Shown here: one piece after another, positions 1 to 64,000 of the stretch
How the letters are laid out: each line of letters starts with the position of its first letter
How positions within the stretch are numbered: position 1 is the first letter of the stretch
From: Synergistales bacterium
GTDB taxonomy: Bacteria > Synergistota > Synergistia > Synergistales > JAFGMB01
DNA: 64,000 nucleotides
Direction: 5' to 3'
NCBI GenBank assembly: GCA_963666205.1
Contig: OY762654.1
Location: forward strand, 2,368,001-2,432,000
Notes under the pieces: model-generated
Told to the model about the DNA's origin: nothing
The model's database searches: none
The model's input: the letters and a program-made list of their open reading frames with translations, nothing else
Program-made: the position numbers and the translations under genes

Positions 1-1201
1 GAGAGGAAAACCAGAGAGAGTAAAGGTAGCTTGGAGGTATCCAGGCCATGTCGTTGGTTGCCAGGTTTGACAGAGCCATGGTGAAATGATCCGGGCTTGT
101 CTGTTGTGATGCAAATTTATCAGCTCTGAATTCGAGTTTTCTTGAAATAAAGCTGTCTATGGGTGATAAGACCATGCTCATTATACCGGAAAGGATAAAA
201 AGGATTATAACAAGTCTGGGCAATGTCATGCCGGTTATTCCAAACACGGTTTGAGTAACGGGCGAATTCCACATGTACCATAAAAGGGCGAAGAGAAGTG
301 CCTGTTCAAGTATACCGAAAGCAAGTGAAATCAGAACATGTCTTTCTTTCCAGTGTCCCATTTCATGGGCCAGAACTGATAAAGTTTCATCAACTTCCAT
401 TTTTTCGATCAGGGTATCAAAAAGAATGATCTTGCAAGATCTCCCAAACCCTGCAACCATGGCGTTGGAGTGGGAAGATCTTTTACTCTGATCTGCAGTA
501 AATATACCTTTTACCGGCAGTCCCGTTTTGTCTATCAGTCTCTGTACCTTTTCCAGGAGGTCTGCTTTTTCAAGGGGGGTTATTTTGTAGAAAAGTGGCA
601 TTATCAGAATTGGAAACAGAAAAGATAAGATGAGGCTGAAAGAAACAACACATAAAAATATAAGAGGGATACCGTATTCCAGTCCGGATAGATAATTTAC
701 AGAGCCTGTCATAATGGGTAGTATTGCTAGAGAAAGAAGTAGTGAAACGAGATTGTCCTTGATGAAAACAGGAAGGGTTTTCCTGTTGAAACCGTACTTT
801 TCTTCCAGAACGAAGGAATGGTAAAAGGAAAAGGGTATCCTGTAAAGGAACAGGCAAAGTGCCAGTATTGCGGCAAAGGTAAAGCCGGTCCAGAAAGGTT
901 CAGGGAATCTTGTATTGAGAAAGATCATGATCTTTGAAAAAAGACCTGCCCTGAAGATGATAACAGTTGCTATATATCCACTGATGCTGGATAAAACCCC
1001 GAATGTTCTGTTAGCTTTTCTATAGTCAAGTTCCCTTTTCCAGTCATATTTGAGTGGAGCATATGGCTTTATATCGGGAATCACTTTTTGGAAAACTGTC
1101 CTTTCATACAGAGCTTCATGAAGAGAGAAAAAAAGATCTACAGCAATATTAACAGTTAAAATTGTATAAAAAAGTATCTCCATCGTCATAATAAACTTCA
1201 T
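1..1201 (-). CDS. M48 family (Ste24/CAAX-protease-like) membrane zinc metallopeptidase, 3' end outside window
   Basis: Manual translation; absent from the ORF track because there is no stop inside the window. Open frame from ATG at 1201 (alternatives 1189/1183) to the edge, with LYRIPFSFYHSFVLEEKYGFNRKT, SKRSSHSNAMVAGFG, VLAHEMGHW (HExxH) and SRKLEFRADKFA, ending YSLWFSS at the edge. Confidence 0.92.
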   Translation of the reverse strand, partial: MKFIMTMEILFYTILTVNIAVDLFFSLHEALYERTVFQKVIPDIKPYAPLKYDWKRELDYRKANRTFGVLSSISGYIATVIIFRAGLFSKIMIFLNTRFPEPFWTGFTFAAILALCLFLYRIPFSFYHSFVLEEKYGFNRKTLPVFIKDNLVSLLLSLAILPIMTGSVNYLSGLEYGIPLIFLCVVSFSLILSFLFPILIMPLFYKITPLEKADLLEKVQRLIDKTGLPVKGIFTADQSKRSSHSNAMVAGFGRSCKIILFDTLIEKMEVDETLSVLAHEMGHWKERHVLISLAFGILEQALLFALLWYMWNSPVTQTVFGITGMTLPRLVIILFILSGIMSMVLSPIDSFISRKLEFRADKFASQQTSPDHFTMALSNLATNDMAWIPPSYLYSLWFSS

Positions 1202-1273
1202 TTCCTTTCCTCAAGTGGATTCTATTTTACACAAGATCGGTTTTATTAACATCCTGTTCAGGGAAATACTTAT

Positions 1274-1880
1274 TGCCGGGAAGGTTATGAGATAAACCAC
1301 TGGAAGATTTATAGACTGTACTGTATAGACTGTACTGTAAGGAGGGCCTCCGGGTAAGGAAGAGAAAGAAGAAAGGTTTGGCAAGACCCAGGTTATCAGT
1401 ACCAAGGGTTCCGGATAAAGCCAATCAGAGAGGGTCCATGGACTTCGTCTAAGATATAACAGCTCTGGTGAACAGGATAAGGAACTGTAATAGATACCTT
1501 TAAGAAAGAGTGTCTTGCTGTCAGCGGGCATATCCATAAAAGGGAGCCGTGTCCCCTGGGTATTGGACAGGATAGGCATTGCAAGGGGTTGCCTTGAGTA
1601 GATCCTTCAGACAATTGACTGGAATTCACAGGCAAAGCAATGGATGTAAGGGATTGTATCAAAGGAATAACTAACAGGTTCATAGAGGTGGGGAAACCGT
1701 CTCAGGACGGATATGTAGAGAGTTCCAACAGCAAGATACCTGATGAATGTCTGAACCGGGCACCCTTTTCTGAATCTCAAAGACGCGAGGAAAATCATTG
1801 ACGAATGGCAGAGAATCTAAAATGAAGAAGATTCTCGCCGCTCTTTGGATATCCCGGCCCCGTGAGAATTCGCAAAGAAG
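1274..1880 (+). pseudogene. Degenerate IS3-family (IS407-group-like) transposase OrfB remnant
   Basis: Fragments across frames: REGYEINHWKIYRLYC / KEGLRVRKRKKK / ANQRGSMDFV*D / IDTFKKECLAV / SIKGSRVPWVLDRI / SDN..EFTGKAMD / FIEVGKPSQDGYVESSNSKIPDECLN / NLKDARKIIDEW / SL..P*EFA. These are collinear with the IS3 HTH plus rve integrase core, with several stops and frameshifts. Confidence 0.88.
1310..1337. repeat. Perfect 14-bp tandem duplication (TATAGACTGTACTG x2) inside the IS remnant
   Basis: Read directly from the sequence; it shifts the frame at the IYRLYC segment. Confidence 0.9.
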
Positions 1881-1928
1881 AAAGAGAAAAAAGAAGACCT
1901 CTTTACTTAAACAATAATATGGACAGGC

Positions 1929-2144
1929 TCATAGGTGATGATATTCAACCACTTCAATGTTCTTGTTTTCACATAATGATCTGATATTATCCTCATCATG
2001 ACAATCGTAGCTGCAGGCAAGGCCACAGCTGGCTGAAAGCTGGCGTGGTACCGGAACGACCTTGACGTCCAGGCTTGCTTTCCTGCAGGCCCTTTCAAAC
2101 ATAATTGCCATGCTCGTAACGTTAAAGGTAGCTATACACTTCAT
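1929..2144 (-). CDS. DUF3343-family small protein
   Basis: 71 aa with the pattern TF-x-x-T-x-x-A...VVPVPRQLSASCGLA typical of DUF3343. Confidence 0.8.
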   Translation of the reverse strand: MKCIATFNVTSMAIMFERACRKASLDVKVVPVPRQLSASCGLACSYDCHDEDNIRSLCENKNIEVVEYHHL

Positions 2145-2256
2145 TCTTTTTCAAGACCTCGCTTTCCCGAAAGTCTGTCTCCCATCCTTATCATATCCGC
2201 AGGCATCTGCTGTTTCATTCAATCCGGTATTTCAGATAGTCAGAAAATATCGTGTT

Positions 2257-4122
2257 TCAGCGCAGGAGAAAAGAAAGCTCCGAAAATATCCGTTTAGCCC
2301 TTTCCAGGACTCCTTCCCTTATTGTCTCTAGAGAGATGTAGTAGCCCTTAGGGAACAGTGCTTCCCAATTGTTCCCTGTGTTATCTTCTCCACACAACGG
2401 GTCTGAAAAGCTGTATTCTTCTATTTCGGAGGCTATCTGTTGATTATATGTTTCTATAAGCTGGTGCAAAGAGGCAATAGTCTGATCGATATCGTTTTCT
2501 ATTTCGGGAAAAAGGAAATTATTATCACTGAAAAACTCCTGACTGAGCCAGTTTACTGCAGTCCTCATGCCCAGCAGGTCCAGAGTCATGTTTTCTGCCA
2601 TTGATCGTATTTCCGACAGTCTTTTCCTTACAGGTTCAGTGTCCGTTATGTAGGCAGCGGAATAATGACCTTCTCCGGCATTCTGGTCACTATCTGTAGA
2701 GTAAGATTGTTTCTTGTGCATTTCCCACTTGTTCACAAGATCCATATTGCAATATCTGATTCTATTCTGCCTGTCGATTTCTTCTCGGGAAGATTCATAG
2801 ACCTGACCGAGAATCTCCTCGATGTCTATGGTATGTACCCGTATATTCCCTATTGACGCAATTCCTTCCGGATTTTCATTTTCTTCGTCTATGACCCATC
2901 GGTTCCATGAATTTATCTTGAAGCCTTCTTTGTGCTTAAATGTTCCCTTCCAGTGTCGCCTCTCAAGGGCTAGATACTTTTCAAGGGGTATGTGTTCCCG
3001 TCCCCTTATGATACATGATTTCCATGGATATCTTTCAAGGTCTTCCTTCGCCTGGGCTAAGGCCTTCTGGAAAATGGCCTGATTACTTTTCAAATCCTCC
3101 GTGATATTTTCGATACTGTTTCCAGTTCTTTCAGAAATTACTAGCGGCAATGCGAAGGGATGAATTCCTTCGGACGATGAGAATACAAAATTATCTTCAG
3201 AAAGGATTCCTGATGCTTCAAGATAGAGAGCCATTTGATGATCTATCCATTCACCGTCAATGACTGGAACGGTCCGAAGGAAGGGTATTGTGTTTTCAGA
3301 TAAAAGCAGGGCTTTTCCCTCTTCGATCTCTCCTTCCTGTGTGTAAAGCCTGAGTTCTTCTTTTATTTCATCCATAAGCTTTGTAAAAAGAGCATCTGAT
3401 ACGTCGGTCAATCCGTAGGAAAAATCTCTGGATTCGAGAAAAGAATGGAGGTCCTTATCGTTTTTAAAAAAAGAGCTGATACTTTCCATCTTATCGGGAC
3501 TATCATTGTCCATTATCTTCGCAAATCTTTTCCTGACTGGTTCGGGGTTTCCAGAATATGGGAGAGTTCGGTTCCCTTCATTTTCGAAATGTTCTTTTAC
3601 CCACTTATTAAAATAATTCGAGTCTTCCCAGCAGGCTATAATTTCCCGGGAGAGGTATTCATGAAGTTCTCTGTCGATCCGTTCAACAGGATAAGGAAAA
3701 ACTGCTTCATTTTCTTTTATTCTTTCCATATCAAGAGAAGCCTGGCAGGATACAAAATGCAGGTTTATTCTTTCGGCAAGAAGGGACAGTTCCAGATATC
3801 TCTCTCTGCTTTTTTCAAGGATCATCTGATTGGTATTAAGAGCCATTCTCCCGAGTTCCAGGCAAACAGGTTTAAGATCCGTCAGCTGTCTTTTTACAAA
3901 ACCCTTTTTTTTCCCTTGTCCTGTTTCCTTTAAAGAGGCGATAAGGTTTTCGGTCAGCACATTTTCCGGCGATAGCAATGGGCCACCCAGACTGATCTTT
4001 TCAAGATAATCTACAAAACTTCCTTCCTCTTTTTCTTTTTTAAGCCAATTCATAACAGTATCTAAGACTACATCAGGTATCTTTTTACCATGCTGTGATT
4101 CCGGCTCAGAATAGCTCCCCAT
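2257..4122 (-). CDS. Hypothetical protein (621 aa, acidic, predicted helical)
   Basis: Long ORF starting 15 bp after the larC stop, with an AGGTG RBS-like site; no recognisable motif. Confidence 0.75.
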   Translation of the reverse strand: MGSYSEPESQHGKKIPDVVLDTVMNWLKKEKEEGSFVDYLEKISLGGPLLSPENVLTENLIASLKETGQGKKKGFVKRQLTDLKPVCLELGRMALNTNQMILEKSRERYLELSLLAERINLHFVSCQASLDMERIKENEAVFPYPVERIDRELHEYLSREIIACWEDSNYFNKWVKEHFENEGNRTLPYSGNPEPVRKRFAKIMDNDSPDKMESISSFFKNDKDLHSFLESRDFSYGLTDVSDALFTKLMDEIKEELRLYTQEGEIEEGKALLLSENTIPFLRTVPVIDGEWIDHQMALYLEASGILSEDNFVFSSSEGIHPFALPLVISERTGNSIENITEDLKSNQAIFQKALAQAKEDLERYPWKSCIIRGREHIPLEKYLALERRHWKGTFKHKEGFKINSWNRWVIDEENENPEGIASIGNIRVHTIDIEEILGQVYESSREEIDRQNRIRYCNMDLVNKWEMHKKQSYSTDSDQNAGEGHYSAAYITDTEPVRKRLSEIRSMAENMTLDLLGMRTAVNWLSQEFFSDNNFLFPEIENDIDQTIASLHQLIETYNQQIASEIEEYSFSDPLCGEDNTGNNWEALFPKGYYISLETIREGVLERAKRIFSELSFLLR

Positions 4123-4137
4123 ATAGGTACACCTGCC

Positions 4138-5325
4138 TTATTTACTTGTAATCTCTCTCATGAGCAATTCCCTAAGCTGTATAACAGGGATATTTTTTTC
4201 AGAGGAAATTTTTTTCAGATCTTCATATTCAATTGAAGTTTTTATCAGTTCTTCTCCAAGCCAGCCTTCCTTTATATGGCATTTCCCGAAAGAAGTGTCT
4301 ATTTCCTTTATAATGTGATTAAGTCTGATCTTGTCAACCGGGTATGTCCTTATGCCCAGAGTAGATGTTGACCTGAGGATTATTTCACCCATTCTATTGA
4401 GATCTCCAGGGGAGCACAGACATGATAGAGTATTGGCAGGTCTGCTTTTTTTCATAATAATCGGGGATAGCCAGACGTCCATTGCACCCTCGGAAAACAG
4501 TTCTTCCATTACAGTTTCGTAGACTTGGGGATTCATATCATCTATGTTAGTTTCTAGAACTACTCCCTTTTCCTCTCCGAATCTGTTCGCGAGCCCTTCT
4601 TTGCAGCTGGAATCTTCTTCGATGCTGAATATTCTCAGGATATTCGGTATATCAGTATCCCTTGTTCCAATGCCTGTGCCGCATTTCAGTATCTTGCCTG
4701 ATGGAATCTGCCCGAAGGCATCAGCCAGACAGGAAGCCAGCAAAGCTCCTGTAGGAGTGGTCCTTTCCGCCGGTTCTCCCATTGAATAAACCGGTTTCCC
4801 TCTCAGTAGTTCTGCGGTGGCTGGAGCCGGAACGGGCATTATGCCATGGGCACATTTAACTGTCCCCGATCCTACATTCAGGGAAGAGAATACTATTCTT
4901 TCAGGTGCGGCCATATGGACAAGGATGAAGGCACCCACTATATCGATGATGGAATCCATAGCTCCGACTTCGTGAAAATGGATTTCTTCAGGGAGTTTCC
5001 CGTGTACCTTGCCCTCTGCTTCTGCAAGTAGTCTGAAGGCTCTTTTACTCTGTTCTCTGATAGAGGTTTCCAGGGTGCTTTTATCTATTATCCTGCAGAT
5101 ATCCTTTAATCCTCTGTGAGGATGATCCTCAGAACATTTGACATCTACTTTTGTTCCGCTTATATGTTTTTTTTCAGACTTCCTTATATCAACTTCATAT
5201 CCATGAAGTGAAAGTTTTCCCAGCTTCTCTAGAAATAATTCCCTGTCCAGTCCAAGATCCAGCATGGATCCCAGAAACATGTCTCCGCTTATCCCAGCGA
5301 AGCAGTCAATGTATAACGTCTTCAT
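4138..5325 (-). CDS. larC: Nickel pincer cofactor biosynthesis protein LarC (nickel insertase)
   Basis: DCFAGISGDMFLG, IHFHEVGAMDSIIDIVG, HGIMPVPAPAT, TPTGA, LETNIDDMNP, MKKSRP. Confidence 0.95.
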   Translation of the reverse strand: MKTLYIDCFAGISGDMFLGSMLDLGLDRELFLEKLGKLSLHGYEVDIRKSEKKHISGTKVDVKCSEDHPHRGLKDICRIIDKSTLETSIREQSKRAFRLLAEAEGKVHGKLPEEIHFHEVGAMDSIIDIVGAFILVHMAAPERIVFSSLNVGSGTVKCAHGIMPVPAPATAELLRGKPVYSMGEPAERTTPTGALLASCLADAFGQIPSGKILKCGTGIGTRDTDIPNILRIFSIEEDSSCKEGLANRFGEEKGVVLETNIDDMNPQVYETVMEELFSEGAMDVWLSPIIMKKSRPANTLSCLCSPGDLNRMGEIILRSTSTLGIRTYPVDKIRLNHIIKEIDTSFGKCHIKEGWLGEELIKTSIEYEDLKKISSEKNIPVIQLRELLMREITSK

Positions 5326-6173
5326 TTCCTACCTCCATTATTGTTCAAGTTGTTACTCCCGAACCAGCTTCTGCCGCTTGAATATCCCTCCAGATCAATT
5401 ACTATCCTTGAAAAGCCATTTCCCTTCAGAAGAGATATCAGGATCTCTTTTTTTTCAATAGCTTGTGCAATGTTTTTTTCAGGTACTTCAATGCAGGCCA
5501 GATCCTTGTATACCCTTATTCTTACCTGGGGAAGGCCATTTTCCCGGATCATATCTTCCATGATCCCCACCATCTGAAGTTTTTCTTCTTTCAGTTTTTC
5601 GAAGGGAGGGAAACGTGTAGCCAGACATGCTGTAGCCTCTTCCTTCCACCATTCTATTTTCATTTCTGCTGCGAGTTCCCTTACCTTTTTCTTATTCATA
5701 CCGGCCTCTGCCAGGGGAGAACAGATCCGGGGATATTTCTTAAGAAGCTTCGTGCCCAGTCTTGTCGGATCTCCGAGATCGTCAAGGTTTGACCCTTCAT
5801 AAATTTTCTCAAGTGAATGTTCATTGGCATAGCGTAGCAGATCCTTTATACGTGCTTCCTTGCAGAGGGCACACCTCTCCGGATGGTTAAAAACTACCCC
5901 TTCAAGAGAAAGTTCCGGACCTTTAATGATAACATGTCGTACTCCGAGCTGATTAGTGAATTCAACTGTACGGTCCATTTCTTTTTTAAAATGAAGCCAT
6001 GACGAGAACGTAAGTGCATGGACCTTTGCCGGGTCTATCAGATGAGAAATCACTGCTAGAACCACAGCACTGTCTATTCCTCCTGAAAAGGAAACGACAC
6101 AGGATTCTGTGGAACAAAGTTGGTCCATCACTTCTGGAGAAAACCATTTTTTAAGATCAGGATAGTTTTTCAT
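5322..6173 (-). CDS. larE: ATP-dependent sulfur transferase LarE
   Basis: PP-loop SFSGGIDS, RCALCK, EGSNLDD, SPLAEAG, ACLATRFP; lies between larB and larC. Confidence 0.9.
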   Translation of the reverse strand: MKNYPDLKKWFSPEVMDQLCSTESCVVSFSGGIDSAVVLAVISHLIDPAKVHALTFSSWLHFKKEMDRTVEFTNQLGVRHVIIKGPELSLEGVVFNHPERCALCKEARIKDLLRYANEHSLEKIYEGSNLDDLGDPTRLGTKLLKKYPRICSPLAEAGMNKKKVRELAAEMKIEWWKEEATACLATRFPPFEKLKEEKLQMVGIMEDMIRENGLPQVRIRVYKDLACIEVPEKNIAQAIEKKEILISLLKGNGFSRIVIDLEGYSSGRSWFGSNNLNNNGGRK

Positions 6174-6933
6174 GAAAAGACTGCCTGACTATCATGGCTC
6201 CGCTATAGCCTGCGCCGAGTCCGTTGTTTATATTGACCACTGTGACCCCTGTAGCGCATGAATTGAGCATAGTCAGAAGAGGTGCTATGCCATTAAGGTT
6301 CATTCCGTAGCCCACGTTTGTTGGCACACCTATTACCGGACAGGAAACAAGTCCTCCTATTACGCCAGGCAGAGCCCCTTCCATACCGGCAACTGCCACT
6401 ATAGCTTTGGCTTTCTGCAGGGTTTCTATATGGGCGAGCAACCTGTGGACTCCTGCAACTCCAACATCATACATTCTTGTAACACTGCATCCCATATGTT
6501 CTGCAGTAACGGCAGCTTCTTCTGCAACGGGGACGTCACTGCTTCCACCTGTAGCGATAACAAGTCCGCTAAAGGTCCCTGTATCTGTTTTTTTGATTCC
6601 AGCCATTGCTGCTTTAGGATAAAAGATTAATTCTGGAATATCTTTGAGGATAAGCCTGTACTGCCTTTCATCTATCCTTGAGAAAAGAAGGTTTTCCCTG
6701 TTATTCCGGACTGCCTTTGCGATCTTTTCAAGTTGTTCATCGCTTTTTCCCGGACAGTAGACGATCTCAGCAAAGCCCTGTCTGATGGAGCGGTGTGTAT
6801 CGAGCTTGATCTCGCCAAGGTCCTTGAATGGAAAACTTTTAATGGTCGATAAAAAACAGGAAGTGTCTACTTCACCTTTTTTGAGTTTTTCAATAAGGGA
6901 TATCAGTTCTTTTTCATTCATCACAGAAGTCAA
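6157..6933 (-). CDS. larB: Nickel pincer cofactor biosynthesis protein LarB (AIR-carboxylase-like)
   Basis: DTHRSIRQGFAEIVYCPGK, SDVPVAEEA, DVGVAGVHRL, AGMEGALP, PTNVGYG, LNSCATGVTVVNINNG. True start probably 6924 or 6921. Confidence 0.95.
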   Translation of the reverse strand: MTSVMNEKELISLIEKLKKGEVDTSCFLSTIKSFPFKDLGEIKLDTHRSIRQGFAEIVYCPGKSDEQLEKIAKAVRNNRENLLFSRIDERQYRLILKDIPELIFYPKAAMAGIKKTDTGTFSGLVIATGGSSDVPVAEEAAVTAEHMGCSVTRMYDVGVAGVHRLLAHIETLQKAKAIVAVAGMEGALPGVIGGLVSCPVIGVPTNVGYGMNLNGIAPLLTMLNSCATGVTVVNINNGLGAGYSGAMIVRQSFHEKLS

Positions 6934-7000
6934 TCTCCTCTTCCAGAGAGTTTCTCTATCATAATTATTACAGAAATTCGAGTGGTTGCAAAATAAGGAA

Positions 7001-7030
7001 AGACTGGTTTCATCAGGGTGAAACCAGTCT
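7001..7030 (-). terminator. Intrinsic terminator-like hairpin
   Basis: AGACTGGTTTCA-TCAGGG-TGAAACCAGTCT, a 12-bp stem downstream of 7053..7529 with a T-rich tail on the minus strand. Confidence 0.75.
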
Positions 7031-7052
7031 CAAATTACTTGTATAGGGGATT

Positions 7053-7529
7053 TTAAAAAATTTCCAGAGGAAGCTGTGTAACGTGAAGCATGTTCTGAAT
7101 ATTGTCGGTCGCTTTGAAAACCAGAGTATATTTACCAGTTTTCCACTTTGAAAAATCCAGAGGTACTTTGAAGGAAAGGTCTCTTTGATTACTTTTCAAA
7201 GATTTTTTGAGGGCAAAGACCTTATCACTCTTTGCAACTATTTTGTCTTCCGAGTCAATAACATCCAGTTCGACTCTGATGTCAATCTCGTATTCTTCTT
7301 CGCCCTTTTTAACGGTGAAATTATCAAGTTCGACATATACTGAAGTTTTACTACCACTAAGAAAATGGTTATCTTCTTCATTGGTATAGTTTCCAAAACC
7401 GTCAGCCTGGCTGACGAATACAGCTTTGCTTATAAGAATTGAAGGGGAAGCAGAAGCTGGAATTACCGTGATTATTAGAAGTAGCATAATGCTCAGAAGA
7501 CAACGACAGAATCTAAGGTCTGATTTCAC
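7053..7529 (-). CDS. Hypothetical exported protein (beta-rich)
   Basis: N-terminal signal peptide (LLSIMLLLIITVIPASA), a GGGGG/GGA RBS-like site and a downstream terminator. Confidence 0.7.
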   Translation of the reverse strand: MKSDLRFCRCLLSIMLLLIITVIPASASPSILISKAVFVSQADGFGNYTNEEDNHFLSGSKTSVYVELDNFTVKKGEEEYEIDIRVELDVIDSEDKIVAKSDKVFALKKSLKSNQRDLSFKVPLDFSKWKTGKYTLVFKATDNIQNMLHVTQLPLEIF

Positions 7530-7687
7530 AATTATCCCCCCTGTTGATTATTCTGTACTTAAAAGACATTATACCTTTGGTTCAGTTTTATGTCACAAGT
7601 CAAACTACTTATTCCTCTTTTTTACGCGGCGATAAAACATCTTTCTTTATGTTATATTCTTTACTGGAAGATCGAAAACAAAAAGCG

Positions 7688-8278
7688 ATGGTGATCAATT
7701 TGGTTTACAGGGCATGTTTTGATGGAGCATCAAGGGGTAATCCAGGGGAAGCCGGTGCAGGTGCCGTGATATATGATGAAGAGGGAAAAGCGGTATGGGA
7801 ATTTTCCCGTGCTCTTGGGAAAAAAACTAATAACGAAGCAGAATATTCAGCCCTCATCTTTTTACTTGAAGAAATAAGGGCAAGGAATCTTAAATATGTT
7901 CAGATCACAGGTGACAGCAAACTTGTAGTTAACCAGGTTAATGGGTTATGGAAGGTTAACAAGCCCCATCTGAAGGAACTTTTCCTTAAGGCTAAGGAAC
8001 TGAAGAAACAGACAGAATCGGAACTCCAGTGGGTTTCAAGAGATCTTAATGCCCATGCTGATGCCCTATCGAACCGAGCTTTTGAAAAAAAAGATGAGTA
8101 TGGACATCTTGCAGTATTTGATTCTTCAGATCTGGAAAAGATTACGGACCAGATCTACATTGCCCATGGAACAGAGGATTATGCTGTTGATCTCCTCCAC
8201 AGGAACTGTTCATGTCCTTTCTTCCAGAGAAAGAAGGACTGCAAGCATTTAAGGGCGGCCCTCTCTCTTGAATCCTGA
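7688..8278 (+). CDS. rnhA: Ribonuclease HI-family protein with C-terminal SWIM zinc finger
   Basis: FDGASRGNPG, TNNEAEY, GDSKLVVNQ, WVSRDLNAHADALSN, then CSCPFFQRKKDCKH (CxC..CxH). Start probably 7688-7700 rather than 7544. Confidence 0.85.
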   Translation: MVINLVYRACFDGASRGNPGEAGAGAVIYDEEGKAVWEFSRALGKKTNNEAEYSALIFLLEEIRARNLKYVQITGDSKLVVNQVNGLWKVNKPHLKELFLKAKELKKQTESELQWVSRDLNAHADALSNRAFEKKDEYGHLAVFDSSDLEKITDQIYIAHGTEDYAVDLLHRNCSCPFFQRKKDCKHLRAALSLES

Positions 8279-8369
8279 TGGACTTTCTCTTGAGGTCATA
8301 GGGACTCCAGAATTTATGTGATAATGGTTCCGGTATGAGTCGTTTCCAGAGAATAAAAGCAAGGAAAGG

Positions 8370-9386
8370 ATGAATTTAATGAAAAGACATATTACTGAAG
8401 TTATAAATACTTCTTCTGTCGGTCTGTATATGATAGATCTCCCCCTTCCCCTTCCCGGTTTTTCCTACCAGATAACTTCCTGGTTGCTTCAGGACAGGGA
8501 ATTGGGGAAAAACTACCTTGTAGATCTTGGCCCTGCTTCTACCGTTCCTGCCCTTGAAAAGAGTCTCTCTACTCTTGGTGTAGAAGAACTTGACTATGTA
8601 CTGCTAACCCACATTCACCTTGATCATGCCGGCGGGATAGGCCATCTGGTAAAGATATTTCCAGGCACCAGGATAGTAGTGCCATTCAGGGGGCGTAAAC
8701 ACCTGATCGATCCTTCCAGGCTGTGGGAGGGAAGCCTCAAAACCCTTGGGGAGATGGTACTTACTTTTGGGGAAATGATAGCTGTTTCCGAAGATGACAT
8801 TCTGAAAAATACTATCAGCATAGATGGCCTTGAAGTCTGGGATACTCCAGGCCATGCATCTCATCACCAATCTTTTCTGTATAAACGTGGAGATGAAAAC
8901 ATTCTTTTTCCGGGAGAGGCGGCTGGTGTGATGCTTAACCGGGATATGCTCCCCAGGTGGCAGGAAAATATTGATATGACCGACAGTCCTGAACCTCCTG
9001 TTCCATATGTCCCTGATGTATTGTACATGTATCCCGCTTCTCCTCCTGTTTTTGACCTGGAAATCGCAAAGAGATCTCTCTCAAGCCTTATGGAGAGGAA
9101 AAGCAGCCTTATATGTTACAGCCACTACGGCTATTCGAGGTACCCTTCCATAATCCTGAAGTTGCATATGGAACAGCTTACCCTTTGGGAGGAAATAATA
9201 TCAGGAACCCTCAAGAGTGATAATGATCATGAGGCCGTTGTCGAAAAAGCACTAAAGATCCTTCTTGCAAGTGATGGATTCCTTTCCTGTTATCAGTTCT
9301 TTAGCGAGGAAATGAAGGGAAAGGAGCGTTTCTTTATAAGGAACAGCATTCTGGGATTCGTCAGTTTCCTGAAAGAAAAAAATTAA
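8370..9386 (+). CDS. MBL-fold metallo-hydrolase
   Basis: THIHLDHAGG and TPGHASHH motifs. Confidence 0.9.
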   Translation: MNLMKRHITEVINTSSVGLYMIDLPLPLPGFSYQITSWLLQDRELGKNYLVDLGPASTVPALEKSLSTLGVEELDYVLLTHIHLDHAGGIGHLVKIFPGTRIVVPFRGRKHLIDPSRLWEGSLKTLGEMVLTFGEMIAVSEDDILKNTISIDGLEVWDTPGHASHHQSFLYKRGDENILFPGEAAGVMLNRDMLPRWQENIDMTDSPEPPVPYVPDVLYMYPASPPVFDLEIAKRSLSSLMERKSSLICYSHYGYSRYPSIILKLHMEQLTLWEEIISGTLKSDNDHEAVVEKALKILLASDGFLSCYQFFSEEMKGKERFFIRNSILGFVSFLKEKN

Positions 9387-9814
9387 AATGCCGGATTCTG
9401 AGCAATGAAATCGCAAGCACTGTAAATGACAAGACCGGATCTTTCCTGTGATTTTCCCATCGCTAACATTTGGGAGCTTGTGGTGGAAATCACCCCTATC
9501 TCGTTTTTTCAGTGAAGATATTTCAGCCCCTTTGGTTGATTCCCCATGCAGATCTCTCAATGAGACAGAATTGATTTTTATATAAGTGGTATAATTTACT
9601 ACAAAGAATCGGTATTTAGTCAGAGTTTTACCTAGGGACTTGTGGTCTCTGTTTTTTATCCATGTTCTGTCCAATCTTAAAGATCGTTCCCGACTCTTTA
9701 CTCATCCTCCAGGGACTGCAGGATTCCTGCTATTAACTGGAATTCCACTTGTATTGAGGATGACTTTTAAAGACCGCTCATGCAGCGGAAATTAAAGAAA
9801 AAGGGGTTGAGTGA

Positions 9815-10957
9815 ATGAATATTCTGGCCAGAGAAGAATTAAGATCTCTTATGGATGCTCAGAAAGGTCCCTGTGCATCTGTGTACATTTCATTTCCCCC
9901 TTCGGGGGAACCTTCCCGCCAGGCTCGCATAAAATTAAAAAATGCAATTCGAGAGCTGGAGACTCTTCTGGAAAAAAGTGGTATTGAAAAGAAAGATGAG
10001 ATATCCTTTATTGAACCTTTGCAGGGACTGTTAATGGATATCCCGTTCTGGAAGAGCCTTAATATGGCTCTCGCGATCTTTCTTTCCATGGATGATATGC
10101 GATTTTTCTGGCTCCCGGCAGGAGTGAAGGATCTTGTAATCCTTTCGGAAAGATTCCATATAAAACCACTGATCCAGTTTTTCAGCGGAGAAGAACAGTA
10201 TTATCTTCTTGCACTAAGTCAGAAGAAGGTAAGGTTGTTCACTGGATCCAGGTATTTGCTTGATCCCATGGCAATACCTGACCTCCCGGGGGGATTGAAG
10301 GATGTTCTGAAATATGAAGAGAGAGAGAGAACACTTCAGAGAACTCACGGATCTCCAGGCGGAAAGGGGGGGCTTTCTCCTGTACATGGGGCTGGATATG
10401 AACTCAACAAGGATGATATCCTCAAATATTTTAAAATAGTTGATAAATCCATTCTTGATATACTGGAAGGGAAAAAGGCACCCCTCCTTATAGCAGCAGT
10501 CGAACCGGAAATTTCTCTCTATAAAAGGATAACAGCTTATCCAGTAGTTGTGGAAGAAGGGATTTCAGGTAACCCTGATATTCTATCCGCCCATGAACTT
10601 CACCTCAGGTCTATGGAAATAATGGATCCTTATTTTAGAGAAAGAGAAGAAAAAGCTATAAGTGAATATAACGATAAGATTGCTTCCGGCCGGACTTCGG
10701 GAGACCTGAAAAAGCTTATCTCTATGGCACATGAAGGAAGAATCCAGTCTTTCTTTGTAGCAAGAGATTGCCGACAGTGGGGAAATTATAATCCTTCAAA
10801 TGGCCAAATGGAGATCCACAATGAGAAAATGGTGGAAGATCAGGATCTGCTTGATCTTGCCGCATATCATACTATTCTGACTGGAGGGACAGTATATGTG
10901 ATCGATCCCGAAAGGATTCCGGGAGGAGGGCTGGCCTCTGCCATTTTCAGGTACTAG
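9815..10957 (+). CDS. Bacterial archaeo-eukaryotic release factor (baeRF)-like protein
   Basis: 380 aa: GPCASVYI...IKLKNAIRE, RFHIKPL, YYLLALSQKKVRLF, PLLIAAV, GNPD, AHEGRIQSFFV, DLLDLAAYHTILTGGTVYV, AIFRY. This resembles the eRF1/pelota-like baeRF families. Confidence 0.8.
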   Translation: MNILAREELRSLMDAQKGPCASVYISFPPSGEPSRQARIKLKNAIRELETLLEKSGIEKKDEISFIEPLQGLLMDIPFWKSLNMALAIFLSMDDMRFFWLPAGVKDLVILSERFHIKPLIQFFSGEEQYYLLALSQKKVRLFTGSRYLLDPMAIPDLPGGLKDVLKYEERERTLQRTHGSPGGKGGLSPVHGAGYELNKDDILKYFKIVDKSILDILEGKKAPLLIAAVEPEISLYKRITAYPVVVEEGISGNPDILSAHELHLRSMEIMDPYFREREEKAISEYNDKIASGRTSGDLKKLISMAHEGRIQSFFVARDCRQWGNYNPSNGQMEIHNEKMVEDQDLLDLAAYHTILTGGTVYVIDPERIPGGGLASAIFRY

Positions 10958-11021
10958 ATATTTTGTCCCGCGCTAATGGAGGGAGAGGGGTGTTTGGGAA
11001 GTTATGCCAGAAGGTCTGTAA

Positions 11022-11960
11022 TTATACCTTCCAGCATCCTACCATCCTTCCCTTCTCCTCCTTAATGGGCGGGAAGGATAGACACTGGTCATCAGAGAGG
11101 GGGCACCTGCTTCTAAAGGGGCAGCCCCTTTCTTCTGTCTGAATGGTTCTGTCCTTCGCTAGTAATTTTAATTTTTCTCCAAGTTTGGGAAGCGCGGAGT
11201 AAAGAGCTTTTGTGTAGGGGTGGACTGGATCTGCAAGGATTTTAGAGCTGTTTCCATACTCGCACACCATTCCCCCATATAGCACCATGGTCCTCCCTGC
11301 TGCAGCTCTTGCCAGAAGAAGGTCATGGGTTACAAAGATAAGGGACATGCCAGTTGCAACCCTTCTATTCAGGATTTCAATTATTTCTCCCCTTGTAGAA
11401 GCATCCTGCATGCTTGTTGGCTCGTCTGCCAGAAGAAGGGTTGGGTGCAGTATCAGGGCTCTTGCGACGGATACTCTCTGTCTCTGGCCTCCTGAAAGCC
11501 CGGATCTGATACGGGCTTTCGATATTCTTCCCTCTCCAAGGCCAAGTTCTTTCAGAAGTTGCGAGGCTTTTTCTATGGCTTCTCCCTTTCTATTTTTCCC
11601 ATTGACCAGAATGAATGGTTCAGTAACTGCATCCAGTACATCCATAGTTGGAGGAAGACAGCCATAAGGGTCCTGGGGTATGAATCCACAGCGTCTTCTC
11701 AAGCTTACCAGGGTGGAGGTAGGGCATTGCCCCAGGTTTTCTCCAAGTAGATATATTTCCCCGGAGTCAAGGGGAAGAAGCCCCAGTACTGCCCTTAGAA
11801 GAGTAGTCTTTCCACTGCCGGATTCTCCAACTATAGCAAGGCTTTTCCCGTATCCTAAATTAAAGGATACCTGCCTGAGGGCCTGTACGAATGTTCCACC
11901 TCGGGATGAAAATGAAAGATCTGCCCTTTCTACCTTCAGCAATGTTTCAATGGAATTCAA
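11022..11960 (-). CDS. Peptide/nickel ABC transporter ATP-binding protein (OppF/DppF-like)
   Basis: GESGSGKT, LSGGQRQR, LLADEPT, HPYT and a C-terminal Cys motif CPFRSRC..C..C. Confidence 0.92.
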   Translation of the reverse strand: MNSIETLLKVERADLSFSSRGGTFVQALRQVSFNLGYGKSLAIVGESGSGKTTLLRAVLGLLPLDSGEIYLLGENLGQCPTSTLVSLRRRCGFIPQDPYGCLPPTMDVLDAVTEPFILVNGKNRKGEAIEKASQLLKELGLGEGRISKARIRSGLSGGQRQRVSVARALILHPTLLLADEPTSMQDASTRGEIIEILNRRVATGMSLIFVTHDLLLARAAAGRTMVLYGGMVCEYGNSSKILADPVHPYTKALYSALPKLGEKLKLLAKDRTIQTEERGCPFRSRCPLSDDQCLSFPPIKEEKGRMVGCWKV

Positions 11961-12742
11961 TCTGGATTTCCTCCTTCAAGGACTTTAAGGGCTGAGATAA
12001 GCTCCCTGGTATGAACATGACGGGGATTTTCCAGAATTTCTTCTGTGGAGCCCTGTTCTACTATCAGACCGCTCTTCATAACGGAGATATGATCTGCCAC
12101 AGATGTTGCTAGTGGAAGATCATGGGTGACAAGGAGCATTCCCATTCCTGTATCTGTTACTATCTTTGAAAGTGTGGAGACTATTTCTCCCTGGGTTATA
12201 ACGTCCAGAGCGGTTGTGGGTTCATCAGCAAGGAGAAAATCCGGATCGCAGGCAAGAGCCATTGCTATGGATGCTCTCTGCTTCTGACCCCCGGAAAGTT
12301 CATGTGGGTACCGTCCTGCCACAGAAGAGGGTAACCCGGATTTATCCAGTAGCTCTGCAGTTTTCCTTTCTGCAGTAAGTCCTTTGATCCCATTGTGGAA
12401 TGAAAGGATTTCCCTGATCTGCTGTCCAACCGAGAGAACTGGTGTAAGAGAGTTCATGGCACCCTGGGGTATAAGGGCAATTCGCTCCCAGCGTATCCTG
12501 TTCAACTGTGATTCGGAAATATGTAGGATGTCTTCCCCGTGAAAAATGATCTTTCCCCTTACCAGGGTTTCAGAAGGAAGAAGGGAAAGGATAGCCATCA
12601 GGAGTGTGCTTTTCCCGCTTCCTGATTCACCGACTAATGCGGCAATGGTTCCCTTTTCAATTGTGAGAGATGCATTGATAACGGCTTCTACATCAGAAAG
12701 GGTATTTCGATATGAAACATAGAGATGTGAGATCCTGATCAT
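11957..12742 (-). CDS. Peptide/nickel ABC transporter ATP-binding protein (OppD/DppD-like)
   Basis: GESGSGKS, YPHELSGGQKQR, ADEPTTALD. Confidence 0.92.
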   Translation of the reverse strand: MIRISHLYVSYRNTLSDVEAVINASLTIEKGTIAALVGESGSGKSTLLMAILSLLPSETLVRGKIIFHGEDILHISESQLNRIRWERIALIPQGAMNSLTPVLSVGQQIREILSFHNGIKGLTAERKTAELLDKSGLPSSVAGRYPHELSGGQKQRASIAMALACDPDFLLADEPTTALDVITQGEIVSTLSKIVTDTGMGMLLVTHDLPLATSVADHISVMKSGLIVEQGSTEEILENPRHVHTRELISALKVLEGGNPD

Positions 12743-13935
12743 TTATCATTGCCTCCCTTCAACCTCGGATCGACCATTTCTTCAAGAAACTTTCCGATAT
12801 CGAGAAAGATAAGGCATAAAAAGGTTATTCCAAGACCTGGAGGGAGCAGCAGCCACCATGCACCGGTAGTGAATGCTCCGAAGGAATGAGCTTCGTGAAG
12901 CATTCGACCCCACGATATCACCCTTGGATCTGAGAGTCCCAGGAAAGATATTCCTGCTTCAGCGAGAATCGCTCCGGGAACACCCAGGGCGATATTTGCC
13001 AACAGCAGCGGCAGTGTTTCGGGGAGAAGGTGTCTCGCAAGAATGTATGTAGTACCTGCACCGAGAGCCCTGAGGTTTTCAATAAAGCAGGCATCCCTCA
13101 GAGTAAGAGTCAGGGATCGTACGGTACGGGCCGTTCCCATCCAGGAAAAAAGGGAAAGAATAAGTACCAGCTGCCATAGGCCCTTTCCCCAGATACCTGC
13201 CAGTGCCATTAGAATGGGAAGGATAGGAATTGATAGAAGCACATCCACGCTCCTCATTATGACAGAGTCGGTCAGCCCGCCTGCATATCCGCTAAGCAGA
13301 CCCATTGAAAGACCTATCATACTGGCAATCAGGGTGGCGCTTATTCCAACTATAAGGGAAACCCTTATTCCCATAACGAAGAGGTACAATACGTTCCTTC
13401 CCCTCTGATCAGTACCGAGGATACCCCATCGACCACCTTCAAGGGTTGTGGTCAGTACAGCTGATGCAACAGGGACATCGCTTTCGATATATAAGGAGTA
13501 TTCTCCCTCGGTCGGTATCAGTCTGTCCATTGCATTATCAAAGGCCGAAAGACCAATGTTCAACTTGAAGGTAATGTCCCTTCCGTCAAGATCTATCAGG
13601 ATATCATAATATCGGGAAAGATCTTCGAGAAGGATCTCTTCACGTGGTGTTCTCCATATGAGTGCGGCCTTGACCGGTGTTCCTTCGAACCTGATCCTGC
13701 CCTTGAGTCGAAACTGCTTTGGCGGATCGCCTTTCCAGTTGAAGGTTTTTGTTGTTTCACCTTCTTTCATTTCAAGAATTCTTGTAAGAGGTGCATCCCG
13801 GTCGAGCCACTCAGGTTTTGAAAAAGGAGGCGCCATAGGTTTTTCAGGTTCAGTTCCAAAAAAAAACGGTCCTGCAATCGCAGTAAGGATAGTGAGAAAG
13901 AGGGCAATAAAACTCCATCGTTTCCAGGATCTCAA
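12739..13935 (-). CDS. Peptide/nickel ABC transporter permease (OppC/DppC-like) with large extracytoplasmic insertion
   Basis: LGTDQRGRN, RVSLIVG, EAGISFLGL, SWGRML, WWLLLPPG; roughly 140 aa soluble insert after TM1. Confidence 0.9.
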   Translation of the reverse strand: MRSWKRWSFIALFLTILTAIAGPFFFGTEPEKPMAPPFSKPEWLDRDAPLTRILEMKEGETTKTFNWKGDPPKQFRLKGRIRFEGTPVKAALIWRTPREEILLEDLSRYYDILIDLDGRDITFKLNIGLSAFDNAMDRLIPTEGEYSLYIESDVPVASAVLTTTLEGGRWGILGTDQRGRNVLYLFVMGIRVSLIVGISATLIASMIGLSMGLLSGYAGGLTDSVIMRSVDVLLSIPILPILMALAGIWGKGLWQLVLILSLFSWMGTARTVRSLTLTLRDACFIENLRALGAGTTYILARHLLPETLPLLLANIALGVPGAILAEAGISFLGLSDPRVISWGRMLHEAHSFGAFTTGAWWLLLPPGLGITFLCLIFLDIGKFLEEMVDPRLKGGNDK

Positions 13936-14909
13936 CGTCTGCCCCTCCTTTCAAACCTTACCCTTGGGTCTACAAGACCGTAGGCTAAATCAGCGATAAG
14001 ATTGCTCGTTATTGTAAGCAGGGCCAGCAGATAGAATGCTGCTCCTGCGGCAGGGTAGTCATGACCGGTCACAGATTCCAGCAGAAATCGACCTACTCCA
14101 TGAAGTGAGAAGACAGTTTCAGTGATAACTGCCCCCGAAACGATACCTGGAAGGGCAAGTAAAAAAATTGTTATTACAGGAGGCAGTATGGTTCTGAAAG
14201 CATGTCCCCAGATTATCTTGTGTGAAGGCAAGCCCTTGGCTTTTGCCATAAGAATAAAATCTTCCCCCAATACTTTAACCATAAGATTCCTTACATATAG
14301 AGCCCATCCGCCAAAGCCAAGAAGGACCAGTGAGATGACGGGCAGGCACATGTGCCATATGTAATCCACTGCGGCAGCCATGGCTCCTGCAGGGGGAGGT
14401 ATGGAAATACTCCCCCGTAAAGGGAAAATAGGGAACAGATAACCAAAGCACATCAGAAGTATCAATTGAACAAAAAAAGAGGGGAAGGAAAAGGAAACAG
14501 CTCCTCCCCATAATACTATTTTTTCGATAGCCGAATCCCTGTGCAGGGCAGCCTTTATTCCAAGAAGGGTGCCGATAATGGCTGAAAGGATGAGAGCGGA
14601 GCCTAGAAGGGCTACTGTATTGGGTATTCTGGAAGAAAGTTCTTCCCATATAGGCCTCTGAGTTGAAAAGGAGATCCCGAATCTGAAGGTGACCATCTGT
14701 TTAGCATATAGAATGAACTGGCGGGACAGGGAGAGATCAAGTCCGTAGATCTTTCTGAGCTGTTCCTTTGCTTCGGGAGAAAAACGTGGATCAATAATGC
14801 TTGAAACAGGGTCTCCCGGCATCATCCTGAAGAGAAGGAAGTTGAGTATAAGGACTACCCCCAGAACAAGAAATGCGCTTGCTATCCGTTTTATCCAGTA
14901 ATTTTTCAT
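13932..14909 (-). CDS. Peptide/nickel ABC transporter permease (OppB/DppB-like)
   Basis: MPGDPV, YGLD, AKAKGL, HAFR, ITETVFS, LVDPRVR. Confidence 0.92.
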   Translation of the reverse strand: MKNYWIKRIASAFLVLGVVLILNFLLFRMMPGDPVSSIIDPRFSPEAKEQLRKIYGLDLSLSRQFILYAKQMVTFRFGISFSTQRPIWEELSSRIPNTVALLGSALILSAIIGTLLGIKAALHRDSAIEKIVLWGGAVSFSFPSFFVQLILLMCFGYLFPIFPLRGSISIPPPAGAMAAAVDYIWHMCLPVISLVLLGFGGWALYVRNLMVKVLGEDFILMAKAKGLPSHKIIWGHAFRTILPPVITIFLLALPGIVSGAVITETVFSLHGVGRFLLESVTGHDYPAAGAAFYLLALLTITSNLIADLAYGLVDPRVRFERRGRR

Positions 14910-14961
14910 TATTTAAGGTGTCCTTTTTCAGATAAGATCAGTATTTAGTGAAATGTTTTTC

Positions 14962-16641
14962 TCATTGTTCAAGAAGCCAGAACTTTTCATTTCTTGTGAA
15001 CCTCACATATTCTCCGATCCTGTATTCCCTGAAAATGAAGGGTCCGGTTCCGACCAGCTGGGTCATAGTTTTATCGACCGGATTCTCAAGTTTCGAAGGC
15101 TGCCAGTTCTGCCAGTCCTTCACATTACGGATTATATGTTCAGGTAAGATTGGAAGTCCTCCAATGTTGTGAAGATACCAGTAACTTACTCCCTTCATGG
15201 TTATTTCAATAGTGTAGTTATCGGGGGTGGCAATTTCCAGTACATCTCTGACATTATCAAGGTAACGGGGGATCATGTTATCTTTGAGGAAGAGGATCGT
15301 CGCCTTCACATCTTCCGATGTGAAGGGTTTGCCATCCTGCCAGACCACATCTTTTCTCAAACGGAAATACAGTCTGGTTTTTTCCCCGTCACTCCTGGTG
15401 ACAGTTTCGATCTTCCATTCCTCTGCAAGCCAGGGTATATCTTCGAGAGTGAAGGGATCTACGGCAAGAAGTCCATCATAAATTGTACCCATGACCTGCC
15501 AGTCATAGGCAGAACCTGCCGAGAATGGATTAAGAGATCTTGGTTCATCTGACAGACACCAGTGAAGGGGAACCATCTCTCCTGCAACTGGCTCCATAGA
15601 TAGAAGAGACCATGTGTTATCTGCAGTGCTTACTCTGCTTTTTATGAGATTCTTCCATTTTCGGTTTACAGAAGCAATGGAATAACGGGAATAGATAGGA
15701 ATTGCCGGAAGCTTTTCATCCAGAAGTTTCTGGCTCAGGGAAGAAGCTTCCCGGGCAGTTATTTCATCGGGAGCCCAGCGAAGTCTTTCCAGTGCCTTGT
15801 CCAGCTCTGGATCGTTGATACCTGGAATATTATATCCGCCTTTAATATTCATGGAACTGTGATAGAAGGCAAAAAGGGAATCAGGGTCTCTTGTCATTGA
15901 CCATGCAAGAACGTAGGTGTCAAAATCATGTTCATTAAGGCGGGATATCATGGTGGCAAAATCCATGGGATCAAGTTCGAGAGGAATACCTATATCATTG
16001 AGCGATTCTACTGATCTGGAAGCCAGTTCTGCGGTTGTAGGTGCGACCTGGGCGGTAGGTGATAATAGTTTCATCTTTTCAAGTGGTTTTTCTGATCCGG
16101 GCGGAATGAGAATTCCCTCATCGTCCCATTTCCAGCCGGCATTTTTAAGGATATCTCTGGCTTTTTCCGGATCGAATCCGGAAAAAGGAATGTCTTTTTC
16201 AATATAGGGTGAAGCAGGAGGAAGAAAGGTGGAGAGGGGGGCTGCATATCCGGAGAAGAGGTCCCTTACTATCTTTTCTCTTGGTATGGCAAGCCATGCA
16301 GCCTTGCGAAGTTCCTCAATGTCCCAGGGTGATCTTCGAAGGTTAAAGCCCAGGAAAAATCCGTGAAAGGCCTGGGCAAGAGAGAGGTCTAGATCAGGGT
16401 TTCTGGATAACCTGTCAACATCAACCGGCCTGATGATATCACCGAGAATATCTATATCTCCCTTTTCTGCGGCGAGAACCTGTGCATCGGGGTCTCTTAT
16501 AATGACCATGTAGAGTTCCCGAACCTTTGGTCCGGTTATTTTTCGGGGAGACAAGACGTCCTCTCCTGTACAGTAACTTCCTGGAAAGAAGAATAACAGA
16601 AGCGCCATGAGGATTATGTATTTTCCCAAGAACTGTTTCAT
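14962..16641 (-). CDS. Family 5 ABC substrate-binding protein (OppA/DppA-like), circularly permuted
   Basis: Signal peptide; SBP_bac_5 motifs present but with the halves swapped (EPRSLNP, WQDGKPFTSEDV and GTGPF lie at the C-terminus). Confidence 0.88.
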   Translation of the reverse strand: MKQFLGKYIILMALLLFFFPGSYCTGEDVLSPRKITGPKVRELYMVIIRDPDAQVLAAEKGDIDILGDIIRPVDVDRLSRNPDLDLSLAQAFHGFFLGFNLRRSPWDIEELRKAAWLAIPREKIVRDLFSGYAAPLSTFLPPASPYIEKDIPFSGFDPEKARDILKNAGWKWDDEGILIPPGSEKPLEKMKLLSPTAQVAPTTAELASRSVESLNDIGIPLELDPMDFATMISRLNEHDFDTYVLAWSMTRDPDSLFAFYHSSMNIKGGYNIPGINDPELDKALERLRWAPDEITAREASSLSQKLLDEKLPAIPIYSRYSIASVNRKWKNLIKSRVSTADNTWSLLSMEPVAGEMVPLHWCLSDEPRSLNPFSAGSAYDWQVMGTIYDGLLAVDPFTLEDIPWLAEEWKIETVTRSDGEKTRLYFRLRKDVVWQDGKPFTSEDVKATILFLKDNMIPRYLDNVRDVLEIATPDNYTIEITMKGVSYWYLHNIGGLPILPEHIIRNVKDWQNWQPSKLENPVDKTMTQLVGTGPFIFREYRIGEYVRFTRNEKFWLLEQ

Positions 16642-16839
16642 TTTTACCCTCCCTGAAAATGCCGGCTTGTGCTAATGATACCTTACCTTGCCGGTCATTT
16701 GTATTTTTCTATGGACTATTTTGTTTTCTACATGCCATTATTACATATTTATTTCAGGGAAATAATGATATCAGGGTAGCCTGGTATATAATTACTATAA
16801 TAAATAACCCTGAAATAACAAATTAAGGAGTTGGAAGGA

Positions 16840-17241
16840 ATGCCCTGGAAAGAGCTTGAGCATACAGCAGATATGGGACTTGAAATAACGGCACCAACTA
16901 TGGAAGATCTGGTTATTGAATCTGCTGCTGCTCTTTACAGGGTCATGTTCCAGGGGGTATGTCCAGGAGCAATTCTTCAAGAACATGATATATTGATCCG
17001 CGGTAACGATCTTGTTGAGATCATGGTTTCATGGATGAATGAACTTCTCTTTCTTTACGATACAAGGACAGGTATATTTATTATCCGGCAGGTTCATCTT
17101 GAACCTTTGGAAAAAGTGTTACATGTAAAAGGTGCACTTTATGAAGCCCCATATCTTATTACGTATGTTAAGGCAGCTACCTACGGCAGCGTCCTGTTGT
17201 TAACCAGTCCCCCTTTTTTCAGGGTATATCTGGATCTATGA
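16840..17241 (+). CDS. Archease
   Basis: ELEHTADMGLEI, WMNELLFL, VKAATY, VYLDL; AAGGAG RBS 9 nt before the ATG at 16840; overlaps the rtcB start (ATGA). Confidence 0.9.
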   Translation: MPWKELEHTADMGLEITAPTMEDLVIESAAALYRVMFQGVCPGAILQEHDILIRGNDLVEIMVSWMNELLFLYDTRTGIFIIRQVHLEPLEKVLHVKGALYEAPYLITYVKAATYGSVLLLTSPPFFRVYLDL

Positions 17242-18686
17242 AGGTGATGGAAATGAAGGAATTCCTGAAAAGGATCGATGATGTCAGATGGGAGCTCTCC
17301 ATGTCGGCCATGTCCGGTATGAAAGTTCCGGGTATGATCTATGGAGATAACTATATCCTTGAAAACCTTGAAAACGAGAATGCTCTCCAGCAGATAGCCA
17401 ATGTGGCCTGTCTGCCCGGAATAAGCGGATACAGTTTTGCCATGCCAGATGTCCACTGGGGATATGGATTCCCTATAGGAGGAGTGGCTGCCTTTGATCT
17501 TGAAGAAGGCATTATCTCACCTGGCGGGGTTGGATATGATATTTCCTGTGGAGTCAGGCTTATGACGTCTTCCATGGTAGAAAAGGAAGTTAGAGCACAA
17601 CTCGAACTCCTGACTGCAGCACTCTTTGCGAATGTCCCCTGCGGAGTCGGTTCCAGGGGGAAAATAAGACTTTCAGAGAGGGATATGGACATGGTCCTTC
17701 AATGTGGAGCATCCTGGGCAGTCGGAAAAGGTCACGGAACAGAAAATGATCTGCTGCATATCGAAGAAAATGGAGTACTGAGTGGAGCAAACCCGGACGC
17801 AGTTTCCCCTAAGGCAAGAGAAAGGGGTAAAGATCAGCTTGGGACCCTTGGTTCTGGAAATCACTTTCTGGAAGTTCAGGTGGTGGATAAAATATTTGAC
17901 GGGGATACTGCCCGTTCTTTCGGATTATTTGAAGGACAGATAGCTGTCATGATCCACTGCGGGAGCAGGGGGCTGGGACATCAGGTATGCGATGATCATA
18001 TTCGCCTGATGAATTCAGCCATGAACAGGTATGGAATATCTGTTCCAGACAGACAGCTCTGCTGTGTACCCATAAAATCTGAAGAAGGTAAAAGGTACCT
18101 GGAAGCGATGTGGTCTGCTGCCAATTTTGCTCTGGCCAACAGAGAAATAATCGGAAGTCTGGTCGGGGATGTTTTCAGGAGTTTTTTCCCTTCAGATGAG
18201 CTTCACCTTCTCTATGATGTGAGTCATAACATGGCCCATATTGAAGAGTTTCCTTACGGTGAAGGTCGAAAGTCCTTTTGTGTTCACAGAAAAGGTGCTA
18301 CACGTGCTTTGCCGCCGGGACACTCACATTTATCAGGTTCCTTTCAGAAAACGGGTCAGCCTGTCATTATCCCGGGAAGTATGGGAACGGCGAGTTACAT
18401 TCTCCTCGGTACCCTTAAGGCGGAAGAGCAGTGTTTCTCTTCCACATGTCATGGAGCAGGAAGGGTCATGAGTCGCCATGCAGCCAGAAAAAATGTTCGT
18501 GGTGAAGAGATCAGAAAAGAGATGAGCCAGAAGGGTATATACGTCATGGCGGATAGTTACAGAACTCTCTGTGAAGAGATACCCCAGGCATATAAGGATG
18601 TGCATTCCGTTGTTGATGTGGTTTCAAGGGCTGGGATCAGCAGGAAGGTCGCCAGAATGAGGCCCATTGCAGTGATTAAAGGTTAA
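17238..18686 (+). CDS. rtcB: RNA-splicing/repair ligase RtcB
   Basis: MPDVHWGYGFPIG, GVGYDISCG, GTLGSGNHFLE, HRKGAT, PGSMG, HGAGR, AYKDV. Confidence 0.96.
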   Translation: MKVMEMKEFLKRIDDVRWELSMSAMSGMKVPGMIYGDNYILENLENENALQQIANVACLPGISGYSFAMPDVHWGYGFPIGGVAAFDLEEGIISPGGVGYDISCGVRLMTSSMVEKEVRAQLELLTAALFANVPCGVGSRGKIRLSERDMDMVLQCGASWAVGKGHGTENDLLHIEENGVLSGANPDAVSPKARERGKDQLGTLGSGNHFLEVQVVDKIFDGDTARSFGLFEGQIAVMIHCGSRGLGHQVCDDHIRLMNSAMNRYGISVPDRQLCCVPIKSEEGKRYLEAMWSAANFALANREIIGSLVGDVFRSFFPSDELHLLYDVSHNMAHIEEFPYGEGRKSFCVHRKGATRALPPGHSHLSGSFQKTGQPVIIPGSMGTASYILLGTLKAEEQCFSSTCHGAGRVMSRHAARKNVRGEEIRKEMSQKGIYVMADSYRTLCEEIPQAYKDVHSVVDVVSRAGISRKVARMRPIAVIKG

Positions 18687-18784
18687 GGGATCTTTTTGAA
18701 GTGTGATAAAGATCTTTTATTCCCATATTAAGGGTGCTGCCCCTTTCTTCACAGGACAGCACCCCGGTGCAGCCCGCTCCGGTG

Positions 18785-19414
18785 TTACTCCTTCCTGGTG
18801 TAGGTTTTTGCGGGAACGCCCACAGCAAGGCTATTGGAGGGTATGTCCTTCACTACAACACCTCCTGCACCTACAGTGGCCCACTCGCCCAGGTTCATGT
18901 AGGGGATCACTGTTGAACCTATTCCCAGAAGAACCCCTTCCTCAATATTTACACTGTTGGCAAGAGTATTTCCAGGTGCTACATGAACAAAATTTCCTAT
19001 TATACAATCATGATCTATGGAACAGCCTGTATTTATGATGCAATGGTTTCCAACGATAATATCAGGCTGAAGTACTGATCCCGCGAATATTGCACTTCCT
19101 TCTCCTATTTTGACTGTTGAGTGTACATAAGCCCGCGGATGGACTATTGATGCCCATGGGGTTTCGGGGAAACGAGAAGCAATTGTTTTACGTACCGAAT
19201 TGGCACCAATAGCTATCATCGCTTCAAAATCTTTGAGGTCTGCCATAAGGTCGAAAGGTCCCAGAACCTTAATATCGAAAACAGTACTTCCCCACAAAAG
19301 CTGATTATCATCAAGGATACCGGCAACTTTTCTCCCAGCTTCCAGGAGGGTGCTTATAAGAACCTTTCCATGGCTTCCTCCTCCCAGAACATATACATCC
19401 CGTTGTTTTCCCAT
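18785..19414 (-). CDS. NeuD/PglD-family hexapeptide-repeat sugar acetyltransferase
   Basis: GGGSHGKV, IAIGANSVR, IVHP, INTGCSIDHDC, VGVPAK; ATG at 19414 follows a GAGGAGG RBS. Confidence 0.9.
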   Translation of the reverse strand: MGKQRDVYVLGGGSHGKVLISTLLEAGRKVAGILDDNQLLWGSTVFDIKVLGPFDLMADLKDFEAMIAIGANSVRKTIASRFPETPWASIVHPRAYVHSTVKIGEGSAIFAGSVLQPDIIVGNHCIINTGCSIDHDCIIGNFVHVAPGNTLANSVNIEEGVLLGIGSTVIPYMNLGEWATVGAGGVVVKDIPSNSLAVGVPAKTYTRKE

Positions 19415-19579
19415 TGATAAAACCTCCTCTCCTGGATTATTTCTACAGCATTTAGATAAAACGTCCACTATCTGAATTATAACATCGTTAAAGTAATATG
19501 TGGCATCCTTAATGGTGGAGTTTGGAGAGAATTAATAGAATGGTTATAATTAAAGAACCTTATCGGGAGGATGATCCTC

Positions 19580-20743
19580 ATGCAGAGAAGTCTGTCCCTT
19601 TTCCTTTGTATTTATGGATTTGTTTACGGGTCCATGCATTTCTATTTTTACCTTTCCCTGAGACATGTTTTTCACTCCAGGATATTATCGGGGTTCTTCT
19701 TCCTTCCCTTTTCGCTGTTCATGATCCTCTCACCTGTTCTTTTGAGATTATGCGAGTCCCGGGAATGGAATTGTTATCGATATCTGCTGGCCTATTCAGG
19801 ATATCTGTGGATGGGTTTTCTTTTTCTGGCAATATCCTTTCTTCTCGTTATGGATCTGTGCAGATTTATCCAGTTTATTCTGTTAAGGTCCTCGCCCTTT
19901 TTCCCTTCAGTAAGGACCGGTTTTTTTATCTCCACTGTCCTTTCTCTATTCTTGTGTTTTTATGGTTATGTTGAAGCCTCATGGATAACCACGGAAGAAC
20001 TTCTTTTTTCTTCCCCGAAAATTATGGAGAAAGATTCTGCTTTTCGAATTATCCAGATATCGGATGTTCACCTGGGACTACTTGTTAACAGGAAAAAACT
20101 CGAAGGGATAGTCGAGCTTATAAATAATAATAAGCCGGATCTTGTAATTTCAACAGGAGATCTGGTAGACGGTCAGGGAGGAGAGATGGATGGCTTTTCA
20201 ACCATACTTGCATCTATCGATCCGCCTTTTGGTAAATATGCTGTTACTGGAAATCACGAATTTTATCGGGGGATCGAATATTCAGAGGGTTTTACCAGAA
20301 AAGCAGGTTTTCAGATCCTCCGGAATAGAGCTGTAAAGGTTACCCCTTTCCTGACACTTGCAGGCGTCGATGATCCTGCAGGTGATATATTTGACCAGAA
20401 GGGCTCTATTCCCGAAAGTGAGCTTCTGGAAAATCTGGAAGAAGGCAGCATAGTACTTCTGCTTAAACATCAGCCAAGGATAGAATCTGTATCTTCCAGA
20501 TCTTTTGATCTCCAGCTTTCCGGACATATTCACGGAGGCCAGATCTTCCCCTTCAGCCTTTTGACATTTCTTGCTTACAGATGCGGTGCAGGATTAAAAT
20601 CCCTTGGGAATGGGCAATATCTATATGTGAGTCCGGGTACTGGTACATGGGGTCCACCTTTAAGATTTCTCGCTCCACCCAAGATCACTGTCATCGACCT
20701 GAAAGGTTCTGAGGGCAAATCTTCCATAGAATACAGGAGGTGA
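19580..20743 (+). CDS. Membrane-anchored metallophosphoesterase (YkuE/YaeI-like)
   Basis: N-terminal TM helices; SDVHLG, TGDLVD, GNHE, HQP, SGHIHGGQ. Confidence 0.9.
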   Translation: MQRSLSLFLCIYGFVYGSMHFYFYLSLRHVFHSRILSGFFFLPFSLFMILSPVLLRLCESREWNCYRYLLAYSGYLWMGFLFLAISFLLVMDLCRFIQFILLRSSPFFPSVRTGFFISTVLSLFLCFYGYVEASWITTEELLFSSPKIMEKDSAFRIIQISDVHLGLLVNRKKLEGIVELINNNKPDLVISTGDLVDGQGGEMDGFSTILASIDPPFGKYAVTGNHEFYRGIEYSEGFTRKAGFQILRNRAVKVTPFLTLAGVDDPAGDIFDQKGSIPESELLENLEEGSIVLLLKHQPRIESVSSRSFDLQLSGHIHGGQIFPFSLLTFLAYRCGAGLKSLGNGQYLYVSPGTGTWGPPLRFLAPPKITVIDLKGSEGKSSIEYRR

Positions 20744-20750
20744 ATACCCT

Positions 20751-21137
20751 GTGAAGAGAATACGCATTATCTCAGGCGGGACGATTATCAGAGCGGAACT
20801 TAACGATTCATTAACAGCTTCAGGGATTGCAGAAATACTTCCATTGAGAGGCAGAGCAAACCGTTGGGGCAAAGAAATATATTTTTCCATACCTTTTTCG
20901 GCAGAACCTGAAGATCCGCAGGATGTTGTATGTTCCGGAGATCTTGCATACTGGCCTCCGGGAAGGGCTTTCTGTATCTTCTGGGGGACTACTCCTGCGA
21001 GTCAGGGGAACCATGAGATCCGACCGGCAAGTGAAGTAAACATTGTAGGCAGAATACTTTCCGGCCTTGAACTACTTGAACAGGAACTGGTGAATTCAGG
21101 TGATCCTTTAATCATTGAACCTGAGTCGGATGATTAA
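20751..21137 (+). CDS. Cyclophilin-like fold protein (DUF369/TM1367-like)
   Basis: RWGKEIYF, GDLAYWPPGRAFCIFWGTTP, RPASEVNIVG; GGAGGTG RBS. Confidence 0.88.
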   Translation: MKRIRIISGGTIIRAELNDSLTASGIAEILPLRGRANRWGKEIYFSIPFSAEPEDPQDVVCSGDLAYWPPGRAFCIFWGTTPASQGNHEIRPASEVNIVGRILSGLELLEQELVNSGDPLIIEPESDD

Positions 21138-21139
21138 TA

Positions 21140-21173
21140 TCAACAAAGGAGACCCTGGGGTCTCCTTTGTTGA
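21140..21173 (+). terminator. Intrinsic terminator hairpin
   Basis: TCAACAAAGGAGACC-CTGG-GGTCTCCTTTGTTGA, a 15-bp perfect stem right after the stop at 21137. Confidence 0.85.
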
Positions 21174-21346
21174 AAAGGGGTTCGTTCCGTATTTCTTAGG
21201 GGAGGTTGCTTTTTCGATATAATAATAGCCATAATTACTTTTTTCTTCACCCCGGTAATTACCTAATCTCAGGTAAGTAGAAATACGTATACCTGTGGAG
21301 AGTATGAGAATAGTTTTATGCCATTACCCATTTTCTGGAGGCGGTT

Positions 21347-22390
21347 ATGAAGAGAGCGGATGAGCGGGATACTATATTTGCTAGAATGAGATACGAAAAA
21401 GGAAGTCCTGAATATGAAGAATACTATAACCGCAGACCGGAAAAGAAGGAGCTGGACGATCTGCTCAGGTCCATGCCTGGTCTCTGTTCACCCGGAACGG
21501 AAACCTATGATCCTCTCAATGCACCCATTGCCGAGGCCAATTTCAGATTCCTTGAGGATATCAGACCTCTTGTGGAAGGGGAGACTTCACGGAAGAGGCT
21601 TATTCTTGACCCTGAGGTGATGACCCGAAAGATCAAAGCTATGGCTGTATACTATGGTGCCCGGATGGTAGGGATTGCCAGACTTGGAGAGCGACATTTC
21701 TATTCCCGTAAGGGGCGGCCAAAGGATGATTATGGACGTTCCATTGGCGTTCCCCATCCCTTTGGTATCGTATTTGCTTCGCCAATGGATATGGATAAGA
21801 TAAATCAGGCACCAGGGCTTCCCGTTGTCGTAGAATCTTCATTAAGTTATGTAAAGGTTGCCATAATTGGCATGCTGTTGTCTTATTATATCCGTGAAAC
21901 AGGATATGAAGCCAGGAATCATATGGATGGGAATTATCTGGTTGTTCCTAACAGGGTGGCACAGGATGCAGGCATGGGTGAGTTCGGACGTTGCGGTATG
22001 CTTGTAACTCAAGACTATGGACCTGCTGTGAGATTTGCAGTAGTAACGACGGATCTTCCTCTTCTGCCTGATAAGCCGAGGAAATTTGGACTCGAGACAT
22101 TCTGCCGGATATGCAGAAACTGTGCCCTTGAATGCCCTGTTCAGGCTTTGAGCGAGGACGATGATGAGAGAGAATGGAAAGTAAAATCCGAAAAGTGTTA
22201 TAAATATTGGAGAACAGTGGGGACGGATTGCAGCATATGTATAAAAGCATGTCCTTTTTCTCAGGGTCTGGCATCAGGTTTTACCGGAAATTTCAATGAT
22301 GATCCCAGGGCTGTAGGGGATATTATGAAAAGATTCAGGGAAATATCTGGTAAAAGGCCTGTTCCTGTCGATCCTCCTGATTGGATCTGA
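21347..22390 (+). CDS. Reductive dehalogenase/QueG-like cobalamin and 2x[4Fe-4S] protein
   Basis: IKAMAVYYGARMVGIA, YIRETGYEARNH, AGMGEFGRCGMLVT..GPAVRFAVVTTDLPL, CRICRNCALECP and CYKYW..DCSICIKACPF; no Tat signal. Confidence 0.82.
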   Translation: MKRADERDTIFARMRYEKGSPEYEEYYNRRPEKKELDDLLRSMPGLCSPGTETYDPLNAPIAEANFRFLEDIRPLVEGETSRKRLILDPEVMTRKIKAMAVYYGARMVGIARLGERHFYSRKGRPKDDYGRSIGVPHPFGIVFASPMDMDKINQAPGLPVVVESSLSYVKVAIIGMLLSYYIRETGYEARNHMDGNYLVVPNRVAQDAGMGEFGRCGMLVTQDYGPAVRFAVVTTDLPLLPDKPRKFGLETFCRICRNCALECPVQALSEDDDEREWKVKSEKCYKYWRTVGTDCSICIKACPFSQGLASGFTGNFNDDPRAVGDIMKRFREISGKRPVPVDPPDWI

Positions 22391-22418
22391 TATATATTAT
22401 TTTACCCGGAGATAAATC

Positions 22419-23147
22419 ATGAACATGGATTATAAGCTTAAACCATTAAAGATCCTTGGAGTTCTTGGAGGGATGGGGCCGGCTGCTACTGCAGAATTTA
22501 TGCGGTTGATGACCCTTATGTCTCCGGCTGTTACCGACCAGCAGCATCCAAAGGTTCTGCTGTATTCCAACCCCCAGATACCCGACAGAAGCAGTGCTAT
22601 CCTTGGGAAAGGGCCTGACCCGACGAATGAACTGAAAAAGGGACTTCTAACTATTCTGGATTGGGGTGCTGAGATTCTTGCTGTTCCGTGTAATACTGCC
22701 CACCTTTACATAGATCTCTTTAAAGATGATCTGGAACTTCCTCTTGTCCACATAGTGGAAGCATCCGTAGAAGCATGTAAGAGCAAAAGTCCTGAAGGTG
22801 CATGGCTTTTGGGTACAGAGGGTACATTAAAGTGTGGCATCTACCAGTCATATGCCCGGAGGCAGAATTATCCCTTTCATCTTCCTGGAGAGGATACCTG
22901 CCGAATGGTTCAGCACTGTATTGAGTTGGTAAAAGCAAACAGACTTGAAGAATCAGGGCGAATTCTCAAAGAAATTGTTATGGATCTATGGAAGGAACGG
23001 CCTATTCCAGTAATGGCAGCATGTACCGAATTGCCTCTAAGCTACGATGCCTCAGGTCTTCCCGGCGAAAGAACTGTATCGAGTCTTGCCGCTCTGGCTG
23101 GAAAGTGTCTTGACAAGATCTATGGTTTTTCAATTGATAAAGAGTGA
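22419..23147 (+). CDS. Aspartate/glutamate racemase family protein
   Basis: GVLGGMGPAAT, IPDRS, PCNTAH, ACTELP (two catalytic Cys). Confidence 0.93.
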   Translation: MNMDYKLKPLKILGVLGGMGPAATAEFMRLMTLMSPAVTDQQHPKVLLYSNPQIPDRSSAILGKGPDPTNELKKGLLTILDWGAEILAVPCNTAHLYIDLFKDDLELPLVHIVEASVEACKSKSPEGAWLLGTEGTLKCGIYQSYARRQNYPFHLPGEDTCRMVQHCIELVKANRLEESGRILKEIVMDLWKERPIPVMAACTELPLSYDASGLPGERTVSSLAALAGKCLDKIYGFSIDKE

Positions 23148-23152
23148 TCTGA

Positions 23153-24424
23153 ATGTCAGGTAATTCTTTCAGTTTTGTCCATTGTTCAGATCTTCATCTG
23201 GATAGCCCCTTCACTGGAATAGCCTCTTCCGATCCCCGTCTTGCTAAAATGCTTGTCAGCGCAACTTTTCATGCTTTTGAAAGAGTAGTAGATATTGCCA
23301 TAGAAGAAGGTGCTGACTTTATTGTTATTTCGGGTGATATCTATGATCAGGGAGATGGGAGTATTCGGGCCCAGCTCGGTTTCAGGGATATACTGCAAAG
23401 GGCTCTGGACAGGGGGATAGAGTGTTTTATGGTCCATGGCAACCATGATCCTCTTGATAGCTGGAGGTCTGGTATTTCCTTCCCTCCCGCTGTACACAGG
23501 TTTGGACAGGAAGTGGAGAAGAAGATCTACTTTCGGGAAGGTCAAGCCTGTGCTGAAATATATGGAATAAGTTATAAGAAAACGGAGGAGTTCCGTAATC
23601 TGGCATCTCTTTTCAATATCCGGGATGGCTCTGCGCTGTTCAAGATAGGTCTGCTTCACTGTAATCTGGGGGGAAGCTCCCCCGGCCATCAGAATTATTC
23701 GCCATGTTCCCTGGCTGATCTTGTAAATACAGGGATCGACTACTGGGCCCTGGGGCATATTCATATGCCAGGCGTAATAAGAGGATCTGAACCGGCAGTT
23801 GTCTATTCCGGGAATATCCAGGGAAGACATATTGGTGAAAAAGGGAAAAGGGGCTGTTACCTTGTTGAAGTGGAAGACAGTAAGGTCATGGCTATCCAAT
23901 TCCATTCCACTTCACAGATTCTCTGGTCTGAAGCAGAGCTTGATCTTTCATCTGTTAATTCGGCAGAAGAGCTTGTTGATAGCCTCAGAGATCTTTGTGA
24001 TATTCAAAGATCAGGGGCTGAAGGATTACCCTCCATATTGAGAGTAATACTTAAAGGGGAATCTGAAGTTGTTCCCCTACTGGAAAACCTGGATTTTCAG
24101 AAAGATCTGCTTGATCTTATCCGGGAGAATGAGAAAAGAAAACTTGATCAGATATGGATAGAATCAATAAAAAACATGGCCCATCTTCCCCTTGACAGGG
24201 ATAGACTCAGAAAGGGAAATGATTTTATCGCAGATTTTCTTGAGTTGTGTGATATGGCAAGGAAAGATCCATCCATGGCAGCTGATATGATAAGGCAGGA
24301 TGAAGCTTTTAAGCTGGTTCAGGATTTTCTTGCAGATATAGAGACCCCGGAAGTGCTTGGAGAGATCCTTGATGAGGCGGAGAAGATCGGTCTGACAGGA
24401 CTTCTTGGAGGAGACAAACTTTGA
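23153..24424 (+). CDS. SbcD/Mre11-like DNA repair exonuclease (YhaO-like)
   Basis: HCSDLHLDSPF, SGDIYD, HGNHD, YWALGHIH, YSGNIQGRH. Confidence 0.92.
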   Translation: MSGNSFSFVHCSDLHLDSPFTGIASSDPRLAKMLVSATFHAFERVVDIAIEEGADFIVISGDIYDQGDGSIRAQLGFRDILQRALDRGIECFMVHGNHDPLDSWRSGISFPPAVHRFGQEVEKKIYFREGQACAEIYGISYKKTEEFRNLASLFNIRDGSALFKIGLLHCNLGGSSPGHQNYSPCSLADLVNTGIDYWALGHIHMPGVIRGSEPAVVYSGNIQGRHIGEKGKRGCYLVEVEDSKVMAIQFHSTSQILWSEAELDLSSVNSAEELVDSLRDLCDIQRSGAEGLPSILRVILKGESEVVPLLENLDFQKDLLDLIRENEKRKLDQIWIESIKNMAHLPLDRDRLRKGNDFIADFLELCDMARKDPSMAADMIRQDEAFKLVQDFLADIETPEVLGEILDEAEKIGLTGLLGGDKL

Positions 24425-27400
24425 AAATAAAGTCCTTTCATGTTCACGGTTTCGGCATACTCCATAACACTGGAATAAATGACATTTCATCCGGTCTGAA
24501 TATTTTTACAGGAGATAATGAGAGTGGCAAATCCACCCTTCTGAGATTTATGCGATCAGTTCTGTTCGGGATGTCAAGAAATTCTTCCAGGGATGAACCC
24601 CTGCAGGGTGGGGGTCATGGAGGCACCATGGAGATTGATCTGGAAAATGGAAACTCATTGATCTTCGAACTCAGGAACAGGAAGGTTCATGTAAGCGACC
24701 AGAAAGGAGACCCTCTGGATCATGCCTGTGGACTTGAACAGCTCGGAGGGCTTGACAGACACCTCTTTGAAAGAGTATTTGCTGTAGGCCTGGATGACCT
24801 TTACCTGGATGCTGATTCTCTTCTGGATGAAGAAAAACTCAGGAACAGGCTTTTCGCAGCTGGAGCCGGCCTTGGAGACATCTCTATTTCAGAGACCTTC
24901 TCAAAACTTGAAAAGGAAATGCAGAAACTTGCCCGGAACAGGTCTATACGTTCCAGATCTCTGATAAAAGATGATTCGATCAGATTACGGGAAGTACAGA
25001 AAGAGATAAGGCAACTTGCCCATCTTGAGGACGAATATGCCCATCTTGGAGAGCGGAAGGAAATCCTCTCCAGAGAAATAGAAGAAATTACCCTTGAACT
25101 GGATTTCCTCAGAAAAAATGAAATGGAACTTAAACGGCTACACTCACTTGTGGAACCTTTTGCCAGGCTTCAGGGCGTAAAAAAGGAGATATCTTCTCTC
25201 GAAGAGAATGTCAAAGATCTTCCACCTGGTGCAAAGGAAAGATACACCGATATAAAAAGAAATATAACCTTCCATAAGGATAAGCTGGGTAAAATAGAAC
25301 AAGATATGCAAAATATAGTCATTGAAAAGAGTCATTTCAAGGTCAATTCCAGGCTTCTGGATCTTGCAGAGAGGATAGAGTCCCTGAGGGATGAAAGATC
25401 CAGGCTCGCAGATCTTCATTCAGAAATTTCATTCATGGAAGAAAAACTGAAGACCCTTTCAATTGATCTTTCGCAACAGCTTTCTCATATATCTCCTGAC
25501 TGGAAGATGGAAGACCTGGAAAGGGCTGATACTTCCCTTGCTGCCGGGAAAGAGGCTCTTGAACTTATCAACAGGTTTAATATTCTGGAAAATGAGTTTC
25601 TTCAGGCAAAACTCCTCTTTGAAAGGGCTGTAGAAGAGAAGGATCATGCTATGGAAGAACTTTCACAAGCAAGAATAGCCTGTTCTGAATATGGAGATGA
25701 TGATGAAACCGTAGAAAATATGTCAAGGTTTATCGATGACCTTAGAAAAACAGGAGAGTTACTTCTTCAGAGGGAGCATCTGCATGAAAATATCAGGTCC
25801 CTCGAAGGAAGCCTTGAGGATTACTGGGAAAGACTGAAAATAGTTGATTCCATGGCGGAAATCTATGAAACCCCGATCCAGGCAAGTTATCTGTCTTATT
25901 CAGCAATCCTTGTTATTGCTGGTATTCCTTTAGTTCATTACTGGTTAGGATCTGTATATTCTCTTTTTTATACCAGTCTTTCTCTGATCTTTTCATTTTT
26001 TCTAATGTTTTTCTGGAGAAAACATGAAATCAATGCCAGAAAATCCCGCAAAACTTCAGAAAAAGAAAGACAAATGATCATTGAAAAAACAGAAAAGATA
26101 AAGACTGAACTTTCAATCCAGGAAGGTCTGATGGATGCTCTCAACAGGGATTTATTTCTGCTGTCAGATAAGATGGTCCTGGATGAAGATTTCAGCAGAG
26201 AGTGGCTGGATGAACAGATTATAAGGACAAACCTGAAACTGGCTGAAGCAAGGGAGAGAGAGCGTGTTTTTCAGAAAGTATGTGACCTCCATGAAAAATT
26301 TCAGAAGCAGGTCAAGGCCCTCGCTTTCTGTGAAGATAAGGTCAATGTTTCACGGGAGAGTCTGACGGAGTGGCAGGGGGAGTGGAATAAATATCTTGAG
26401 GATAAGAACCTGCCTCTCAATACGAAACCTGAAACTTTTCAGATCCTTATCCAGGCCATTCTTTCAGCTTGCAGAGTCTCTATGCGAAAACATGAAATAT
26501 CTGAAAAGATCCAACAGCTGAAGGAGCTTGAGAGAGTGAAAAACGAGGATCTGGATAACCTTTGTTTTTTGTGTGACCTCTCTTATGAGGCTGATCTTAC
26601 AGAAAGGATAACCTTCCTTGCCGGCAAGTTGAAGGAAAGTACGGAAGCCCGGAGGAAAATCTCCATCCTGGAGAAGGAGTATGGAGATCTCCTTACCCAA
26701 AGATCAGAACATCAGGAAAGATCTGAATGTGCCCTTTCTGAAATGGAAGAACTGATGAAAAGATCTAATGCTGTTTCAGAAGAAACATTCTTTTCAAGGG
26801 TCGAAGAATATGGCCGTCTTTCTGAATTGAAGAACCTGGAGATGGAGCTTGTGGCAAGGCTGATAGGATTGGCTGGTAACGAGAAACTGCTGGAGAAACT
26901 GGTCGAAAGACTTGATAATGTAGATACCCTTGTTCTTGAGATGGATCTTGAAAACAATACTGAAAAGATAAACTCCCTGTCTGCGAAAAGGGAGGAAATA
27001 ATAAGGTCACTTGCAAAACTGGAGATGCGCCTTCAGGAACTTTCCCTTGAAGATAACCAGAGTCGATTGATCCAGGAAAAAGAATTTCTCCACGCAAAAT
27101 GTCGGGAAAACTCTATTAAATGGGCTGCTCTTGCCACATGCAGAGCTCTGCTGGCAAAGGCAAGGGAAATCCATGAAATTCAGAGACAGCCCGGAGTTAC
27201 AAAAATGGCCGGAAAGTACATGGAGATCATTACAGGAGGAAGATATGGACTTTTATGTTCATCTCTTGACCGCCGGATATTCCTTTCCGATAAACGGACC
27301 CTTGTCAGGAAGGGAAGCCAGGAATGGAGCAGTGGCCTGGCTGATCAGGCCTATCTGGCTATCCGCCTTGCAGTAACCAGAAGCCTCAGTGGTACTTCTG

Positions 27401-27624
27401 GAGTCCTGCCGGTAATTCTTGATGACATCCATCTTCGCTTTGATCTAGACCGTCAGAAACACCTGGCAGAGGTTCTGATTGAGCATTCCCGTTATCAGCA
27501 GGTTTTCTTTTTTTCCTGTAATCCGGCTTTCCTTGAAATGCTCTCTTCAGTTATTAAAGAAAAAGAGAGTACTCCTGGGATATATCGTATAAAGGATGGG
27601 CTGATCCACGAAGGTATGGATTAG
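24421..27624 (+). CDS. YhaN-like AAA/SMC-type coiled-coil ATPase
   Basis: Walker A GDNESGKST, long coiled coil with a central hydrophobic hairpin, signature WSSGLADQAYLAIRLA and Walker B PVILDD. Confidence 0.9.
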   Translation: MKIKSFHVHGFGILHNTGINDISSGLNIFTGDNESGKSTLLRFMRSVLFGMSRNSSRDEPLQGGGHGGTMEIDLENGNSLIFELRNRKVHVSDQKGDPLDHACGLEQLGGLDRHLFERVFAVGLDDLYLDADSLLDEEKLRNRLFAAGAGLGDISISETFSKLEKEMQKLARNRSIRSRSLIKDDSIRLREVQKEIRQLAHLEDEYAHLGERKEILSREIEEITLELDFLRKNEMELKRLHSLVEPFARLQGVKKEISSLEENVKDLPPGAKERYTDIKRNITFHKDKLGKIEQDMQNIVIEKSHFKVNSRLLDLAERIESLRDERSRLADLHSEISFMEEKLKTLSIDLSQQLSHISPDWKMEDLERADTSLAAGKEALELINRFNILENEFLQAKLLFERAVEEKDHAMEELSQARIACSEYGDDDETVENMSRFIDDLRKTGELLLQREHLHENIRSLEGSLEDYWERLKIVDSMAEIYETPIQASYLSYSAILVIAGIPLVHYWLGSVYSLFYTSLSLIFSFFLMFFWRKHEINARKSRKTSEKERQMIIEKTEKIKTELSIQEGLMDALNRDLFLLSDKMVLDEDFSREWLDEQIIRTNLKLAEARERERVFQKVCDLHEKFQKQVKALAFCEDKVNVSRESLTEWQGEWNKYLEDKNLPLNTKPETFQILIQAILSACRVSMRKHEISEKIQQLKELERVKNEDLDNLCFLCDLSYEADLTERITFLAGKLKESTEARRKISILEKEYGDLLTQRSEHQERSECALSEMEELMKRSNAVSEETFFSRVEEYGRLSELKNLEMELVARLIGLAGNEKLLEKLVERLDNVDTLVLEMDLENNTEKINSLSAKREEIIRSLAKLEMRLQELSLEDNQSRLIQEKEFLHAKCRENSIKWAALATCRALLAKAREIHEIQRQPGVTKMAGKYMEIITGGRYGLLCSSLDRRIFLSDKRTLVRKGSQEWSSGLADQAYLAIRLAVTRSLSGTSGVLPVILDDIHLRFDLDRQKHLAEVLIEHSRYQQVFFFSCNPAFLEMLSSVIKEKESTPGIYRIKDGLIHEGMD

Positions 27625-27641
27625 ATCCATAAATAAAATAT

Positions 27642-28553
27642 TCAGGGCCTGTAAGTCTGACGATAGATCCTTTCCACATCTTCCCTGAAGGGGAGACTGG
27701 GCTGAGCTCCCAGAACTGTGCATGCAAGAGCTCCTGCACAGTTGGCGAATTCTACAGCTTCCAGTGTGGACTTCCCTTCAGAGAGGGCAACTGCCATTGC
27801 GCCAGCAAAGGAATCTCCGGCTCCTGTTGTATCGACTGTAGATACGGCTGGTCCCTTGATCCTTGAGATAGAACCCCTTTCGAAAAGTATTGCTCCATCT
27901 GCTCCTGCAGTTACAACAACTGTTTTTACCCCCCTTTGAATAATGGACGACGCAGCTTTTTCCATGTCATCAAGTCCTGACATCTGATGCAGTTCGATGT
28001 TATTCGGAACGAGGATATCGATCAATTTAAGAAAACTGTCAGGTATTTCAGTAAAGGGTGCTGGATCAAGGATAGTCCGCAAACCATGTTTTTTTGAAAG
28101 CCTGAGACCTTCTTCGAGGGTTTCCAGAGGAACTTCAAGCTGGAAAATAGAAGTCTGACAGTTTCTGAACTTATCCTCCTGACGGTTTATATCTCCCGGC
28201 GAAAGAAGCATGTTAGCTCCGGGAGAGACAACGATGGAATTGTCTCCCTCCTTTACTACAGTTATCAGAGCCACTCCTGTATTTATATCTTCTGATACAG
28301 TTACACCTTCGCAGTCTATCCCTTCGTTTTTAAGGTTTTTAAGAAGAGCATTTCCAAATTCATCATGACCTACTCTGCCTATGAATGATACTTCTGCACC
28401 CAGTCTGGCACAGGCTACAGCCTGGTTAGCTCCTTTTCCACCGCCCACCATGACAAGGTTTTCTCCAAGAATGGTCTCTCCCAGCCCTGGAAGTCTTGGA
28501 GTCCTTATTACAAGATCCATATTTACAGATCCAGCGACTATTATATTCGCCAT
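27642..28553 (-). CDS. rbsK: Ribokinase
   Basis: GSVNMDLV, GGKGANQAVA, QLEVP, DTTGAGDSFAG. Confidence 0.93.
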   Translation of the reverse strand: MANIIVAGSVNMDLVIRTPRLPGLGETILGENLVMVGGGKGANQAVACARLGAEVSFIGRVGHDEFGNALLKNLKNEGIDCEGVTVSEDINTGVALITVVKEGDNSIVVSPGANMLLSPGDINRQEDKFRNCQTSIFQLEVPLETLEEGLRLSKKHGLRTILDPAPFTEIPDSFLKLIDILVPNNIELHQMSGLDDMEKAASSIIQRGVKTVVVTAGADGAILFERGSISRIKGPAVSTVDTTGAGDSFAGAMAVALSEGKSTLEAVEFANCAGALACTVLGAQPSLPFREDVERIYRQTYRP

Positions 28554-28602
28554 GGGTTCCTCCTTATCAGAACATTAGTTTCTGTTATTTTATAAATAAA
28601 AA

Positions 28603-28626
28603 AGGAAAGACACAAAAGTCTTTCCT
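28603..28626 (-). terminator. Intrinsic terminator
   Basis: AGGAAAGAC-ACAAAA-GTCTTTCCT with a T-run on the minus strand, downstream of the HD-GYP gene. Confidence 0.7.
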
Positions 28627-28695
28627 CAGGAATATACAATTATCCAGATATTTTCTTGCTGAATAAACGGTGAAGCATGGTTAAGGCTATTTCAG

Positions 28696-29760
28696 TCATA
28701 CATTGGTCAGAGTGACCTTTTCGGCCGATATCCTGCCCTGCCGGAAAAGACCGAGGGCAACATCTACAACTTCGGGATCATATCTGATCCCCTTGAAGTT
28801 TTCAAGTTCATTGATCGTATCCTGTATGCTTTTAGCGGCCCTGTAAGGACGGTGAGACCACATAGCTTCCATTACATCCGATACTCCCAGTATTTTGGAT
28901 TCCAGAAGAATTTCCTCTTCCTTTATTCCATGGGGATACCCAGAACCGTCAAGTCTCTCATGATGCTGGAGAATAATTGTATCTATTGGCCAGGGGAAGT
29001 CGATGGGCTGTATTATCTGACATCCGATTACTGGGTGTTCCTTGATCAGGGAGAACTCCGTATCGTTGATCTTCCCGGGTTTATTAAGTATTTCCGATGG
29101 TATATTTATCTTTCCAATATCGTGGATCATCGCGGCCATATATATGGCTTTCTGTACGCAGGGGTCAAGTTCCATGGCTGAAGCTATGGATGTGGCAATG
29201 TGGGCAGTTCTCTGCTGATGTCCTGCGGTGTAGGGATCCTTTGTCTCTACAGTATTGGCAAGGACTTGTATGGTCTGTTCCAACAGTCTCTCTACACCCT
29301 CCAGGCTTTCTCTAAGTTCTATGGTTCTTTCCTGGACAAGTTTTTCAAGGATGTCCCTTTCATGACGGAGTTTGTCCTCAGATTTTTTTATCCTGAGCAT
29401 AGCCTGAACCTGGGCTATCAGTTCTCCCTCATCTATAGGTTTTGCCATAAAGGCATCTGCTCCGGCCTCGAGTCCCATCTTGCGGTTTGCCGGACTATTG
29501 GAAATTGCTGTAAGAAGGATTATCGGGACATGCCTGGTAAGCGGATCTGACCTGAGCCTTTGACAGGTTTCGAAACCATCCATCCTTGGCATTTTGATAT
29601 CAAGAAGGATCGTATCAGGACAGTCTCTCCTGGCCTTTTCGATTCCCTCTGGTCCTGAACTTGCTGTTGTTACGCTGCAGCCTGGAAGGAATGTCTTGAG
29701 CATTGCCTGAATGACAACCAGATTATCTTCTCTGTCGTCTATGGCCAATATTTTAATCAC
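28696..29760 (-). CDS. Response regulator with HD-GYP c-di-GMP phosphodiesterase domain (RpfG-like)
   Basis: REC domain (KILAIDD, LLDIKMP, KP) plus IHDIGK and HHERLDGSGYP; likely GTG start at 29760 after an AGAGGTGG RBS. Confidence 0.92.
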   Translation of the reverse strand: MIKILAIDDREDNLVVIQAMLKTFLPGCSVTTASSGPEGIEKARRDCPDTILLDIKMPRMDGFETCQRLRSDPLTRHVPIILLTAISNSPANRKMGLEAGADAFMAKPIDEGELIAQVQAMLRIKKSEDKLRHERDILEKLVQERTIELRESLEGVERLLEQTIQVLANTVETKDPYTAGHQQRTAHIATSIASAMELDPCVQKAIYMAAMIHDIGKINIPSEILNKPGKINDTEFSLIKEHPVIGCQIIQPIDFPWPIDTIILQHHERLDGSGYPHGIKEEEILLESKILGVSDVMEAMWSHRPYRAAKSIQDTINELENFKGIRYDPEVVDVALGLFRQGRISAEKVTLTNV

Positions 29761-29791
29761 TGTGAGTCCACCTCTTTCCCCGGCAGGATCG

Positions 29792-32700
29792 TCATTGTCC
29801 CATCCAGAATGAAACCTTCTCTTCCAGTATGTCCTGGTCGATGGGTTTTGAAATATAATCGTCACATCCGGAAGCCAGAGCCCGTTCCCTTTCGCCTCTC
29901 ATAGCTCTGGCTGTTACTGCTATTACCGGGATCCTTTTTGTCCCGCTGTTTTCCTTTATTCTTCTTGCTACTTCATATCCATCCATTTTGGGCAAAGATA
30001 TGTCCAGAAGGATAAGGTCCGGTTCCCTGCTCAGGGCCATACTCAGACCTTGTTCTCCGTCGGAAGCCTCAAAGAAATCGAAATCATGTCCAAGAAGAGT
30101 CTTGAGGGTAAAGAGGTTATCCGGGTTATCCTCAACGATAAGGATACTCGGAGTGCCTCTGTCTGCTTCCTGTCTCTTCGGGTCAATGGGCAGATCCATA
30201 CCCTGACCAGGATCATTCAGTGGACCGGATTTCCAGGGAGAGCCCTCAAAGACCATCCTTGCCATCTGCAGGAGCCCCTCTTTATCAAGATCTCCCTTGT
30301 GAATAAGTTGCTGGATATTATCAGCGCTCAATCTTTCAAAATCTTCAGAGTTAAGGTCCTTTGCAGTCAGGACAAGAACTGGTATATGTTGTGTTTCCTT
30401 ATTCCTTCTTATCTGGTGCAGTACGTGAAAACCGTCCATTCCAGGCATCATAAGGTCCAGGATGATCCCGTCCGGAATATGTTCCTCCAGGTAGGAGAGA
30501 GCTTCTTCTCCCCCCGTTACTGATTCCACGTTGAAGCCTTCTTTCTCCAGAACCATTCTCACCTGAAGTGCTGCGATCTCGTTATCTTCTACAAGAAGAA
30601 TATTTTTTGAGGCTTGATGGGTAAGGGAAACCCCATTGCGTTCCGTCTTCTCAATTGAGTGGATCATCCTTTTCAGTTTCCTTCCCAATTCAAATGGGGA
30701 ATCCTCGCTTTTTTGAAGGATATTGATCACGTTGCCTGATAGACGTTTCTTCTCTTCCGCAGTGAGTTCCTTTGCTGTAACGATGATCACAGGTATATCA
30801 GATGTTTTGGGGTTAGCCCTGATATTATTCAGAACTTCAAATCCATTCATCTCAGGCATTACAAGGTCGAGAATAAGTATGTCCGGACTGTATTCCTTCA
30901 GCATGGAAAGACATTCTTTCCCATTGGAAAGGGCATAGGTGCTGAAGCCTTCTTTAAGAAGGGATTCGGCCATGCTGGTTCGATCCAGGTCACTGTCGTC
31001 GACTATCATTATTTTTCTGGAATTCTTGTTCCCTATATTGTCTATTTCATTGAGGAGTCTTTTTTCATCAACCGGTTTGGTCAGAAAACTTACCGCTCCC
31101 AAGGCCACCCCCGTTTCTCTTTCATCTGAAACTGAGATAATTATTACGGGAATATCTCTTGTCCTTGGATCTTCTTTAAGGTTCTGAAGCACTTCCCAGC
31201 CATCCATATCAGGCATAATGAGATCGAGAGTTATTGCGAAGGGCTGATAGAGGTAAGCCATTTTAAGGGCCTTTTCGCCAGAATCAGCATGTGCCACTTC
31301 ATAACCCTCACGTGAAAGATATTCCGAAATGATGCTTCTTGCCTTGAAGTCATCATCCACAACGAGGATCTTTTTACCTTTATTTGGATTGATCTTTTTC
31401 AATTTCCTCTGGTTGAATCTCAGCCTGTTTACGACTTTTCCCTGTCCGGACCATTTTAGTGGTAAAACAATGGTGAATCGGGAACCCATACCTTCTTTAC
31501 TTTCAGCCATTATATGGCCTCCGAGCATGTCTGCTGTTTTTTTACAGATGGCAAGGCCTAGCCCGGTTCCCTCGAATTGTCTCGAAGAAGTCCCGTCTGC
31601 CTGTCTGAATTCATCAAAAACAAAGGGAAGTTCATTTGCAGGTATGCCAACTCCCGTATCCTCCACTGCGATAAAGATCTTATCTTCTTCCGAGAAAGCG
31701 GTTATAGAAACACTTCCTTCGTTTGTGAACTTTACAGCATTGCCAATAATATTTAAAAGGATCTTGTTGACCTTTTCCTCATCACTTTCAATATCTGGGA
31801 GGTCTTCAGGCACTATCAACTTAAGGTCCACATCTTTTTCAGCGACGAGAGGTATCATGCTCTCGGAAATCTCCTCTATACACATCCGGATCGAGAATAT
31901 CTCGGGTGAGATCTCCACTTTCCCTGCCTCGATCTTTGAAAGATCCAGAATGTCGTTAATAAGGTTCAGGAGCTGTCTTCCGTTTCTCTCTATTATTTCA
32001 AGGTATTTAGCTTCATCTGAAGTGAGTTTCTCAATAGTCTGACTTTTCATTACCCTGGACAGCGCAAGGATCGAATTCAGAGGTGTCCTCAATTCATGGC
32101 TCATATTTGAAAGGAACTCGCTCTTGAGCCGGTTTGCCTCCTCAACCTGTTTCCGCTGGTATTCCAGTTCTATGTTCTGTTCCAGAAGTTCTTCCGATTG
32201 GGATCTCAACTCGTTTGACTGGGCCCTGAGTTTTTCGGATTGAGATCTGAGTTCCGTATTTTTCTGAGAAAGTTCTCGGGCCAGAAGGTTTGTTTTCTCG
32301 TGGTTGATTATGTTTGAAAAAGAAGTATTTATACTGCTCCAGGACAGATTCACAACGTTTTTATGTTCCTGGGAATAGGGCCATACACTGGCAAGGGCTA
32401 TGATAGCCTTGACTTCCTTGTCCAGCAGAAGGGGAATGCTTATTATCTCTCTTGGTGGAACGACTCCTGCCGCAGTTTTGAACCTGAACATGCTGCTTTG
32501 GGGTATCTCCTTTATAAAAGCGATATTCTTCCGCATAAAAGAAGTTCCGAACTGGTATTCTATGTCTTCTGCTGCAATAGGTTTATCCCTTGCTTCCGGG
32601 TTCATTCCCATGGAGGCAATATTTTTGAAGGATTTACCGTCTCCTGTTTTAAGATAGAAGGCACCGATCCCGGATTCTGTTACGTCTACAAGTTTTCTTA

Positions 32701-33889
32701 TGAGAATATCTGCGAATTGAACTGTCCCTTCATGGGTAACGGCAGTGCTTACTATTCCGGTTATTCCATCCTGTATCCTTATCAGGGATAAAAGTGAATC
32801 AGCCATGGTGTTGATAGTCCGGCCAAGAATACCAAGTTCATCAGCCCTGTCAATGTTATTTCTTGCCGTAAGTTCACCATTATCAATTTTTCTGGCTATT
32901 TCTGTTATCTTACCGATGGGTTTTGATATACTCCTGGAAATGATAATGGCAAGGGCGCAAGTTCCACTTACAGAGAAAGAAAAAATGATAAGGATCAGAT
33001 GTAGCATTGAATAAATGGGGGTGTAAACTTCTATGAGATCCTGTTTTGCCACGAGTCCCCATCTGGTACGAGGCAGAAAAGTATACGACGAAAGGACTTC
33101 CTCTCCTCGATAGTCATTTTCCCTGATATTACCTGTAGAGCCCTCTTGTGCGCTTTTCACAGAAAGGGTGTTTATCTTAAGTTTAAGGGGAGCATCATCT
33201 GCCCATAAAAGGGGATTCAGAACTGTTCCGTCTTTATCTACAATAAGTATCTCTCCGGAATTACCGAGACCAGGCCTCCTCAGAAGATCGCTGAAAACGG
33301 TGGTTTCCAGATCTATGATACCTGTTATAAGACCATAAGGCTTTTCCATGCCTTCTTCGTGAAGGGGGTGGATCAGGGCCATTACCAGTTTGCCTTCCCG
33401 ATCTTTGTAGACATCAGAAAAAATATCTTTAAATCCCTTCATTGCCATTGACGTAAAGGTTGTAAGATTGGATGGAAGAGTTCCTGTATCCCTATGGGAG
33501 GAAATAAATGTTCCCTCCTCCCCGGAAAGATAAATTTCACTGAAATAATCAGATCGTGAAACCATATCAGACAGGATACCTTCCATCTGCCCTGTCTCCG
33601 AAAGGTTTCTCCTGTTTTTCAACAGCAGGTAGGTTCCCATATCCTTTTTCTCATTGACATTCCCTGCTATGTAAGTCATGTGCTGTGAAATATGGTCCAG
33701 CCAGTTAGCAAGCTGGTTTTTCTGCATATCTCTTACGCCTGCAAGTTTGCTGAAAGCATCCACCCGTATAGATCTCATTCTCTGATCGTAGGTCAATCCC
33801 GTCATTACAATAAGTGGCAGCAGAGAAACTATAACAAACCAGAAGAGCAGCAGGTTGTTTATACTCCTGAACCTTATACGGTTGAACAT
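29792..33889 (-). CDS. Hybrid sensor histidine kinase: TM-Cache-TM-HAMP-GAF-like-HisKA-HATPase-4xREC
   Basis: FLSNMSHELRTPLN, NIIGNAVKFT, DTGVGI, GTGLGL; receivers begin at KILVVDDD, KIMIVDDS, NILLVEDN and SILIVEDN. Confidence 0.93.
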   Translation of the reverse strand: MFNRIRFRSINNLLLFWFVIVSLLPLIVMTGLTYDQRMRSIRVDAFSKLAGVRDMQKNQLANWLDHISQHMTYIAGNVNEKKDMGTYLLLKNRRNLSETGQMEGILSDMVSRSDYFSEIYLSGEEGTFISSHRDTGTLPSNLTTFTSMAMKGFKDIFSDVYKDREGKLVMALIHPLHEEGMEKPYGLITGIIDLETTVFSDLLRRPGLGNSGEILIVDKDGTVLNPLLWADDAPLKLKINTLSVKSAQEGSTGNIRENDYRGEEVLSSYTFLPRTRWGLVAKQDLIEVYTPIYSMLHLILIIFSFSVSGTCALAIIISRSISKPIGKITEIARKIDNGELTARNNIDRADELGILGRTINTMADSLLSLIRIQDGITGIVSTAVTHEGTVQFADILIRKLVDVTESGIGAFYLKTGDGKSFKNIASMGMNPEARDKPIAAEDIEYQFGTSFMRKNIAFIKEIPQSSMFRFKTAAGVVPPREIISIPLLLDKEVKAIIALASVWPYSQEHKNVVNLSWSSINTSFSNIINHEKTNLLARELSQKNTELRSQSEKLRAQSNELRSQSEELLEQNIELEYQRKQVEEANRLKSEFLSNMSHELRTPLNSILALSRVMKSQTIEKLTSDEAKYLEIIERNGRQLLNLINDILDLSKIEAGKVEISPEIFSIRMCIEEISESMIPLVAEKDVDLKLIVPEDLPDIESDEEKVNKILLNIIGNAVKFTNEGSVSITAFSEEDKIFIAVEDTGVGIPANELPFVFDEFRQADGTSSRQFEGTGLGLAICKKTADMLGGHIMAESKEGMGSRFTIVLPLKWSGQGKVVNRLRFNQRKLKKINPNKGKKILVVDDDFKARSIISEYLSREGYEVAHADSGEKALKMAYLYQPFAITLDLIMPDMDGWEVLQNLKEDPRTRDIPVIIISVSDERETGVALGAVSFLTKPVDEKRLLNEIDNIGNKNSRKIMIVDDSDLDRTSMAESLLKEGFSTYALSNGKECLSMLKEYSPDILILDLVMPEMNGFEVLNNIRANPKTSDIPVIIVTAKELTAEEKKRLSGNVINILQKSEDSPFELGRKLKRMIHSIEKTERNGVSLTHQASKNILLVEDNEIAALQVRMVLEKEGFNVESVTGGEEALSYLEEHIPDGIILDLMMPGMDGFHVLHQIRRNKETQHIPVLVLTAKDLNSEDFERLSADNIQQLIHKGDLDKEGLLQMARMVFEGSPWKSGPLNDPGQGMDLPIDPKRQEADRGTPSILIVEDNPDNLFTLKTLLGHDFDFFEASDGEQGLSMALSREPDLILLDISLPKMDGYEVARRIKENSGTKRIPVIAVTARAMRGERERALASGCDDYISKPIDQDILEEKVSFWMGQ

Positions 33890-33928
33890 TTTATTCCCCC
33901 TGGATATTTAACTTATGGATCGGGAATA

Positions 33929-34777
33929 CTAGTAAAGCTTCCTGTATATTCTGCATGAACCCAGAACCTGTTCAAATTTCCCCTGAAAAAGTCCGTGAAG
34001 GGATTCTGCCTCGCCAAGAACCAGATATCCTCCTATGGAAAGAGACTTTTCAAAGTTTTTCAGTATTGATATCTGAGTTTCCGGCGACATATATATCAAC
34101 AGATTTCTGCATAAAATAATGTCAAAATGCCTGAATATGCAATCTGTCGGCACCCTTCTCTCCGAAGAAAGAATGTCATGGATCGAAAAACTGACCATTT
34201 GTCTTATCTCGGGCTTTATACAGTACATATTCCCCGAAAAGTTAAAATATCTTTCCACATGACCCAATTGAACGTATTTCAGCCGTTCGGGAGGATAGCA
34301 TCCATGTTCTGCTGTCCTGAGGGCTTCAGGGTCGATGTCAGTAGCAAAAATACTCCCGGTGAGGGGAGGCAGTCCCCTTTGAGGGAGATCTTTCAGAAGG
34401 ATGGCCATGGAATAGGGTTCCTCTCCGGTAGCACATCCACAGGACCAGATGCTGATGTTCTCCGAACCAGTATCACGCCCTCTCAGTCCAAGACCTGGAA
34501 GGATTTCGCTGGCCATATGGTCAAAAACAACTGGATCTCTGAAAAAACAGCTTACATTGACGGTTATAGCGTCTAACAACAGGTCTCTTTCAAACGGATC
34601 ATAATTGAGATAATCCAGATAATCATTGTAATTACCAAAGCCGAGATCTTTGAATCTGTCATTTATTCTCTTTTCCAGGGAAGCCTGTCTGTATCCTGAA
34701 AAATCAATACCCTTTTCCCTCTTGAGGAGATCCAGAATTGATCTTATCAAATTTTTATTTTCTAAAGACTGATCCAT
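33929..34777 (-). CDS. cheR: CheR-family protein-glutamate methyltransferase
   Basis: GIDFSGY, TVNVSCFFRD, WSCGCATGEEPYS, ATDID, CRNLLIY, LGEAES. Confidence 0.92.
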   Translation of the reverse strand: MDQSLENKNLIRSILDLLKREKGIDFSGYRQASLEKRINDRFKDLGFGNYNDYLDYLNYDPFERDLLLDAITVNVSCFFRDPVVFDHMASEILPGLGLRGRDTGSENISIWSCGCATGEEPYSMAILLKDLPQRGLPPLTGSIFATDIDPEALRTAEHGCYPPERLKYVQLGHVERYFNFSGNMYCIKPEIRQMVSFSIHDILSSERRVPTDCIFRHFDIILCRNLLIYMSPETQISILKNFEKSLSIGGYLVLGEAESLHGLFQGKFEQVLGSCRIYRKLY

Positions 34778-34871
34778 ATTCGGTTCCCATAATATCCTCT
34801 TGAATATATTTTCAGGGTCTGCTCTTGTAACATGGAATAAACAGAAGTCTCAGGTCTTGCATTGTCATAAT

Positions 34872-37382
34872 TCACATGTCTCTTTTAAGATAGGTCAGCC
34901 TCGTCCTGTTCCGGAGCAGAGCTGCCATTTCCTCTCCTGAAAGAGGAGGTGTACAGTAATATCCCTGGTAATAATTGCAGCCCAGGGATGTTATGGTCTG
35001 GAGGTCTTCTGCAGTTTCCACACCTTCTGCAACGATCTTCATATCCAAAGTATGGGCCAGATCAGATATCCCCTTAACGATCTTCAGGCTCTTGGAGTGT
35101 TCAGCCATGTTGGATACGAAGGATCTGTCTATCTTCAGGATGTCAAAGGGGAAATAATGAAGAAAACTCAGGCTTGAATAGCCTGTGCCGAAATCATCTA
35201 TGGCTATTCTTACGCCTTTTTCCTTTAGTTTGGAAAGGATCTCGACCGCGACGGAAGGATTTGTAATGATAAGGGACTCCGTGATCTCCATTACGATATT
35301 CGACGGAGATACTCCCGAAGATTCAATTCCCTGGACTATGTCTGAGTAGATGTCGTGATCCGTGAAGAGGGGAGCGGACATATTAATGGACATAAAGAAA
35401 TCTTCATTCGGGAAAGCCTTGTTCCATTCTGCGAGCTGGTAAAGTGCTTTTTCCAGTACGATCTTCCCGAGGGGCAGGATGAGTCCCGTCTCCTCGGCAA
35501 GGGAAATAAACTCCCCAGGCATTGTCACCTGTCCGTCCTTTCTATGCCAGCGGGCCAGGGCCTCGAATCCGACAAATCTGTTATCAGTTGTGGAGATTAC
35601 GGGCTGGAAATATACATGGATCCGCTTCTCCTCGATGGCCTGTCTGAGTTCTGTTTCCATGATAAGCATATTGTTCTTGCCTTCCATGAGAGAAGCATTA
35701 TAAACAGCATGGTTTCCCCTGCCTCTGGCCTTGGCCGCGTACATTGCCCTGTCTGCATTGGCCAGAAATTGAGAAGCGCTTTTACCCCCATTATTACTGT
35801 TAACTATACCGATACTTCCTGAAACGTATATCTGTCTGCCTTCGATATTGACAGGCCTGGATATTCCTTCAAGGATCCTCTTTGCGACAATTTCCGCGGC
35901 TGATGGTTTCCCCTTGTTATCAAGGATAATGACGAACTCGTCTCCCCCGAATCTGGAAACCAGGTCAAAGGGTCTGGTCAGGTTGACCAGTCTCTGGGCT
36001 ACAACTTTAAGTACTTCGTCACCTGTTCCGTGACCGAGGTTGTCATTTATGTTCTTGAAGCGATCCAGGTCCAGAAAGAGTACATCGAAACTGCCGTTAT
36101 TATCATGAAGACATCTTTTCAATGCCTTTTCAAGTTTGGATATCATAAGAGTCCTGTTCGGAAGTCCTGTAAGTGCATCATGCATGGCATTGTAACGAAG
36201 CTGCTTTTCAAGATACCGGTGTTCCGTTATGTCATGAAAGAGAAAGACAGCCCCCTCCGACAGGTTCTCCGCTTCCCTGAGAGGGGATACTTTCAGGGAA
36301 AAATGGACAACCTTACCCGAGGAAGAAGTAAAAGATATCTCTCTATCTCGAAGTGGTTCGTTATTGAGAAAGTCTTTCCAGTTATTACCCCCACCCCCGT
36401 TTATCATTGCCAGTACACTATCTATGTGCATATTTACAAGTTTTCCTGCGGGACAGTTCAGAAGGGAGGTAAGCGCCTGGTTAACATCCTTTATTACCCC
36501 CTCGGCATCAACAACGATAACCCCGTCGTGCATGCTGTGCAGTATATTCTGAAGATCGTCTCTCGATATGGTCGTTTCTTTTATCGTCATTGCCATATTC
36601 TGCAGGGATCTTGCAAGATCTCCGATCTCGTCCCTATGATCGAAGGGGATATCGATGTTAAATTCTCCCTTCCCGACTTTTTTAATCAGTCCGGAAAGGA
36701 TACTCACAGGTTTGGTTATTCTGTTCGCAACAGCGTAGGAGGAAAGGAGTACGAGCAGGAAAAGGACAGAAGCCACGAGAAACAGAAACCTCAGGTTTGA
36801 AAGAAAAGTTTCCCGGTCCGTTGAAATCAGGACTGAATTAAGGCTTTCCAGTGCTGTATTCACGAACTGGCTGGAACGAATAAGGCAGACACCTCCGGAA
36901 GGTACCCCGCCAAGTCTTATGGGGGCCACGGCATAAAGAAGAGTTCTGTCCTCGTCCCATTGCAGGTTCCTTGTAGTTATATCGCCAATGGAGAAGATGT
37001 CCTTGATATTTTTCCGGGAGGAGGTACTGCCTGAACCATCGGAGATGATATTTCCCTGGTTATCGAAAAGGCATGCATAAACGGTCTCATTATCGTTCCT
37101 TACAGCCTTAAGGCTTTCCCTTATGGAATTTTTGTCCTCTTCTGCCATGTATGTGGAGATATCTCTGGCAATATTTTCTGCCAGAGAATCGCTCTTGTTT
37201 TCAAACTTCTGAAGCAGGGATGACCGTATGACTGCGAAAGTGAGGTTACGTGTATCCTGAAAGGAGTCGCTGAAATTAGAGAACAAAACAGCTGTTACGA
37301 TACAGAAAGTCGTAATTACCAACGCAAGTATAAGGAGAAAATTTCTGTCACGAATTCGCATATTAAGTACCTTCCTTGCCAT
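34872..37382 (-). CDS. Membrane HAMP-PAS-GGDEF-EAL diguanylate cyclase/phosphodiesterase
   Basis: HDALTGLPNR, RPFD I-site plus GGDEF, FEALARW, IDDFGTGYSS, AEGVE. Confidence 0.94.
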   Translation of the reverse strand: MARKVLNMRIRDRNFLLILALVITTFCIVTAVLFSNFSDSFQDTRNLTFAVIRSSLLQKFENKSDSLAENIARDISTYMAEEDKNSIRESLKAVRNDNETVYACLFDNQGNIISDGSGSTSSRKNIKDIFSIGDITTRNLQWDEDRTLLYAVAPIRLGGVPSGGVCLIRSSQFVNTALESLNSVLISTDRETFLSNLRFLFLVASVLFLLVLLSSYAVANRITKPVSILSGLIKKVGKGEFNIDIPFDHRDEIGDLARSLQNMAMTIKETTISRDDLQNILHSMHDGVIVVDAEGVIKDVNQALTSLLNCPAGKLVNMHIDSVLAMINGGGGNNWKDFLNNEPLRDREISFTSSSGKVVHFSLKVSPLREAENLSEGAVFLFHDITEHRYLEKQLRYNAMHDALTGLPNRTLMISKLEKALKRCLHDNNGSFDVLFLDLDRFKNINDNLGHGTGDEVLKVVAQRLVNLTRPFDLVSRFGGDEFVIILDNKGKPSAAEIVAKRILEGISRPVNIEGRQIYVSGSIGIVNSNNGGKSASQFLANADRAMYAAKARGRGNHAVYNASLMEGKNNMLIMETELRQAIEEKRIHVYFQPVISTTDNRFVGFEALARWHRKDGQVTMPGEFISLAEETGLILPLGKIVLEKALYQLAEWNKAFPNEDFFMSINMSAPLFTDHDIYSDIVQGIESSGVSPSNIVMEITESLIITNPSVAVEILSKLKEKGVRIAIDDFGTGYSSLSFLHYFPFDILKIDRSFVSNMAEHSKSLKIVKGISDLAHTLDMKIVAEGVETAEDLQTITSLGCNYYQGYYCTPPLSGEEMAALLRNRTRLTYLKRDM

Positions 37383-37529
37383 GATGGTAGACTGTTTGGG
37401 TAAGGAATATATCAGCTCGACGATTCTTGCATTAATATATGTAAAAGAATACTATTCTTCTAAAAATCATATTACTTCAACTCAGGTTAAAAAACAAGTA
37501 ACAGTCAGCTTTTCTGGAGGTCTGGTACA

Positions 37530-38843
37530 TTGGACGAGGAAGATGGAGAAATGGATGATCTGACTGCTGTACTGAATCTTATCAGAGGTATCTCATATTC
37601 AGGTAAACCGGCGTGGCTGGTCGGAGGAGCGGTAAGGGACATTGTACTTGGAACGCTTCCTGCTGACTGGGATATTGTAATAAAAACGGATCTGGAAGGA
37701 ATAAAGGTTATCTTTCCTGATGCCGTATGTGTGGGCAGGAATAGAAAGCCTGTCTGCCATACCAGTTTTCATGGTCTGAAACTTGAGATCTTACCTCTTC
37801 ATGGAGAGGATATTCTTTCAGACCTGGCTGTAAGGGATTTTACGATTAATGCCATGGCTATGGATTTCGAGGGAGAACTTATTGACCCCTTTGGCGGTTC
37901 CAGGGATCTGGAAAAGGCTGTTCTTCGTTTCACGGGAGATGCTTCAGAAAGGATAGAGGAGGATCCGGTACGGATTTTGCGTATGTGCCGGTTTGCATCA
38001 TCTCTAAAACTTTTTATTCCCGGATCAGATCTTATTGCAGCAAGGAAGGACGCACATCGCATTCGGTCCGTTCATTTGGAAAGGGTGGGGATGGAAGTCC
38101 TCAAGGGAATCAAGGGAAGATGTGCGGCATTTCTGGCACTTGTTGATAGTTCAGGTCTTACCGTGGATCTTTTCCCTTTTCTGGAGAAGGTAAGATATAT
38201 ACCCGCTTCGGGGGACAATAATTCTGAAACCGGAGGAAACTTCCATCACATTTTGAGGATGATGTCATTTATTCAAAAGGGAGAATATCCTGGTGAATTC
38301 TCTCCCTGGGTTCTCTTTCTGCCCTTTTTTTCAGGTAAAAAAGACAAAAAAGAAGCCGCCAGAATGGCTCGCGACCTTATGGTCCGATGGGGGTGGCCTC
38401 TATCGATCAGAGAAGAAGTTATTTTTTATGCCGGGCATATATGCTCCCTTTTCCAGCCTCTGGATGGAAAAGGCCTCTACCGGATCTATAAAGATATGCA
38501 GAGGAGGGGAAGGGTGGATCTATTCCTGGCAGCCAGGCTCTTTCTGGATGCTCTTCCGAAAAGTACTGGTTGTTTTTACATTCCCGGCATGAACAGTAAC
38601 CGGATCAATATGAAAAAAATATTTCCCTTGCTCAACTGTAAGGAGATCTTTCTTTCATGTGGAGATATTTCAAGGATATTCTCTATTCCGGAAGGTCCTT
38701 TGCTGGGAAAACTTCGACAGGATCTGGCCTTCAGCATATCGGAAGGTAAGATCAAGACCAGGGATGAAGCCCTGGTCTTGATCGAAGAACAGATAAAAAA
38801 GACAGGCTCAAGAAATATTAAGGGCTGCTGGACGGGTTTCTGA
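37530..38843 (+). CDS. Class II tRNA nucleotidyltransferase (CCA/CC-adding family)
   Basis: LVGGAVRD..ADWDIV, DLAVRDFTINAMA, IDPFGG, EEDPVRILRMCRFA, ERVGME. Confidence 0.88.
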   Translation: MDEEDGEMDDLTAVLNLIRGISYSGKPAWLVGGAVRDIVLGTLPADWDIVIKTDLEGIKVIFPDAVCVGRNRKPVCHTSFHGLKLEILPLHGEDILSDLAVRDFTINAMAMDFEGELIDPFGGSRDLEKAVLRFTGDASERIEEDPVRILRMCRFASSLKLFIPGSDLIAARKDAHRIRSVHLERVGMEVLKGIKGRCAAFLALVDSSGLTVDLFPFLEKVRYIPASGDNNSETGGNFHHILRMMSFIQKGEYPGEFSPWVLFLPFFSGKKDKKEAARMARDLMVRWGWPLSIREEVIFYAGHICSLFQPLDGKGLYRIYKDMQRRGRVDLFLAARLFLDALPKSTGCFYIPGMNSNRINMKKIFPLLNCKEIFLSCGDISRIFSIPEGPLLGKLRQDLAFSISEGKIKTRDEALVLIEEQIKKTGSRNIKGCWTGF

Positions 38844-40767
38844 TGGGAATACCTATGGTCGCCCCGAAATCCCAGTCCTCTTCGTCAGTATATACTGCGA
38901 AAACTGTTGCATTGAGGAAAGACCCGGGAATGTAAAGGCCGATACCTGTCTCCCATGGCTCCTCCAGAGTTTTAAAGCTGTCATCCAGCAGATATCCCTG
39001 GGTGAAGAAAATATCACCATTGATGGTACCCCACCAGCTCTCTGTGAGTACCTTTCGTAAGGTAGTTTTCCACCATGCTGTATTTTCTCCGGCAAGAGGG
39101 TGATCAGCAAGGGAATGAAGCTCTTCTCTTGCACCAAGGTAGGCCCGTGAATAGGGATTGCTCATATCTCCAGCGAAAAGGCCTCCTTCAAGGATGATCT
39201 TTGCCAGGGTTCCGCCTATCTGGGCAACGCCCTTGAACTCCATTCTTCCCATGAGGATATCCAGATCTCTCCAGTAAATATCTGTCCTGACATATATACC
39301 CCTGGTAGGATCCAGGGCGTCATCCAGAGTGTTGTAAATGATATAAGCTTTTGGTCCTATGTAGCTGTCTTCTCCCTGATCGCTGTCGAAATATTCAGAT
39401 GTAAGACCAATTCCAACCCTGAAGTGACCCAGAAGACTCCTTTCTGTGAAGTCCAGAGCGTATCTTTCCCACCTGGTGGCGGGAGCATTTGACGGATCAA
39501 ATTCCCTGTGACGGACAGTGAATGAATATTCTGATCTTTTCCGCCATGTCTCTCCAGCGTTCTGGTAGGCGAACTTCAGGCCCCATTCTCTTCCCAGAAT
39601 AAATTGTCTGAGAAGAATGTCACCATCCTCAAGAAAGTTTCTCGTTATCAGGTCAGCAAAAAGATAGTTCCGATCGTGGAAGGAAGAGTAATAACCTCCG
39701 AATATGGTTTCATGCTTGTGATCGTTCTGTGCTTCGTAATAGAGAAGATCCGGGATCCAGTCTTCAGGAGTTTCCCTTTTTTCTGTTATGATCTGCCTAT
39801 CCGGTATGGCCGGTGAATTCTGAGCAAGAGACCTTATTTCCCCAATCTGTTTCCTGGTCTGGCTTTCACCTGTGGCTATAATGGTTGCGAAGTCGGAAGT
39901 GCTCAGCATGGGGAGTCCCCCCACATCAGGTCTTATCAGGATGTCTGCTCTGTGACGGTCTATCTCAAGGTCCCGGGCTGTCATTATATTTATGCTCTGG
40001 TCAAGAACATCTACTATGGATCTTATCTGACCAGGTTCCTTGTTCTCTGAAGATATATCCACAGCTACTACAGGATAGCCCGGGAATATTTCTTTTGCTA
40101 TCCTCACGGGCAGATTTGCCACCAGCCCCCCATCTACGAGAAGGCGGTTTTCAATCTTCCATGGTTGGAAAAGACCAGGTATGGACATGGAAGCCCTCAT
40201 GGCTTCGGCAAGGCTGCCGGAACGGAGTAAAACCGGTCCACCCTGGTAAAGATCTGTGGCTACCGCAGCGAAGGGAATGGGAAGTCTGTTGAAGTCGCTG
40301 ATATTTATGCATGGAGAGGTTATCTCTTCAAGTTTCCTGAGCAGCTTGATCCCGCTCAGTCCACCCAGTGGACCAACAACTTCCCCTTTCTCGTTAAGAA
40401 AGACTCTGCCTATAGATATTGATTCGCCATAGTCTTCTACCCCGAGACGCGAAAGAGAAGGTTGGGTCCGGTCATAGAGAAGGCTTCTCATGTCGAGGTC
40501 CATTACTATTTCCTCTATCTCTGAAGGATTATAACCGCAGGCAGCCACTCCTCCGATTATAGATCCCATACTCGTTCCTACTATACCTGCTATGGGAATA
40601 TTCTCTTCAGCCAGGACCTTCAGTACTCCCACATGTGCAAAGCCCCTGGTGCCACCTCCTGAGAGGGCAAGAACAATTCCTCCAGCCATGCATAAAGAAG
40701 CAGAGTAGAAAAACACCAATATTGTCGCAAAAAGGATTTTAACCGTTTTTCTCATAATATCTCCCAT
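38818..40767 (-). CDS. Exported patatin-like phospholipase with C-terminal beta-strand-rich domain
   Basis: Signal peptide, LALSGGGTRGFAH, GTSMG, ASMSIPG, DGG; amphipathic beta-strand pattern in the C-terminal half. Confidence 0.85.
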   Translation of the reverse strand: MGDIMRKTVKILFATILVFFYSASLCMAGGIVLALSGGGTRGFAHVGVLKVLAEENIPIAGIVGTSMGSIIGGVAACGYNPSEIEEIVMDLDMRSLLYDRTQPSLSRLGVEDYGESISIGRVFLNEKGEVVGPLGGLSGIKLLRKLEEITSPCINISDFNRLPIPFAAVATDLYQGGPVLLRSGSLAEAMRASMSIPGLFQPWKIENRLLVDGGLVANLPVRIAKEIFPGYPVVAVDISSENKEPGQIRSIVDVLDQSINIMTARDLEIDRHRADILIRPDVGGLPMLSTSDFATIIATGESQTRKQIGEIRSLAQNSPAIPDRQIITEKRETPEDWIPDLLYYEAQNDHKHETIFGGYYSSFHDRNYLFADLITRNFLEDGDILLRQFILGREWGLKFAYQNAGETWRKRSEYSFTVRHREFDPSNAPATRWERYALDFTERSLLGHFRVGIGLTSEYFDSDQGEDSYIGPKAYIIYNTLDDALDPTRGIYVRTDIYWRDLDILMGRMEFKGVAQIGGTLAKIILEGGLFAGDMSNPYSRAYLGAREELHSLADHPLAGENTAWWKTTLRKVLTESWWGTINGDIFFTQGYLLDDSFKTLEEPWETGIGLYIPGSFLNATVFAVYTDEEDWDFGATIGIPIRNPSSSP

Positions 40768-40941
40768 CGGATCCCAAATTCTGAAATAAGGCCTCTGGAC
40801 AGTGTTCTGGGTGAATATTTCCAGTTTATATAGTGAATGATTAATTTGACAAAATTCAATAAAAGTATAGCAGATCAGAGAAGTGCAGTGAAAATAATCT
40901 GATTATCTGTCTCTATTTCCCAAATCAGCTTCTAAAAACGA

Positions 40942-40977
40942 AACCCCCTACTTTTTCAGAATATCCGGTAGGGGGTT
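40942..40977 (-). terminator. Probable gyrB terminator
   Basis: Inverted repeat AACCCCCTAC...GTAGGGGGTT about 55 nt after the gyrB stop. Confidence 0.6.
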
Positions 40978-41031
40978 AATATTGGTCAGTTTATTCCTTA
41001 TCCTGTATGAGATCTGTATATTGAGCTGATA

Positions 41032-43142
<2,111 letters not shown>

Positions 43143-43259
43143 GCCTTTTCACCTCCGGTAATTCTTGATACTGCAACCGATATATTATACCAAACTTTCG
43201 ATTATCACAGGTTTTTTCTTTTATCCAAACCTGATTAAGTACCCATTAGGGAGGTAAAA

Positions 43260-44159
43260 ATGTCGATCATAAGGAGATCTGCCATCAAGAGAAAGTTATA
43301 TAAACTGTTTTTGTACCTGAAGGGAGAGGTCCCTGTCCTTTTCAACGCAACCCTTGGAACGTCCCTCCAGGCTCTGGCTGTTGTCATGCTGATAATGCCG
43401 AATAAGTTTCCGGATCTTGGAGTCACGGGTATAGCGGTGCTTTCAAACTATGTATGGGGTATCTCTCCCATATGGATAATAGCAAGCGCTAATTTCCTGT
43501 TGCTTATGTGGGGATTGAGAACCCTGTCTCCAAGATTTGCTATCTGGACCATATACAATGTCGTACTCTTTACCGTTCTATTGAAGGTCTTCGAGTTCAT
43601 ACCGGTTCCGGCACTGGACGATCGATTCATGGTTGCGGTTATTGCGGGAGTTATGAAAGGCATAGGTTCGGGTCTTATTTACAGTTATGGTGTTTCAGGC
43701 GGAGGTACGGATGTTCCCGGCATGGTCCTGCGTAAGAGGTATGGGATCGAGATGGGGCAATTCAATATATACATCAATTTTGCGATTCTAGCCCTTTCCT
43801 TCTTTATAGTAGGTCTTGAAGCTGTCATTTATGGAATGGTGGCGGTCTATACAATGGGGATTGTTTCGGATAATACCCAGAGATCATTTAACAGAAGGCG
43901 CCAGGTATTCATAATAACAAGAAAGCCCCAGGAGGTTTCCCGCTATATCATAAAAGAACTTAACAGGGGAGTGACCCTTCTGGAAGGAAAGGGGGGCTAT
44001 ACAGGTCAGGAAAGGGCTGTCCTCATGGCTCTTCTTGCGCCAAAACAGACAGCTTTTCTGAAAAATTACCTTTCAGATCTTGATCCCCATGCCTTTATGT
44101 CCGTCAGTGATGCATCTGAGGTGTTAGGTAAGGGCTTTAAGGCATGGAAATCTCTGTGA
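43260..44159 (+). CDS. YitT family membrane protein
   Basis: GVTGIA, SGGGTD, RGVTLLEGKGGYTG, DPHAF. Confidence 0.9.
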   Translation: MSIIRRSAIKRKLYKLFLYLKGEVPVLFNATLGTSLQALAVVMLIMPNKFPDLGVTGIAVLSNYVWGISPIWIIASANFLLLMWGLRTLSPRFAIWTIYNVVLFTVLLKVFEFIPVPALDDRFMVAVIAGVMKGIGSGLIYSYGVSGGGTDVPGMVLRKRYGIEMGQFNIYINFAILALSFFIVGLEAVIYGMVAVYTMGIVSDNTQRSFNRRRQVFIITRKPQEVSRYIIKELNRGVTLLEGKGGYTGQERAVLMALLAPKQTAFLKNYLSDLDPHAFMSVSDASEVLGKGFKAWKSL

Positions 44160-44172
44160 GGATTTCTGAAAT

Positions 44173-44220
44173 TTATGGGAGGGGCTCTCTTAATCTCCGT
44201 AAGGGTGACCCCTCCCATAA
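44173..44220. terminator. Bidirectional terminator-like hairpin between convergent genes
   Basis: 12-bp stem TTATGGGAGGGG...CCCCTCCCATAA. Confidence 0.75.
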
Positions 44221-44223
44221 GAT

Positions 44224-45384
44224 CTATTTCCGGTTATAAAGATCTTTCATAAAGGATAAATAATCTTCCCTGTTCATGGGTCTGGGATTATCCTTGTTGC
44301 TGCCGTTCTTCGCAGAGTTGTCAGCCAGTTCCTCCATATCTCCCTCTTTTATTCCGAGGCTTCTGAAAGAAGGTAGTTCGACGTCCTCAGCCAGTTTCTT
44401 TACTGCTTCCACTGCCTTGAGAGCTCCCTCTTCTTCAGATCCAAAGCTTATCCCCATAGCCTTGGCAACCCGTGCGTATTTTTCCTGGCAGTAGTTCATA
44501 TTGTATTCCATCATAGGTGCCAGAACTACTGCATTGCAGACTCCGTGGGGGGAATCATATTTGGCTCCCAGGGCTTCAGCGATACAGTGAACCGCAGCTA
44601 CATCTGAATGACTGAAGGCAATACCAGCCATGGTGCTGCCTAGAAGCATTCCGGCCCTTGCTTCAAGGTCTTCCCCGTTGTCAAAGGCTCTCTTGAGATA
44701 TTTGGAGATCAGTTCTATGGCGTAAAGGGCAATTGCGTCCCCGATAGGTTCAGCATTTTTCGCAGTATAACCTTCAATAGCGTGAGTCAATGCATCCATT
44801 CCAGTCGATGCGGTGAGGGCTTTAGGCATTGAAAGGGTCAGTTGAGGGTCCAGAAGAGCTACTCGAGGTCCGATAAGCGGGCTTTTGATGGTAAATTTGA
44901 AATGTTCATTTGTATCCGTTATCACTGATCCGAAAGTGACCTCACTCCCTGTTCCGGCAGTTGTGGGAATGGCAATTATGGGTAGTACTTCTTTCCCGAT
45001 CCGGGACCGGTCCTGGTAGTATCTGGAGTTCTCTCCCTGGACCGCTACTACGCTTATAGCTTTTGCGCAGTCGATGGGACTGCCTCCTCCCACCGCAAGA
45101 ATGCAGTCAGAGCAGTCTTCCCGAGCTAGAGATGCACCCCTTTCAACGTTATAGTCCTTTGGATTAGGCTCCACCTCTGAGAATCTTGTCCAGTATATCC
45201 CTGATTCCCTGAGCTGTTTCTCAATTGGATCAAGTATGCCACTCTTCTCTATTCCCGGGTCCGTAACCAGCAGGATTCTTTCAGCTCCCATTTCTCTGAG
45301 ATAATGGACCAGTTTTTCTGAAACGCCGATCCCGTATTCCATCTTTGTGGGCAGTTCAAAATCAAAATTACTCAGTAATGCCAT
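44224..45384 (-). CDS. Iron-containing alcohol dehydrogenase
   Basis: VGGGSPIDCAK, IPTTAGTGSE, DALTHAIE, HCIAE, HGVCNA; ATG at 45384 follows a GGAGGT RBS. Confidence 0.93.
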   Translation of the reverse strand: MALLSNFDFELPTKMEYGIGVSEKLVHYLREMGAERILLVTDPGIEKSGILDPIEKQLRESGIYWTRFSEVEPNPKDYNVERGASLAREDCSDCILAVGGGSPIDCAKAISVVAVQGENSRYYQDRSRIGKEVLPIIAIPTTAGTGSEVTFGSVITDTNEHFKFTIKSPLIGPRVALLDPQLTLSMPKALTASTGMDALTHAIEGYTAKNAEPIGDAIALYAIELISKYLKRAFDNGEDLEARAGMLLGSTMAGIAFSHSDVAAVHCIAEALGAKYDSPHGVCNAVVLAPMMEYNMNYCQEKYARVAKAMGISFGSEEEGALKAVEAVKKLAEDVELPSFRSLGIKEGDMEELADNSAKNGSNKDNPRPMNREDYLSFMKDLYNRK

Positions 45385-45454
45385 CGATAAAACCTCCATT
45401 GAAAAAGGATATTGTGTGTTTCTGTTATGCTGGATCTGGTCCCTGGTCAATTTG

Positions 45455-46087
45455 TCATAGAGCCAGAACCAGTTTTTCTGCTTTCATAAATACAACACCG
45501 ATATTTTCCAGTTCCTTCTGTCCCCTGGGGTATATGTGGGATATGGCATCTTCTATGGCCACGATCCTGTAGTCCCTCTCACTGGCTTCATAGATTGAAG
45601 CCCTTGGACAGTTGGGGAAATTAAAACCACTGAAAGCAAGTGTATTAACTTTCATCTCCCTGAGAAGAGAAGAAAGGGGAGTCTGGTAAAAAGCTCCGAA
45701 ACGGGGTTTGTAAATAATGAATTCGTATGGCGATATCTTCTGGATACCTCCACCTAGAAGAACTTTTTCATCAAGCATGGTTTGAGATGAAGGCAGAAGT
45801 TCTTCTGCTATCTGAACCCCTTCTGAACCAGGGCGTAAAAGACCTGAGCCGCCTTCTATTGATGCTCTTCTGCACAGGTCTGCGTTACTCCCGTCTTCTT
45901 TATAGATCCTGACTATGTGTATAACGGGTTTATTGAGAATACGGAAAGTCCTCACTGCCTTTGAGATAGAAGGCAGTACATGAATCTTTTCGTCCCTTTC
46001 CTGTGAGTTTTCGGAAATAAAATCCCTTTGCACGTCTATGGTGATAAGGGATATGGACATAAAATCAGGTTCGGTGTATCCATTCAT
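45455..46087 (-). CDS. Isochorismatase-family cysteine hydrolase
   Basis: IDVQRDF, KPRFGAF, FPNCPRAS. Confidence 0.88.
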   Translation of the reverse strand: MNGYTEPDFMSISLITIDVQRDFISENSQERDEKIHVLPSISKAVRTFRILNKPVIHIVRIYKEDGSNADLCRRASIEGGSGLLRPGSEGVQIAEELLPSSQTMLDEKVLLGGGIQKISPYEFIIYKPRFGAFYQTPLSSLLREMKVNTLAFSGFNFPNCPRASIYEASERDYRIVAIEDAISHIYPRGQKELENIGVVFMKAEKLVLAL

Positions 46088-46506
46088 TTCATATCCCGCA
46101 GTTGTTCTGCCCTTTCTGTTGCTTTGTCCATCAGTGCTATCCTGTTTACCACGGCCCTCTCGAAGGTTCCCGTAAGGATTTCTCCGAGGGCGTCCCTGGC
46201 AGATATGTCAAAAAGTATCTTGTTCCCTTCTATTGAACGCAGAACAACTCTGAAGGTCACTCTTGTTCCAAGCAGGCTCGGCTCGTCATGGGTTATGGTG
46301 AGGGATCGGCCTATGGTAATAAAACCCTCGGGAAGATATTTGTCCGTTACCTTTGTTGATGCTTTGACAAAGGTTTCTACGCATGCCGAAGTGGAAAGAA
46401 GCTGGTTTAGATAGACAGACTGATTACCTACTGTATCGTCCATTTCAATAACCTTGTTGACCTCATAAGATTCCCCCGGTTTGAGTATTTCCTTGAGATC
46501 GAACAT
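46084..46506 (-). CDS. FlK-like hotdog-fold thioesterase homolog
   Basis: LLSTSAC, LPEGFITIG..LTITH, FDISARD..GEI..G..ERAVV; ATG at 46506 follows GGAGGG. Confidence 0.75.
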   Translation of the reverse strand: MFDLKEILKPGESYEVNKVIEMDDTVGNQSVYLNQLLSTSACVETFVKASTKVTDKYLPEGFITIGRSLTITHDEPSLLGTRVTFRVVLRSIEGNKILFDISARDALGEILTGTFERAVVNRIALMDKATERAEQLRDMK

Positions 46507-46601
46507 TATAAACCCTCCTTTAAAGATCAGCATGTAAATAACGATCTATATCTATGTTCTTATTTTACATTAAAGCAGTACATAATAAAATAATATCAGT
46601 G

Positions 46602-49600
46602 TTACATTGTGTCCCAATGAAGGGGGCATTTGTTTCTGAAGGGACAGGCGTTGCATTTTCCCAGTTCAGGTTCAAAAGGACCATTTGCGGCCTTTTGTGC
46701 GCTTCGTCGGATATCTTCCTCTATTTCTTCCATGCCTCCTCCGGGCATAGCGATCCTTTCAGTTTCGATCCCTTCCCGGAGGTGGATCAGTCTCAGGTCT
46801 ACAGGCAGATCCCTATCCCTCAAAGCGTGATATGCTGTCCAGCCGTAGAAGAGCAGCTGACTGGTATAAAGTTCCTCTGGAGCCTTTTCCTGGGCAGTTA
46901 TCTTGTAATCCCTGATATGAATTATATTGTCCTTTTCCCACATGAGATCCATGGCACCGGTGAGTAGGGGACCATGGTCCATCCTGATCCGAAAAGGCAG
47001 TTCCCGATTTAATACTCCCTGGCAGAGGAGGTCTTTTAAAGTTCTTCCTGTTTCGGATACTGAAAGGTCCCTCAGCCATTTTCGAAGGGTCTCCCTGCTG
47101 TCCGGCTTTTTCCACTCCGGCAGAATATAGACAGGTATCCCGGTTTCAACACTGTTGTGTCCCATTACTGTCAAAGGCAGGTAGTTTTCCAGCCCATCCT
47201 CTGACAGGTCCCATTTCTGGAGTATCCAATGGGCAAGGTTCCCCAGATCAGACCCTCCCGGACCATCTGCTCCAGGGAGTTCCCACTTGAGATCCCTTCC
47301 CTGACGGTGTCTCATCCTCCATGCCAGAGGGCAGAATTTAAAGAGACTGTAGGATGTGGCACTTAACCTGGCCAGATATTCCTTCCCCTTTACCGGTCCT
47401 TGCACAAAGGTTCTTTCTTTCTGTTCAGAAACTCTGATATTTTGTTTTTTAGCTGTTTTTACCCTGTCTGTGGCAAGGGGAAGATCCGGAAAGATCTTTT
47501 CCCATATCATTGACAGCCATGTACCATCTCGCGGTTCTGGCTTTTCTCCGTCCTTTGCTTCCAGGGTTGCGCAAAGGAACAGAGAATCCCTTGCCCTTGT
47601 GGCGGCGACGTAGAACAGGCGCTGCCATTCTTCCAGCTGTTCCTGTTTTTCCATCATTGCCGCGAGTACAGGAGAAGACGGGGTATCCTTGTTATCAGAT
47701 GCGATCCCATCGGGGTATCTGGAAGGAGTGACGCCAAGAATTGCCGATGGATCAAGACTGGTTCCGTGACTTCTTTTTCCAGGGAAATACTCCATTCCCA
47801 TTATTGCCAGAACGGGGAATTCGAGTCCCTTCGAAGCATGGACTGTCATTATCCTGACAACATCATCCTGTTCCCCTGTGAAGTCGGCATCTTCCATGGC
47901 TATACCTCTTCCCATGGATCCGCGAAGGTACTCGGAACATCCTCGCAGATCATTGCCCATAGCACTTTCATATTCCCTGCTGATATCTACGGCCTTCCGA
48001 AGATTCGCAGCTGCTTTCTTCCTTTTCCACGCGGGGAAAGCCTTAAGCGTATCAGCTCTTGAAAGTATAATGGAAAATACCCTTGAAACACCCTCCAGTG
48101 TGGCTATCCGTCTCCATCCTTCCATCTCCTGGAAAAGAGAGGAATTCACGTTCTGCAGGATCTCTGCGAGATCTTTTCCAGTATTTCTCTTCTCTTCAAG
48201 AAGCTTTCCAGTCTTCTCAAGGGAGAGACCTGAAAAGGGTGATGAAAGAAAGGATGTGAGGGCTGTCTGATCCCTTTTGTCAGCCAGATAATCGACCAGG
48301 GAAAGGAGGTCCTGAACCTCACTTCGGGAATAATAGCCCAGGCTGCTCTCAAAATAGCAGGGAATGGACAGGTCTTCTATGAAGGCTCTTTCAAGGGCAC
48401 TGTACTGGTTTCTTGTCGGCACGAGTATAGCCATATCCCTCCACTGGAGAGGTCTCAGCCCTTCTTCTTTTTTATCCCAGATAAGAGTGCCCTTTTCCCT
48501 TAGTTGCATTAATTCCCGCCCCAGCCTCCTGGCAAGATCAAGTCTCTTCTCCTCAGCAGGTGTTCTTTCTTTCCCTGATGTATAGAATTCAACAAGGACC
48601 TTGAGGGGAGGGGTCTGGATTTCCTGCCTTCTGCTGTGCCAATCCATGGTAACAGGGCTTTGAAGATGCTCATAAGGATGGATCAGGTCTCTTCCCAGGC
48701 CCTTTTCCCATATTTTGCCGAAGATAGAGTTTATACCCTCCAGAACTTTCCCGCTGCTACGGAAACTGACATCAAGGTTTATGTATTTTCCCTTTCCTTG
48801 TAGAGCTTTCTGTATATATTCCAGGAAAATGGAAGGTTCAGCATGCCGGAACCGGTAGATGGACTGTTTCAGATCGCCCACCAGGAACATGGCAGGAGAA
48901 CCCCTTTCCCAAATGGTCCTGAGAAGGATCTCCTGAAGTCTGTTGGTATCCTGAAATTCGTCAACAAGGACTTCCCGGAACCTCTCTGACATACTCCCGG
49001 CCTGAAGGGCTTCAATGGATCTGGAGATCATATCGTCGAAGGAGATCAGACTCTTCTTTCTCTTGTATTCTTCCCAGATCTGCCATAAAAGAGATGAAAC
49101 CTCCAGCAGTGTTTCTCTGGTCTGCCTGTCTCTTCCGTCAATGCCATGAACCAGGACTTCGCATAATCTGATATGTTCGGAGTATTGATTACGGAACTCT
49201 GATACTGAGCATTCCAGCTCCTGTGCTATTTCCGCTGCCGCTTTTCCGGAAGCGCCCTTCAGAGCTTCCATAAGATCGAGGAAAAACAGAGGCAGATCTT
49301 CCCTTTGTGGTTTTTCCTCTCCCCATTTTGAGTGAACACCCCTGAGTTTCTCTGCCAGTTTAGTCTTGCTTTCAAGGAGTATGGGCAGTCCAGGAATCAG
49401 TCCCCCGGAACCTGACCAGCGTTGCCATTCTTCTTCAAAAACAGTTGAGTATATCTCCCTGACTCTGGCCAGGGCTTCCTGGTCCCTCTTCTCCAGATCT
49501 TTGGAGAAAGACCAGAGGTCCCCGGGGTCTTGTCCTCGACTTGCCCATAGGGATAATATCCCCCTTGTCAGTCCGGTGATGCCCCTTGCTCCATAGCTGT

Positions 49601-50183
49601 TTACCAGGTCTGTCAGAAAGGGTTTATCGAATATCTGTTCCTCTCTGGATGTCCATATTCCTCTGACTCTTTTTTTAAACCAGCGGTTATCCAGAATGTC
49701 CAGTTGTTTTTCTACTTCCCGCCAGAGTTCTTCTTCCTCCGGGGTGCTCACTGGTCTTGATTCAGGGTCAAGTTCCAGGGACAGTCCCCCTTCCCTTATC
49801 ATCCTCAGGGAAAAGGAATGAAGGGTGGAAATAAAAGCTTCGTCCATTTCTTCCCGGGCTTCTTCAAGGAGAGGGGACAGTGATGGCACTAGAGAGGCCA
49901 CCTTTCCCAGGAGATCCCTTATCCTGTCTTTCATTTCCAGAGCGGCTTTTTCGGTAAAAGTAAGGGTCAGTATCTCCTTTACCCTTGCCTTTCCTGTGGC
50001 GATTGCCCATACAAAACGCCAGGCCAGGGTCCATGTTTTCCCAGTTCCTGCCCCCGCACTTACTACCACCAGAGGATCTTCAGCCATGATTGCTTCCCTC
50101 TGTCCAGGAAGGGTGGTCTTTTCCAGCAGGACTGTAAGTTCCTCTATGCCTGTAACTGTTTTTTCCCTGTCAGTCCCTATCAT
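46602..50183 (-). CDS. addA: AddA-like UvrD helicase-nuclease
   Basis: SAGAGTGKT, LTFTEKAA, TLHSF, VDEFQDTN, VGDLKQSIYRFR, MTVHASKGLEF, YVAATRAR and nuclease motif DYK; likely ATG at 50183. Confidence 0.9.
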   Translation of the reverse strand: MIGTDREKTVTGIEELTVLLEKTTLPGQREAIMAEDPLVVVSAGAGTGKTWTLAWRFVWAIATGKARVKEILTLTFTEKAALEMKDRIRDLLGKVASLVPSLSPLLEEAREEMDEAFISTLHSFSLRMIREGGLSLELDPESRPVSTPEEEELWREVEKQLDILDNRWFKKRVRGIWTSREEQIFDKPFLTDLVNSYGARGITGLTRGILSLWASRGQDPGDLWSFSKDLEKRDQEALARVREIYSTVFEEEWQRWSGSGGLIPGLPILLESKTKLAEKLRGVHSKWGEEKPQREDLPLFFLDLMEALKGASGKAAAEIAQELECSVSEFRNQYSEHIRLCEVLVHGIDGRDRQTRETLLEVSSLLWQIWEEYKRKKSLISFDDMISRSIEALQAGSMSERFREVLVDEFQDTNRLQEILLRTIWERGSPAMFLVGDLKQSIYRFRHAEPSIFLEYIQKALQGKGKYINLDVSFRSSGKVLEGINSIFGKIWEKGLGRDLIHPYEHLQSPVTMDWHSRRQEIQTPPLKVLVEFYTSGKERTPAEEKRLDLARRLGRELMQLREKGTLIWDKKEEGLRPLQWRDMAILVPTRNQYSALERAFIEDLSIPCYFESSLGYYSRSEVQDLLSLVDYLADKRDQTALTSFLSSPFSGLSLEKTGKLLEEKRNTGKDLAEILQNVNSSLFQEMEGWRRIATLEGVSRVFSIILSRADTLKAFPAWKRKKAAANLRKAVDISREYESAMGNDLRGCSEYLRGSMGRGIAMEDADFTGEQDDVVRIMTVHASKGLEFPVLAIMGMEYFPGKRSHGTSLDPSAILGVTPSRYPDGIASDNKDTPSSPVLAAMMEKQEQLEEWQRLFYVAATRARDSLFLCATLEAKDGEKPEPRDGTWLSMIWEKIFPDLPLATDRVKTAKKQNIRVSEQKERTFVQGPVKGKEYLARLSATSYSLFKFCPLAWRMRHRQGRDLKWELPGADGPGGSDLGNLAHWILQKWDLSEDGLENYLPLTVMGHNSVETGIPVYILPEWKKPDSRETLRKWLRDLSVSETGRTLKDLLCQGVLNRELPFRIRMDHGPLLTGAMDLMWEKDNIIHIRDYKITAQEKAPEELYTSQLLFYGWTAYHALRDRDLPVDLRLIHLREGIETERIAMPGGGMEEIEEDIRRSAQKAANGPFEPELGKCNACPFRNKCPLHWDTM

Positions 50184-53097
50184 CCTGGATTTCTCCTTCC
50201 GGGTTTTCCTGTCTTCTGCATATTCCTGAATAGGGGCAGTACCTGCAGGATTCCGAGTTATAATCGGGAATGAATTCCCCCCTCTTGATGTGACCTGCCA
50301 TTTCACCAAGATGATATTCGGCTTTCTCCAGTTTTTCGTCCAGGGATATGCCCTTCTTTGAAAGGCCCAGGTATTCAGCTGTTGGAACATCACAGGAGGA
50401 TCCTGTTATTCTTCCGTCTGCGTGACAGAGATAGCCGTAACCGCATATTCCCGCAAAAGGACTATTACTGGTATGAGAAGCTTTTTTGAGGAGCAGACAG
50501 TAGGCTGCCAGTTGCATGCTATTCCTGAATCGGGAACTGTTGCCGCTTTTGTAGTCTATGACCACAGCACTGCCTTCATCAAGGATGTCCAGCCTGTCAA
50601 AACGTCCTCTGAAAATTACTCCATCTATCTCCAGATCGGGGAGCATCCCTTCCAGGACAGGAGGGAAATCCTTGTTTCGGATGGAACTCCCTTCCATCCG
50701 GTCCTGAAGATCACCAGCCTTGGAAAGATCTGCTTCAAATCTTTTCAGATGCCTTCTCAGGGATGGGTCGGAGAGAAGTTCCGGATAACATTTCTTCAAA
50801 GATCCTTCCAGGAAAGTTCTGGAAATATATTGAAGTGATCCGCCCTCATCGACGTATTTTCTCCAGGTGGCTTCCCATATCCTATGGAGAGCTATCCCTG
50901 ATTTTATTCTGTCAAAACCGATGCGGGTCTTTTCTTCCATCCTTAATATATGCCTGCAGTAATATAGGAAAGGACAGGCTATCCAGTCATCTATGGAACT
51001 GAGGTGTACTATCCAGGCTTTTTCTTCAGGTTCTATCCTTGTGAGGGGAAGGATACGTTCCTTAATTGATGATGGATAATATCCCAGTTCTCCTACTTCA
51101 ATTCCCTTCACATGTATTTCGGTGTCAAGGGGGAGAATACGGTTCAGGCCTCTGGTTATCAGCTTCCCATTCCCGGCTGTATTTGAAGCCCAGAAGCTAT
51201 TCCCTTTTTCAAGAGACCTTTCCAGAAATGGTGAAGCTGAGAGCGGTCTTCCTGAAGTATCGGTTTCAGGCCATGAAAGAAGGCTGAGATCCTCTCCACA
51301 AGCAATTATTCTTCGGAAAAGGTACTCTTTCTGCCTTCTCAGTTCAGGAACAAGGGGCAAATGGCCTTCCCCAAGGTCCAGGCCGGAATGAAGAGCCTCT
51401 TTTCTCGAATCGGGAAGAAGATCGGTCTCTCTCAGAGTTCCAGGCCAGTTTCCTGTAGAAACACCGGCAAATATCCACAACCTGTTTCTGGCCAGGACTG
51501 GAGGAGTTCCGGGATACACTTCTATGGAATCGCCTCTCGAAGGGGCATTCCAGATTGTGGATGTTTCAGCCCATCTGCGGAGGAATTCGAAGGCCTTGCT
51601 ACCCGTAAGGATATCTTTGCCTGCAGGGCCTATATTTTCAACAAGTTCGCTTATGGAAACCAGCTTTTCTTCTGTTTCCCTGATAGCGGCATTCATTCTT
51701 CTGCAGGTTTCATCAAGTTCCTGCATTTTCATAACGTAGGAGGAGATCTTCATTTCCGATCCCGTATCAATGAATAGATCTCTCAGAGCCTTCAGTATTT
51801 CTGCTGCAGTTCCACCTTCACTAAGGGTTTTGCTGAAAGCCTTAATGGCTCCGAAAGAAACTGTAATCAAGGGAGTATCCAGGGAAGAAATGAAATTGCA
51901 CCATTCATCTTCTCCAGATGGATTTACTGCCTCAAATCTTTCAACCGGGAAATAATCTCCACAGAAAAAGGGTTCCTGAAGAAGTCTGGCTGTTTTACTG
52001 GAGGGCCAGTCATTCTGGAAAGATTCCCAGACTCTCCCCGCGAGTTCCCAGAGAGGGGTCCGGGAAACAGTCAGACCCTCCAGAAGTACAAAGGGAAGTT
52101 CATATCTTCCGAAAACTTCCTCAACCTGCCGGATGTACTCGGGAGGGCAGGTCATGGAAATATATCCCCAGCCGGGAAAGGAAGTCCCGCTATAATTCTG
52201 GAGTTCTCCAGTGGAATTACTCCATAGAACCAGTTCTCTTGCAATTGTCTCGATTTCCAGTCTTCTGTCCCCACCTTGAATGGGAATAACTTCCAGGGGA
52301 GAGTTATCGCTGATGTTTACTGTTTTTTCTCCCTCGAACTGACTCAACACAGTGTAGGCTTTTTTCACTCCTGTCTGGGGTGTGAATATGACAAGGTCTC
52401 CGGCCTTTTGAGAAAGGGTCCTTACCAGCTTCAGCTGACTGTGGTTAAAACTCAGGAACCCAGTGAAGATGAAGGATCTCCTTTTTATCCATTCAGACCC
52501 TTCAGGTCCTGTGTCTATGATATTCCTTGTCAGTGTGGCTATCTGAGCACTGTCACAGAGTCCATGTCCTTTCAGATAGTTGAAATAGAGATGATAAGCT
52601 TTGCACAGGATCCCTTCCGGTTCTTTGTCGTGTTCGCATTTACCCTCGCCGTTACAACAGGAACATCCCATTATTTCTGAAAGGCTGGCCGGCTCAATTT
52701 CTTCCCGCATAAGATCGCGGAGAGAGTCTCCCAGTCGTGAGGCAAAACCCTTCTGCTTTATCCCTGGAAGATGGCACGAAAAATCTTCATCTTTCAGCAT
52801 ATTGTCCAGGATGTGTTGAATGATAAGCCAGTGGTCTGGAGGATCTATCTGTCTCCGGTGGTAGGGAGTTGATGGAACGCCATTCTGTATTTCCCTGAAA
52901 AGGTCTCCCCAACGCCATATATGGGGAAAAGGGATACCTATTCCTCCCTTTTCGAGTAACATTTCCTTGAGTAGTTCCATGTCTGCTCTTGTAGGAACCA
53001 CGAAGATCTTTTCAGAGGTTGCCCCCTGACCTGTCCAGGCTTGATGGTTCAACTCTTCAGATAATTCCGAGATCCTGCGATAAGTAAAGATATGCAT
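50170..53097 (-). CDS. addB: AddB-like inactive helicase plus PD-(D/E)XK nuclease
   Basis: C-terminal ACPFLYY, GIALH, GRFDRLD, IDYKSG, QLAAY, CRYCPYSGIC; overlaps the addA start. Confidence 0.85.
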   Translation of the reverse strand: MHIFTYRRISELSEELNHQAWTGQGATSEKIFVVPTRADMELLKEMLLEKGGIGIPFPHIWRWGDLFREIQNGVPSTPYHRRQIDPPDHWLIIQHILDNMLKDEDFSCHLPGIKQKGFASRLGDSLRDLMREEIEPASLSEIMGCSCCNGEGKCEHDKEPEGILCKAYHLYFNYLKGHGLCDSAQIATLTRNIIDTGPEGSEWIKRRSFIFTGFLSFNHSQLKLVRTLSQKAGDLVIFTPQTGVKKAYTVLSQFEGEKTVNISDNSPLEVIPIQGGDRRLEIETIARELVLWSNSTGELQNYSGTSFPGWGYISMTCPPEYIRQVEEVFGRYELPFVLLEGLTVSRTPLWELAGRVWESFQNDWPSSKTARLLQEPFFCGDYFPVERFEAVNPSGEDEWCNFISSLDTPLITVSFGAIKAFSKTLSEGGTAAEILKALRDLFIDTGSEMKISSYVMKMQELDETCRRMNAAIRETEEKLVSISELVENIGPAGKDILTGSKAFEFLRRWAETSTIWNAPSRGDSIEVYPGTPPVLARNRLWIFAGVSTGNWPGTLRETDLLPDSRKEALHSGLDLGEGHLPLVPELRRQKEYLFRRIIACGEDLSLLSWPETDTSGRPLSASPFLERSLEKGNSFWASNTAGNGKLITRGLNRILPLDTEIHVKGIEVGELGYYPSSIKERILPLTRIEPEEKAWIVHLSSIDDWIACPFLYYCRHILRMEEKTRIGFDRIKSGIALHRIWEATWRKYVDEGGSLQYISRTFLEGSLKKCYPELLSDPSLRRHLKRFEADLSKAGDLQDRMEGSSIRNKDFPPVLEGMLPDLEIDGVIFRGRFDRLDILDEGSAVVIDYKSGNSSRFRNSMQLAAYCLLLKKASHTSNSPFAGICGYGYLCHADGRITGSSCDVPTAEYLGLSKKGISLDEKLEKAEYHLGEMAGHIKRGEFIPDYNSESCRYCPYSGICRRQENPEGEIQDDRD

Positions 53098-53253
53098 CCT
53101 ATCAGCTCCGTAGGTATTATTATTTCTATTCTACCAAGTACAGTAAAAAAGGTTTGGAAAATATTTATAATTTACAGGATTTGATATATACTAACGTTAA
53201 ATAGAAAAAGCTTTAGCATGCGATTGGGATAATCTTTATTTGAGGTGATGTGT

Positions 53254-53646
53254 ATGTCCAGACGTGCGGTCCTTGTTGTAGTTCTTGTTGTTCTGGTAGT
53301 AGCAGGTTTTACCTTAATAATCGGTAAAGGAACGTCCTGGTTCAATGCCTCCTCTGGTCCGAAACTTGAGATTGACGAAGATGCCCTGACCCAGATGAGC
53401 GGGAGTGGAAACGAGTTTTACGTAAGACCGGGCAGAGCAGGCTGAGGTGCTCCGCTGCAGGCGCTCGTGAAGCGTGGAAAACCCGGAAAAGATCCGGACA
53501 GTTATATTCAGTGTAATTCAGGAGACATATGTCTGTGGGTTCCAGGAGATCTTGAGTTCAGGGATAATCTGGTCCATGTGATCCTTGACAAGGGCCGGGG
53601 CAGGAAAATATTACTTGTAGAAACTGCACTTCTGTCTTCTCAGTAG
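53254..53646 (+). CDS. Putative selenoprotein A (CC/Se-motif, HesB-like), N-terminal membrane anchor; TGA at 53443-53445 read as Sec
   Basis: GAGGTG RBS. The frame stays open for 66 codons after the TGA to TAG at 53646: ...EFYVRPGRAG-U-GAPLQALVKRGKPGKDPDSY...LWVPGDLEFRDNLVHV...LLVETALLSSQ. Homologous to the neighbour on both sides of the TGA. Confidence 0.8.
53451..53478 (+). promoter_or_regulatory. Candidate bacterial SECIS hairpin for selenoprotein A
   Basis: GCGCT-CGTGA-AGCGT stem-loop at 53461-53475 (+16 from the TGA), with an alternative TCCGC/GTGGA pairing. Confidence 0.4.
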
Positions 53647-53749
53647 GACTTGAGTAAATTCAGTAGTTTTCCGGTTCTGTCATTAGCTTTTTAGTTGTAG
53701 AATGTTCTGAAGAGATTGAGTTTCTATTCTTTTGAAAGGAGAAATATGC

Positions 53750-54133
53750 ATGAAAAACAAACTGTTATTGTTGTTAGTTGCCGTGATAATTGTATTCACT
53801 ATGATCCTTCCTGCGATGAGTGCAGAGGATCTTGTGCTTGATATCACTTCTGTGGCAAGGGCTGAAATGGCTCCGCAGGGGTATGAGTGGTTCGTAAAAC
53901 CCGGTACATATCAGGGTTTCTGAGGAGAACCACTTTCCGCTCTGGTTCGGAGCGGCATGCCTGAAAAGCCGGAACAGTTCAACCTTCTGACTGAAGAGGA
54001 TATGAAGGTCTGGGTACCCAAGGGAATGACATTCCAGAACAATCTTGTAAAGATAATAGCCCTTCCCTATAAGGGGAAAAAAGTTTTAAAGGTTTCCACT
54101 GCCCAGACCATGGAGGGTGAAGGCTGCGATTAG
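53750..54133 (+). CDS. Putative selenoprotein B (CC/Se-motif, HesB-like), signal peptide; TGA at 53921-53923 read as Sec
   Basis: AAGGAG RBS. The frame stays open for 69 codons after the TGA to TAG at 54133: ...EWFVKPGTYQGF-U-GEPLSALVRSGMPEKPEQF...VWVPKGMTFQNNLVKI...LKVSTAQTMEGEGCD. The terminator follows the TAG. Confidence 0.82.
53937..53955 (+). promoter_or_regulatory. Candidate bacterial SECIS hairpin for selenoprotein B
   Basis: CCGCTCTG-GTT-CGGAGCGG, an 8-bp stem (one G-U) starting +14 from the TGA. Confidence 0.55.
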
Positions 54134-54142
54134 TGTGTCAGT

Positions 54143-54182
54143 AATGAAAAGGGGCGGGTCTTCTGACTCGCCCCTTTTCATT
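54143..54182 (+). terminator. Intrinsic terminator closing the two-gene unit
   Basis: AATGAAAAGGGGCGGGTC-TTCT-GACTCGCCCCTTTTCATT, 9 nt after the TAG at 54133. Confidence 0.88.
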
Positions 54183-54272
54183 CTGATGTAACAGGAAATA
54201 TTTCTTTTCATTTTCATATAGTTGGATCCCTATTATAATGAGGCGATAATTAATTTAAAGGCGGTGTGCTGT

Positions 54273-55040
54273 TTGAAATATCTGAGAGCAAAGATCAGGG
54301 GAGAATTAGTGGAAGGTATCACCGAGGGCTTGACTAGTGTTAGAGAGATAAAGGGTAATGTTTTTTCAGATTATGAATTTTCGGGAAGAGATTTTCTTCT
54401 CTCTGATGTAGAAAAGTTTCTTATCCCTGTTAACCCTTCTAAAATAGTTGCGGTTGGTCTTAATTACAGGGCTCATGCTGAAGAAACGGGTATGAAAATA
54501 CCTGATGAACCCCTCCTTTTCCTTAAACCGCCAAGCTCTGCCATAGCTCATGGTGAGTCGATTGTCTATCCTCCACATATGACGGAAAGGGTGGATTACG
54601 AGGCCGAGCTTGGTATTGTAATTGGGAAGACATGCCGAAACGTTCTTCCGGAGAAGGCAGAAGAGTATATCCTGGGTTATACCTGTTTCAATGACGTTAC
54701 TGCCAGGGATCTTCAGAGCAGGGATGGTCAATGGACCCGGTGTAAATCCTTTGATACCTTTGCACCCTTCGGACCGTGGGTTTCCATGGGAATCGATCCA
54801 TCGAACCTGGATATCAGACTGGTACAGAACGAAAAAGTTGTCCAGCATTCATCTACTTCGGATTTCATATTCAAGGTTCCCTTTATCGTAAGTTACATTT
54901 CCAGAATAATGACCCTGAATCCGGGAGATGTTATAGCCACCGGTACTCCATCAGGGATCGGTCCCGTTTCCATAGGAGATGTTCTCAAAGTCCAGATCGA
55001 AAATATAGGGGAACTTGTAAATACAGTGATTTCACCCTGA
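54273..55040 (+). CDS. Fumarylacetoacetate hydrolase family protein
   Basis: KIVAVGLNY, LFLKPPS, DYEAELG, NDVTARD, WTRCKSFDTF, GDVIATGTPSG; probable TTG start at 54273. Confidence 0.93.
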   Translation: MKYLRAKIRGELVEGITEGLTSVREIKGNVFSDYEFSGRDFLLSDVEKFLIPVNPSKIVAVGLNYRAHAEETGMKIPDEPLLFLKPPSSAIAHGESIVYPPHMTERVDYEAELGIVIGKTCRNVLPEKAEEYILGYTCFNDVTARDLQSRDGQWTRCKSFDTFAPFGPWVSMGIDPSNLDIRLVQNEKVVQHSSTSDFIFKVPFIVSYISRIMTLNPGDVIATGTPSGIGPVSIGDVLKVQIENIGELVNTVISP

Positions 55041-55094
55041 TCTCGATATATTTATCACGAAAAAGGAAAGCCATAAACCAGAGGAGGGAAGGCA

Positions 55095-56993
55095 ATGAAG
55101 TCTTTGGGTGAAATTCTTCTCCGCAATTCGTCCTTTGAAGAAATAGTCATAGGCAATACAGCCATTGTAAGGGCAATGATAGAATCGGGAGTGAGGGTGG
55201 TTACAACCTATCCGGGTTCTCCAACTCCTGAAATCGCATCAGCGGTCCTTTCAATACCGCAAAAGGACCGCCCCTTCTATTTTGAATATTCAACCAACGA
55301 GAAAGTGGCAACTGAAGTGGCCTTCGGGGCTTCACTGAACGGGCATCTGACATGTGTGTTTTTCAAAAGCGTTGGCCTGAATGTTGCTGCTGACAGTTTT
55401 GTCCAGCTTGGACATATGGAACTTACGGGGGGAATGGTAATAGTACTCGGTGATGATCCGGGTGCAAATTCTTCCCAGAACGAACAGGATAACCGGCACT
55501 ATGCTCACATGACCTACACCCCCCTCTTTGAACCCGCTACACCAGCTGAAGCCTATAAAATGTTCATTGAGGCTGCCTCGATTTCGAAAAAGCGCAGAAT
55601 GCCTGTTATGGTAAGGATGACAACCCATGTCTGTCATGCTAAACAGAAAGTCCTTTTTTCACCCTGGAAGGCTGGAAAACACTGTGATATGCCCCGTTTC
55701 GATCCCGCCAATGGTCCCTACATACCCATCGCTAAGGCAGCGCTGGATATGAAAAAAAAGGCAATTGAAAAGCTCCGGAATTTTCAGGAATATGCGGAAA
55801 AATCTCCATCCAACGGCATTGATGACAATGGAAATCGGGCCAAAGGCATAATTACAGCTGGCCTTCCCTACCTTTCCATAATTGAAATCCTGGAGGATGT
55901 TTCTGAAAAACCCGATATCTTAAAACTCGGGCTGGTTCATCCCCTTCCAGGAGAAAGAATCGCCGGATTTTTAAGGGAACATGCCGAAATAATGATAATA
56001 GAGGAACTTGATGATCTTCTGGAAAGGGAGATCAAGTCCATAGCATATGAAAAAGGTATAAATACAAGGATCATAGGGAAAACATGTGATGAGGACTGGA
56101 TAGGAGAATATACTCCCGACAGGGTTGCTCCCATTATGGACCGTGTCTGGCCTGCAATGGGCATTTCTGTTGAAGATGTGTCCCATATCCCACTTGCTCC
56201 CAGACCTCCCCAGATGTGCCCCGGATGCGGCCATCGATCTGCCTTTCATGCCATAAAACAGGCCCTTTCGGAAAAAGATATAACTGTAGCTGATATAGGT
56301 TGTCATACCCTGGGTTTCCTCCCGCCATATAATATGGGACAGGTTCTGCTCAGTATGGGGCATTCAACGGGAACTGCATCAGGATTGTCTCTTTTCAATG
56401 ACCAGAGGAGGGTTGTCGCTTTTCTTGGCGATTCCACCCTCTTCCATGCAGGTATCCCTGGCATAATCAATGCCGTTTTCAACAGTCACAACCTGACCCT
56501 TGTCATAATGGAGAACGGTACTACAGCCATGACAGGGCATCAGAACCATCCTGGTTCCGGCGCAAATGCAAGGGGTCCAGTCATGGCCATATCCATTGAC
56601 CGGATGCTGGAGGGGCTTGGTGTTACAAGCATCAGAAGGATCGATACTTATAGCCAGGGAAAACTTACCAGTATGATTGAGGAAGCCTTGGCAGAAAAGG
56701 GTTTCAGCGTGGTCATAGCATCCCATCCATGTATGCTCAAGTTCACCAGGGAACAGCGCAGAAAACCGGGTTTTATCAAGAAAACTGTAGAGATCGACCA
56801 GGATAAATGTACCCTTGCCCGAAGCTGTGTTGCTGAGTTTGCATGCCCATCCTTTCAGAGATTGGACGATGGAACGATAAGGGTGAATCCCGAACTCTGT
56901 ATCGGTGATGCTTCGTGTATCCAGACCTGTCCGTCAAAGGCCATCGGGCTGAAAAAGCCTTCTGTTTCGCGAGAAGAGGGTGATACCGAATGA
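55095..56993 (+). CDS. iorA: Indolepyruvate:ferredoxin oxidoreductase alpha subunit
   Basis: YPGSPTPEI, STNEKVA, KSVGLNVAAD, SSQNEQD, PRPPQMCPGCGHR, DIGCH, GDSTLFHAG, TAMTGHQ and a C-terminal ferredoxin domain. Confidence 0.93.
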   Translation: MKSLGEILLRNSSFEEIVIGNTAIVRAMIESGVRVVTTYPGSPTPEIASAVLSIPQKDRPFYFEYSTNEKVATEVAFGASLNGHLTCVFFKSVGLNVAADSFVQLGHMELTGGMVIVLGDDPGANSSQNEQDNRHYAHMTYTPLFEPATPAEAYKMFIEAASISKKRRMPVMVRMTTHVCHAKQKVLFSPWKAGKHCDMPRFDPANGPYIPIAKAALDMKKKAIEKLRNFQEYAEKSPSNGIDDNGNRAKGIITAGLPYLSIIEILEDVSEKPDILKLGLVHPLPGERIAGFLREHAEIMIIEELDDLLEREIKSIAYEKGINTRIIGKTCDEDWIGEYTPDRVAPIMDRVWPAMGISVEDVSHIPLAPRPPQMCPGCGHRSAFHAIKQALSEKDITVADIGCHTLGFLPPYNMGQVLLSMGHSTGTASGLSLFNDQRRVVAFLGDSTLFHAGIPGIINAVFNSHNLTLVIMENGTTAMTGHQNHPGSGANARGPVMAISIDRMLEGLGVTSIRRIDTYSQGKLTSMIEEALAEKGFSVVIASHPCMLKFTREQRRKPGFIKKTVEIDQDKCTLARSCVAEFACPSFQRLDDGTIRVNPELCIGDASCIQTCPSKAIGLKKPSVSREEGDTE

Positions 56994-57565
56994 AAAGATT
57001 TGACATATACCTCACAGGAGTGGGAGGGCAGGGAATAGGCCTGCTGAGTGAAACTATTCTCAGGGCGGCTGATCACGGGAATATACCTGTCAGCGGAGTG
57101 GATACCCATGGTCTTGCGCAGAGAGGCGGCATGGTAGTATCCCATGTCCGCCTGGGAAGGACAATGACAACCCCTCTAATAAGAAGGGGCAGGGCTGATC
57201 TTGTCGTAGCCCTGGAAAGGACTGAGGCGTACCGGGCTCTTTACAGTCACGCAAAACCTGGAGGAACGCTGGTATATTACGATACCAGCTGGCAGACCCT
57301 GAGTGCCCGTCTGGGGAGAGAAGATGAGGTATCCAATTCTCTTCTTGAAAGGGAATGTCTGAAAAGAAAAGTGAACCTTCACGGGGTAAGGATTGACGAT
57401 CTTGAAGATTACAGGATGCAGAATATGGTCCTTCTGGGTAAAATAGCATCCCTTTCGCTTATTCCATACCTGGATAAGGAACATTATGTCGAAGCCATGA
57501 ATGACCTCATGACAGGTACAATCCTTGAAAAAAATCTGGAAGTTTTTCGAAAAATAGCCGGCTAA
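56990..57565 (+). CDS. iorB: Indolepyruvate:ferredoxin oxidoreductase beta subunit
   Basis: GVGGQG, THGLAQRGGMVVSHVRLG, NMVLLG; ATGA overlap with iorA. Confidence 0.92.
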   Translation: MKRFDIYLTGVGGQGIGLLSETILRAADHGNIPVSGVDTHGLAQRGGMVVSHVRLGRTMTTPLIRRGRADLVVALERTEAYRALYSHAKPGGTLVYYDTSWQTLSARLGREDEVSNSLLERECLKRKVNLHGVRIDDLEDYRMQNMVLLGKIASLSLIPYLDKEHYVEAMNDLMTGTILEKNLEVFRKIAG

Positions 57566-57586
57566 AGATCTCGATTGATCTGATCC

Positions 57587-57611
57587 GGGGCGGTCTTCGG
57601 GCCGCCTTTTT
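57587..57611 (+). terminator. Intrinsic terminator
   Basis: GGGGCGGTC-TTCG-GGCCGCCTT plus a T-run after iorB. Confidence 0.85.
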
Positions 57612-57713
57612 CATGCCTGGGAGGTTGAGTCTGTTCTTACACTTTGCCTTTTTTCTGAATTTAGGGTAACATTCCCCAAACAGTAACCACAACCTTTGTA
57701 ACGGGGTGATCCT

Positions 57714-58340
57714 TTGATAAAAGCAGTACTTTTTGATTTCGATATGACCCTTGTAGACAGCAGTTTTGCCATCACTGAAGCAATGAACGCCATTGCAGAG
57801 GGGGAGGGCTTGCGGTTTCTCTCCAGGGAAGAGGTCCTTTCAGTGATAGGGCTGCCCATACATGAGTCATGGGAGAGGCTCTGGGGGCGTTTTGATCCAT
57901 CATGGGTAGACAGCTACAGAGCAACCTTCAGGGAGAAGGAGTATGCCGGGATCATACCCTTTCCCAACACCCTGTCCTTTCTTGAGCACCTTATGGAGAG
58001 GGAAATAGTTATGGGTGTCGCTTCAAACCGTTCAAAAGTGAGTGATGCAGTTGAAGCTGTGGGATTATCTCAATATTTCCGCTGTACCCTGGGAATCCTG
58101 GATGTGGATAAGGCCAAGCCCGAACCGGATATGATCCTTAAGGGAATGGAGATGCTTAATGTTTCTCCCGAAGAGACCATATATGTTGGTGACACTGAAG
58201 CCGATATGATATCCGCGAAGTCAGCAAATGTACGTGGAGTTGGAATGACCACAGGGAATTTTGACCATAGAGCGCTGACCAGTGCAGGGGCCTGGAAAAC
58301 CTTTTCAGACCTGGAGGAGGTACTGACCCTTTTTGAGTGA
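57714..58340 (+). CDS. HAD-superfamily hydrolase (phosphoglycolate-phosphatase-like)
   Basis: FDFDMTLVDS, ASN, KPEP, YVGDTEAD. Confidence 0.9.
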   Translation: MIKAVLFDFDMTLVDSSFAITEAMNAIAEGEGLRFLSREEVLSVIGLPIHESWERLWGRFDPSWVDSYRATFREKEYAGIIPFPNTLSFLEHLMEREIVMGVASNRSKVSDAVEAVGLSQYFRCTLGILDVDKAKPEPDMILKGMEMLNVSPEETIYVGDTEADMISAKSANVRGVGMTTGNFDHRALTSAGAWKTFSDLEEVLTLFE

Positions 58341-58370
58341 TCTTTCTGCGGTGGAAAACGGGGTTTTTAC

Positions 58371-58406
58371 AAGAGGGGAGTCCTTACAGGGCTGTCCTCT
58401 TTTTTG
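58371..58406 (+). terminator. Probable intrinsic terminator
   Basis: AAGAGGGGAGTCC...GGGCTGTCCTCTT followed by a T-run. Confidence 0.6.
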
Positions 58407-58549
58407 TTATTCACACTGATATAGATTTTACACCTTACCATGGCATAGTTTTATGGGATAATAAAAAACAACAGAGCGGAGAAAACTCTTTCTGATCCTT
58501 AAAGCGGATCTGAGGGAAGATCTTTTTAGAAAGGAGAGATATTATCCTG

Positions 58550-59029
58550 ATGTCCATGAAGATGATCCTCAAGCTCCTTGCAAGTCTGTTTCTTTGTCTT
58601 GGGGCAGGCTGGGCAGGTTCCGTTTTTACTCGAGATGCGGTTATTAACTGGTATCCTGAACTTCTCAAACCTGCTTTCAACCCTCCTGCCTGGGTCTTTG
58701 CTCCCGTCTGGACTGTTCTCTATTTACTTATGGGTATAGCTCTTTTTCTTGTGTGGAAAAAGGGGTTTTCCACATTTGGTGTCTCCACTGCGGTTACAGT
58801 CTTTCTTATCCAACTCGTTTTCAATGTAGCATGGTCCGTGGTCTTTTTTGGTCTTCACTCCATACTCGGAGGTCTCGGGGTTATTGCCTTTCTATGGCTT
58901 CTAATAGTCCTGACCATATATGTTTTTGCACCTGTATCAGTTATGGCGGCATGGCTTCTCGTGCCCTATCTTATCTGGGTTTCCTTTGCTTCGTTTCTCA
59001 ATCTTTCCCTGTGGTTTCTTAATGGATGA
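58550..59029 (+). CDS. tspO: Tryptophan-rich sensory protein TspO/MBR
   Basis: WYPELLKPAFNPPAWVFAPVWTVLY, NVAWSVVFFG, LLVPYLIWVSFA. Confidence 0.95.
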   Translation: MSMKMILKLLASLFLCLGAGWAGSVFTRDAVINWYPELLKPAFNPPAWVFAPVWTVLYLLMGIALFLVWKKGFSTFGVSTAVTVFLIQLVFNVAWSVVFFGLHSILGGLGVIAFLWLLIVLTIYVFAPVSVMAAWLLVPYLIWVSFASFLNLSLWFLNG

Positions 59030-59150
59030 GGGAATGGACCTTTTGAAATGGTAATACCATATCTGGTATACTTTTTGACCTGAAGACAGACCTGAACATT
59101 ATGTCACTTCAGATGGTAACAAAAGAAGATACATCGATTGGAGTGGTTTT

Positions 59151-60983
59151 ATGAAATCCGGTAACAAAGAGCCTAACAGGCTCATAAACGAAAGATCCCC
59201 CTACCTCCTGCAGCATGCCCATAATCCGGTGGACTGGTACCCATGGGGAAAAGAAGCATTTCAGAAGGCCAGGGAGGAAGATAAACCGGTTTTTCTATCC
59301 ATAGGTTATTCTACATGTCACTGGTGCCATGTCATGGAAAGAGAATGTTTTGACCACCCTGAAGTAGCAGAACTTATGAACGATGTCTGTGTCTGTATCA
59401 AGGTGGACAGGGAGGAAAGGCCTGACCTGGATGGGAATTTTATGGCAGTCAGCCAGGTCATGAACAACAGCGGGGGCTGGCCCCTTAATGTTTTTCTGAC
59501 ACCCGATGGAAGACCTTTTTTTGCAGGAACGTACATACCAAGGGAAAGGAAAGGGCAAATACCAGGTATGATGGATATCTTTCCAAGGGTCAAATGGCTC
59601 TGGTCTACCCAGAGGGAACAGATCCTCCAGTCTGCCGAAGGCCTTGTGGAATCTCTCAAAAAGGGTTCTTCCCTGGAGCCCGGAGATATGCCTGATCGTG
59701 TAGTTATAGATAGCTGTTTTAAGGAACTGGAGAAAAATTTTGATGAAGAATGGGGAGGGTTCTTTTCTGCACCTAAATTCCCCATGCCTGGTATTCTCCT
59801 GTTCCTGCTTCAGTACTGGCAGAACTATGGTGATGTGAGATCCCTTGAAATGGTTGAAAAAACCTTAACCAGAATGAGCCTGGGAGGTATATATGATCAT
59901 CTGGGCGGCGGATTTCACCGGTATTCTACAGATGAAAAGTGGTTCCTGCCTCATTTTGAGAAGATGTTATATGACCAGGCTCTTCTCATGGTGATCTATA
60001 CCAGGGCCTTTGCAGTTACAGGAGACCCCCTTTTCAAAAGGACTCTGGAAGATATAGCCGGTTATGTATTGTCCGATATGACATCTCCAGAAGGTCCTTT
60101 TTACTCGGCTGAAGATGCCGATAGTGAAGGAGTAGAGGGGAAATTTTATACCTGGGAACAGGGTGAAGTAATCAGTGCTTTAGGGGAAGAGGGGGAGTTT
60201 TTTCTCGAAATATACAACGTCGAAAAGGGCGGGAATTTCGATGAAGAGAGCTCTGGTAAAAAAACGGGTTCCAATATCCTGTTCAGGGAGAAAAGATTTA
60301 CAGAAATAGCCACTCAGAAAAATATCCACGAAGAGGAGATCTGTAATCTTATTGACCGTAACAGGGCAGATCTTCTTAAAGTCCGTAATGAAAGGGTAAG
60401 ACCCTTTAAAGACGACAAGATCCTCACGGACTGGAACGGACTGATGATAGCCGCTTTTGCATATGCTGGAAGGATATTGGGTAATATCGATTATATTAAC
60501 AGGGCTGAGAAGGCTCTTGACTTCTTCCTGCGAAAAATGAAAACTCCCGAGGGCAAACTTTTTCATAGGTATAGGGATGGAGAAGCTGCTGTTGAAGCCT
60601 TTCTTGATGACTACGTTTTTATGGTCTGGGGAATAAATGAAATATTCAAGGCTACCCGGAAGGAAGAACTCCTTCTTGAGTCCTTAAAGTTTATGGATAC
60701 CATGACCGTTCTTTTCTGGGATAACGAAAAAGGAGGTTTCTATGCTACTTCCGAAGGCTCTGAGGACCTGTTCTTCAGGAGGAAAGAAGCCTATGACGGG
60801 GCTATTCTTTCAGCCAATTCCGTAGCCATGGATAATTTCATTGAACTGGCAAAGCTTACAGGTAAAAATGAATTTACAGAGATGGCCAGGGTCATAGCGA
60901 GAGCCTTTGGACAGCAGGTAAGGCTCCTGCCTTCCTCCCATTCTTATCTGCTTGCCTCGGTGATGAAAATGGAGCATATCTAA
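59151..60983 (+). CDS. YyaL/SPATA20-like thioredoxin-domain protein
   Basis: [72 protein letters not shown]. Confidence 0.93.
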
Positions 60984-61609
60984 AGAGACCGGCTTCCGCC
61001 TGTCTCTTTTTTCTCCTTCTTTTTATGAAAAATAAAGTATGTTCCTCCAAGGGCAAAACAGAAAAGGATCAGGATAATGGTTAACCTGTGAAGGTATATG
61101 TTTAAAAGGCTTTCACTGGAACCTACGGCGTAACCCAGAACTGCCAGGATCAGGACCCAGATCCCTGAACCCAGGGCTGTGAAAATGGTGAATTGAATAA
61201 GGTTCATCCGGGCAACACCGGCTGGTAGTGATATATACTGTCTTATGCCAGGAAGGAGTCTCCCGATCAGGGTGCTTATATGCCCGTGTTTCTGAAAATA
61301 TTCCTCAGCCTTGTCAAGGGTGCGGGTTGAAACAAGAAAATATTTTCCATACCTGTTGAAAAAGGGTCTACCGACCTTCAGGGATATCCAGTAATTGAAA
61401 AGGGCGCCCAGAAGGCTTCCAAGGATACCCGCAATGATTACGAGAAAAATATTCATCTGTCCTTTGGAAGCCAGGTATCCGGCAGGGGGAATGACCACTT
61501 CGCTCGGAAAGGGAAAGAAGGATGACTCAAGGAACATCAGGCAGACAATACCCGTATATCCCAACTGACCAATTGTGTTGACAAGCCACGAAACAAGTGT
61601 TGAAAGCAT
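60980..61609 (-). CDS. DedA family membrane protein
   Basis: [26 protein letters not shown]. Confidence 0.93.
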
Positions 61610-61685
61610 TATTTTCTCCTAAAATCCCTATCTATAGGGGCGGGCCAGATAATTTTAACATGGCATCTTTGCTTTTAGACTGTCT

Positions 61686-62516
61686 CTACCATTTTTCAAC
61701 GCTTTCCGCCAGATCAAGAGCAACACTTACCCAGCGTCTCATCTCCCTGAAATTATTTCCTCTGAAAACAACTGTTCTTCCATCTTTTCTCATACAATCC
61801 GGGATGACAGCGACAGCATCGCACTGGCTTGAAAGCTGAAAGGATATTTCCAGTTCATAGGGAAGGTCCGGTTTAAAGAAGGGCTGATTTCCCTCATGAA
61901 ACAACTTCACAGCTTCCATGGCGCCAAGTCTTATTTTTTCCCATGTTTCTTCAGGAGAGAGAAGGTTACCGCAGAACTGTCCTCTTCCTGTCTTGACAAA
62001 GGCTGTTATAACCTTTTTTCCAAGAAATTCCTCCGCCTCTGTACAAAGGGCACGATCCCCCGTAGCAAATATAACAGGAACACCGAAATCAGAGCAGAGA
62101 GCAGCATTAAGTCCCAGCTCACCGCATTTCCTGCCATTTAACTTTATGCTGTGGGCAGAAATATCTACAGTGTGGTCCAGCATAGCCCCGGCAGTACCAG
62201 CCATGGCATGATAGCCTATAAAAAAAGCAGCATCGCATCCTGACACTCCTTCCATCATTCCAAGTTCTTTAGGTGATCCGCTTATAAGCTCCATACCCCT
62301 GGGAATTGATCTGACGTCCAGGTTTATCATCCTTGAATGTGCATCATTGATCATTATTTCTGTAACCCCGGCATCTTTTGCTCCCGCAACAGCTGCCAGC
62401 AGATCATGTTCCTGCATTTTTCGGCCGAAGCTGTACTCAGGAGAACCTGCCTTAACCTGAGATGGATTGACTATCCCTGTGGCTCCCTCCATATCAACGC
62501 TCATATAAAGTTTCAA
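61686..62516 (-). CDS. M55 family D-aminopeptidase (Bacillus DppA-like)
   Basis: SVDMEG, NDAH, MMEG, GYHA, DHT, GELGLN, TGD; TTG at 62516 follows GGAGGG. Confidence 0.92.
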   Translation of the reverse strand: MKLYMSVDMEGATGIVNPSQVKAGSPEYSFGRKMQEHDLLAAVAGAKDAGVTEIMINDAHSRMINLDVRSIPRGMELISGSPKELGMMEGVSGCDAAFFIGYHAMAGTAGAMLDHTVDISAHSIKLNGRKCGELGLNAALCSDFGVPVIFATGDRALCTEAEEFLGKKVITAFVKTGRGQFCGNLLSPEETWEKIRLGAMEAVKLFHEGNQPFFKPDLPYELEISFQLSSQCDAVAVIPDCMRKDGRTVVFRGNNFREMRRWVSVALDLAESVEKW

Positions 62517-62605
62517 AACGCAACCCTCCATATTGATTCTGAATTTCCGATCAGCAAGTATCGATCCGGAGATGCGACATTAGGTAGAACAGCGATCAGG
62601 AGTTT

Positions 62606-63952
62606 TCAGGAGCATCCCTTCCTTAGATATTCCATTTCACCCCTGAAAAGGAACAATGCCACTATACATGCTCCAATGTCTGCTACCGGGAAAGCGACCC
62701 ATATACCCTCAAGCGCCCAGATCAGGGGAAGCACAAGAACCAGGGGTATAAGGAAAAAGATCTGCCTGGCCATTGAAAGCATGAGGGCAGGTATGGCTTT
62801 CCCTATGGCCTGATACATGCCGGATGCCATTACCTGGAATCCTACAACAGGAAGTCCCAGTGCTATTATCCTGGATGCGTGAGAACCGATCTTCAATACT
62901 TCCGGGTTTGATGTGAATAGGCTCAGGATCCATGAGGGGAAAAAGAAAAGAATGCCGAAACTGAAAAGACAGATGGCAGTTGAAACTATTATCGCAAGCT
63001 GAATAGCTCTTTGAACCCTGCAGTATTTTTTTGCCCCGAAGTTATAGCCCACTATGGGAAGTAACCCCTGTACTATGCCAAAGATGGGCATTATGGCCAG
63101 CATCATGAGTCTTCGTATTATTCCGAAGGCCGCGATGGCCATATCTCCACCATAAATAGCAAGACTGTGATTCATTATTACTGCTGTAAGGCTGGCTGCC
63201 CCCTGGCGCATGAAGGCAGATGCTCCTATGGCGAATGTTTCCTTCAGTATGCCGAGGTCAGGGTAAAGATCTTTAAGACCTGGCCGCAGGCTGCTCCGCA
63301 GGGAAAGGAAATACCAGGCAAGCCACAGGGCTGTGCATCCCTGTGAAATAATGGTTGCATATGCAGCACCCCTGACACCCATATGAAAAATAAAAATAAA
63401 AACGGGATCGAGGATAGTGTTTACCCCCGCCGAGATAAGCATTGTCATCATTGCGAATTTTGCATTGCCCTCAGCCCTGACCACATTGTTGGATGTGATG
63501 GAAAAGGCAAAAACCACAGTTCCGAGAAAGATTATGGCCATATAGTCCGAGGCGTAAGGTAGAATATCCTTTGTTGCCCCGAAAAGTAAAAGGATAGGTT
63601 CCAGCCAGACAAGGCCAACAACTGCAATGACAAGACTGAGCAGGATCACTGTTCCTATCATGTTTCCCAGAGTTCTGTTAGCCCTGCCGTATTTTCTGGC
63701 ACCCAGACTTCGGGAAATTATGGAGGAACCACCGATACCTATGGTCTGGGCAATGGCCATTATTATCATCTGAAGTGGAAATGCAATTGACAGGCCGGCT
63801 ATGGCAAGAACCCCGACTCCTCTTCCTACAAAAAAAGTATCAACAAGATTGTAGGTAGCCTGAACCATCATCCCGATCATTGCCGGAGAGGACAGCCTGA
63901 AAAGCAGGGAACCGATTCCCTCATTTCCCATAAAATCAGATCTGTCTGTCAT
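62606..63952 (-). CDS. MATE family efflux transporter (MepA-like)
   Basis: YNLVDTFFVG, RAEGNAK, NTILDPVFIF..GVRGAAYAT, PIVGYNFGAK, GIWVAFP. Confidence 0.93.
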   Translation of the reverse strand: MTDRSDFMGNEGIGSLLFRLSSPAMIGMMVQATYNLVDTFFVGRGVGVLAIAGLSIAFPLQMIIMAIAQTIGIGGSSIISRSLGARKYGRANRTLGNMIGTVILLSLVIAVVGLVWLEPILLLFGATKDILPYASDYMAIIFLGTVVFAFSITSNNVVRAEGNAKFAMMTMLISAGVNTILDPVFIFIFHMGVRGAAYATIISQGCTALWLAWYFLSLRSSLRPGLKDLYPDLGILKETFAIGASAFMRQGAASLTAVIMNHSLAIYGGDMAIAAFGIIRRLMMLAIMPIFGIVQGLLPIVGYNFGAKKYCRVQRAIQLAIIVSTAICLFSFGILFFFPSWILSLFTSNPEVLKIGSHASRIIALGLPVVGFQVMASGMYQAIGKAIPALMLSMARQIFFLIPLVLVLPLIWALEGIWVAFPVADIGACIVALFLFRGEMEYLRKGCS

Positions 63953-64000
63953 TGAAATACCCCCGATCATCTGCCTTAAAGTATAGCAGAAACACCTTTT

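Follow-up and report, generated by a model that had tools for sequence, protein, structure and literature searches.

Two neighbouring small open reading frames on the plus strand of a Synergistales genome (contig OY762654.1; window analysed: 64,000 nucleotides) both end at TGA in standard gene calling (table 11), and the locus raises the question of whether these codons terminate translation or encode selenocysteine. An earlier note, written from the sequence of this window, had proposed a two-gene unit encoding selenoproteins with selenocysteine at positions 64 and 58, and it had named observations that would speak against this proposal. As described below, the tests so named all came out in favour of selenocysteine and support the proposal. 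If the TGAs are read through, both frames remain open for a further 66 and 69 codons, up to TAG 53644-53646 and TAG 54131-54133, and the predicted products (P0001 and P0002) have the lengths and selenocysteine positions expected from the note. BLASTP of the read-through proteins against each other gave an alignment that spans both TGAs and places them in one column (35/90 identities, 39% over 90 aa, E 4e-20); a hand count on this alignment found 25 identities in the 61 columns after the TGA, the same number as noted before. The features of the locus are compiled in Table 1. For gene 1, the ATG at 53254 was preferred over ATG 53248 and GTG 53245 because GAGGTG sits 6 nt upstream of it.

Table 1. 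Features of the tandem gene pair and their positions in the window.
Feature	Position	Strand	Basis
Sigma-70-like promoter candidate, TTTATA-17-TATACT, upstream of gene 1	53164..53192	+	consensus scan, consensus match only (9/12 matches)
Shine-Dalgarno GAGGTG, gene 1	53242..53247	+	6 nt 5' of ATG 53254, from sequence
Gene 1, P0001, predicted selenoprotein of 130 aa	53254..53646	+	TGA read-through
UGA-1, predicted selenocysteine 64	53443..53445	+	column is TGA in 55/58 homologues
SECIS-like hairpin, gene 1	53461..53475	+	alignment register, RNAalifold, pair counts
Intergenic spacer, 103 nt, without terminator	53647..53749	+	fold z +0.47; bridged by RNA-library contigs
Shine-Dalgarno AAGGAG, gene 2	53736..53741	+	8 nt 5' of ATG 53750, from sequence
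Gene 2, P0002, predicted selenoprotein of 127 aa	53750..54133	+	TGA read-through
UGA-2, predicted selenocysteine 58	53921..53923	+	homologue alignment column
SECIS-like hairpin, gene 2	53937..53955	+	centroid structure, alignment, pair counts
Intrinsic terminator, 10-pair GC-rich stem, loop UUCU, U-tract	54151..54178	+	direct folding

TGA is an ordinary stop codon in the vicinity, as had been stated before: the AddB-like, FAA-hydrolase and oxidoreductase ORFs all terminate at TGA, and reading through their TGA yields junk extensions only. Reassignment of TGA in the genetic code was ruled out because these neighbouring genes end at this codon. The expectation that gene callers split such genes proved right when a collection of 5.8 billion predicted proteins was searched, as P0002 and P0003 (a paralogue described below) each retrieved a single 72-aa fragment and neither retrieved a full-length or Cys-form relative, the search being one that reaches only relatives sharing exact 5-residue words with the query.

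The machinery for selenocysteine insertion is complete in the genome, and all its components, the tRNA included, scored above the curated cut-offs: selA (564.7 bits), the adjoining selB (364 bits) and selD (333.7 bits), which itself carries one TGA. A tRNA-Sec with anticodon TCA (UCA) was found at 77.1 bits. The same genome holds two more paralogues, P0003 and P0004, with TGA in the same column, giving four copies in total. In related Synergistales genomes, 58 homologues were identified (30 of 41 genomes), and the column corresponding to the TGAs reads TGA in 55 of them, Cys in one, Arg in one and TAA in one, these counts coming from kin that are not independent of each other. The TGA is kept in this column across 10 families of Synergistales. 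The homologue with TAA (G004:C138) is probably dead. In a wider sample of the phylum, 92 of 201 genomes had matches; among the matches listed, 134 of 150 carried the in-frame TGA and the other 16 had no stop, eight of the latter with Cys at the column, i.e. seven Cys forms beyond the one in the Synergistales set. Trp was never seen at this position among the homologues sampled. The frame after the TGA is conserved at the protein level: compared with a genome of the same genus, synonymous differences per site outnumber non-synonymous ones. For gene 2, dN/dS after the TGA was 0.086 (13 synonymous and 5 non-synonymous differences); for gene 1 it was 0.46, a value based on few differences. Judged from these substitutions, the codons following the TGAs are under purifying selection, and the reading of both TGAs as selenocysteine is strongly supported by the sequence comparisons.

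Bacterial selenocysteine insertion is directed by a hairpin in the mRNA. In E. coli fdhF, this SECIS element lies just downstream of the UGA within the coding sequence, and the G-U of its apical loop (G23/U24, counted from the U of UGA) is essential. Candidate hairpins were located after both TGAs of the pair. In gene 1, the hairpin begins 15 nt 3' of the TGA and consists of the stem GCGCU/AGCGU (5 pairs including one G-U) closed by the loop CGUGA, with the loop GU at +25/+26 counted from the U of UGA; in the orthologue of relative G001, the G-U stem pair is replaced by G-C. In gene 2, the hairpin begins 13 nt 3' of the UGA and pairs CCGCUCUG with CGGAGCGG (8 pairs including one G-U; loop GUU). 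Folded on their own, the 60-nt and 80-nt stretches following each TGA did not exceed shuffled sequences in stability (z -0.04 to +0.35), and the signal emerges only from the comparison of 55 sequences. In the alignment of the 55 selenocysteine genes, the loop GU at +25/+26 is invariant, RNAalifold recovered the 5-pair core helix unaided, and 80.2% of the cells were paired, as compared to 37-50% when the partner strand was slid. The covariation score was 0.318 against 0.197 for shuffled alignments (0 of 500 shuffles as high), and one stem pair illustrates the compensatory changes, being C-G in 24, U-A in 22 and G-C in 6 sequences. As a control, non-selenocysteine homologues were examined: the five-pair core is intact in 41 of 53 selenocysteine genes, but in only 1 of 16 homologues without selenocysteine. 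The candidates thus resemble the fdhF element in lying inside the coding sequence and in the G/U of the loop, here at +25/+26, and differ from it in their shorter stem (5-9 pairs), which is moreover embedded in the conserved peptide motif A-L-V-E-S/G-G, so that constraints on sequence and on structure overlap. Rfam, searched at E <= 10, returned no SECIS family for either candidate; its better matches all lay on the terminator hairpin and were spurious.

Several observations point to a common transcription unit. In line with what had been noted from the sequence, the sole strong hairpin followed by a U-tract lies after the second TAG. The surrounding region (54134-54190) folds at -38.6 kcal/mol (z -11; none of 200 shuffles equally stable); this terminator was found by direct folding and is absent from the list produced by a consensus terminator scan. 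For the intergenic spacer, the predicted fold was not more stable than those of shuffled sequences. RNA-library contigs from two studies span 53211-54176 and bridge both TGAs and the spacer, although, being metatranscriptome contigs from libraries that can contain DNA, they do not prove a single transcript. The spacer itself is bridged by contigs of four runs, and one contig (X2 record 6) extends from 53269 to 53955. Cover in run X1 starts at 53211, with none in 53150-53186, and ends at 54176; in run X4 it ends at 54151.

Next we considered to which family the two proteins belong. A resemblance to HesB-like or CC/Se motif selenoproteins had been guessed, and this guess was essentially correct: the CC/Se motif model NF041239 is the sole family match and the predicted fold is that of HesB/IscA, but the match remains below the curated NF041239 cut-off of 40 bits and the HesB-like selenoprotein models TIGR01911 (HesB_rel_seleno) and NF038090 (IscA_HesB_Se) were not matched. 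NF041239 scores were 23.9 bits for P0002 (E 3.3e-5), 20.4 bits for P0004 and 48.7 bits for P0003, which passes. At E <= 1, P0001 had no match to NF041239 and none of the four paralogues matched TIGR01911 or NF038090, HMMER filters dropping most matches above about E 0.1. Homology of the pair to the NF041239 family can nevertheless be demonstrated by the E-value of P0002 against the model, by tblastn links to the P0003 locus (E 4e-9 for P0002 and 1e-6 for P0001) and by one profile that unites the window pair with its paralogues and relatives. Among the members of this set, 51 of 56 matched NF041239 at E <= 0.01 and one matched NF038090 (E 0.0052). A Pfam search returned nothing for the window pair, including no match to the Fe-S_biosyn family PF01521, to which two of the 56 relatives matched weakly. 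The pair represents divergent members of the catalogued CC/Se motif family and falls into a separate clade with N-terminal export signals.

Members of the NF041239 family ('Moor_selen_rel'), to which the window proteins are similar in these respects, are small and of a single domain, measure about 100 aa, contain one selenocysteine and have no assigned function; the window proteins stand apart in carrying N-terminal export signals and in falling into a separate, well-supported clade. The pair also departs from the 'CC/Se' motif, a name that we read as a Cys adjoining the Sec/Cys position: its motifs are A-G-U-G and G-F-U-G, and neither -3 nor +1 is occupied by Cys. A review table (PMC13188914) gives the pattern CxxU for this family, which is absent from the pair. 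The family was counted as 8 proteins in 8 organisms by Peng et al. 2016 (supplement file 3, PMC5029168), compared to up to 4-5 copies per genome here. The HesB-like selenoprotein, for which the table of PMC13188914 gives the motif UxGP, shares with the pair the fold class, the small size, the placement of selenocysteine at the first ligand Cys position of IscA/HesB and the routine splitting of its genes by callers. It differs in the motif, U-x-G-P there as opposed to U-G-x-P here (U-G-A-P and U-G-E-P), and in the export signals, which mark the window pair.

The predicted structure model had a pLDDT of 86.3. All top seven matches in VIA were HesB/IscA-fold proteins, led by SufA 2d2a (Z 7.2), IscA 1r94 (6.9), DsrR 2k4z (6.4) and IscA 1x0g (6.3), then 4.8-4.6, and the next match had Z 2.1; the best matches (Z 7.2-6.3) aligned 85-95 residues over the whole domain. 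Similarly, the top seven Foldseek matches all had the HesB/IscA fold (best E 7.8e-3). With Z about 7 and a Foldseek E of about 1e-2, the fold matches are of middling strength. When the family profile was compared with the PDB, the best match was IscA 1s98, with selenocysteine aligned to Cys35, at a non-significant E of 0.24. The proteins are therefore predicted to adopt the HesB/IscA (A-type carrier) fold with selenocysteine at the position of IscA Cys35. The A-type carriers IscA and SufA (1r94, 1s98, 1x0g, 2d2a) are the best structural counterparts of the predicted fold; they differ from the pair in that no significant sequence similarity to them (E 0.24) and no PF01521 match was found for the pair, in the C-terminal CxC ligand pair of IscA, in place of which P0002 has a single Cys and P0001 none, and in the predicted location of the window proteins outside the cytoplasm.

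Both proteins begin with hydrophobic segments ahead of the fold domain. In P0001, Arg-Arg is followed by a 19-residue hydrophobic helix, probably an uncleaved signal anchor on sequence grounds, whereas P0002 starts with a signal peptide of cleavable type (MKNK, hydrophobic core, PAMSA). N-terminal hydrophobic segments occur in 18 of the 55 selenocysteine members, and a branch with 99/96 support sets apart a group of 15 rows that includes the window pair and of which 14 are flagged as exported. From these features we infer that both proteins would be exported from the cytoplasm. The earlier note mentions neither the export signals nor the two additional paralogues. The selenocysteine motifs are GRAG-U-GAPLQALV in P0001, which has no C-terminal Cys, and YQGF-U-GEPLSALV in P0002, in which Cys126, part of the tail EGEGCD, is the sole Cys. 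Across the family, a Cys lies within the last 15 residues in 32 of the 55 selenocysteine members, and the motif U-C occurs in 13; a tail Cys is present in 2 of these 13 U-C forms as compared to 30 of the 42 other members. In each of the five tandem pairs seen, the tail Cys is confined to one of the two members. Seven of the 55 members have no Cys at all, and a partner thiol is therefore not universal. We infer that the pair may provide a periplasmic selenol/thiol site serving in redox or as a ligand.

Together, these data indicate that the pair are real selenoproteins and that what is new about them is an exported variant of a known family. We consider it very probable that the locus is a two-gene operon with SECIS-directed selenocysteine decoding whose products are exported HesB/IscA-fold paralogues with a Se/S pair. 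The operon would be served by a promoter near 53164-53192 and by the one terminator at 54151-54178, with a Shine-Dalgarno site for each gene. Its in-frame UGAs (53443 and 53921) would be decoded as selenocysteine via SelA, SelB, SelD and tRNA-Sec, SelB being recruited by a short hairpin with GU in the apical loop, 13-15 nt after the UGA and inside the codons of the conserved A-L-V-x-x-G motif. Both products would have the HesB/IscA fold, with selenocysteine in the loop that holds the first cluster-ligand residue of IscA, Cys35, and would belong to a Synergistales-specific, export-signal-bearing clade of NF041239. P0001 would be tethered to the cytoplasmic membrane by its uncleaved anchor and face the periplasm, and P0002 would be released into the periplasm. 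The selenol may pair with one partner thiol, namely Cys126 on the flexible Gly-rich tail in P0002 and, in other family members, a Cys directly after the selenocysteine, and this Se/S pair could serve in redox chemistry as a selenenylsulfide couple, or it could provide a site of soft Se/S ligands. P0001 and P0002 might form a heterodimer, the tail Cys then coming from just one of the two subunits. A bolder version, a periplasmic heterodimer on an iron-sulfur-carrier scaffold in which anchored P0001 and soluble P0002 would combine two selenols with a single tail thiol and thereby bind or transfer a cluster, metal or chalcogen species, appears quite unlikely to us; it would explain why tandem pairs consist of one tail-Cys member and one without.

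Other readings accept the selenoproteins and assign them a different function. They might be strict A-type carriers that hold iron or an Fe-S cluster through selenocysteine and Cys, as homodimers or as a P0001/P0002 heterodimer, with P0001 possibly exported in folded form by Tat. The predicted fold with selenocysteine at the Cys35 position, the Gly/Cys-rich C-terminal tails of many members, which resemble the CxC tail of IscA, and the recurrence of tandem pairs fit this reading, and P0001 starts with the twin-arginine-like MSRRAVL in a genome that has tatC (163.4 bits). However, mature P0002 offers one selenocysteine and one Cys only, P0001 has no tail Cys, seven selenocysteine members are devoid of Cys, and the PF01521 signal is restricted to the two weak matches. 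P0002, moreover, has an ordinary Sec-type signal peptide, and this route exports unfolded chains; the core of the P0001 signal exceeds what is typical of Tat signals in both length and hydrophobicity. We regard strict carrier function as rather improbable.

Alternatively, the proteins could have a periplasmic role in binding or handing over soft metals, metalloids or species of sulfur or selenium, with Hg, Cu, As, polysulfide and a persulfide-type relay among the candidates; we likewise hold this to be a doubtful assignment. Acetomicrobium/Anaerobaculum species reduce thiosulfate, sulfur and cystine, which speaks for such a role, and the IscA-fold protein DsrR, which belongs to a sulfur-oxidation system, ranks among the top fold matches (Z 6.4). 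A lone selenocysteine with a vicinal or tail Cys also resembles the CU/CC metal-handling motifs listed in a table of bacterial selenoproteins for SaoC and the MerB-like SaoL (PMC13188914). Against this, genes for metal resistance, sulfur reductases or rhodaneses are absent next to the pair and next to the related loci examined, and no sequence similarity of the pair to known metal chaperones was found.

That the TGAs are true stops (of decayed genes or of four unrelated small ORFs), or that UGA is read through by a normal Trp or Cys tRNA, is extremely improbable: standard gene calling, the 72-aa fragments in the protein collection, the TAA of the probably dead homologue and the unremarkable single-sequence folds would agree with it, but decay would not keep TGA in one column in 55 of 58 homologues from 10 families, the alternative residue at that column is Cys and never Trp, the hairpin covaries and its full helix is lost in 15 of 16 non-selenocysteine homologues, the codons after the TGA bear the mark of purifying selection, the selenocysteine machinery is complete, and neighbouring genes ending at TGA exclude a code change.

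Returning to the preferred reading, exported selenoproteins with a Se/S pair, the locus bears on selenoprotein annotation in the phylum. Synergistota have already been termed a selenoprotein-rich phylum (PMC5029168), and counts of their selenoproteins are probably still too low, because gene callers overlook or split such genes and the pair is beyond the reach of the curated family model; this genome alone holds four copies. For the function-less 'Moorella hypothetical' selenoprotein family, the data add a predicted HesB/IscA fold, a rule for the partner Cys (vicinal or on the C-terminal tail) and a clade that is exported as judged by its N-terminal signals. If export and the Se/S couple hold true, an A-type-carrier scaffold would be at work outside the cytoplasm of an anaerobe, providing a concrete handle on the role of the whole family; if the heterodimer also holds true, it would represent an extracytoplasmic, selenium-based counterpart of A-type carriers.

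The pair is flanked by AddB/AddA-like genes upstream and by 2-oxoacid:ferredoxin oxidoreductase genes downstream, neither of which gives a functional clue. Five close post-TGA parts used as query led to loci in an Acetomicrobium hydrogeniformans MAG and in three Synergistales MAGs. The sole conserved neighbour of the pair and the related loci is an FAA-hydrolase-family gene, located beyond the terminator. The terminator is preceded on its 5' side by an A-tract and appears to be bidirectional.

The earlier note had described two small ORFs, ended by translation table 11 at a TGA, as a hidden tandem pair of paralogous UGA-recoded selenocysteine (Sec) genes, and every detail of this description that we checked was correct. 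Both frames stayed open past the TGA, for 66 more codons in gene 1 (protein P0001) and 69 in gene 2 (P0002), up to a TAG, and the read-through proteins were 39% identical over 90 residues (E = 4e-20) with their TGAs in one alignment column. Since the flanking genes also terminate at TGA, the standard genetic code applies and, as claimed, no reassignment is involved. Folding revealed no notable structure in the 103-nt spacer between the genes, while the strong terminator reported after the second TAG was recovered as a hairpin with a U-tract (−38.6 kcal/mol, z = −11). This hairpin was absent from the output of a consensus terminator scan; given its A-tract on the 5′ side and U-tract on the 3′ side (window 54140-54190), it could stop transcription in both directions.

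Features of the selenoprotein gene pair (window positions) and of its two paralogues elsewhere in the same genome (G000).
Feature	Position	Strand	Description
Candidate promoter, gene 1	53164-53192		
Shine-Dalgarno, gene 1	53242-53247	+	GAGGTG
Gene 1 ORF (P0001)	53254-53646	+	ATG 53254 to TAG after read-through; 130 aa, U64; table 11 stop TGA 53443-53445
Gene 1 hairpin	53461-53475	+	5 pairs, loop CGUGA
Shine-Dalgarno, gene 2	53736-53741	+	AAGGAG
Gene 2 ORF (P0002)	53750-54133	+	ATG 53750 to TAG after read-through; 127 aa, U58; table 11 stop TGA 53921-53923
Gene 2 hairpin	53937-53955	+	8 pairs, loop GUU
Terminator	54151-54178		hairpin and U-tract
P0003	G000:C1:578111-578440 (locus L023:1609-1944)	-	112 aa, without signal sequence, passes NF041239
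P0004	G000:C1:1991792-1992184 (locus L024:1793-2185)	-	131 aa, putative signal peptide by sequence reading

Metatranscriptome contigs from four runs of two studies matched the stretch at 95-100% identity and spanned 53211 to 54176, single contigs running across both TGAs and the spacer between them (e.g. 53269-53955). No contig covered 53150-53186, and depth was much lower past 54186. This cover is consistent with a single transcript running between the predicted promoter and the terminator, which contigs cannot prove, and it is uninformative on translation of the pair.

The host genome, complete in one contig of 2.95 Mb, contained the whole Sec machinery: selA (564.7 bits) adjoining selB (364 bits), selD (333.7 bits) and a tRNA-Sec (77.1 bits; anticodon TCA by ARAGORN). 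As selD (G000:C1:2905894-2906826, locus L010) itself carries one in-frame TGA, selenophosphate synthetase is probably also a selenoprotein here. A tblastn search of the genome with P0001 and P0002 yielded two further, unlinked paralogues (P0003 and P0004), in both of which a TGA aligns with those of the pair. The C-terminus of P0004 reads SSGDCN, and the TGA after it, the second in this gene, serves as stop.

Searched with a profile of the four paralogues, 30 of 41 related genomes gave 58 matches, 56 of them with at least one in-frame TGA. After all had been fetched and aligned to the profile, the Sec column was TGA in 55; the remaining three had Cys (G013), Arg (G022; a weak, divergent match) and TAA. 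The TAA copy (G004:C138:2150-3115, L041) reads ..GRYRGT, TAA, GEQMSALV.., with the stop precisely at this column, and is probably dead through a TGA-to-TAA change, or else reflects an assembly error. Trp, the residue that the earlier note counted against recoding, was never found at this column among the homologues. Across a phylum sample, 92 of 201 genomes had matches, and 134 of the 150 matches listed contained an in-frame TGA. Of the 16 listed matches lacking any stop, eight had Cys at the Sec column; the other eight formed one divergent group, which had N, T, R or S at that position. This group (L075, L083-L089) is a genus-level one from another Synergistales family; it has a conserved Cys (in A-V-C-R) nine residues downstream of the column, and its C-terminal tails are long and rich in Cys. 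Against a same-genus genome, the part beyond the TGA, whose conservation the earlier note had proposed, showed 13 synonymous vs 5 non-synonymous changes in gene 2 (dN/dS 0.086); the corresponding values for gene 1 were 10.5 vs 16.5 and 0.46, non-synonymous sites being three times as numerous as synonymous ones. Both are with high probability real selenoprotein genes.

Folding of single mRNAs downstream of the TGAs performed no better than shuffled controls, and Rfam held no family matching the SECIS-like hairpins; the signal was visible only in an alignment of 48 nt from the TGA onward in 55 Sec genes. Here G and U at +25/+26 were invariant, and RNAalifold predicted unaided a 5-pair helix around them. 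In a 9-pair version 80.2% of cells were paired, vs 37-50% once the 3′ partner had been shifted 1-3 columns. Both sides had changed in 7 of 9 pairs (one pair being C-G in 24 sequences, U-A in 22 and G-C in 6), and the covariation score of 0.318 (0.197 in shuffles) was reached by none of 500 shuffles. Because the helix sits within the A-L-V-E-S/G-G codons, protein constraint could mimic it. In a control that scored the same register, all five core pairs were kept in 41 of 53 Sec genes (two with a one-codon insertion being excluded) vs 1 of 16 non-Sec homologues, and this single homologue was a Cys copy adjoining a Sec copy (G131:C1:2136707-2137484; Cys copy in L081), its retained pairs suggesting a recent Sec-to-Cys change. 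In geometry the SECIS-like hairpins of the pair correspond to the element in E. coli fdhF.

The proteins of the pair had no match in Pfam, and the sole NCBIfam match was NF041239, 'CC/Se motif family (seleno)protein' (cut-off 40 bits), which P0003 passed with 48.7 bits; P0002 scored 23.9 and P0004 20.4, P0001 did not match, and 51 of 56 relatives matched at E ≤ 0.01. Modelled with AlphaFold from a 56-sequence alignment, P0002 gave a confident structure (pLDDT 86.3, above 95 in the domain). Against 48,161 representative chains its best seven matches all had the HesB/IscA fold (SufA, Z 7.2; IscA, 6.9 and 6.3; DsrR, 6.4; three more, 4.6-4.8), followed by a match at Z 2.1, and Foldseek placed the same group on top (best E 7.8e-3). 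The best PDB sequence match of the family profile was E. coli IscA, with Sec over Cys35, at a non-significant E of 0.24. On these matches the proteins have a predicted HesB/IscA fold and are homologous to the CC/Se family, and for the pair the fold and Sec position are well supported. The HesB-like/CC-Se resemblance seen in the earlier note holds to this extent; the HesB-like selenoprotein models TIGR01911 and NF038090 matched none of the four paralogues, and by curated score the pair, below the NF041239 cut-off, is not a CC/Se family member.

P0002 starts with MKNK and a hydrophobic core followed by PAMSA, replaced in orthologues by VSA, VLA, ALA or AIA, sites compatible with signal peptidase I cleavage. 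P0001 starts with MSRR and 19 hydrophobic residues with no signal-peptidase-type site, and its N-terminus looks like a signal anchor. Its start, MSRRAVL (window 53254-53280), resembles a twin-arginine export motif, and tatC is present in the genome (C1:1183426-1184070); the very hydrophobic core favours a Sec/SRP-type signal anchor instead. A simple hydropathy criterion flagged an export-type N-terminus in 18 of the 55 Sec members. A maximum-likelihood tree of 56 rows set apart, with 99/96 support, a group of 15 in which the P0001, P0002 and P0004 types are joined by three sequences of another family in the order; 14 were flagged exported and the fifteenth was borderline. A second, smaller exported group lay elsewhere in the tree. 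Within the genome collection the P0002 type was limited to four Synergistales records, one an Acetomicrobium hydrogeniformans MAG, and the P0001-then-P0002 tandem recurred in the genome from the same genus as well as in a second genus. The pair is a new variant, tandemly duplicated and with putative export signals, of a known family.

Within the literature searched, NF041239 was named in a single paper, whose text lacks the terms 'signal peptide', 'periplasm' and 'secreted'. For the Moorella or CC/Se family, the supplement of Peng et al. 2016 gives a count of 8 proteins, from 8 organisms, and the same authors call Synergistetes a selenoprotein-rich phylum (PMC5029168); a 2022 review entered the Moorella family without domain or motif (PMC9312934).

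A Cys directly followed Sec (U-C) in 13 of 55 Sec members, and in 32 a Gly/Ser-rich tail carried a Cys among the last 15 residues; seven had no Cys whatever. The tail Cys occurred in 2 of the 13 U-C forms vs 30 of the 42 others, so that the two tend towards mutual exclusion, a pattern rather than a statistic since the members are related by descent. In each of five tandem pairs one gene had a tail Cys and the other none. We infer from these placements that selenol and a single thiol act together, perhaps as a selenenylsulfide redox couple; alternatively, the two might form a Se/S ligand site, which a second subunit may complete in a dimer. Among these inferences export is the strongest, followed by partner-Cys chemistry and then a heterodimer. 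The gene neighbourhood gave no functional clue, its sole conserved member being an FAA-hydrolase-family gene past the terminator.

A few kb downstream of the pair, window 59151-60980 (+ strand) encodes a protein of 610 aa whose N-terminal domain is of the thioredoxin-like Thioredox_DsbH/DUF255 type (E 9.7e-75); we found no link between this protein and the pair. At window 46087-46533 (- strand), an ORF matches FlK, a family of thioesterases specific for fluoroacetyl-CoA (PF22636, E 4.9e-25). It adjoins an iron-alcohol-dehydrogenase gene and one of the isochorismatase family. Dehalorespiration with fluoroacetate has been reported from the phylum Synergistota (PMC10838667).
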